Source of the DNA: an uncultured Gammaproteobacteria bacterium
GTDB taxonomy: Bacteria; Patescibacteriota; Patescibacteriia; CAYYDP01
Length of the DNA stretch: 13,840 nucleotides
NCBI GenBank assembly: GCA_964470645.1
Contig: CAYYDP010000033.1
Location: forward strand, 1-13,840
Reading direction: 5' to 3'
Part shown: one piece after another, positions 1 to 13,840 of the stretch
Layout: every line of letters starts with the position of its first letter
Position numbering within the stretch: the stretch's first letter is position 1
Notes under the pieces: generated by a model
The model's input: only the letters and a program-made list of their open reading frames with translations
Databases searched by the model: none
What the model was told of the DNA's origin: nothing
Position numbers and translations under genes: made by a program

Positions 1-429
1 CTTAGCCTTTTTGTCAGTAGGTAGTGCTTGTGTTTTTTCGTCATCCAAGAACCTTACGATCTTTGCAACCAACTTATCAAGATACAGTTTTGCGTCATCA
101 TTCATTTCCAACCCCACCATTTCATCTTCCATGGTAAAACGAGATATGGCTAAATACATCCTCCTTGCTTTTTGTGCACGAAAATAATCGCGACACTCAT
201 TCTTTGCGATTGCGGAAATATATGTAAACAACGTAGCGTTAGTTGGTTTGTAATTTTTTCTATGTTTTAACGCCTTAAATATCGCATTTTGAGCTATATC
301 TTCAGCGTCGACTCTTGAAAGACCTGAGGAACGAAAATGACTTAACAGAAAACTTATCAACCTTGGTTGTAGTTCAGCTATTTGTTTTTCGAGTTCAGAT
401 GAATTATTATGTTCTTCTGTCTTTCCCAT
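1..429 (-). CDS. RNA polymerase sigma-70 factor, ECF subfamily; N-terminal part only (region 2), the ORF continues past the window start
   Basis: Reverse-strand translation from the ATG at 429..427 gives MGKTEEHNNSSELEKQIAELQPRLISFLLSHFRSSGLSRVDAEDIAQNAIFKALKHRKNYKPTNATLFTYISAIAKNECRDYFRAQKARR..., which fits the sigma-70 region 2 pattern (D.ED..Q..F.K......Y......TWL..IA.N...D). The frame is open to position 1. The ORF track omits it because there is no stop inside the window. Confidence 0.55.
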   Translation of the reverse strand, partial: MGKTEEHNNSSELEKQIAELQPRLISFLLSHFRSSGLSRVDAEDIAQNAIFKALKHRKNYKPTNATLFTYISAIAKNECRDYFRAQKARRMYLAISRFTMEDEMVGLEMNDDAKLYLDKLVAKIVRFLDDEKTQALPTDKKAK

Positions 430-444
430 ATCATAAATCCACTT

Positions 445-1656
445 TCAAATTTGAAACTCCCCATCTTGATAAATCACCCGCTTTGTTCCATCAGGAAGTT
501 CAGCTGTAACGGTGCGGTTTGTGGTTGAAATAATATCACAGTGTTCCGCGCTTTCATTATACCCCAATCGTTTCCACTCTTCATCCGTAACCTTTGATGG
601 GTCACCCGGATAGCTATCTTTATACGCGTTCCCCAGAGCAATATGCGTATTACCAAATACTCCGCCCATATTTTCATCATACAACGTCTCACCCATGAAC
701 TTGGTAATTCTGCTAAACCCTCGATCGGTCAAACTAAATTCACCAATCTTATCAGCGTTCTCAGTCGCAATCATTTCTTTTAACAACGCCTCATTTTCCT
801 TCGCTGTGCTTCTTGTTACCTTGCCCTCTTTGAACTCCAGTTCAATCCCGTCAATTTTGTTTCCAAAACGATACAACGGCTGATTAAACCTGATCCACCC
901 TTCCGTCCCTCTCCAGTCAGGGGAAATAAAGACCTCAAACGATGGAATATTTCTTCCGCTTCCACCGAGCCACTGCCTTCCTTCGCCGAGTCGAACTCGC
1001 AAATCAACGTCTTCGCCCTGTATATGCAGTGACTCAATCTTCATTGAATCAAGGGAACGTTTGATAGACGCGATCTGCGAAAACACCTCATTCCACTTCG
1101 CAACCGGATCTTCATGGTCTAAAAAACAAGCGTTAATAATTTCATTCCAATATTCCTCGATGGTCATCCCAACATCGTCCGCGTAGGCCTGCGTTCCATA
1201 CATGCCCAGTGTCCAACTAAACTTGTACTGATTCTCTTTCGCTTCCCGAGCCTCGTAATAAAACTTCATGGATTTTCGCCTCGCAATCAACTTCTTGCTA
1301 TCAACACCTTTTAATGCGTATTTATCGTTGTCAGCAAGGATCGCCAAAGAATGGTCAATGGTACGCACTCGTTCCAATAAATACTCTTTCGGATAAAAGG
1401 TTACCTGTTCATCATTTGCATGATCATAAAACGTTCTCAGAACGTCCGATGATGTTCCATTTGGACGATATTCAAGGATAAAATGAGCACCCGACTCAAG
1501 GACGGCTGTCTGTAGGGGTTCCAACATTGGCTTTGCGCAATCAGGAACAATAAGATAGACAATCTCACCAGGTTGCACACCCTTCCCGCCCCACAACGCA
1601 AACTTCACCAGCACATCCGCGTAACGTTTAAGAATAATTGGATCGGGTTGATACAT
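445..1656 (-). CDS. Aminopeptidase of MEROPS family M29 (aminopeptidase T / AmpS / PepS-like)
   Basis: 403-aa ORF with a typical M29 architecture and the conserved GGVFGNTHIALG segment near the C-terminus. It lies 3 nt downstream of eno and immediately upstream of the sigma-factor gene on the same strand. Confidence 0.85.
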   Translation of the reverse strand: MYQPDPIILKRYADVLVKFALWGGKGVQPGEIVYLIVPDCAKPMLEPLQTAVLESGAHFILEYRPNGTSSDVLRTFYDHANDEQVTFYPKEYLLERVRTIDHSLAILADNDKYALKGVDSKKLIARRKSMKFYYEAREAKENQYKFSWTLGMYGTQAYADDVGMTIEEYWNEIINACFLDHEDPVAKWNEVFSQIASIKRSLDSMKIESLHIQGEDVDLRVRLGEGRQWLGGSGRNIPSFEVFISPDWRGTEGWIRFNQPLYRFGNKIDGIELEFKEGKVTRSTAKENEALLKEMIATENADKIGEFSLTDRGFSRITKFMGETLYDENMGGVFGNTHIALGNAYKDSYPGDPSKVTDEEWKRLGYNESAEHCDIISTTNRTVTAELPDGTKRVIYQDGEFQI

Positions 1657-1659
1657 ACA

Positions 1660-3024
1660 TTATCTCCACTTTGAAAACACCGCTCCCGCTCCCAACCCCT
1701 CCTCAATCCTCAAAAGCTGATTGTACTTAGCGACGCGATCAGTTCGAGAAAGCGAACCCGTTTTAATCTGTCCACACCCCAACCCAACCACAAAATCCGC
1801 GATGGTCGTGTCTTCGGTTTCCCCTGACCGGTGAGAAATGATCGATGTGTATTTCGCATCGTTTGCCATCTTGATGCAATCAATCGTTTCGGTCACTGTC
1901 CCAATTTGATTGAGCTTCACCAAAATCGAATTGCAAATCTTCTGATCAATTCCCATTTTCAAACGCTTCGGATTTGTCACAAATAAATCATCACCAACGA
2001 GCTGAGTTTTATCACCCAACGTTTCAGTCAATAATCGATACCCCTCCCAATCATCCTCCGAGAGTCCATCTTCAATGGAAACAATTGGGTACTTTTCGCA
2101 CCACGACGCGTACACACCGACCAACTCTTCTGATGATAACACTTTTCCCTCAATCTCAAGATGATACTTCCCGTCCTTATAAAGCTCCGTTGCGGCAACA
2201 TCAAGCGCCAACGAAATATCCTTTCCCGGTTCATATCCAGCCGATCGAATCGCCTCCAAAATCACCTCAACAGCGGCTTCGTTCGCACCGAGTGCTGGAG
2301 CATACCCACCCTCATCCCCAACCGACGTTGAAAACCCCTTCTTCGCGAGAATTTTTTTGAGTGCATGAAATGTTTCTGCTCCATACCGCAAGGCTTCCCG
2401 AAAACTTGCAGCCCCGTGCGGAACAATCATAAACTCCTGGAAATCTGTTGATCCAGCCGCGTGCTTGCCGCCATTCAACACGTTCATCAAAGGCACGGGC
2501 ATGATGTACCTTCCCTGACTTTCTCCCTCCCTTAAGGTAAGGGAGGGTTGGGGAGAGTTATGCTCTGCTGAGCCCATAACCCCCTCAGTCCCCCTTACCT
2601 TAAGGGGGAGGTATAAATCACGAAAATATTCATACAACGTTTTCTTCTCACAAAGAGCCGCTGCCTTGCTAAACGCCATGGAAACCCCAAGAAGCGCGTT
2701 TGCGCCCAACGCTCCCTTGTTCTCAGTACCATCAAGCGCAATAAGCGCGGCGTCAAGATCTCGTTGATCAAACGATTTTCTTGTCATGGATTGAGCAATG
2801 GTAGTACGCACATTCTCAACCGCCTTCAAAACCCCTTTCCCACCATAGCGTTTCGAATCGCCATCTCGAAGTTCAACCGCTTCATGACTCCCCGTGGAAG
2901 CCCCCGAAGGGACCGCTGCCCTCCCAAATGCGCCGTTTTCAAGCTCGACTTCGACTTCGACCGTTGGATTTCCGCGAGAATCAAGAATTTCTCTTGCGTG
3001 TATAGATTTGATTGTATGTTGCAT
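1660..3024 (-). CDS. eno: Enolase (phosphopyruvate hydratase) carrying an in-frame insertion of about 29 aa
   Basis: N-terminal [19 protein letters not shown] and SGASTG, central [12 protein letters not shown] and [11 protein letters not shown]-terminal [18 protein letters not shown] and [22 protein letters not shown]. The protein is 454 aa against about 425-432 aa for typical enolases. The extra residues map to the palindromic element at 2508-2612. Confidence 0.95.
2508..2612. mobile_element. Short palindromic MITE-like element (RPE-like), copy 1, inserted in-frame within eno
   Basis: Left hairpin 2525-2547 (ccctccctta-agg-taagggaggg, 10-bp perfect stem). Right hairpin 2589-2609 (tccccctta-cct-taaggggga, 9-bp perfect stem). 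The two ends are near reverse complements of each other. The core shares gagttatgc and cataacccc with the second copy at 13549-13698. The hairpin-to-hairpin span is 87 nt, or 29 codons, and is read through without a stop in the eno frame. Confidence 0.55.
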
Positions 3025-3194
3025 AGATATTCATGTCATCCTGAGCCTGTCGAAGGATTTCATTAATGTAATAGTTCGACGGGCTCACCATGACAAGTTT
3101 TATTGCCCCTTTAGACTACCGAACAATCACAAAAACCACAAGGGACAGATAACCTGAGTTGCCTTTTGTATTTATTGTTACATGTTACGTGTTC

Positions 3195-3227
3195 CCCGCC
3201 TCGCCGAAGACGACGAGTCGAGGCGGG
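3195..3227. repeat. GC-rich intergenic hairpin repeat, copy A (cccgcctcg-N15-cgaggcggg)
   Basis: A 9-bp perfect stem in an AT-rich intergenic region. It is related to copies at 4038-4071 and 4127-4150, which share cctgcctcgccgaa.acga..gtc..ggcggg. It is flanked by the imperfect direct repeats catgttacgtg (3182-3192) and catgtctcgtg (3228-3238). Confidence 0.4.
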
Positions 3228-3281
3228 CATGTCTCGTGATTTTGACTTGTCCACATTGCGAAATTTTTTTTGAGTGCTAGT

Positions 3282-3356
3282 GTGAAAGGTATGCCAGGTA
3301 GTGAAAATTCGGCTGTTTGCTATCTGGAGTGAAAAGTTGACGAACTACAGTGAAAA
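3282..3356. promoter_or_regulatory. Four direct repeats of (A)GTGAAAA in the eno / kinase divergent intergenic region (candidate transcription-factor sites)
   Basis: gtgaaag at 3282, then gtgaaaa at 3301, 3329 and 3350, with spacings of 19, 28 and 21 nt. Confidence 0.25.
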
Positions 3357-3390
3357 TCTAGGAATAATTCATGGAACGGACGATTCGAAT

Positions 3391-3413
3391 GAAATTCTGC
3401 AAGGCAGAATTTC
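3391..3413 (+). promoter_or_regulatory. Perfect 10-bp-arm palindrome gaaattctgc-aag-gcagaatttc, 25 nt upstream of the kinase start (candidate operator or 5'-UTR hairpin)
   Basis: Read directly from the sequence. Flanked by further gaattt/gaaattc words. Confidence 0.35.
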
Positions 3414-3437
3414 AATGCCGAATTTCTACTACCTGGT

Positions 3438-4016
3438 ATGCAAGTCCCCAACCCGCTCGTCGTCGCCTTAACAGGAGAAAGAGGATCTGGCAAAGGTCTC
3501 TTTGCCGAATGTTTCAAGGAACTCGTTCCCAATAAACGCATTGTTTCCATGAAATTCCAAGATCCTCTTCGTGAAATATTAACGATTCTAAACAAACCCA
3601 TTGCTCGAGAAAACTATTCCGCCCTCGCAACAGCCCTTCGCACAGCATTCAGTGATGAAGGAATCCTTGTGGGAGCCATGAAACAACGAATTCAAGCCTC
3701 GGACGCCGACATTGTCATTCTCGACGGTGTCAGAAAAGCAGAAGAGGTCCCGTTCATCCATGAAATGAGCGGGATTCTTGTCTATATCACCGCAGACCAA
3801 AAAACCCGCTTTGAACGCAGAAGCAGAAATCCAGAAAAAGCAGATGAATTTGGTATGAGTTGGGAAGCCTTCTTGGAGCAGGACAATCTCCCCACCGAGC
3901 TCACGATCCGATCCATCGGCGAGACCCTATCAGACGTCACCATCGACAACAGCGGAAGTGTGGAGGAGTTTAGGGAAAAAGTTAAAACATTTTTAAGACA
4001 ACAAAATTTTATTTGA
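3438..4016 (+). CDS. P-loop nucleotide kinase, dephospho-CoA kinase (CoaE)-like or dNMP-kinase-like
   Basis: 192 aa. Walker A is ALTGERGSGKG, of the LTGxxGSGK type but ending GKG rather than GKS/T. A Walker-B-like DIVILDGVRK follows. The C-terminal TIDNSGSVEEFREKV resembles the CoaE ending ViDNsGsleeL. Confidence 0.5.
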   Translation: MQVPNPLVVALTGERGSGKGLFAECFKELVPNKRIVSMKFQDPLREILTILNKPIARENYSALATALRTAFSDEGILVGAMKQRIQASDADIVILDGVRKAEEVPFIHEMSGILVYITADQKTRFERRSRNPEKADEFGMSWEAFLEQDNLPTELTIRSIGETLSDVTIDNSGSVEEFREKVKTFLRQQNFI

Positions 4017-4037
4017 CTGTTATCCCGTGCTTTGACA

Positions 4038-4071
4038 CCTGCCTCGCCGAACACGAGTCATGGCGGGCGGG
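4038..4071. repeat. GC-rich intergenic hairpin repeat, copy B (degenerate)
   Basis: cctgcctcgccgaacacgagtcatggcgggcggg aligns to copy A with a 3-nt gap and a few substitutions. Confidence 0.35.
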
Positions 4072-4126
4072 ATCCAAACAAAAAAACCAAAAAATCTGTT
4101 TGTGTTATTTTTTACTTTTTGGATTT

Positions 4127-4150
4127 CCTGCCTCGCTGGCAACGGGCGGC
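4127..4150. repeat. GC-rich intergenic repeat, copy C (partial)
   Basis: cctgcctcgctggcaacgggcggc shares the 10-nt cctgcctcgc with copy B and the ggcgg tail. Confidence 0.25.
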
Positions 4151-4387
4151 TAAAACTTACCTTTGTCATTCCACACTTTGATGTGGAATCCAGAAACAAA
4201 AAACAAACAAAAAAGAGAGGCGCTCAGTATAAGGTTTGAACAATGCGCGTTGGCATCATTCGACAACACCTTACACCAAGCCACCTCTCGCCCTAACAGC
4301 TAATCGGAACCATCAAACCCGCAGAAAATCCTCTCCGCGGATTCTTCCGACTTTCAAACCCCGGGCAGAGGTTTGAGAAAATTGAAG

Positions 4388-5563
4388 TTACTTCTGACCG
4401 ACGCCGGGAATCGAGATAAACGGTACACCTCCGCCGGTCACTAGAGGTGTGATGCCGTTCCAACGTTGAATCCCCTGCCACTGTACTAACTGTGGCGATA
4501 AAGAGGACGCCACGAGACGATTCGCTTCAGCTTGGGCTTTGGCGACACGTAAAATTGACTGCGCCTCGCCTTCTGCTGCCGCAATCCTTTGTTTAGCCTT
4601 GGCTTCGGACTGGCGGACTTTATTCTCCGCCTCGATCGCACGTTGCGTCGCCTCAATCACAGCGTTGATGCTCGCCTGAACTTTTTCATCAACGCGCAGC
4701 CCGCCAACAAAGCTGACCATGTCGAACTTGAAACCTTTCGGAACAAGTTCGCGCTGCAGATCAGCCTTGACGCTATCCAGCAATGCTTGTTTTCCCTCAC
4801 CGAAAATATCAACAACTTTTTCAGTGCTGGCTCGCCGGCTGAAGTAATCACGGACCTTGGAACGCATGTATACGTCCGTGATGTGTTCAGGGCTTTTCCT
4901 GAACTCAACGAAAAGTGCGGGCACCTTTTCTCCCTCAAAACCGTAGCTCAACGCGATATCCGCATTGACTATCGCGCCCTCAATGGAATTGAAGGTGATA
5001 CTCTCGTCGTTGGAAGATCCCTCCATCTCGGCCTTCGTCCAAACAACATTTTGGAGGAACGTCGGGAATTTGTACACATCCTCGGTGAGGAGGTTGTACC
5101 ACACTCGCCCCGTGACAAGCGGGAAATCCTCAACACCTTTTTGCGAACCATACTGGTTCACTTTGATGCCAACATATCCCGGCTCAACCTTGGTGCACGC
5201 CGACATTCCTGACAGCAGCATCACTCCAAGAACCAGCATCGAAACCTTCTCGAGGTGGGAGGGGACACGGCGTTCCGGTGTCGTGCGAGGCGGCGCAGGC
5301 GGGAGCGGTTGAAAATCGCTCGACGGTTTGCCGCCGTTCTCGTTGTCGTCATCATGCTTCGAAACTTTCCTGATGCGATGGACGAGTTTGATGAAAAATG
5401 CCGCTCCGCCAAACAGTGTTGCGACAACAAGTACGAACCCCGCCAAGACGGCGAAGTCGTTAGCGGCGGTCATCAACCCACATCCCGATGAGAATAAAAA
5501 CATCATTATCGGAATTGCGAGGAGTCCGCCACCAACCCAGAGAAAAATTTCTCGGGTTTTCAT
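4388..5563 (-). CDS. SPFH/band-7 (prohibitin/HflKC-like) domain protein with an N-terminal membrane extension
   Basis: The C-terminal 280 aa form an SPFH domain followed by a coiled-coil and Ala/Gln-rich tail (IEATQRAIEAENKVRQSEAKAKQRIAAAEGEAQ). The N-terminus has two TM helices and a Pro-rich linker, then a lipoprotein-like signal MLVLGVMLLSGMSAC at residue 109. A good RBS ttAGGAGagttcct precedes the ATG at 5563. Confidence 0.75.
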   Translation of the reverse strand: MKTREIFLWVGGGLLAIPIMMFLFSSGCGLMTAANDFAVLAGFVLVVATLFGGAAFFIKLVHRIRKVSKHDDDNENGGKPSSDFQPLPPAPPRTTPERRVPSHLEKVSMLVLGVMLLSGMSACTKVEPGYVGIKVNQYGSQKGVEDFPLVTGRVWYNLLTEDVYKFPTFLQNVVWTKAEMEGSSNDESITFNSIEGAIVNADIALSYGFEGEKVPALFVEFRKSPEHITDVYMRSKVRDYFSRRASTEKVVDIFGEGKQALLDSVKADLQRELVPKGFKFDMVSFVGGLRVDEKVQASINAVIEATQRAIEAENKVRQSEAKAKQRIAAAEGEAQSILRVAKAQAEANRLVASSLSPQLVQWQGIQRWNGITPLVTGGGVPFISIPGVGQK

Positions 5564-5791
5564 AGGAACTCTCCTAAATGAAAAAGTGAGAAACGTGAAA
5601 CATAAATTGGAAAAACATCTATCGAAGAATCCCGCGAGAGAACCGCGGGAATTGAAGAAAGTTGTAAAGAACCGTTTTTTAATCGCCTCATCCTAGAAGC
5701 GATCCGTGAATTCTTTCGAACTCACGACGGCTCAACATAGCAGAAGAAGAAGAAGTCAAGCCACTTTGGGCTAAAAATGGCTAAGGTTTAA

Positions 5792-5842
5792 GAGTCCAAC
5801 CGGCAATTTGGGCGGAAATTGCCGGTTGGAGGTTATCAACAG
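5792..5842 (+). repeat. Structured direct repeat R1: 15-bp perfect hairpin followed by ggaggttatcaacag; attC-like ends
   Basis: tccaaccggcaattt-gggcgg-aaattgccggttgga, then ggttatcaacag. The 27-mer aaattgccggttggaggttatcaacag (5816-5842) recurs exactly at 6773-6799. The 5' word gagtccaaccggc recurs at 6727-6739 as gagtctaaccggc. Confidence 0.6.
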
Positions 5843-5913
5843 TAGATATCATCAAAAGATGTAATCCGGATTTAGAAAGGCTGAAATGCGATTTAAGATC
5901 GCACCGACGGCGG

Positions 5914-5942
5914 TTGACCATGGTCACCCGCTTATGTATACT
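5914..5942 (+). promoter_or_regulatory. Sigma-70-type promoter TTGACC-17-TATACT for the PIN toxin operon, overlapped by the 12-bp palindrome tgaccatggtca (5915-5926), a likely autoregulatory operator
   Basis: The -35 is at 5914-5919 and the -10 at 5937-5942, with a 17-nt spacer, about 45 nt upstream of the 5987 ATG. Confidence 0.45.
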
Positions 5943-5986
5943 TTCGTTAGAGCAATCATGATTGTATCTCAAGTTTCTACATCATT

Positions 5987-6181
5987 ATGAGTCAGGAAAT
6001 ATACAACCAGCAAAAACTTCTTACCATTACCCACGTTGTCAGACCTTGGCAGACCGCAACGCGTGCTGATGGGTCAGTTTCAGAGTCGCTACTTGAACAA
6101 TACGATCGCATTCGCGAGCGTGCGGATGTTGCCATGCGGGATACCGATCCGGTTAAGCTCATCCGCGAACAGAGAGATTAA
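5987..6181 (+). CDS. Small protein immediately upstream of the PIN toxin gene; putative antitoxin of unclassified fold
   Basis: 64 aa. Its stop at 6179-6181 lies 2 nt before the ATG at 6184 of the PIN gene. No recognisable RHH, AbrB or Phd signature, so the call rests on position and size only. Confidence 0.35.
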   Translation: MSQEIYNQQKLLTITHVVRPWQTATRADGSVSESLLEQYDRIRERADVAMRDTDPVKLIREQRD

Positions 6182-6216
6182 ATATGTAATTCTATGCTGC
6201 TTACTGTGACAGTTCT

Positions 6217-6597
6217 GTGTGGATCGCCGCGTTCATGAAAGAATCTCGCGGGGAACAAGCGGACAAACTCATTCGCGAATGTCTGGATGGGACTCATCAG
6301 CTCATTACTCCAATCATCATTCCGCTCGAAGTACTATCCGCGATGCAGCGACAGAGCCACGATATATCTCTTGCTGAAGAATCATATAACCTCATCATGT
6401 CATTGCCAAACAATGAACTCGTTGAATTGGATTTTGTAACTTCCCGCCTTGTAAAAGCAACCATTGCCGAAACAGGACTGAAAGCCAACGACGCATTTAT
6501 TCTCACGGTCTGCCGCGAATCACATTCGACGCTCGCAACGTTTGATGATGAATTATTGAATCGGGCGAAAGAAACCGGTATCGCCACGATTATGTGA
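6217..6597 (+). CDS. PIN-domain (VapC-like) toxin; the annotatable ORF starts at GTG 6217 but the conserved N-terminal Asp strand lies upstream behind a TAA at codon 2
   Basis: PIN motifs are present: ...IPLEVLSAM (Glu), GLKANDAFILTVC (Asp) and LATFDDEL (T.D.DF). Upstream in the same frame the sequence reads ATG(6184) TAA(6187) then FYAAYCDSSVWIAAF, a typical PIN beta-1 strand with the motif-1 Asp (gac) at 6208-6210. Confidence 0.7.
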   Translation: MWIAAFMKESRGEQADKLIRECLDGTHQLITPIIIPLEVLSAMQRQSHDISLAEESYNLIMSLPNNELVELDFVTSRLVKATIAETGLKANDAFILTVCRESHSTLATFDDELLNRAKETGIATIM

Positions 6598-6655
6598 AGG
6601 TGGGCAACACAACGTATTTTAATCCAAACAACTCGCAAGTCATTGAAATAGTTCG

Positions 6656-6690
6656 AAACCGCTCACTGATGGGCGGTTTTGTTTATTCAT
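6656..6690 (+). terminator. Rho-independent terminator after the PIN toxin gene
   Basis: aaaccgc-tcactgatgg-gcggttt followed by tgtttattc. Confidence 0.5.
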
Positions 6691-6726
6691 GTTTATAAAT
6701 CGCTGATAAAAATGCCTAACTTTCGA

Positions 6727-6799
6727 GAGTCTAACCGGCGCAAAACCCAAATCGTTGGGCTGTTTGCTGCCCAAATTGCCGGTTGGAGGTTATCAACAG
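6727..6799 (+). repeat. Structured direct repeat R2: a longer-loop variant of R1 with the same 3' 27-mer
   Basis: gagtctaaccggc...(inner cccaaatcgttggg)...aaattgccggttggaggttatcaacag. The stem ucuaaccggc/gccgguugga has one G-U wobble. The GGAGG lies 12 nt before ATG 6802. Confidence 0.6.
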
Positions 6800-6801
6800 A
6801 G

Positions 6802-7560
6802 ATGGTAAGATTATTTCAGAAACTGCCTATGTCGGATGACCAAACCACACAAGAGCAAACGAACAGCGTTGAGCAAGCATCGATATCACCCATTGCGGAT
6901 CCAACCACTCCGCAGGTCCCACCTCCAGTGGACGAATCGAACTCAACAATCGAGCCCCAATCTCAAACACAAGAACCGGCAGCTCCGACTGTTGAACCAA
7001 GCGAGCCGAAAGAAGAAGCGCTAGCAACGCCGCCAATCGAACAAGCACCTGCTCCGGAACAAGGAAGGGCGCAAGATGTTGCGCCCCTACAGACTGAACC
7101 CAACGTCATTATCAAAGAAGTGATTCGTGAAGTTCCGGTTGAAACAATCGTTGAGCGAATCGTAGAAAAACCCGTCGAAGTCGTTAAAGAAATCGTAAAA
7201 GAGGTCCCCGTGGATCGGGTCGTAGAAAGAATTGTTGAAAAACCGGTCGAGAAAATTATTGAAAAAGAAGTGGTTCGCGAAGTGCCAGTGTTCGATCACA
7301 GACAACACGCGGAAGAAGTAAAAAAGAAAGCGAGGATGTTGGTCGTTCCCGCAACTGCGCAACGACAGGCAAAACGCGACGTGAAGCTTGCAAAAGTTCT
7401 GGAGGAAGCGAAACGCAAAGGTAGAATTGGGAATAATGACGTGCAAATCCTCGTTGCGGTATCCGATCGCACGGCGCGAAATTACTTGGCAGAGCTTGTG
7501 AAACAAGGAAAGCTCAAAACTGTTCACCGCGGCCGCTGGGCGCATTATGTTCCTGTTTGA
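6802..7560 (+). CDS. Protein of unknown function: acidic Pro/Gln/Glu-rich N-terminus, tandem 11-residue VE(R/K)IVEKPVE-type repeats, C-terminal winged-helix HTH
   Basis: The C-terminal NNDVQILVAVSDRTARNYLAELVKQGKLKTVHRGRWAHYVPV fits the wHTH pattern (..S.RTA.RdL.eLv..G.l...G.gR...Y). The ORF is open from 6679, but 6679-6801 overlap the terminator and R2, so the ATG at 6802 preceded by GGAGG is the more likely start. An alternative ATG lies at 6829. Confidence 0.55.
   Translation: MVRLFQKLPMSDDQTTQEQTNSVEQASISPIADPTTPQVPPPVDESNSTIEPQSQTQEPAAPTVEPSEPKEEALATPPIEQAPAPEQGRAQDVAPLQTEPNVIIKEVIREVPVETIVERIVEKPVEVVKEIVKEVPVDRVVERIVEKPVEKIIEKEVVREVPVFDHRQHAEEVKKKARMLVVPATAQRQAKRDVKLAKVLEEAKRKGRIGNNDVQILVAVSDRTARNYLAELVKQGKLKTVHRGRWAHYVPV
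7111..7293 (+). repeat. In-frame tandem coding repeats of about 33 nt encoding EVPVETIVERIVEKPVEVVKEIVKEVPVDRVVERIVEKPVEKIIEKEVVREVPV
   Basis: The periodicity is visible in both DNA and protein. The spurious reverse-strand ORF 7087..7545 is an artefact of this low-complexity region. Confidence 0.6.
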
Positions 7561-7577
7561 AAAGCCCCTTCAAAAAT

Positions 7578-7904
7578 TTACACCTTCATCTCAATCCCGT
7601 GCTTCTTGATTTCCAACGTGAGCGAGGTATCATCTTTGAAATCTTTCGGATTAAAACCAAGGGGTTCGACCCTGGGCTCGGTATCCACCGTACGTTTGAG
7701 CCAGAGATATTGAAGCGCTGAAAACGCGTCTTTAAACTTTGGTGAGATAATGCAAACGTCCACGTCGCTCAACCGATTTTGCTTTCCTTTTGCGTAGGAA
7801 CCAAAAAGAATGACCCTTTGAATTGGCAATCTATCAGCTTTAAGCACGCTCACATACTCACGAATCGCGGTTTTCACTTTTTTGGGAATTGTTCTTCGAG
7901 CCAT
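7578..7904 (-). CDS. Minimal nucleotidyltransferase (MNT, Pol-beta superfamily), the HEPN-partner (MntA-like) protein
   Basis: Hallmark motif ILFGSYAKGKQNRLSDVDVCII (GS...G......SD.D). 108 aa. Its start overlaps the HEPN ORF by 31 nt. Confidence 0.85.
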   Translation of the reverse strand: MARRTIPKKVKTAIREYVSVLKADRLPIQRVILFGSYAKGKQNRLSDVDVCIISPKFKDAFSALQYLWLKRTVDTEPRVEPLGFNPKDFKDDTSLTLEIKKHGIEMKV

Positions 7905-8276
7905 AGACGTAATTGTTCAGAAATACGCAGATACTTTTTTGTATACGAAGGTGTACACAGTTTATAGAACTGATACTTTGTATCTCCATATCGACCTGCG
8001 ATATTAAAGGTCGTGATGAGGCGCAACTCCTCTTCCTGACTCTTCGTTGGCTTCAGTCCCGCTTGCTTTGCCAAATACGAAAGATCATGAATGTATGAAG
8101 CCTGGTTTACGAGTCTTAATCATGAACAACGTCTTGATCATCTTTTCAAGCGTTAAATGACAGAAAAAGAGACACGAGTCGTAATGCTTGAGCCTAAAAA
8201 GACTTTGAGCCGTTTTCCAGTTCCGTTCAGCTGATTCTTTCCAGTAATCGATTTGTTTTTGAATCGAGATAGACAT
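7874..8276 (-). pseudogene. HEPN-domain (HepT-like) toxin gene split into two ORFs (8276..8085 and 8074..7874) by a +1 or +4 frameshift near 8084-8093
   Basis: The N-terminal half (AERNWKTAQSLFRLKHYDSCLFFCHLTLEKMIKTLFMIKTRKPGFIHS*) and the other frame (..SYIHDLSYLAKQAGLKPT...NIAGRYGDTKYQFY...) together reconstruct the HEPN consensus ..QAaEKalKAll...g..p.tHDL..L. On the reverse strand the H codon (8093-8091) and D codon (8086-8084) are separated by the 4 nt tcat. Confidence 0.6.
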
Positions 8277-8416
8277 TGACCGTAATTATAGAGTAAAAAA
8301 ACCATGTCAATGAAATCAAAGCGGAAACGTGATATGATGATAATAATAGAGATCTCTCACGTTTGCCTGTTTAATTTGAAGATTGCTTCGTCGCATCCGA
8401 CCCCGGTAGTAGAAAC

Positions 8417-10564
8417 GTGCGTTTCACTACGGGGCAGACTTACCTCGCAATGACACTTTTAATTATGCTATCTCCATCATCGCCTGTCACATCCCTCTCT
8501 ACCATCGCGAAGAAACTTGAAAAAGTCTTGAGCAAGATTGAGGTGAAAACCGTTGAAGATCTGCTTCATCACTATCCTTCACGATATGTGGATCTTTCGA
8601 ATATCACACCCATCAATAAACTCGTTCCGGGTGTATTGACCACCATCAAAGGCGAGGTTATTTCCATTGAAGATATTCGATCGCAATGGAAACGGATGTT
8701 CATCACGAAAGCCATTGTAAAAGACGAAACGGGGGTATTGGAGTGCGTTTGGTTTCATCAACGGTTTTTAACAAAAGTAATCAAACCGGGCGACATGCTA
8801 TTACTCTCGGGCAAGCCAGAACTTTCAAAAACCGGTTTACAAATTACACACCCTGAATACGAAAAGATATCAGAAGACAAAACGCCCATCCACGGAGCGC
8901 GGATTGTTCCGATCTATCCTCTCACGGAACGGCTTACGCAAAAACAACTTCGTTTCTTGATCAAGATTGCTTTGGGAAAAACTTCCATTCCCGAATGGCT
9001 GCCATCGAGTATATTGAAAGCCTATAACCTCATTCCTCTAAAAACCGCGCTCAATGCGATTCATTTTCCAACAAATCAGAAGATCTTATCTGCAGCAGAG
9101 CACCGACTCAAGTTTGATGAATTATTCTCGTTGCAACTCCGAAACTCTCTCGCGAGAAAAGAGCTCGCCCAACTTCAAGCCCCATCAATCGGGTTTCACG
9201 AACAAGAAACGAAGACATTTGTTGACTCTCTACCGTTTGAACTCACCAAGACTCAAAAACAATCAGCGTGGGAGATTATCAAAGATATTCAAAAACCTCA
9301 TCCAATGAATCGACTGCTCCATGGTGATGTTGGAAGCGGAAAAACGGTTGTCTCAAGCATTCCCGTGTTCAATGCCATGCTTTCAGGATTTCAGGTTGCC
9401 TATATGGCTCCAACGGAAATTCTCGCAGAGCAGCAGTTTAAGACATTTTGTCGGTTGTTTGAGAAGCATGGGTTCACGATTGGATTGATCACATCGTCAG
9501 GAGTATCGAGATTCCAAGAATCAAGTATTAAGTATAAAGAATCAAGGAACGAATTTCTCAATGCGATACAAAAAGGAGAAATCAATCTCATCATTGGCAC
9601 TCACTCGCTTATTCAAAAAGACGTTGAATTTAAAAATCTCGGTTTGGTTGTGGTTGACGAACAACATCGTTTTGGCGTCAGACAAAGACAGGCTCTACTA
9701 AGACCTTCACACCTTCACACCTTCACACCTTCACACACGATTCCCCATTTTCTTTCCATGACCGCAACCCCCATCCCTCGTACACTCGCGCTTACGGTGT
9801 ATGGCGATTTGGATATTTCAGCAATCACAGAAATGCCGCGGAGCCGCAAGTCAATCATCACCAAATTCATTCCTCGCGAAAAACGAAACGAACTCTATGC
9901 TCACGTCGCAGAAGAACTCTCAAAAGGACGACAAGTATTCATTGTATGTCCACTCATTGATCCCTCTGATATACTCGGTGTAAAGTCAGCAACCGAAGAG
10001 GTCAACAAAATCAAAACAACCTTTTCAGACTTCAACATCGCGATTCTCCACGGAAAACAAAAAGCTGAAGCGAAAAATAAGATCATGAAAGAGTTCCAGG
10101 AGCGCAAACATCATATCCTTGTCTCAACACCAGTCGTGGAAGTGGGGATCGACATCCCGAATGCCTCCATCATGATTATTGAAAGCGCGGAGCGGTTCGG
10201 ACTTGCCCAACTCCATCAACTTCGCGGCCGCGTTGGCAGAGGAGAACACCAATCGTACTGTTACCTGCTTTCCGATTCAGAGTCTGACGCAACAAAACAA
10301 CGTCTTAGCGCCGTGATTGGTTCAACCTCTGGACTGGCACTCGCTGAAAAAGACCTGGAGCTCAGAGGCCCGGGAGACGCGTACGGAACCAAACAATCAG
10401 GGTATGAAGACACGCTCTATATCGCCCGACTTACGGATTTCCCCATTATCAAAGAAGCACGACATGCCGCGGAACAGCTTGTGACAGAAGACCCAATGTT
10501 ATCAAAATGGAGCGCAGTCAAACTCAGGGTAGAAGAAATGGAGCGGAAGATTCACCTGGAATAG
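8417..10564 (+). CDS. recG: ATP-dependent DNA helicase RecG
   Basis: Wedge domain at the N-terminus. Helicase motifs GDVGSGKT, VVDEQHRFGV, MTATPIPRTL and QLHQLRGRVGRG. TRG-type C-terminus. The frame opens at GTG 8417, but the more likely starts are ATG 8450 or 8465 (MTLLIMLSPSSPVTSLSTIAKKLEKV...). Confidence 0.9.
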   Translation: MRFTTGQTYLAMTLLIMLSPSSPVTSLSTIAKKLEKVLSKIEVKTVEDLLHHYPSRYVDLSNITPINKLVPGVLTTIKGEVISIEDIRSQWKRMFITKAIVKDETGVLECVWFHQRFLTKVIKPGDMLLLSGKPELSKTGLQITHPEYEKISEDKTPIHGARIVPIYPLTERLTQKQLRFLIKIALGKTSIPEWLPSSILKAYNLIPLKTALNAIHFPTNQKILSAAEHRLKFDELFSLQLRNSLARKELAQLQAPSIGFHEQETKTFVDSLPFELTKTQKQSAWEIIKDIQKPHPMNRLLHGDVGSGKTVVSSIPVFNAMLSGFQVAYMAPTEILAEQQFKTFCRLFEKHGFTIGLITSSGVSRFQESSIKYKESRNEFLNAIQKGEINLIIGTHSLIQKDVEFKNLGLVVVDEQHRFGVRQRQALLRPSHLHTFTPSHTIPHFLSMTATPIPRTLALTVYGDLDISAITEMPRSRKSIITKFIPREKRNELYAHVAEELSKGRQVFIVCPLIDPSDILGVKSATEEVNKIKTTFSDFNIAILHGKQKAEAKNKIMKEFQERKHHILVSTPVVEVGIDIPNASIMIIESAERFGLAQLHQLRGRVGRGEHQSYCYLLSDSESDATKQRLSAVIGSTSGLALAEKDLELRGPGDAYGTKQSGYEDTLYIARLTDFPIIKEARHAAEQLVTEDPMLSKWSAVKLRVEEMERKIHLE
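9704..9735 (+). repeat. Tandem octamer (ccttcaca)x4 inside recG, encoding PSHLHTFTPSHT between helicase motifs II and III
   Basis: Four contiguous perfect copies read directly from the sequence. Confidence 0.7.
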
Positions 10565-10609
10565 AATCTGAATCATGTATGAGATATTAGGTATTATGGG
10601 TTATGCACT

Positions 10610-10630
10610 GGCGAGCACCGCTCGCCTTTT
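10610..10630 (+). terminator. Rho-independent terminator after recG
   Basis: ggcgagc-acc-gctcgcc followed by ttttgcc, 46 nt after the recG stop. Confidence 0.6.
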
Positions 10631-10685
10631 GCCTGATACATAATACCGAATACGTGATACGAAATGACTGTTCCACACTCTAAAC

Positions 10686-11405
10686 TCACCGACTAAGAAC
10701 ATCTTTAACCAACGCTTCGAGTTGTTCCCGTGTCGGTAACCCCGCAATCGGTCTGTCATTCACGAACAAATATGGCACTCCGCTAAGTTCCGCGCGAATC
10801 CCTTGATTGATTGAGTCCCGAACAGCCGCTTCATAGCGATTTTCTTCAACACACTGTTGAAACCTCGGAAGATCGAGATCAAGACGTTTCGCAACGTCAA
10901 TCGACTCGCCGCCTTTCAATAATTCACTATCCGGGATCTGAGTCTCAATTGCGGACTGAAATGCTGCGTTTGCAAACTCCCAAAACTTCCCCTGTTCCTC
11001 AGCGCAACGAGCCGCAAACGCAAGTGCGCGAGCGCGTTCGTGTTGAGGCAGGGGAAAATCCTTCCAAACAACACGCATGTCATCTGCGTATGCCTTCTGT
11101 ACTTCCATTACGACATTATGTGCCTCGCGACAAAATGGGCACTCAAAATCCGAAAACTGGATGAGAGTAACACGAGCATCCGGGGAGCCAATCATGGGAT
11201 CGCTGGCTAATACCTCGGGAACTTGAAAGACATCGCCCGAAGTGATGAACGGATCGGCTACAGACGTTGCGGGATCAAGCAAGGGCTGTTCCTGGTTGGC
11301 TACTTCAGAAGACGGCGCAAAACTCCTCAACATCCACAACAAAACAAAAAACGCAAACAACACCAGAAACGAAAAGCTCATAATGTAGCTGCGGTCAGGG
11401 GACAT
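10686..11405 (-). CDS. DsbA-like thiol:disulfide oxidoreductase (thioredoxin fold) with an N-terminal membrane anchor
   Basis: CPFC active-site motif (FSDFECPFCREAH) and a hydrophobic N-terminal segment (FSFLVLFAFFVLLWML). Confidence 0.8.
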   Translation of the reverse strand: MSPDRSYIMSFSFLVLFAFFVLLWMLRSFAPSSEVANQEQPLLDPATSVADPFITSGDVFQVPEVLASDPMIGSPDARVTLIQFSDFECPFCREAHNVVMEVQKAYADDMRVVWKDFPLPQHERARALAFAARCAEEQGKFWEFANAAFQSAIETQIPDSELLKGGESIDVAKRLDLDLPRFQQCVEENRYEAAVRDSINQGIRAELSGVPYLFVNDRPIAGLPTREQLEALVKDVLSR

Positions 11406-11590
11406 ACCTCAATGTAAATCCGAAATTCGAGTATCGAAATTCGAAACAATAACAACATGAATCAAAATTCAAAAGTCAAACATCAAAATGATAAATGCTA
11501 ATTCAACATTTTATATTTTACATGTTCATTCTGATTTTTGAGATTTGATTTTTGCATTCTTTTTAGAACTTCGTGTTTCGTGTTTCGAAT

Positions 11591-12862
11591 TTATCTCAAT
11601 TGGATCTTCATCACCTTCCCAACGCTTCCATCCACAAAATACAATTCGGATCCATCAGGAGAAAGCGATAGTTGTTCAACCGGGATCCTTCTCCCATCTT
11701 CCGTAACAGGCTCAGCAACAAGCTGGGTTGATCCGGTTTCCAGATTTACCTCATAGATACTCGCTTCCCGCGGGTTAAAAAGCTCAGGATACAATCCCGT
11801 CCCGGGAGGAAGACTGTCCTGAACGGAACAATACGCCTTTGTGCCGTCCGGGTTCATAGCGCACGAATCAATCGAGGTGGATAGCCCCAATGGGGTATTG
11901 TTGAGACCAATCGAGTCCCCTCGAGCATCAACAATCCACAACGTCGGGTTGTAATTATTTTCCGGCGTGCTCACGCTATACAACAGCCTCTGTCCATCGG
12001 GCGTCCACTCGCCCTTAAACCCAATACCCTGCACTACCATCGATTTGAAATTTTCATCTTGTTGTCCGATAAAAATAATCTCTTCTGATGAAACGCCTGC
12101 CGATTTCCTGTACAACCCCACCACGCTTCCATCCGGAGAATACGTAGGCTGAACGCGATCCGCTTGATCTCCAATCGGCTCAATGGCACGCGCCTCGGAA
12201 CCATCCGGAGTACCCATCACCAAGAAACTGCGCTCGGGATCTGGGGAAACAAAATTGAACACGACATTGTCCGAATCCCCTTGAAACACGAAATCTTGTC
12301 CTCCCCGCGGAAGACTGACGCGTTCATTCGTTACAAAATCAACCATTACACCCGTTCCATCAGGAAAACTCAAAAGAGCTCGATCTCCTGATTTGTCCCA
12401 AACGACCCGCTCTGCTGAAGGAAACCGGTCGCGAATAAGTTCAACCCGCTCACCGCCCGATGTCATCCGGTACAATACACCGGTATTAGGCTCGTAGTAC
12501 GAAAACCCAGAAGTTGAGTTTCCCGTGTATGACCTGACCGAATCTTTGGTTACCGGAGATACAAGTGTTTTACCACCATTTGCAACCGTATCAACCGGAA
12601 TCTCACCGGTATCCCCGCCAAAAACACCGTTCACATTGGGCAAGAACCCCCTACCTCCACCCGTCTGTCGGTTCGCGTTAAACCCAGCACCGGTTCCAGG
12701 AAGACCGCCAATAGCCCCTGGGGTGTTCATGTTTTCGTTCATCTGGGGCTGAATCTCCACTGCGGGTTTCAAAAAATACACAACCACCAGCGCCATTGCG
12801 CCGAGAAAAAATAGGATCAAAACGATAAAAATGATTCGATTTTTGGTGAAGAGCATAGTCAA
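11591..12862 (-). CDS. Membrane-anchored PD40/TolB-like beta-propeller protein
   Basis: N-terminal TM helix, a Gly-rich linker, then repeated SPDG/PDG blades (YSPDGSVVGLY, WTPDGQRLLYS, MNPDGTKAYCS, LSPDGSELYFV). The ORF begins at TTG 12862. The ATG at 12856 (MLFTKNRIIF...) is the more likely start. Confidence 0.7.
   Translation of the reverse strand: MTMLFTKNRIIFIVLILFFLGAMALVVVYFLKPAVEIQPQMNENMNTPGAIGGLPGTGAGFNANRQTGGGRGFLPNVNGVFGGDTGEIPVDTVANGGKTLVSPVTKDSVRSYTGNSTSGFSYYEPNTGVLYRMTSGGERVELIRDRFPSAERVVWDKSGDRALLSFPDGTGVMVDFVTNERVSLPRGGQDFVFQGDSDNVVFNFVSPDPERSFLVMGTPDGSEARAIEPIGDQADRVQPTYSPDGSVVGLYRKSAGVSSEEIIFIGQQDENFKSMVVQGIGFKGEWTPDGQRLLYSVSTPENNYNPTLWIVDARGDSIGLNNTPLGLSTSIDSCAMNPDGTKAYCSVQDSLPPGTGLYPELFNPREASIYEVNLETGSTQLVAEPVTEDGRRIPVEQLSLSPDGSELYFVDGSVGKVMKIQLR
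12831..12858. repeat. 28-bp direct repeat DR-a (atgattcgatttttggtgaagagcatag), which encodes the TolB-like N-terminus on the reverse strand and abuts the RelE stop
   Basis: It matches 13457-13484 at 26/28 positions. A third, partial copy at 13729-13748 matches 18/20. Confidence 0.6.
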
Positions 12863-13113
12863 CGATATACACGATGATCGCCAATATCAACAAACTCGGC
12901 TGTTCCTGATACGAATGTAAACAACACCCGATGACTGTGTGTGACAGAGAACGACCAAAATCCAGAGAGCCTTCCGCCCAGTTTGTGCGTCGAGAGTTTT
13001 GGATCAAACGGATCAAGCCTAAAGAGATTCATACGTTCTTCAAACTCTTGTTGGATTTCGATCGGGAGCTTACCCAACGACCGAATGAAGCGACTAGAAT
13101 ACGCAATCTCCAT
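12859..13113 (-). CDS. Type II toxin of the RelE/ParE superfamily
   Basis: 84 aa with ...HKLGGRLSGFWSFSVTHSHRVLFTFVS..AEFVDIGDHRVY, the ParE/RelE C-terminal signature (kL.G.l.g.we.r....yRi.Y......i.il.igHR..vY). Its stop overlaps the start region of the TolB-like gene. Confidence 0.8.
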   Translation of the reverse strand: MEIAYSSRFIRSLGKLPIEIQQEFEERMNLFRLDPFDPKLSTHKLGGRLSGFWSFSVTHSHRVLFTFVSGTAEFVDIGDHRVYR

Positions 13114-13116
13114 ACA

Positions 13117-13413
13117 TTACTCACTTTTTGCATTGACTACTTGATCAAGTTGTTTTGCCTCATCACGAAGTTCTAAAAATCCCTTGTTGCCCAACGTTCG
13201 AAGCAACCCCGCATCTCGCTCACGCTCAAACTCAGCGACAGCTTCCAACGCCCGTTCTTCCGCATCCGACTCATACGTCACGGTATGAACTGGACGAACA
13301 ACAAGTGTATCACCAAACATAATGGCGACGACGTCATCGGATCGAAACGCTTCCGCCCACTCGCGGGGGAGCGTCAATGTTCGCTCTTTGATGGTGAGAG
13401 GAAGATAGGTCAT
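13117..13413 (-). CDS. Antitoxin with an N-terminal AbrB/MazE-type (SpoVT-AbrB swapped-hairpin) domain
   Basis: LTLPREWAEAFRSDDVVAIMFGDTLVVRPV matches the .tiPke.re.lgl.eGd.v.i...g..li..P. pattern. An acidic C-terminal tail follows. The stop lies 3 nt upstream of the RelE start. Confidence 0.7.
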   Translation of the reverse strand: MTYLPLTIKERTLTLPREWAEAFRSDDVVAIMFGDTLVVRPVHTVTYESDAEERALEAVAEFERERDAGLLRTLGNKGFLELRDEAKQLDQVVNAKSE

Positions 13414-13421
13414 ATATGGCG

Positions 13422-13450
13422 ACTATATCATGTTCATACCAATACGTCAA
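13422..13450 (-). promoter_or_regulatory. Sigma-70-type promoter TTGACG-17-TATAGT for the RelE/AbrB operon, implying a leaderless or near-leaderless antitoxin mRNA
   Basis: Reverse strand: -35 is the reverse complement of 13445-13450, and -10 is the reverse complement of 13422-13427. The antitoxin ATG (13413) lies 8 nt after the -10. Confidence 0.45.
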
Positions 13451-13456
13451 AAAAAT

Positions 13457-13484
13457 ATGATTCGGTTTTTGGTGAAGAGTATAG
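13457..13484. repeat. 28-bp direct repeat DR-b (atgattcggtttttggtgaagagtatag), a relic of the TolB-like 5' end with ATG changed to ATA
   Basis: See 12831-12858. It sits 6 nt upstream of the -35 of the RelE/AbrB operon promoter. Confidence 0.6.
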
Positions 13485-13548
13485 ATGAAACCAATTTCTA
13501 ATTCCTAATTTCTAAGTAATCTGTCATTGCGAGGCTTGGCGAAGCAAT

Positions 13549-13698
13549 CTTCCGTCCTTTTTCCTCCTCTTAAGGTAAGAGGAGGCTAGGAGGAGTTATG
13601 CCTTCAACGCACTCAATGTTACTTTATCGATCATTAACATTTGCCGTTCCACACTTCATAACCCCCCTTTCATCCCCTCTTATCTTAAGAGGGGAAAG
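13549..13698. mobile_element. Short palindromic MITE-like element, copy 2 (longer core), intergenic
   Basis: Left hairpin 13563-13585 (cctcctctta-agg-taagaggagg). Right hairpin 13673-13695 (tcccctctta-tct-taagagggga). The core shares gagttatgc and cataacccc with copy 1. The left flank cttccgtcctttttcct matches cttccctgactttct of copy 1. Confidence 0.5.
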
Positions 13699-13840
13699 TA
13701 CCTCAACAATTTTCTCTTTATTTCCCATTTCGATTGTTGGTGAAGAACGCAGTACTCAAATGATACACAAACATTAATACGCTAGTTTATATGTTCCAGG
13801 ATTTGCTGTATCAGGTATTAAACATGTATCATTTAACGAA

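Follow-up and report, generated by a model that had tools for sequence, protein, structure and literature searches.

The stretch of DNA analysed here (13,840 nt, referred to as the window) carries a small operon of the toxin-antitoxin (TA) type between two related direct repeats, R1 and R2, the second of which lies immediately before a conserved protein gene. Further TA modules and repeats are present elsewhere in the window. The features discussed below are the following:

4065–4215, plus strand: single-copy linker, counterpart of the triplicated linker of the relative L015 (local alignment score 74)
5772–5842, plus strand: R1, putative orphan upstream leader copy (full-length alignment to the single L015 copy, 78 nt, 78%)
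5795–5830, plus strand: hairpin of R1 (fold z = -5.9; minus-strand BLAST match to L015)
5843–6706, plus strand: probable insertion, a complete vapBC-like operon including its promoter and terminator (absent from the orthologous L015 site)
5914–5942, plus strand: TA promoter TTGACC-17-TATACT (10/12 match)
5987–6181, plus strand: putative 64-aa antitoxin gene (a conserved 63-aa counterpart precedes the L013 PIN gene)
6195–6597, plus strand: VapC-like PIN toxin gene, frameshifted (Pfam PIN 1.3e-15; DNA comparison with homologs)
6654–6690, plus strand: intrinsic terminator that ends the TA operon (a 25-nt part is 84% conserved in L013)
6707–6799, plus strand: R2, putative downstream leader copy before the next gene (covariance-model score 71 bits)
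6802–7560, plus strand: conserved downstream gene, to which the leader normally would belong (the hairpin also precedes each ortholog in L015 and L017-L020)
12827–13484, minus strand: second TA module, YoeB/RelE-like (repeat families D2/D8; repeat copies 29/32 identical)
13729–13753, minus strand: third, degenerate copy (21/25) of the PD40 5'-end repeat (family D2)

Results

The 27-mer AAATTGCCGGTTGGAGGTTATCAACAG on which the original prediction was built occurs exactly at 5816-5842 and 6773-6799 and at no third site of the window (0 of 200 shuffles gave any match). The repeats containing it are real, although their extent had been drawn too short: the homology covers 5772-5842 and 6707-6799, from TAAAAATG (5772 and 6707) up to CAACAG (5842 and 6799), and amounts to a duplication of approximately 71/93 nt. 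The right parts are identical (27/27), the left parts agree at 27 of 33 positions, and the centres are unrelated (11 nt in R1 versus 33 nt in R2, a 22-nt insertion in the R2 alignment). Folding into a palindrome, which had been claimed for both repeats, applies to R1 with its perfect 15-bp stem (arms 5795-5809 and 5816-5830, loop GGGCGG; z = -5.9) and not to R2 (z = -1.6, 11/200 shuffles), of which only the outer 11-bp stem (6730-6740 and 6777-6787) matches R1. R2 retains the ancestral ...GCCC before the right arm, and its centre contains a degenerate partial copy of this arm (CCCAAATCGTTGGG versus CCCAAATTGCCGGTTGG).

R1, scoring 81 bits in the covariance model, contains a -10-like TAAAAAT, the hairpin, GGAGG and TTATCAACAG, and is not followed by an ORF. 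Its downstream flank has no homology to leader or gene (1112 of 2000 shuffles score as high), and a candidate extension of the homology into the gene start (CATCAAAA...TGTAAT) was rejected as not significant by the same count. The downstream flank of R2, in contrast, is orthologous to L015 (0/2000 shuffles). The terminator scan called neither repeat; the stem is followed by AGGTTATC. The Rfam scan (E <= 1), a collection of which attC models are not part, returned no match at R1 or R2. A dif/Xer-like identity of the 27-mer was also dropped, as by eye only TTAT resembles the XerD arm of the consensus.

The operon between the repeats had been described as a self-contained unit, and most of its parts were recovered. 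The promoter (TTGACC-17-TATACT) includes over its -35 box the perfect palindrome TGACCATGGTCA (5915-5926), which is likely the operator of the putative antitoxin. The small upstream ORF was confirmed with 64 aa and has no Pfam or NCBIfam match; the product of the second gene contains a PIN domain, and a homolog of it (P0126) matches NCBIfam VapC at 1.2e-8, which is below the curated cut-off. A small antitoxin gene thus precedes a PIN toxin gene in one operon, the arrangement of VapBC systems, and the unit ends in the predicted terminator, a 12-bp stem (6654-6681) followed by a T-run. The junction of 2 nt between the two genes was wrong, the toxin ATG (6195) being located 13 nt past the antitoxin stop. 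Homologous TA modules (76% aa identity) occur in unrelated contexts in L012 and L013, and the PIN/TA family was not found among the viral contigs searched.

The PIN gene exhibits a 1-nt deletion in codon 5 (about position 6207). It starts with ATG CTG CTT ACT GT-GAC AGT TCT GTG TGG, compared with ATG CTT CTC ACG ATC GAC AGT TCC GTG TGG in the homologs, whose intact products begin MLLTIDSSVWIAAF. The ATG at 6195 is therefore out of frame with DSSVWIAAF, and the intact frame with its N-terminal catalytic Asp is missing; the NCBI annotation lists a 120-aa PIN remnant (P0124) without the first catalytic Asp. Judged from this comparison, the toxin gene is a probable pseudogene, or the frameshift could be an assembly error. 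A nonsense mutation at codon 2 (ATG TAA) was rejected as a candidate, because the homologs place the start at 6195 and reveal the frameshift.

The relative L015 provides the comparison for the site as a whole. Its gene order is enolase, a 192-aa gene, a variable region, the ortholog of the gene following R2, and recG, and it has one copy of the element (9886-9967) directly 5' of this ortholog, passing from the lone leader copy straight into the gene without a TA unit. The original view of the TA operon as a discrete unit, inserted with the repeats as its boundaries, is thus supported by a relative that has only one repeat at the corresponding position. The L015 27-mer agrees with that of the window at 26/27 positions, the lone change being compensated across the stem. 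R1 aligns with L015 over its full length plus approximately 20 nt upstream; the right part of R2 aligns and runs on into the gene (0/2000 shuffles). Positions 5795-5827 of R1 also match L015 9951-9919 on the minus strand (94% identical by BLAST), and the R1 loop GGGCGG is the reverse complement of the L015 loop CCGCCC. Counted on the alignment, R1 and R2 each differ from L015 at 11/33 positions and have 7 states in common that differ from L015, and from the aligned sequences R1 and R2 are sister copies. Homologs of the SPFH gene were at most 60% identical and not syntenic.

The hairpin is also kept before a more distant ortholog in L017-L020, with two further compensated pairs, and is not recognisable before the more distant orthologs of L016 and L021/L022. 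In L017, the element lies between co-directional genes, its first base one base into the TAA stop of the upstream gene, with outer arms AAGGGG...CCCCTT in place of the R-box-like ends. Across the copies, pair 15-62 is C-G, A-U or G-C and pair 16-61 is C-G or G-C; the outer stem sequence is fully replaced (CTAAACG / TCCAACCG / AAGGGG) with its complementarity kept, a T-G wobble is present in two copies, and the inner half-sites are the best-conserved part across three lineages. Overall, 90% of the alignment cells are paired, the observed values being reached by 11-13 of 500 shuffles, and these covariation statistics are weak given that the element occurs in only three independent lineages. Searched with the covariance model, 121 kb of related DNA yielded only leader copies and none dispersed, and a scan of 596 Gb of genomes and a metagenome set for the 20-mer core returned only chance coding matches, one in a Cytophagales gene (KKIAGWRLKAM) and one unrelated.

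The product of the downstream gene has a Pro/Glu-rich N-terminus, VEKPVE-type repeats and a winged-helix-like C-terminus, in which a DeoR-like HTH gives weak Pfam matches (0.005). R2 is considered the leader of this gene because its GGAGG is followed by ATG 6802 or by ATG 6829, the start supported by homology. The start annotated by NCBI (ATG 6712) falls inside R2.

Repeats also bound other TA modules. The YoeB/RelE-like module is flanked by 32-nt copies of the 5' end of a PD40 gene: copy 1 (12858-12827) comprises the start codon and the first 9 codons of this gene, and copy 2 (13484-13453) is followed by a promoter (TTGACG-17-TATAGT, 13450-13422), a 98-aa ORF (13413-13117) and the 84-aa toxin (13113-12859; Pfam YoeB 0.003, TIGR02116 1.6e-5). 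In L015, three copies of a linker flank a HicBA and a PIN module, and the window contains this linker once (score 74 versus a shuffle mean of 23.8, 0/2000); by this alignment, 4065-4215 is the empty site for the L015 insertions. The two different TA families of L015 have a common 5' region of 120-165 nt including the promoter. The third TA module of the window, MNT/HEPN (7561-8416), is an insertion relative to L015 and has no flanking direct repeats (1334/2000), which means that the repeat-bounded pattern is not universal.

A palindromic, MITE-like element (13557-13697) lies between the second and third PD40 repeat copies. The same palindromic repeat family occurs elsewhere in the contig at 2519-2605.

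Discussion

The comparison with relatives suggests that R1 and R2 are most probably the duplicated leader of a gene, flanking a vapBC-like insertion of approximately 860 nt. The ancestral element would have been a leader of approximately 70 nt (a -10-like TAAAAAT, a 15-bp stem-loop and GGAGG-TTATCAACAG) belonging to the 6802/6829-7560 gene. The vapBC-type operon (approximately 860 nt) would have inserted just past this leader and left it on both sides, so that R1 would keep the ancestral upstream junction and now be an orphan, and R2 would keep the downstream junction and serve the gene. The right-hand 27 nt would have remained identical because this stretch evolves slowly (26/27 even between species), while the left part would have drifted (6/33), the loop region would have been remodelled in both copies, and the toxin would later have been knocked out by the frameshift.

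As origin of the duplication, we favour a non-site-specific insertion that would have duplicated its target, through filling-in at a staggered break or through template switching during replication at the palindrome. Possible footprints of template switching are the inverted loop and perfected stem (T to C) of R1 and the partial right-arm copy in the centre of R2. The repeats of this lineage point to a duplicated target sequence rather than a common recombination site, because the second module of the window and the TA array of L015 have boundary repeats that are unrelated, non-palindromic and specific to their locus. To our knowledge, a duplication of 70-90 nt far exceeds that of any transposase, which counts against target duplication. 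The arrays of three copies (family D8 in the window and the L015 linker) indicate that one short site was reused or amplified, which also fits site-directed integration, and an identical 27-mer beside diverged flanks likewise resembles an attL/attR core.

The main alternative is a Campbell-type event by host homologous recombination, which we regard as possible, although on the unlikely side. A small TA circle with a homologous but diverged leader copy, popped out of a related strain, would have entered by a single crossover in the 27-mer, R1 being resident and the left part and centre of R2 coming from the donor. This would account for a fully identical 27-mer next to sequence that is 18% diverged and a centre that is unrelated, does not need a dedicated enzyme, and would produce locus-specific repeats of variable length at every locus; repeat-flanked units would in addition be able to pop out and re-enter orthologous loci. 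On the other hand, a stretch of 27 nt does not exceed the minimal efficient processing segment of RecA, which is about 23-27 bp in E. coli. In B. subtilis it is >40 bp (PMC4824099). The origin of the first repeat-flanked copy is moreover left unexplained, and the symmetric divergence of R1 and R2 from L015 fits drift in situ equally well.

A cassette mobilised in trans, namely a non-autonomous IS200/IS605-type PATE or an Xer/dif-like module integrating site-specifically at the leader hairpin with the 27-mer as crossover core, appears improbable. The identical 27-nt core beside diverged arms is attL/attR-like, the two hairpins point the same way on one strand, the three-copy arrays at two other loci suggest the reuse of one site, and the two L015 TA families have a promoter-bearing 5' region of 120-165 nt in common. 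However, the three repeat families share neither sequence nor structure, so that one recombinase cannot explain all of them, and the search for transposases and recombinases found none in the 13.8 kb of the window or the 13 kb of L015. In relatives, the element occurs once and is tied to the gene, the identity of the 27-mer is accounted for by its slow evolution (26/27 to L015), the two repeat-bounded modules of the window have neither terminal inverted repeats nor common ends, and the TA family is absent from the viral contigs. As to a PATE in particular, the hairpins are direct copies, and tnpA and tnpB were not found in the window.

It is very unlikely that the repeats belong to a REP/MITE-like dispersed family or that the contig is a chimera assembled across the 27-mer: the contig is metagenome-assembled and harbours another palindromic repeat family, but further copies were found neither in 121 kb of related DNA nor in the large collections, so that the many copies at unrelated intergenic sites typical of REP/BIME elements are missing, and the position relative to the ortholog is conserved. 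The 27-nt repeat is also shorter than the usual final assembly k-mers, and both junctions agree with L015, which speaks against a chimera.

Least credible of all is the integron cassette originally proposed, with R1 and R2 as attC sites of a small CALIN array and an integrase encoded elsewhere moving the TA operon. TA operons are classic cassettes of chromosomal integrons; the two structured direct repeats are 957 nt apart on the strand of the genes, relatives differ in the presence of the unit precisely at the repeat, and the outer motifs GTCCAAC (5794-5800), GTCTAAC and GTTGGAG are all found in the sequence. The first two fit R'' (RYYYAAC) and the third fits R' (GTTRRRY) with one mismatch, as would any palindrome with the ends CCAAC...GTTGG. 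attC sites are characterised by L''/L' boxes, an unpaired central spacer and extrahelical bases (PMC4889954). R1 and R2 resemble the attC sites of CALIN elements (Cury et al. 2016, PMC4889954) in being direct-orientation palindromes of unequal length around a TA unit, and differ from them in the absence of L boxes: folds of both strands gave for R1 an uninterrupted 15-bp helix without bulges, spacer or the extrahelical bases sought, with only 38 nt from R'' to R', less than an attC requires, and for R2 a continuous 11-bp outer stem without L boxes or spacer. Instead of conservation confined to the boxes and a cassette boundary in R' (G|TT), the identity extends 11 nt past the supposed R' box and the homology approximately 23 nt 5' of R''. 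Within the window, neither a nearby integrase nor at least two bona fide attC sites within 4 kb were found; intI is missing, and the scan of 25 ORFs returned neither a Phage_integrase nor any other recombinase domain. Integrons are absent from very small genomes (PMC4889954), and the names of the homologs found here point to Patescibacteria. The other TA modules of the lineage are bounded by unrelated, non-palindromic repeats, and in two other, cassette-less lineages the element occurs once, as leader before the ortholog. In relatives, the repeat is a conserved single-copy gene leader, the kind of ordinary site unrelated to cassettes that the original prediction had itself named as the counter-case to an attC or VCR-like repeat.

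Regarding the function of the hairpin, we favour a 5'-UTR RNA stem-loop that would partly cover the GGAGG. Alternatively, the palindrome may be a DNA operator, GCAATTT-N6-AAATTGC, bound by the downstream winged-helix protein in an autoregulatory manner, in which case R1 would extend this control to the TA region or the divergent SPFH promoter. We see this as a tentative second option. It is consistent with the perfect inverted repeat, its halves 6 nt apart, that immediately precedes a gene whose product ends in a DeoR-like HTH, and with the strong conservation of the inner half-sites across three lineages, and half-sites bound by a dimer would likewise co-vary. In contrast, the outer stem changes completely and yet stays complementary, which is not required of an operator, the T-G wobble of two copies is tolerated only on the plus strand as RNA, and the L017 element starts one base into the TAA stop of an upstream co-directional gene. 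The preferred RNA stem-loop has parallels in known 5'-UTR elements that mask the Shine-Dalgarno sequence or stabilise mRNA: the stem covaries, and its 3' arm reaches into GGAGG, 12 nt before the ATG. Unlike these, the element matches no Rfam family, and the start codon of its gene is ambiguous (6802 versus 6829).

The duplicated leader has partial counterparts in other systems. Islands bounded by attL/attR, e.g. at the 3' ends of tRNA genes, also combine an identical core with imperfect arms, and their gene-side copy rebuilds the end of the target gene, as R2 and PD40 copy 1 do for the 5' region. In contrast to such islands, the insert here is below 1 kb and without integrase, the 5' ends or leaders of protein genes are targeted, and the repeat differs at each locus. 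Long target duplications by staggered integration are known from the CRISPR repeats duplicated by Cas1-Cas2 and, with variable length, from elements using target-primed reverse transcription (TPRT). Both resemble the present case in duplicating tens of nt around an insert and in forming arrays when a site is duplicated repeatedly, and differ in that cas genes, reverse transcriptase and poly-A tail are missing here, the duplications measure between 18 and about 90 nt, and what is inserted is an operon equipped with a promoter. With type II VapBC, the operon shares the palindrome promoter, the order of small gene, PIN gene and terminator, and modules in unrelated contexts; unlike there, the toxin frame is broken at codon 5 and the antitoxin matches no described family. 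A search of the literature on repeat-flanked TA modules and on TA systems in Patescibacteria returned nothing specific.

These findings remove a false integron call, as a palindrome fitting the attC core is a conserved gene leader. The stem-loop before an uncharacterised winged-helix/VEKPVE-repeat gene next to recG is, moreover, a new candidate cis-regulatory element. TA modules of this poorly known lineage appear as self-contained units from promoter to terminator, with copies of the local sequence on their borders at three independent loci, and reciprocal occupied and empty TA sites are documented here for it. We speculate, while regarding it as doubtful, that promoter-bearing TA operons may spread in these small, probably patescibacterial genomes as minimal cassettes without a recombinase, with each insertion leaving or exploiting a 20-90-nt duplication from the 5' region of the gene behind it; such locus-specific direct repeats would then permit pop-out circles, re-integration at orthologous sites and tandem accretion by host functions only. 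The footprints are also compatible with ordinary insertion and duplication events. If true, this proposal would explain the three repeat-bounded TA sites and represent a general route of TA mobility without mobile-element genes. How TA operons move without mobility genes is still poorly understood, and the footprints described here make this question testable.

Results

The PIN toxin-antitoxin operon and its flanking repeats

Scans and Pfam confirmed the original prediction that the unit between the two repeat copies R1 and R2 consists of a promoter with a palindrome, a small ORF, a PIN toxin gene and a terminator. The features of this toxin-antitoxin (TA) operon, in window positions, are as follows.

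5914-5942, plus strand: promoter TTGACC-17-TATACT, overlapping a perfect palindrome
5915-5926, plus strand: perfect palindrome TGACCATGGTCA, within the promoter region
5987-6181, plus strand: 64-aa ORF in the antitoxin position
From ATG 6195, plus strand: PIN-domain gene (Pfam 1.3e-15)
6654-6681, plus strand: terminator, followed by a T-run

The proposed 2-nt junction between antitoxin and toxin was wrong, as homologs place the toxin start at ATG 6195. The intact PIN homologs P0125 and P0126 (76% identical) start with MLLTIDSSVWIAAF, and the window gene reads ATG(6195) CTG CTT ACT GT-GAC AGT TCT GTG TGG, a 1-nt deletion in codon 5; the NCBI annotation (P0124) is a 120-aa remnant without the first catalytic Asp. 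Because of this deletion, the PIN toxin is probably dead unless the deletion is an assembly error. At two other loci (L012 and L013), homologous modules keep the promoter-antitoxin-PIN-terminator order in unrelated contexts in which the R element is absent; what moves is therefore the TA module, and the repeat is a property of the target.

The 27-mer AAATTGCCGGTTGGAGGTTATCAACAG reported as common to both repeats is exact and occurs at exactly two sites, 5816-5842 and 6773-6799, with any match in 0/200 shuffles. The extents of 51 and 73 nt were too short, as the homology begins at TAAAAATG (5772 and 6707); R1 and R2 are identical at 27/33 positions in the left part and 27/27 in the right part, around unrelated centres of 11 and 33 nt. 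Both repeats had been described as folding, and this is true of R1, which forms an unbroken 15-bp stem (5795-5809 / 5816-5830) with the loop GGGCGG (z = -5.9); it is not true of R2, whose overall fold is no better than shuffles (z = -1.6) and which has only an 11-bp outer stem (6730-6740 / 6777-6787) in common with R1. The observation is thus real, with these corrections. Rfam gave no match at R1 or R2, and the repeat core was found neither in 596 Gb of representative genomes nor in a metagenome collection, chance matches in a Cytophagales coding gene aside.

The repeat is a conserved leader of the downstream gene

The gene after R2 has its closest homolog, P0128 (51-56% amino acid identity), on a syntenic contig of a relative, L015, with the order enolase, 192-aa gene (88% DNA identity), variable region, ortholog and recG. 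A single copy of the element is found there at 9886-9967, directly 5' of the ortholog (...GGCTAAAATTGAACATTTTTTAAAAGGCTAAACGGCAATTTCCGCCCAAATTGCCGTTTGGAGGTTATCAACAGGGATGGTA...). The L015 27-mer is identical at 26/27 positions: T replaces G once in the right arm, with A in place of C at the matching left-arm position. All of R1 can be aligned with this copy; for R2 the alignment covers the right part and runs on into the gene. The flank downstream of R2 is orthologous to L015 (0/2000 shuffles), and that downstream of R1 is not (1112/2000 shuffles).

At four loci with a more distant ortholog (L017-L020, ~54% amino acid identity), a hairpin AAGGGGCATTTT-CGCCCG-AAATTGCCCCTT lies just 5' of the gene and begins one base inside the TAA with which the preceding gene, of the same orientation, ends. 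In an alignment of four sequences, 90% of cells are compatible with the pairing, with one pair in three forms (C-G, A-U, G-C) and another in two. This covariation, reached by 11 to 13 of 500 shuffles, supports a conserved stem in three lineages in a suggestive, not conclusive, manner. With a covariance model made from the aligned sequences, no further copies turned up in the 121 kb that cover the window and related loci. Given the single copy before the orthologs and the lack of others in the 121 kb, the R element is a gene-specific, conserved, structured leader, duplicated in the window only.

Insertion and scars

In the window, the leader has been duplicated, a TA operon inserted and the toxin frame broken. 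The ancestral upstream flank is followed by R1 (5772-5842), the insert (5843-6706), R2 (6707-6799) and the ancestral downstream flank with the gene. The view of the TA unit as a discrete insertion bounded by repeats was upheld by L015, which has a single leader copy without a TA unit at the orthologous site and so represents the empty site.

Counted on the alignment, R1 and R2 have seven states in common that differ from L015, and 6/33 positions of the left part differ between them; therefore the duplication arose within the window lineage and not recently. Between species, the left part changes about eight times faster than the 27-mer (11/33 versus 1/27), so that the 27/27 identity of the latter requires no special mechanism. 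The R1 loop GGGCGG (5810-5815) is the exact reverse complement of the L015 loop CCGCCC (9934-9939), and the L017 loop (CGCCCG) and R2 (…GCCC) are similarly C-rich, as in the L015 orientation. A T to C change perfected the R1 stem by removing a T-G wobble. Loop inversion and a perfected stem in this orphan copy are the classic footprint of template switching (quasi-palindrome correction). R2 has a 22-nt insertion in which part of the right arm recurs in degenerate form.

Other TA insertions

A second repeat-bounded TA module lies on the minus strand beside a PD40 gene.

13413-12859, minus strand: YoeB/RelE-like TA pair with its own promoter TTGACG-17-TATAGT
12827-13753, minus strand: whole locus, with 32-nt direct repeats (29/32 identical) flanking the pair
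268 nt further upstream, minus strand: third, degenerate copy of the repeat (21/25), with a palindromic element in between

The downstream 32-nt copy corresponds to the 5' end of the PD40 gene, its start codon plus first nine codons; the orphan copy upstream now has ATA in place of the ATG. The PD40 start codon lies 2 nt past the toxin stop, and the gene is therefore probably no longer preceded by a promoter and Shine-Dalgarno sequence of its own.

In L015, HicBA and PIN modules (1700-3360) form a tandem array with three linker copies between them (core TTTTGCATCCCTCCGAAG). The linker is single in the window (4065-4215) without any TA module (0/2000 shuffles), as the leader is in L015, so that the two contigs are mutual empty sites. 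HicBA and PIN, which belong to different TA families, have a common 120-165-nt upstream region with the promoter CATTGACTTT…TTATACT, which suggests either that a unit was duplicated and its cargo then replaced, or that both were built on one cassette backbone.

An MntA/HEPN module (7561-8416), the third TA module of the window, lies between the downstream gene and recG and is an insertion relative to L015, which has only 95 nt there.

7578-7904: MntA-like nucleotidyltransferase
8085-8276: ORF with the N-terminal half of the HEPN gene
7874-8074: ORF with the C-terminal half of the HEPN gene

With its HEPN gene split into two ORFs, it is a second window insertion with a broken toxin. No flanking repeats were found around it, and the repeat-bounded pattern is therefore frequent, not universal.

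Other palindromic elements were also observed. A MITE-like one (…CCCTCCCTTAAGGTAAGGGAGGG…GTTATGC…CATAACCCCC…CCCCCTTACCTTAAGGGGGAGG…) lies in frame in enolase (2505-2625; gene 1660-3024, minus strand), adds ~34 residues (138-171) absent from all PDB enolases and has a longer copy near the contig end (13557-13697); it resembles Rickettsia palindromic elements, which enter genes in frame. A hairpin family TGTCA(T/C)CC(T/C)GAGC…TCGA(A/G)GGA(T/C) occurs in the window (3030-3173, 4163-4214) and L015 (1190-1220, 3308-3340 and, in recG, 11989-12064), with a weak Rfam match to AaHKsRNA41 (29 bits versus a gathering score of 97). The L015 recG, 19 aa longer than that of the window, contains a related inverted repeat, which may be another in-frame palindromic insertion.

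Discussion

The duplication would have arisen at TA insertion. We rank first a target duplication that is not site-specific, by staggered-break fill-in or replication template-switching, because each locus has repeats of its own and both R1 and R2 bear scars of template switching. In second place is a Campbell-type single crossover with a circle that brought in a diverged copy of the leader: it neatly accounts for a perfect core next to diverged arms, but 27 nt does not exceed the efficient segment for RecA (PMC4824099), and the origin of the first copy is left unexplained. A dedicated trans-acting cassette recombinase ranks third, as the three repeat families have no sequence or structure in common, with a hairpin in R only, which speaks against one site-specific recombinase and in favour of local target sequence having been duplicated; no recombinase domain was found in the 25 window ORFs scanned. 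Three-copy arrays could reflect a hot spot that was used repeatedly, or unequal crossing-over between flanking repeats.

The interpretation of the repeats as attC sites of an integron or CALIN array is rejected. An attC site has R and L boxes, an unpaired central spacer, extrahelical bases and a variable terminal structure, and very small genomes are without integrons (PMC4889954). Only the R-box resemblance holds, and any CCAAC...GTTGG palindrome would be expected to show it; in relatives the element is a gene leader. A REP-like element was ruled out by the lack of dispersal in the 121 kb searched and a terminator by the lack of a T-run; nothing pointed to mobilisation of the IS200/IS605 type. 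Most similar in kind are the attL/attR repeats of islands that restore the end of the gene they target, and long target duplications from staggered integration.

We favour a 5'-UTR RNA stem-loop as the function of the hairpin, because the outer stem remains complementary despite sequence change, two copies of the element show U-G wobble pairing on the plus strand, and the 3' arm shares bases with GGAGG, which lies 12 nt ahead of ATG 6802. A serious alternative is that the palindrome is an operator for the winged-helix protein of the downstream gene. Start candidates for this gene are ATG 6712 (NCBI; inside R2, 282 aa), ATG 6802 and ATG 6829, and orthologs align from ATG 6829 (MSDDQ / MLEDQ). 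The L015 ATG that corresponds to 6802 lies 35 nt upstream and in a different frame from the gene, a hint of a short upstream ORF or an indel.

The homologs of this gene carry names that point to Patescibacteria, and the window, a complete NCBI contig of 13,840 bp, carries housekeeping genes (M29 peptidase, enolase, P-loop protein, SPFH protein, recG, DsbA-like protein, PD40 protein). The event itself is of an ordinary kind, in that a TA operon entered a variable region. The long, locus-specific target duplications at three loci are a modest twist, and the leader stem-loop is a small new candidate cis-element.

What the first reader, a model, noticed from the sequence alone, without database searches (positions are those of the whole stretch)
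6184..6219. PIN toxin apparently inactivated: ATG immediately followed by TAA, with the catalytic-Asp beta-strand stranded upstream of the only usable start
In frame with the PIN ORF (GTG 6217), the upstream sequence reads ATG(6184) TAA(6187) TTC TAT GCT GCT TAC TGT GAC AGT TCT GTG TGG..., that is M-stop-FYAAYCDSSVWIAAF. 'YCDSSVWIAAF' is a textbook PIN beta-1 strand and carries the first of the four catalytic acidic residues. The ancestral gene most likely started at ATG 6184, two nt after the stop of the upstream small ORF. Codon 2 is now a stop. Any protein initiated at GTG 6217 would lack the motif-1 Asp and be catalytically dead. This looks like toxin decay, or, less probably, a sequencing error or programmed readthrough or reinitiation.
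Basis: partly seen in the sequence, partly recalled or inferred. Interest (0 to 1): 0.5.

Follow-up and report, generated by a model that had tools for sequence, protein, structure and literature searches.

The report
Frameshifted VapC toxin gene, antitoxin intact

Summary
The features described are real. ATG 6184 and TAA 6187 are in frame with the PIN ORF, and the first catalytic Asp (GAC 6208-6210) lies upstream of GTG 6217. The proposed lesion is wrong. In eight homologous loci the toxin starts MLLTIDSSVW, and that ATG aligns with window ATG 6194, which is in another frame. The window reads ATG CTG CTT ACT GT-GAC, so one base is missing from codon 5 (about 6207/6208). Restoring it gives a 134-aa protein, the same length as the close homologues. 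ATGTAA lies in a variable 12-nt spacer and is a chance hexamer. From ATG 6194 only a 14-aa peptide can be made. The ORFs from GTG 6217 or ATG 6235 lack strand beta-1 and Asp6, so the toxin is very probably dead, while the 64-aa antitoxin is intact. No alternative start, slippery site or homopolymer could rescue it. I favour a real mutation over an assembly error (about 0.75). The large housekeeping genes are intact, a second toxin (HEPN) on the contig is also frameshifted beside an intact partner, and an orthologue elsewhere has an independent TGG-to-TAG stop at codon 10. Toxin-first erosion of chromosomal TA modules is well documented. Interest is low.

The parts
5914..5942 (+). Promoter-like site of the module (TTGACC, 17 nt, TATACT). 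A perfect 12-nt palindrome TGACCATGGTCA (5915-5926) overlaps the -35 hexamer and is a candidate operator for autoregulation.
   Evidence: 10 of 12 consensus matches; palindrome read directly. A promoter-like TTGACA-17-TATAGT sits at the equivalent place in L002, and an inverted repeat overlaps TTGACG in L005. Function is inferred.
5987..6181 (+). Intact 64-aa putative antitoxin gene (stop TAA 6179-6181).
   Evidence: It is conserved upstream of the toxin in L001-L008 and L003 (32-57% identity; invariant V18, R19, L35, L36, Y39, P55, V56, L58, R60, R63). No Pfam or NCBIfam match. The antitoxin role is inferred from position and co-conservation.
6182..6193 (+). 12-nt intergenic spacer ATATGTAATTCT, which contains the ATG(6184)-TAA(6187) pair. 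It is non-coding.
   Evidence: It aligns with the homologues' spacer, which varies from a 4-nt ATGA overlap (L003) to 3 nt (L004-L008) and 17 nt (L001, L002, with AGAGGGA).
6194..6597 (+). VapC-type PIN toxin pseudogene. The ancestral start is ATG 6194. One base is missing in codon 5 (between about 6205 and 6208, most simply a C between 6207 and 6208). The remaining 129 codons are intact to TGA 6595-6597.
   Evidence: Restoring one base gives MLLTVDSSVWIAAF..., 134 aa, the same length as P0002 and P0003. tblastx matches to every homologue begin exactly at 6208, while blastn matches begin at 6193.
6194..6238 (+). The only ORF translatable from the ancestral start: MLLTVTVLCGSPRS*. Its TGA (6236-6238) overlaps ATG 6235 as ATGA.
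6208..6210 (+). GAC, the first catalytic Asp (Asp6 of the repaired protein). It is now out of frame with the start codon.
   Evidence: Asp in 64 of 66 family members; the Asp directly follows strand beta-1.
6217..6597 (+). Residual ORFs in the PIN frame: from GTG 6217 (126 aa, starts at residue 9) and from ATG 6235 (120 aa, starts at residue 15, as annotated in the database, P0001). Both lack beta-1 and Asp6.
6654..6681 (+). Terminator-like hairpin followed by a T-run, downstream of the toxin stop.
   Evidence: 12-pair stem, 6 G-C pairs.
5795..5842 (+). Left flanking element: a perfect 15-bp hairpin (5795-5809 / 5816-5830), plus the 27-nt sequence AAATTGCCGGTTGGAGGTTATCAACAG (5816-5842) that is repeated exactly on the right flank.
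   Evidence: DNA fold z = -5.3.
6730..6799 (+). Right flanking element: the same stem base with a 42-nt loop, and the identical 27-nt repeat (6773-6799). The repeat carries GGAGG 13 nt upstream of ATG 6802 of the next gene.
   Evidence: The 22-mer core has 2 matches in the window against 0 expected.

Best explanation
Window 5914-6690 is a self-contained type II toxin-antitoxin module of the VapBC kind. It has a promoter with an overlapping palindrome, a 64-aa antitoxin gene, a 12-nt spacer, a 134-codon PIN (VapC-like) toxin gene and a terminator-like hairpin. The toxin gene has lost one base in codon 5. Ribosomes starting at the ancestral ATG 6194 therefore read M-L-L-T-V, leave the PIN frame and stop after 14 residues. 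The PIN frame upstream of Asp6 is closed by TAA 6187 and has no start codon. The only PIN-frame products (from GTG 6217 or ATG 6235) lack the central beta-1 strand and the Mg-binding Asp6. They should be unable to cleave RNA and probably cannot fold properly. The antitoxin is intact. This is the usual first step of TA erosion: a toxin-inactivating mutation is tolerated or favoured, whereas losing the antitoxin first would be lethal. Shown: the frameshift relative to eight homologous loci, the conservation of Asp6, the fold, and the absence of rescue signals. Inferred: loss of activity, and that the deletion is a real mutation rather than an assembly error.
For: Homologues P0002 and P0003 (134 aa, 76% identity in the local alignment) begin MLLTIDSSVWIAAF. 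DNA alignments of eight loci place their ATG on window ATG 6194 and show a single-base gap in codon 5 only in the window. The repaired gene is 134 aa. In alignments of 12 and 66 family members, D6, E46, D100 and D118 are invariant or nearly so (D6 in 64 of 66), and 31 of 66 have exactly 5 residues before the Asp. An AlphaFold model of the orthologue (pLDDT 95.4) has beta-1 at residues 2-5, then Asp6, then helix alpha-1 at 7-14. The best PDB matches are VapC toxins with TM 0.7-0.8. No ATG, GTG, TTG, CTG, ATT, ATC or ATA lies in the PIN frame between 6190 and 6207. There is no X XXY YYZ heptamer and no homopolymer of 4 or more in 6185-6220. For a real mutation: M29 peptidase, enolase, RecG, the DsbA-like and the SPFH genes match their profiles end to end. 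The HEPN toxin on the same contig is also frameshifted while its MNT partner is intact. If two indels fell at random in coding DNA, both would hit toxin genes with probability about 0.009. Orthologue L003 has an independent TGG-to-TAG stop at codon 10 with an intact antitoxin. pN 0.20 against pS 0.72 versus the homologues shows long purifying selection, so the lesion is recent. Literature: toxin-only pseudogenes far outnumber antitoxin-only ones (185 against 8), and 'toxin inactivation precedes antitoxin loss' (PMC13617665).
Against: No reads and no independent assembly of this locus could be obtained, so a consensus indel error cannot be excluded. The rest of the toxin ORF shows no second lesion, which fits either a very recent mutation or an artefact. 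The frameshift count rests on only two events. Loss of activity of the truncated product is inferred from other VapC proteins and was not measured. The antitoxin has no recognised family, and its function is inferred from context only.
Confidence: 0.75

Rival explanations
1. Assembly or sequencing artefact. The real genome has an intact toxin gene (ACT GTN GAC), and the missing base is a consensus error in this 13.8-kb metagenome-type contig.
For: The lesion is a single base. The other 129 codons are intact and conserved (pN much lower than pS). No reads or second assembly were available. The site lies at the centre of a quasi-palindrome (ACTGT-GACAGT; adding C gives the perfect palindrome ACTGTCGACAGT), and such contexts can trouble polymerases and assemblers.
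Against: There is no homopolymer at the site. About 9 kb of housekeeping genes show no frameshift. The only other frameshift found is also in a toxin gene (HEPN), which random error would give with probability about 0.009. An orthologue in an unrelated sample is independently knocked out by a substitution rather than an indel.
Confidence: 0.17
2. One reading: the gene started at ATG 6184, and codon 2 mutated to TAA.
For: ATG 6184 is in frame with the Asp and lies 2 nt after the antitoxin stop, a typical coupled arrangement.
Against: All eight homologous loci start at the ATG that aligns with 6194. Their N-terminus is M-L-L-T-I-D, which matches the window's other frame (M-L-L-T-V), not M-x-F-Y-A-A-Y-C-D. 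ATGTAA aligns with non-coding spacer. The DNA-level match begins at 6193, not 6184. ATG+stop hexamers occur at chance frequency.
Confidence: 0.01
3. Programmed recoding. A -1 ribosomal frameshift at codon 5, transcriptional slippage, or readthrough of TAA 6187 yields a low level of full-length toxin as a form of regulation.
For: A -1 shift exactly at GTG 6206-6208 would give MLLTV-DSSVW..., identical in length to the orthologues.
Against: There is no slippery heptamer and no homopolymer in 6185-6220. The shift would have to occur at one specific non-slippery codon. None of the eight homologues needs recoding. TAA, TGA and TAG all end genes on this contig. Readthrough of TAA would also need initiation at ATG 6184, which the homologues show is spacer.
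Confidence: 0.02
4. The truncated protein is retained for a purpose. A 120-aa catalytically dead PIN, made from ATG 6235 by termination-reinitiation at the ATGA overlap, acts as an antitoxin-binding decoy or regulator.
For: The 14-codon ORF from ATG 6194 stops at TGA 6236-6238, overlapping ATG 6235. Met15 is conserved in the close homologues. The L003 orthologue's independent lesion, at codon 10, also leaves a 120-aa ORF from Met15.
Against: N-terminal lesions leave the longest callable ORF, so they are the ones most likely to be found in a protein database (ascertainment bias). Without beta-1, and without alpha-1 as well for the ATG 6235 product, the core sheet is incomplete. There is no Shine-Dalgarno sequence before ATG 6235. 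The ATGA overlap is absent from the homologues (ATGG). No pair of lesion-bearing relatives exists to test for selection after the lesion.
Confidence: 0.05

Closest known systems
VapBC type II toxin-antitoxin modules (for example M. tuberculosis VapBC20, VapBC30 and VapBC11, Shigella/F-plasmid VapBC, Rickettsia felis VapBC2, Pyrobaculum PAE0151 and PAE2754)
   Same: A small upstream antitoxin gene is followed closely by a PIN toxin gene of about 134 codons. The Pfam PIN match is above threshold. The D-E-D-D acidic set plus the Ser two residues after the first Asp are conserved (compare Asp4/Ser6/Glu40/Asp99/Asp119 in VapC30, PMC4551927). The predicted fold superposes on these structures at TM 0.7-0.8. 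A palindrome overlaps the promoter.
   Different: Sequence identity to solved VapCs is only 8-23%, with no sequence-level PDB hit. The score is below the NCBIfam VapC equivalog cut-off (30.8 against 80 bits). The antitoxin matches no known VapB-type family. The window's copy is frameshifted.
Eroded chromosomal TA modules (toxin-first decay): ccdO157 in E. coli and TA pseudogenes across Photorhabdus
   Same: The toxin is disabled by a small lesion while the antitoxin ORF stays intact. The module sits as a small islet among core genes. Related copies show independent inactivations. PMC13617665 reports toxin-only pseudogenisation in 185 copies against antitoxin-only in 8 and a two-step decay model. 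PMC2654758 describes ccdO157 as degenerating within E. coli.
   Different: Those cases were established from many complete genomes and with kill/rescue assays. Here there is one contig from an uncultured organism, probably Patescibacteria judging from the HEPN homologues, and no functional test.
Shigella VapC D7A / D7N active-site mutants
   Same: They remove the same first acidic residue that the window's PIN-frame ORFs lack. D7A is used as the inactive toxin control (PMC8923223), and the structures appear among the fold matches (5ecw and 5ed0).
   Different: Those are point substitutions in an otherwise complete fold. Here the whole beta-1 strand is missing as well, and alpha-1 too for the annotated ORF.

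Membership tests
PIN domain (Pfam PF01850) / VapC-type toxin | Sequence match to the PIN profile above the curated threshold | tested here: met
   58.5 bits (cut-off 23.6), profile 2-118 of 120 for window 6190-6594; 47.0 bits, profile 8-118, for the GTG ORF.
PIN domain (Pfam PF01850) / VapC-type toxin | Four conserved acidic active-site residues present in the coding sequence | tested here: met
   In the repaired reading, D6, E46, D100 and D118 are all present. They are invariant in the 12-sequence alignment and present in 64-65 of 66 in the larger one.
PIN domain (Pfam PF01850) / VapC-type toxin | One uninterrupted ORF with a start codon encodes all four acidic residues (a functional gene) | tested here: not met
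   ATG 6194 is out of frame with GAC 6208. The PIN frame has TAA at 6187 and no canonical or near-cognate start before 6217.
PIN domain (Pfam PF01850) / VapC-type toxin | PIN alpha/beta/alpha fold with the N-terminal beta-1 strand carrying the first Asp | tested here: met
   Shown for orthologue P0002: pLDDT 95.4, beta-1 at 2-5, Asp6; the top Foldseek hits are VapC structures. The window's own product was not modelled.
PIN domain (Pfam PF01850) / VapC-type toxin | NCBIfam VapC equivalog score cut-off | tested here: not met
   NF047959: 30.8 bits (window) and 33.2 bits (P0002) against a cut-off of 80. This is a divergent subfamily.
PIN domain (Pfam PF01850) / VapC-type toxin | Mg-dependent ribonuclease activity and growth arrest neutralised by the cognate antitoxin | not testable with these tools
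   Needs a kill/rescue assay and an RNA cleavage assay.
Type II TA module (VapBC architecture) | A small antitoxin gene immediately upstream, co-oriented and co-conserved with the toxin | tested here: met
   The 64-aa ORF 5987-6181 lies 12 nt upstream. The pair, and only the pair, is shared with L001-L008 and L003.
Type II TA module (VapBC architecture) | The antitoxin belongs to a recognised DNA-binding antitoxin family (AbrB/SpoVT, RHH, Phd/YefM, HTH) | tested here: not met
   No Pfam or NCBIfam hit at E <= 1. The homology search found only the protein itself. The single-sequence AlphaFold model has low confidence (pLDDT 66).
Programmed -1 ribosomal frameshift site | Slippery heptamer X XXY YYZ (or a homopolymer for transcriptional slippage) at the point where the frames must switch | tested here: not met
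   None in 6185-6220.
Integron gene cassette (attC-bounded), considered for the flanking hairpin repeats | attC architecture: R'' (RYYYAAC) and R' (GTTRRRY) cores with paired L boxes and a roughly symmetric unpaired central spacer; several cassettes in an array | tested here: inconclusive
   By eye, GTCCAAC and GTCTAAC fit RYYYAAC, and the stem is conserved while the loop varies (6 nt against 42 nt). However, GTTGGAG does not fit GTTRRRY, the spacer geometry is asymmetric, the neighbours are housekeeping genes, no attC model was available, and Rfam found nothing.

The most novel reading that the evidence does not exclude
The N-terminal knock-outs are not neutral decay. This PIN family is repeatedly converted (a frameshift at codon 5 here, a TAG at codon 10 in L003) into a 120-aa catalytically dead protein starting at the conserved Met15. 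In the window it would be made by termination-reinitiation at the ATGA overlap (6235-6238). It would be kept as an antitoxin-binding decoy or co-repressor, that is, a toxin domesticated into a regulator.
Probability: 0.04. Interest if true: 0.5.

Novelty: new member of a known kind. Interest (0 to 1): 0.17.

Why it matters
The main value is for annotation. The database calls a 120-aa 'PIN' protein from ATG 6235, but the locus is better described as a vapC-like pseudogene with an intact antitoxin, and anyone checking the reads should look at 6203-6210, not 6187-6189. Biologically it adds one more example, probably from an uncultured small-genome bacterium, of toxin-first erosion. Two of the three toxins on this contig are disrupted while every partner gene is intact, which fits published models. 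It opens no new question.

Tried and rejected
(1) A sequence search of PDB with the intact orthologue gave only chance hits at E about 0.7. The fold search was needed instead.
(2) Exact-protein look-ups for the GTG ORF, P0001, the antitoxin and the SPFH neighbour found no other assembly. No independent check of the deleted base or of an empty site was possible.
(3) A genome-collection scan for the 22-nt repeat core found nothing. The source genome is not among the species representatives.
(4) The cluster look-up returned no accession or organism name. The lineage (probably Patescibacteria) rests only on the taxonomy of the HEPN homologues.
(5) P0009/L004 first looked like a third damaged copy. 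L004 is identical to L005 up to one point and unrelated afterwards, so it is a breakpoint or a chimera, and I did not count it.
(6) Rfam found no family anywhere in the window.
(7) For the antitoxin, there was no family hit, the homology search found only the protein itself, and the single-sequence model had low confidence. I made no fold claim.
(8) I considered the integron attC reading of the flanking hairpins and left it open. Some features fit, the geometry and context do not, and no attC model was available.
(9) dN/dS: synonymous sites are saturated (pS 0.7-0.9), so only the qualitative statement that pN is much lower than pS is used.
(10) No bracketing repeat was found around the HEPN-MNT module.

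Full report
OBSERVATION. The sequence is as described. The upstream 64-codon ORF ends at TAA 6179-6181. ATG 6184-6186 is followed directly by TAA 6187-6189. In the same frame come TTC TAT GCT GCT TAC TGT, GAC (6208-6210), AGT TCT, GTG (6217), then TGG ATC GCC GCG TTC ATG (6235), down to TGA 6595-6597. Pfam PIN (PF01850) matches profile positions 2-118 of 120 (58.5 bits) when translation is extended to 6190. From GTG 6217 it matches only 8-118 (47.0 bits). The N-terminal motif with the first acidic residue therefore lies upstream of the first start codon in that frame. The ATG-TAA pair itself is not remarkable: the window holds 16 ATG+stop hexamers on both strands, against 24 +/- 5 in shuffles.

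WHAT THE HOMOLOGUES SHOW. A homology search with the extended ORF found the database's own call for this contig (P0001, 120 aa, starting at ATG 6235). It also found two 134-aa proteins, 76% identical in the local alignment, that begin MLLTIDSSVWIAAF. Their DNA (L001, L002) and six further loci from metagenome collections (L003-L008) were aligned to the window. In seven of the eight loci (L001, L002 and L004-L008) the toxin gene reads ATG CTN CTN ACN ATC GAC AGT TCN GTG TGG. L003 reads ATG ATC GTC ACC ATC GAT ACC TCA GTA TAG, with its ATG at the same aligned position. That ATG aligns with window ATG 6194, which is in a different frame from ATG 6184. The window reads ATG CTG CTT ACT GT-GAC AGT TCT GTG TGG. 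It lacks one base in codon 5, most simply ATC to GTC followed by loss of the C between 6207 and 6208. Consistent with this, DNA-level matches to the homologues begin at 6193, while protein-level matches in the PIN frame begin exactly at 6208. Putting one base back gives MLLTVDSSVWIAAFMKES..., 134 aa, the same length as the close homologues.

THE ATG-TAA PAIR. It lies in the 12-nt spacer between the antitoxin stop and ATG 6194. This spacer varies freely among relatives. L003 has a 4-nt ATGA overlap, L004-L008 have 3 nt, and L001 and L002 have 17 nt containing AGAGGGA. The window's ATGTAA aligns with that AGAGGGAT stretch. ATG 6184 was therefore never the start, and TAA 6187 is not a mutated sense codon.

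FAMILY, FOLD AND THE ROLE OF ASP6. An exhaustive HMMER search with the intact orthologue found 206 relatives at E <= 0.001. Nearly all of the 150 listed align from their first few residues. In alignments of 12 and 66 members, D6, E46, D100 and D118 are invariant or nearly so (D6 in 64 of 66). The two exceptions are P0005, a truncated gene call, and P0013, which has Gly. Thirty-one of the 66 have exactly five residues before the Asp. An AlphaFold model of P0002 (pLDDT 95.4, pTM 0.88) puts strand beta-1 at residues 2-5, Asp6 right after it, and helix alpha-1 at 7-14. Foldseek against PDB returns VapC toxins at TM 0.7-0.8: M. tuberculosis 7vwo, VapC20 5wz4/5wzf, 4xgr and 5x3t; Pyrobaculum PAE0151 and PAE2754; Rickettsia VapBC2; and Shigella VapC, including the D7A and D7N mutants. 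In M. tuberculosis VapC30 the equivalent Asp4, with Glu40 and Asp99, binds the catalytic Mg ion, and Ser6 joins the same hydrogen-bond cluster (PMC4551927). This matches the family's D6-x-S8. VapC D7A is used as the inactive toxin control (PMC8923223).

WHAT CAN STILL BE TRANSLATED. From ATG 6194 the ribosome makes MLLTVTVLCGSPRS and stops at TGA 6236-6238. In the PIN frame there is no ATG, GTG, TTG, CTG, ATT, ATC or ATA between TAA 6187 and GAC 6208. A product from GTG 6217 starts at residue 9 and lacks beta-1, Asp6 and the start of alpha-1. The annotated product from ATG 6235 starts at residue 15 and lacks beta-1 and all of alpha-1. Neither start has a recognisable Shine-Dalgarno sequence. 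There is no X XXY YYZ heptamer and no homopolymer of four or more in 6185-6220. A -1 shift would have to occur at one specific non-slippery codon. TAA, TGA and TAG all terminate genes on this contig, and none of the eight homologues needs recoding. I conclude, by inference, that no active toxin is made.

REAL MUTATION OR ARTEFACT? Reads were not available, and no other assembly holds this locus, so this cannot be settled here. Four observations favour a real mutation.
- The large housekeeping genes are full-length against their profiles or solved structures: M29 peptidase 5-406 of 406, enolase, RecG, a DsbA-like protein and an SPFH protein. The assembly is therefore not prone to indels.
- The deletion is not in a homopolymer.
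- The only other frameshift I found is also in a toxin gene. The HEPN gene next to the intact MNT nucleotidyltransferase gene (7578-7904, minus strand) is split into 8276-8085 (profile 2-55 of 117) and 8074-7874 (profile 67-116). The second frame reads IHDLSYLAKQ across the break, where 132-aa homologues read K-P-A-P-Y-I-H-D-L-A-K-L-A without interruption. If two indels fell at random in about 11.1 kb of coding DNA, both would land in the 1.06 kb of toxin genes with probability about 0.009.
- An orthologue from an unrelated sample (L003) is knocked out independently by a substitution. It reads M I V T I D T S V * V A A F M, with the conserved Trp-10 codon TGG changed to TAG, and its antitoxin is intact and overlaps the toxin start.

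The window's gene differs from its homologues mostly at synonymous sites (pN 0.20 against pS 0.72; synonymous sites are saturated, so this is qualitative only). It was therefore under purifying selection for nearly all of its history, and the lesion is recent. One curiosity: restoring a C yields the perfect 12-nt palindrome ACTGTCGACAGT. Its relevance is unknown.

CONTEXT. The module has a promoter-like TTGACC-17-TATACT (5914-5942), with a perfect palindrome TGACCATGGTCA over the -35 hexamer, and a terminator-like hairpin at 6654-6681. Only the two-gene module is shared with the related loci; the flanks differ. In L005 the module lies 134 nt downstream of a tRNA-Gly gene, and 16 nt of that tRNA are duplicated. 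In the window it is bracketed by a hairpin element whose last 27 nt are repeated exactly (5816-5842 and 6773-6799). These features mark a mobile islet inserted among core genes. The HEPN homologues come mostly from Patescibacteria metagenome-assembled genomes, so that is the likely lineage.

COMPARISON WITH WHAT IS KNOWN. By architecture, profile match, conserved residues and fold, this is a VapBC-type module with a divergent toxin subfamily. It scores below the NCBIfam VapC equivalog cut-off, and its antitoxin has no recognised family. It is a new member of a known kind. The event itself, toxin disabled and antitoxin retained, is the well-documented first step of chromosomal TA erosion. [quoted passage not shown] The ccdO157 system is described as degenerating within E. 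coli (PMC2654758). A specialist would not be surprised.

VERDICT. The conclusion that the toxin is inactivated is supported. The proposed ancestral start and lesion are wrong: the cause is a 1-nt deletion in codon 5 after ATG 6194, not a nonsense codon 2 after ATG 6184. The check that would settle the artefact question must target 6203-6210. Interest is low.

Noticed in passing
window 7874-8276 (- strand), with 7578-7904 (- strand): A second TA module, HEPN-MNT, also has a frameshifted toxin. The HEPN gene is split into two ORFs (8276-8085 and 8074-7874), and the frame changes at about 8088-8100. Homologues are uninterrupted 132-aa proteins. The MNT nucleotidyltransferase partner (108 aa) is intact.
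   Followed up: yes
window 12859-13413 (- strand): A third TA-like pair: an 84-aa RelE/YoeB/HigB-like ORF (weak Pfam hits, 13113-12859) preceded by a 98-aa ORF (13413-13117, faint MazE/AbrB-like hit). Both look intact. That makes three TA modules in 13.8 kb, two of them with broken toxins.
   Followed up: partly
window 5795-5842 and 6730-6799: The PIN module is bracketed by a hairpin element whose 3' 27 nt (AAATTGCCGGTTGGAGGTTATCAACAG) are repeated exactly. The left copy has a perfect 15-bp stem with a 6-nt loop. The right copy has the same stem base with a 42-nt loop, and it supplies GGAGG upstream of ATG 6802. It resembles an attC site in outline (RYYYAAC-like cores, conserved stem, variable loop) but is not canonical. 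There was no match in the genome collection. The insertion mechanism is unexplained.
   Followed up: partly
window 12827-12858, 13453-13484 and 13729-13753: The RelE-like module is likewise bracketed by a direct repeat of about 32 nt (91% identical), and there is a shorter third copy. The downstream copy overlaps the start of the PD40-repeat gene (11591-12862, - strand). Two of the three TA modules here therefore carry a duplicated copy of the start region of the next gene, which suggests a shared mode of insertion. No such bracket surrounds HEPN-MNT.
   Followed up: partly
window 2519-2563 (inside enolase, 1660-3024, - strand) and 13557-13601: A 45-nt palindromic repeat (CTTTCTCCCTCCCTTAAGGTAAGGGAGGGTTGGGGAGAGTTATGC) lies in frame inside the enolase gene. 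It encodes part of a 34-aa insert (residues 138-171, ...[18 protein letters not shown]...) between the N- and C-terminal domains, and the best-matching solved enolase has no counterpart for this insert. A 76%-identical copy lies in intergenic DNA, with a related hairpin at 13676-13697. From memory, this resembles the Rickettsia palindromic elements that insert in frame into genes.
   Followed up: partly
L003 919-1323 (JGI 3300022563 contig Ga0212128_10070899): An orthologous PIN gene (51% identical to the repaired window protein) has an in-frame TAG at codon 10 (946-948), replacing the Trp conserved in the close homologues (27 of 66 in the wider family). Its 63-aa antitoxin is intact and overlaps the toxin start as ATGA. 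The gene caller reports only the 120-aa remainder (P0005). This is an independent knock-out of the same toxin N-terminus.
   Followed up: yes
L005 2600-2742; L004 1-160: The same PIN module lies 134 nt downstream of a tRNA-Gly(TCC) gene in L005, and 16 nt of the tRNA (CAAGCTGATGAAAGGG) are duplicated 92 nt further on, like an att-site scar. L004 is 100% identical to L005 from just upstream of the antitoxin gene to toxin codon 45 but has a different upstream flank with a long hairpin. It then breaks off inside the toxin gene, through either rearrangement or assembly chimera.
   Followed up: partly
window 7110-7300 (within ORF 6802-7560, +): The 252-aa protein downstream of the PIN module has no Pfam match. 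It contains a Pro/Glu/Gln-rich region followed by short periodic repeats of the type EVPVETIVERIVEKPVEVVKEIVKEVPVDRVVERIVEKPVEKIIEKEVVREVPV (12-nt and 60-nt DNA periodicity in the repeat finder family D1).
   Followed up: no

What the first reader, a model, noticed from the sequence alone, without database searches (positions are those of the whole stretch)
12831..13752. RelE/AbrB TA module with its own promoter sits exactly between 28-bp direct repeats that duplicate the 5' end of the TolB-like gene
DR-a (12831-12858) is the real start region of the TolB-like gene (reverse strand ...ct ATG CTC TTC ACC AAA AAT CGA ATC AT). It begins immediately after the RelE stop codon at 12859-12861. DR-b (13457-13484, 26/28 identical) lies 6 nt upstream of the -35 of the TTGACG-17-TATAGT promoter of the TA operon and reads ...ct ATA CTC TTC ACC AAA AAC CGA ATC AT on the reverse strand. 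This is the same N-terminal coding sequence with the ATG mutated to ATA. The 598-bp TA unit plus one repeat (626 bp) therefore looks like a precise insertion that regenerated the target gene's 5' end, as integrase-type site-specific insertions into gene ends do. The alternative is an insertion with an unusually long target duplication. A third, partial copy (13729-13748, 18/20) lies beyond the MITE at 13549-13698, so that element may likewise be bracketed by copies of the same sequence. That is a nested-insertion pattern at a single hotspot.
Basis: seen in the sequence. Interest (0 to 1): 0.62.

Follow-up and report, generated by a model that had tools for sequence, protein, structure and literature searches.

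The report
Toxin-antitoxin cassette inserted at a start codon
A small self-promoted toxin-antitoxin gene pair was inserted exactly at the start codon of a conserved membrane-protein gene in an uncultivated (CPR/Patescibacteria-type) bacterium. The insertion duplicated about 30 bases of the gene's beginning, a known but mechanistically unexplained way in which selfish gene pairs enter genomes without breaking the host gene.

Summary
The downstream copy is the working 5' end of the PD40 beta-propeller ('TolB-like') gene. The upstream copy is a decayed duplicate (ATG>ATA). Three orthologous loci (83, 71 and 52% protein identity) are empty sites: the same 5' coding sequence follows the upstream gene directly, with no TA module. 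A third, older copy (20/25 in register; at most 18/25 in 2000 shuffles) sits 23 nt after an upstream ORF's stop codon, about where the real start lies in the closest ortholog.

So at least two serial insertions hit the same position. The 'MITE' between the older copies is a passenger: its family makes no long duplications.

A second TA cassette on the same contig (PIN-domain type, 5771-6799) has the same architecture with an unrelated repeat.

This matches 'insertion with long target duplication', described for restriction-modification systems (PMC2853133). No recombinase, terminal inverted repeats or attC-like structure were found, so the enzymology is unresolved. I favour single-crossover integration of a circular cassette. 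Moderately interesting; a new member of a known kind.

The parts
11591..12856 (-). Target gene: a 421-aa membrane-anchored PD40 beta-propeller protein ('TolB-like'). It starts at ATG 12854-12856.
   Evidence: ORF list. Pfam PD40 E=9e-6. Orthologs P0002-P0004 share the N-terminus MLFTKNRII. Synteny with DsbA and RecG matches L002.
12827..12858 (-). DR-a: the working copy of the duplicated segment, from -2 to +30 of the target gene.
   Evidence: Homology to L002 and L003 ends at 12857. The same junction appears in an independent assembly, L001, with 4 mismatches in 968 nt.
12859..13113 (-). Toxin gene, 84 aa, RelE/YoeB/HigB superfamily (weak matches). Its TGA stop lies 2 nt before the target gene's ATG.
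   Evidence: YoeB_toxin E=0.0028. TIGR02116 E=1.6e-5. PDB YoeB 2a6q E=0.0017 and HigB E=0.007. Only one homolog found among 5.8 billion proteins, at 54% identity.
13117..13413 (-). Antitoxin gene, 98 aa. It ends 3 nt before the toxin ATG. The fold is possibly MazE/AbrB-like.
   Evidence: ORF list. Pfam MazE_antitoxin E=0.14. AF2 model at pLDDT 55 shows strands E3-8, E11-16, helix 17-22, strands E28-33, E36-41, then helix 50-96. Only one distant relative, 40% identity, in an exhaustive phmmer search.
13422..13450 (-). Cassette promoter TTGACG-17-TATAGT, with TG before the -10.
   Evidence: 10/12 match, a consensus scan only.
13453..13484 (-). DR-b: the decayed upstream copy. It differs from DR-a by ATG>ATA, AAT>AAC and one further change.
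   Evidence: 29/32 identical to DR-a.
13485..13720 (.). Non-coding spacer (E2) between DR-b and DR-c. It holds a palindromic element plus 72 and 20 nt of other sequence, and is presumably what remains of an earlier insert.
   Evidence: No ORF with a family match. No significant similarity to the TA cassette: local alignment score 15 against a shuffle mean of 12.7 and maximum of 23.
13557..13700 (.). Palindromic MITE-like element with two terminal hairpins (CCTCCTCTTAAGGTAAGAGGAGG and CCCCTCTTATCTTAAGAGGGG). It is a passenger, not the cause of the repeats.
   Evidence: single-strand fold -26.3 kcal/mol, z=-6.2. Family found in at least 117 genome stretches. No long flanking repeats in the family.
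13721..13752 (-). DR-c: the oldest copy. The aligned part is 13728-13752, with CT GCG TTC TTC ACC AAC AAT CGA A. It lies 23 nt downstream of the stop codon of the upstream ORF.
   Evidence: 20/25 in register, with a shuffle maximum of 18 in 2000. The stop-to-start spacing in orthologs is 24 nt (L002), 5 nt (L003) and 35 nt (L031).
13774..13839 (-). 3' end of an upstream ORF (...SLNDTCLIPDTANPGTYKLAY*), cut by the contig end. It is presumed to be the last gene of the T4SS-like operon seen in L002 and L003.
   Evidence: Translation. Orthology could not be shown, because the C-termini of the L002 and L003 upstream proteins do not align with each other.
5771..5842 (+). Second case, upstream decayed copy: ATGGCTAAGGTTTAA..., with a 22-nt deletion that leaves a perfect 15-bp hairpin. 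The last 27 nt are identical to copy 2.
5914..5942 (+). Second case: cassette promoter TTGACC-17-TATACT.
   Evidence: 10/12 match.
5987..6181 (+). Second case: 64-aa candidate antitoxin upstream of the PIN gene.
   Evidence: ORF list. No family match. Assigned by position only.
6190..6597 (+). Second case: PIN-domain (VapC-like) toxin gene. The domain starts before the first possible start codon (GTG 6217), so the gene may be decaying.
   Evidence: PIN E=1.3e-15 over residues 5-126 of the extended frame, against 4.8e-12 from GTG 6217. Sequence read.
6654..6681 (+). Second case: terminator-like hairpin after the PIN gene.
6706..6799 (+). Second case, downstream intact copy. It spans ATG 6712 and the first 29 codons of the next gene.
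   Evidence: The left part has 8/35 differences from copy 1 and the right 27 nt have 0/27 (Fisher p=0.008).
6712..7560 (+). Second case: downstream gene, 282 aa, with a C-terminal winged-helix/HTH-like region.
   Evidence: weak HTH_DeoR and DUF977 matches. The start codon is not verified by homologs.

Best explanation
What is there: a 594-bp type II toxin-antitoxin cassette with its own sigma-70-type promoter, a 98-aa antitoxin and an 84-aa RelE/YoeB-superfamily toxin. It entered this lineage exactly at the translation start of a conserved PD40-propeller gene. In relatives that gene directly follows a T4SS-like operon. The event duplicated 32 bp of the target, from 2 nt before the ATG to +30.

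Consequences. The copy attached to the gene body remains the functional start. It now sits 2 nt after the toxin stop codon, so the gene is probably co-transcribed and translationally coupled with the cassette. The other copy, left upstream of the cassette promoter, is decaying (ATG>ATA).

Earlier event. An event of the same kind at the same position left a third, more eroded copy (DR-c) and 236 bp of non-coding remnant, into which a palindromic MITE later landed.

Class. This is 'insertion with long target duplication', so far documented for restriction-modification gene pairs. In that class the repeat often spans a start or stop codon, so the host gene survives.

Shown: the repeats, the empty sites, the serial copies in one register, and a second cassette of the same build.

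Inferred route: the cassette arrived as a small circle (or looped DNA) carrying a short stretch identical to the gene's 5' end. It integrated by a single crossover across that stretch, catalysed by a recombinase encoded elsewhere or by host homologous recombination. Once in, the addictive TA pair resists loss.
For: - Repeats: 29/32 and 26/28 identity, with none expected by chance.
- Empty sites: three orthologs carry the same 5' sequence directly after the upstream gene and no TA. Their DNA homology to the window stops at 12857, the edge of DR-a.
- Independent assembly of the toxin/DR-a/gene junction from another sample.
- DR-c is significant, lies at the expected original start position, and shares the CT at -2/-1 with DR-a and DR-b, whereas the orthologs have TT there.
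- DR-b and DR-c share no derived changes. DR-c is the more diverged (5/25 against 2/25), which fits 'older insert first, TA second'.
- The insert carries no transposase or integrase gene and has no terminal inverted repeats.
- A second cassette (promoter, 64-aa ORF, PIN gene, terminator) lies between a decayed and an intact copy of the next gene's 5' end, with 27/27 identity at the 3' part.
- The related 21-kb locus L002 has no direct repeat of 20 nt or more within 4 kb.
- For the single-crossover idea: the same left boundary in successive events, and the uneven divergence in case 2 (8/35 against 0/27, p=0.008). That unevenness is expected if a diverged cassette-borne copy recombined within the identical block.
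Against: - No recombinase is seen, but only 13.8 kb of the genome is available.
- The two cassettes use unrelated repeat sequences of different length (32 nt against about 72-94 nt). One sequence-specific att system therefore cannot explain both.
- 14 nt is the longest uninterrupted identity between DR-a and DR-b today, which is short for RecA-type recombination.
- No circular form, no excision product and no second genomic location of either cassette was found. The toxin and antitoxin have almost no relatives in public data, so mobility of this cassette is not demonstrated.
- The upstream ORF fragment could not be shown to be the ortholog of the L002/L003 upstream gene.
- There is no empty site for the second cassette.
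Confidence: 0.6

Rival explanations
1. The cassette is the remnant of a larger integrative element. An integrase-bearing island or prophage-like element integrated site-specifically into the 5' end of the gene, with attL and attR being the repeats. Later deletions removed everything except the addictive TA pair. DR-c marks tandem accretion of an earlier element at the same att site.
For: Three copies lie in one register with the same left boundary, as in tandem accretion at an att site. TA modules are typical survivors of decayed mobile elements (general knowledge). The window carries a 4.4-kb accessory island full of partly decayed TA-type genes that is absent from L002.
Against: - Both junctions are extremely tight: 2-6 nt from repeat to -35, and 0 nt from stop codon to repeat. 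Two very precise deletions would be needed.
- There is no integrase remnant in 12859-13452 or 13485-13720.
- The second cassette has the same tight build with a different repeat.
- E2 shows no similarity to the cassette.
Confidence: 0.2
2. The repeats are a transposition-type target site duplication. A transposase acting in trans made staggered cuts about 30 nt apart and gap repair duplicated the target, as in the IS1634/IS1630 group, which makes long and variable duplications.
For: Long, variable duplications by such insertion sequences are documented: 19-26 bp for IS1630 (cited in PMC2853133). The two cassettes here have different repeat sequences and lengths.
Against: The cassette ends have no terminal inverted repeats or other shared end sequences. 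No transposase lies on the contig. Random staggered cuts would not give the same left boundary twice. Case 2 shows uneven divergence along the repeat.
Confidence: 0.1
3. The TA and the repeats are ancestral at this locus, and the relatives lost them by recombination between the repeats. On this view the empty sites are excision scars rather than the original state.
For: Recombination between 30-nt direct repeats would restore a perfect single copy, which is indistinguishable from a never-occupied site.
Against: Three relatives at 83, 71 and 52% protein identity all lack the TA, and only a near-identical strain has it. DR-b is still 91% identical, so the duplication is young relative to those splits. 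This view would still require an insertion with duplication at an earlier date.
Confidence: 0.06
4. The repeat is a functional motif, such as an operator, leader or promoter element, kept similar by selection rather than produced by duplication.
For: DR-b abuts the -35 of the TA promoter.
Against: The same sequence is the conserved N-terminal coding sequence of orthologs that have no TA. It does not recur elsewhere in the window, or in 241 million metagenome records next to related genes, or in viral contigs. It has no secondary structure. DR-c is eroding.
Confidence: 0.03

Closest known systems
Insertion with long target duplication of restriction-modification gene complexes (Nobusato et al. 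2000, Gene 259:99; Furuta, Abe and Kobayashi 2010, PMC2853133)
   Same: A small 'addiction'-type gene unit with no mobility gene is flanked by direct repeats tens of bp long. The repeats are present once at the empty site of a related genome. They often span a translation start or stop, so the neighbouring gene stays intact. The mechanism is unknown.
   Different: The cargo is a type II toxin-antitoxin pair rather than RM genes. The host is a CPR/Patescibacteria-type bacterium. The repeat (28-32 bp) is at the low end, since Furuta et al. used more than 30 bp as their threshold. Here the same position was hit at least twice in the same register.
Site-specific integrative elements and their integrase-less derivatives, with tandem accretion at one att site (as for ICE/CIME arrays; from general knowledge)
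   Same: Direct repeats (attL/attR) regenerate the end of the target gene. Serial elements are separated by copies of the same site.
   Different: No integrase or excisionase is found here. The inserts are only 0.24 and 0.6 kb. A second cassette on the contig uses an unrelated repeat.
Integron gene cassettes carrying toxin-antitoxin pairs with their own promoters (chromosomal integrons; general knowledge)
   Same: Compact promoter-bearing TA cassettes of 0.6-0.9 kb, lined up one after another.
   Different: There is no attC-type imperfect hairpin at the cassette boundary: the repeat is unstructured at -1.1 kcal/mol. There is no integron integrase or attI. The repeat is host coding sequence.
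TA module 'fenced' by two identical 152-bp direct repeats next to the orthocaspase gene of Microcystis aeruginosa PCC 7806 (PMC7935541)
   Same: A type II TA pair lies between direct repeats next to a host gene.
   Different: Those repeats are much longer, contain inverted repeats, and lie 120-147 bp from the genes. No duplication of a host gene's start was described.
Insertion sequences with long, variable target duplications (IS1630/IS1634 group)
   Same: A target duplication of about 20-30 bp or more.
   Different: Those are autonomous elements with a transposase and terminal inverted repeats. Neither is present here.
pdif (Xer) modules of Acinetobacter plasmids, which often carry TA pairs between 28-bp sites (general knowledge; not tested)
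   Same: Small modules, often TA pairs, bounded by 28-bp sites.
   Different: pdif sites are XerC/XerD binding sites in alternating orientation and are not host coding sequence. Here the repeats are direct copies of a gene's first 10 codons.

Membership tests
Insertion with long target duplication (Nobusato 2000; Furuta 2010) | The inserted gene unit is flanked by direct repeats. | tested here: met
   12827-12858 and 13453-13484, 29/32 identical, 626 nt apart.
Insertion with long target duplication (Nobusato 2000; Furuta 2010) | A related genome has an empty site with a single copy of the repeat and conserved flanks. | tested here: met
   L002, L003 and L031 each have a single copy directly after the upstream gene. 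DsbA and RecG synteny is conserved in L002. The upstream flank of the window is too short and too variable to align.
Insertion with long target duplication (Nobusato 2000; Furuta 2010) | The repeat is longer than ordinary transposon duplications (Furuta et al. required more than 30 bp). | tested here: inconclusive
   32 nt at 29/32 identity, or 28 nt at 26/28, which is borderline for that threshold. The second cassette has about 72-94 nt.
Insertion with long target duplication (Nobusato 2000; Furuta 2010) | No transposase, integrase or other mobile element lies in or next to the insert. | tested here: met
   Pfam and NCBIfam scans of all large ORFs of the contig found none. Only 13.8 kb is visible.
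Insertion with long target duplication (Nobusato 2000; Furuta 2010) | The repeat sequence is otherwise unique in the genome. | tested here: inconclusive
   It is unique in the window and absent from unrelated contexts in the metagenome and viral collections. The rest of this genome is not available.
Type II toxin-antitoxin module, RelE/ParE (YoeB/HigB) toxin superfamily | The toxin matches a family model above its curated threshold. | tested here: not met
   PF06769 scores 18.1 bits against a cut-off of 27. TIGR02116 scores 25 against 51.8. TIGR02385 scores 16.6 against 27.9. Sub-threshold hits are consistent across YoeB, HigB and RelK structures. The resemblance is likely but membership is not shown.
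Type II toxin-antitoxin module, RelE/ParE (YoeB/HigB) toxin superfamily | Two small adjacent co-oriented genes, antitoxin first, behind one promoter. | tested here: met
   98-aa and 84-aa ORFs 3 nt apart, with a promoter-like site 8 nt upstream of the first ATG.
Type II toxin-antitoxin module, RelE/ParE (YoeB/HigB) toxin superfamily | The toxin is toxic and is neutralised by the antitoxin. | not testable with these tools
   Needs expression experiments.
   PF04014 E=0.14 against a 24.7-bit cut-off. The AF2 model has pLDDT 55 with a strand-strand-helix-strand-strand order. No PDB sequence match.
Integrase-mediated site-specific integration (attL/attR) | A tyrosine or serine recombinase gene lies in the element or nearby. 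| tested here: not met
   None on the contig. The rest of the genome is unseen, so action in trans is not excluded.
Integrase-mediated site-specific integration (attL/attR) | The same core site is reused, with fixed boundaries. | tested here: met
   DR-a, DR-b and DR-c are in one register and share the CT at -2/-1.
Integron gene cassette | An attC site (imperfect hairpin with R''/R' boxes) at the cassette boundary, plus an integron integrase. | tested here: not met
   The repeat is unstructured at -1.1 kcal/mol, z=-0.6. No integrase. The hairpin at the second cassette's repeat has GTCYAAC and GTTGGAG, only an approximate resemblance.
MITE (for the element at 13557-13700) | Terminal inverted repeats, no coding capacity, several copies, and related full-length elements with a gene. 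| tested here: met
   Inverted hairpin-containing ends. A second copy at 2519-2612. At least 117 stretches in other genomes. Full-length relatives carry a DUF559 endonuclease gene between the same ends.
MITE (for the element at 13557-13700) | A target site duplication flanks the element. | tested here: not met
   No flanking direct repeat of 9 nt or more in 16 complete short copies. DR-b and DR-c lie 72 and 20 nt away from the element.

The most novel reading that the evidence does not exclude
CPR-type bacteria may have a recombinase-light route by which promoter-bearing toxin-antitoxin cassettes circulate as 0.6-0.9-kb circles. Each circle would carry the first few tens of bases of a host gene as its 'address' and would integrate exactly at that gene's start codon. 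Successive cassettes would then pile up at one start codon and rewire the host gene's transcription and translational coupling to the cassette. Two differently addressed cassettes on one 13.8-kb contig would be the first glimpse of a general start-codon-targeted cassette system.
Probability: 0.15. Interest if true: 0.7.

Novelty: new member of a known kind. Interest (0 to 1): 0.45.

Why it matters
How chromosomal toxin-antitoxin pairs get into genomes is mostly inferred from their association with larger mobile elements. This locus offers a clean before-and-after comparison. A bare TA cassette sits at a start codon with a roughly 30-bp duplication, an older scar lies at the same spot, and a second cassette of the same build lies 6 kb away.

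That extends 'insertion with long target duplication', so far an RM-system phenomenon of unknown mechanism, to TA modules and to the streamlined genomes of CPR bacteria. It also shows how such an insertion can take over the expression signals of a conserved operon gene without destroying it.

The locus gives concrete sequences for testing excision and circle formation: the expected circle junction and the expected empty-site junction.

Tried and rejected
- Exact-protein look-ups of the target gene and the antitoxin found nothing. The toxin look-up gave only a 968-nt contig of the same strain.
- Homolog searches for the toxin and the antitoxin gave 1 and 0 relatives. The one toxin relative (L004) is paired with an RHH antitoxin and shows no flanking repeats, with only 145 nt of upstream sequence available. 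An exhaustive phmmer search of the antitoxin gave one 40%-identical protein, with no genomic context available.
- The genome-contig scan with the TolB-like alignment first failed for lack of conserved columns. It then found no relative, so the lineage is not among the GTDB species representatives.
- A metagenome scan with a degenerate 23-mer of the repeat gave 23 hits, all unrelated coding sequence. The viral scan gave none. Viral scans with the toxin and the antitoxin gave none. The viral scan with the 282-aa protein hit only its low-complexity region.
- Rfam gave nothing at gathering thresholds. The only low-score hit was a plant miRNA hairpin on the palindromic element. No tRNA was found.
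- Tandem amplification of the TA unit followed by decay of the upstream copy was tested: the spacer between DR-c and DR-b has no similarity to the cassette above shuffles.
- The MITE as the cause of DR-b/DR-c was rejected.
- attC-like or hairpin recombination sites at the repeat were rejected.
- GC content does not mark the cassette: 0.468 against 0.46 for the contig.
- The antitoxin structure prediction was too poor for a fold search.
- A blind scan of 0.9 Mb of fetched loci for further long-repeat-flanked cassettes returned mostly small palindromic repeats and was not pursued.
- Literature searches found no description of type II TA insertion with long target duplication.

Full report
**What is in the sequence**

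On the minus strand the region reads, 5' to 3':
- the end of an ORF cut by the contig end (stop at 13774-13776);
- 21 nt of spacer;
- DR-c (13752-13721);
- a 236-nt non-coding stretch containing a palindromic element (13700-13557);
- DR-b (13484-13453);
- a promoter-like TTGACG-17-TATAGT with an upstream TG (13450-13422);
- a 98-aa ORF (13413-13117);
- an 84-aa ORF 3 nt later (13113-12859);
- 2 nt after that ORF's TGA, the ATG of a 421-aa PD40 beta-propeller protein (12856-11591);
- then DsbA, and RecG on the opposite strand.

DR-a and DR-b match 26/28 as reported, and 29/32 when extended. They lie 626 nt apart. No dinucleotide shuffle of the window reproduced such a pair.

DR-c matches DR-a at 20 of 25 positions in the same register. 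The best match in 2000 shuffles of that region was 18/25, and the best elsewhere in the window was 15/25.

**What the genes are**

The 84-aa protein gives consistent but sub-threshold matches to YoeB, RelE and HigB models and structures.

The 98-aa protein matches nothing above threshold. It scores E=0.14 against the MazE/AbrB-type Pfam family. A low-confidence AF2 model (pLDDT 55) has the strand-strand-helix-strand-strand order of that fold, followed by one long helix.

By gene order, size, spacing and promoter this is a type II TA operon. The 'RelE' label is probable and the 'AbrB' label is unproven. Both proteins are nearly orphans: one 54% relative for the toxin (paired with a different, RHH antitoxin) and one 40% relative for the antitoxin.

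The 'TolB-like' protein is a membrane-anchored PD40 propeller that is common in Patescibacteria. It is not a TolB ortholog.

**Empty sites**

The closest ortholog (83% identity) lies on a 54.6-kb JGI contig (locus L002). It is followed by DsbA and RecG exactly as in the window. It is preceded by the last gene of a T4SS-like operon (PrgI-, TraC- and VirB4-like genes and a pilin-like gene), 24 nt upstream of its probable ATG, and no TA is present.

A 71% ortholog (L003) and a 52% ortholog (L031) show the same thing, with 5 and 35 nt between the upstream stop and the ATG.

The first ten codons are conserved at the DNA level in L002 and L003 (ATGCTYTTCACYAAAAAYCGAATCATTTTTAT). The repeated 28-32-mer is therefore host coding sequence. 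BLASTN homology between the window and L002/L003 stops at 12857, the outer edge of DR-a.

A 968-nt contig assembled independently from another sequencing run (L001) carries the toxin, DR-a and the gene with 4 mismatches. That junction is therefore not an assembly artefact, and the insertion is present in a second sample.

Neither is the second (a common motif). A degenerate 23-mer of the repeat found only 23 unrelated coding sequences in the metagenome collection and nothing in viral contigs.

**Serial use of the same site**

DR-c lies 23 nt after the stop of the upstream ORF, about where the real start lies in the closest ortholog, L002 (24 nt). All three copies share CT just before the (pseudo)start, whereas L002 and L003 have TT there, and they diverge immediately upstream of it.

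DR-b and DR-c share no derived substitutions. DR-c is the more eroded: 5/25 against 2/25, and it has no similarity beyond position 25.

The simplest history is as follows. A first insert split the site, giving DR-c and a working copy. Later the TA cassette split the working copy again, giving DR-b and DR-a.

What remains of the first insert is 236 nt with no coding capacity and no similarity to the TA cassette. I found no support for tandem amplification of the TA unit followed by decay.

**The 'MITE'**

The palindromic element is real, but it is not bracketed by the repeats in any mechanistic sense. It sits 72 and 20 nt from DR-b and DR-c.

A second copy lies at 2519-2612, where it forms a clean 30-codon in-frame insertion in the enolase gene relative to L002.

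Its end motif (hairpin CCCCTCTTAAGGTAAGAGGGG plus GGGGAGTTATG) occurs in at least 117 stretches of genomes from many phyla. In several of these the ATG opens a 121-125-aa DUF559 endonuclease gene that ends at the inverted copy of the same motif.

Sixteen complete short copies, including the two here, have no flanking direct repeat of 9 nt or more. It is a passenger that landed in the spacer.

**A second cassette of the same build**

A whole-window repeat search found a perfect 27-nt direct repeat at 5816-5842 and 6773-6799.

Aligned with an indel, the repeat extends to 5771-5842 and 6706-6799. The downstream copy contains ATG 6712 and the first 29 codons of a 282-aa HTH-like ORF. The upstream copy is a wreck of it, with a stop at codon 5 and a 22-nt deletion that leaves a perfect 15-bp hairpin.

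Between the copies lie TTGACC-17-TATACT, a 64-aa ORF, a PIN-domain gene and a terminator.

The architecture is the same as at the TolB-like gene, but the repeat is unrelated in sequence and longer. I could not find an empty site for it, because the whole 4.4-kb segment 3973-8463 is absent from L002.

Divergence along this repeat is uneven: 8/35 in the left part against 0/27 in the right part (p=0.008).

By contrast, the related 21-kb locus L002 has no direct repeat of 20 nt or more within 4 kb.

**Mechanism**

Shown: insertion of a gene unit that carries no mobility gene and has no terminal inverted repeats, with duplication of a host segment that spans the start codon, at least twice at one site and probably once more at another gene.

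This is the pattern called 'insertion with long target duplication', found by genome comparison for restriction-modification systems. Its authors noted that the repeats often span translation starts or stops, that most cases are in naturally competent species, and that the mechanism is unknown (PMC2853133). I found no paper describing it for type II TA modules. A TA pair fenced by 152-bp repeats has been noted in Microcystis (PMC7935541).

Inferred: I favour integration of a circular cassette by one crossover across a short stretch shared with the gene's 5' end. The arguments for this are:
- it explains the identical left boundary in successive events;
- it explains the absence of element ends;
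- it explains the very tight junctions;
- it explains the uneven divergence in the second case.

Arguments against it are:
- no recombinase is visible;
- the longest uninterrupted identity is short (14 nt in case 1);
- two unrelated 'addresses' are used.

The rivals are a decayed integrase-bearing element, a long staggered-cut transposition acting in trans, ancestral presence with loss in relatives, and a functional motif. They are weighed in the rival list, and none is excluded except the last.

**Likely consequence (inferred)**

In relatives the PD40 gene is the tail of the T4SS-like operon, with the upstream stop 5-35 nt from its ATG. Here about 0.9 kb of inserted DNA with strong hairpins separates it from that operon. 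Its ATG now lies 2 nt after the toxin stop, with no terminator between them. It is therefore probably transcribed from the autoregulated TA promoter and translated by coupling to the toxin gene.

**Verdict**

The interpretation as an insertion at a reused site is supported. The integrase reading is unproven, and the MITE part is not supported.

This is a clear new example, with new cargo and a new host group, of a known but mechanistically unexplained kind of insertion. Interest is moderate.

Noticed in passing
window 5771-6799: A second TA-type cassette (promoter 5914-5942, 64-aa ORF, PIN-domain gene, terminator) lies between a decayed and an intact copy of the 5' end of the next gene (ATG 6712). 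The last 27 nt are 100% identical. The left part differs at 8/35 positions and has a 22-nt deletion that creates a perfect 15-bp hairpin. No empty site was found for it.
   Followed up: partly
window 2519-2612 (inside enolase ORF 1660-3024, minus strand): A copy of the palindromic element forms a clean 30-amino-acid in-frame insertion between the N- and C-terminal domains of enolase, relative to the 83%-identical L002 ortholog. The ORF stays open with full-length Pfam matches. This resembles the in-frame palindromic elements of Rickettsia.
   Followed up: partly
window 13557-13700 and 2519-2612; loci L039-L155; viral loci L028-L030: The palindromic element belongs to a family spread across phyla: Uhrbacteria and other Patescibacteria, Dehalococcoidia/Chloroflexota, Nitrospirae, Desulfobacteraceae, Gammaproteobacteria, Chlamydiae and Bacteroidales. 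Full-length members carry a 121-125-aa DUF559 (Vsr-like) endonuclease gene between inverted ends made of hairpin plus GGGGAGTTATG. Most copies are short derivatives of 73-133 nt without target duplications. I found no paper on this.
   Followed up: partly
window 3973-8463: This 4.4-kb segment is absent from the syntenic locus L002. It holds a Band7/SPFH protein, a frameshifted RHH-like remnant (about 5596-5740), the PIN cassette, an HTH protein, and a nucleotidyltransferase (MNT, 7578-7904) next to what looks like a HEPN gene split in two (7874-8276). This is an accessory island of partly decayed TA-type genes.
   Followed up: partly
window 6190-6220: The PIN domain match begins upstream of the first available start codon (GTG 6217). 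The frame is open from the TAA at 6187-6189 but has no ATG, GTG or TTG, so the toxin may have lost its start and first acidic residue.
   Followed up: no
window 9703-9734 (inside RecG): Four tandem copies of the 8-mer ACCTTCAC lie inside the RecG ORF, in a stretch that does not align with the L002 gene (BLASTN gap 9689-9738).
   Followed up: no
window 13520-13548; also 4020-4200: Short palindromic motifs of the GTCATTGCGAGG...GAAGCAATC type sit next to the MITE and at the island border. Very similar motifs recur as multi-copy repeats in many of the fetched loci, for example L046, L083, L086 and L144.
   Followed up: no
L002 8337-10001 vs L003 3165-4946: The gene upstream of the PD40 gene is conserved only in its first 380 or so residues (56% identity). 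The C-terminal 170-210 residues do not align at all. L003 also carries an extra 23S_rRNA_IVP-family gene after the VirB4-like gene that L002 lacks.
   Followed up: no
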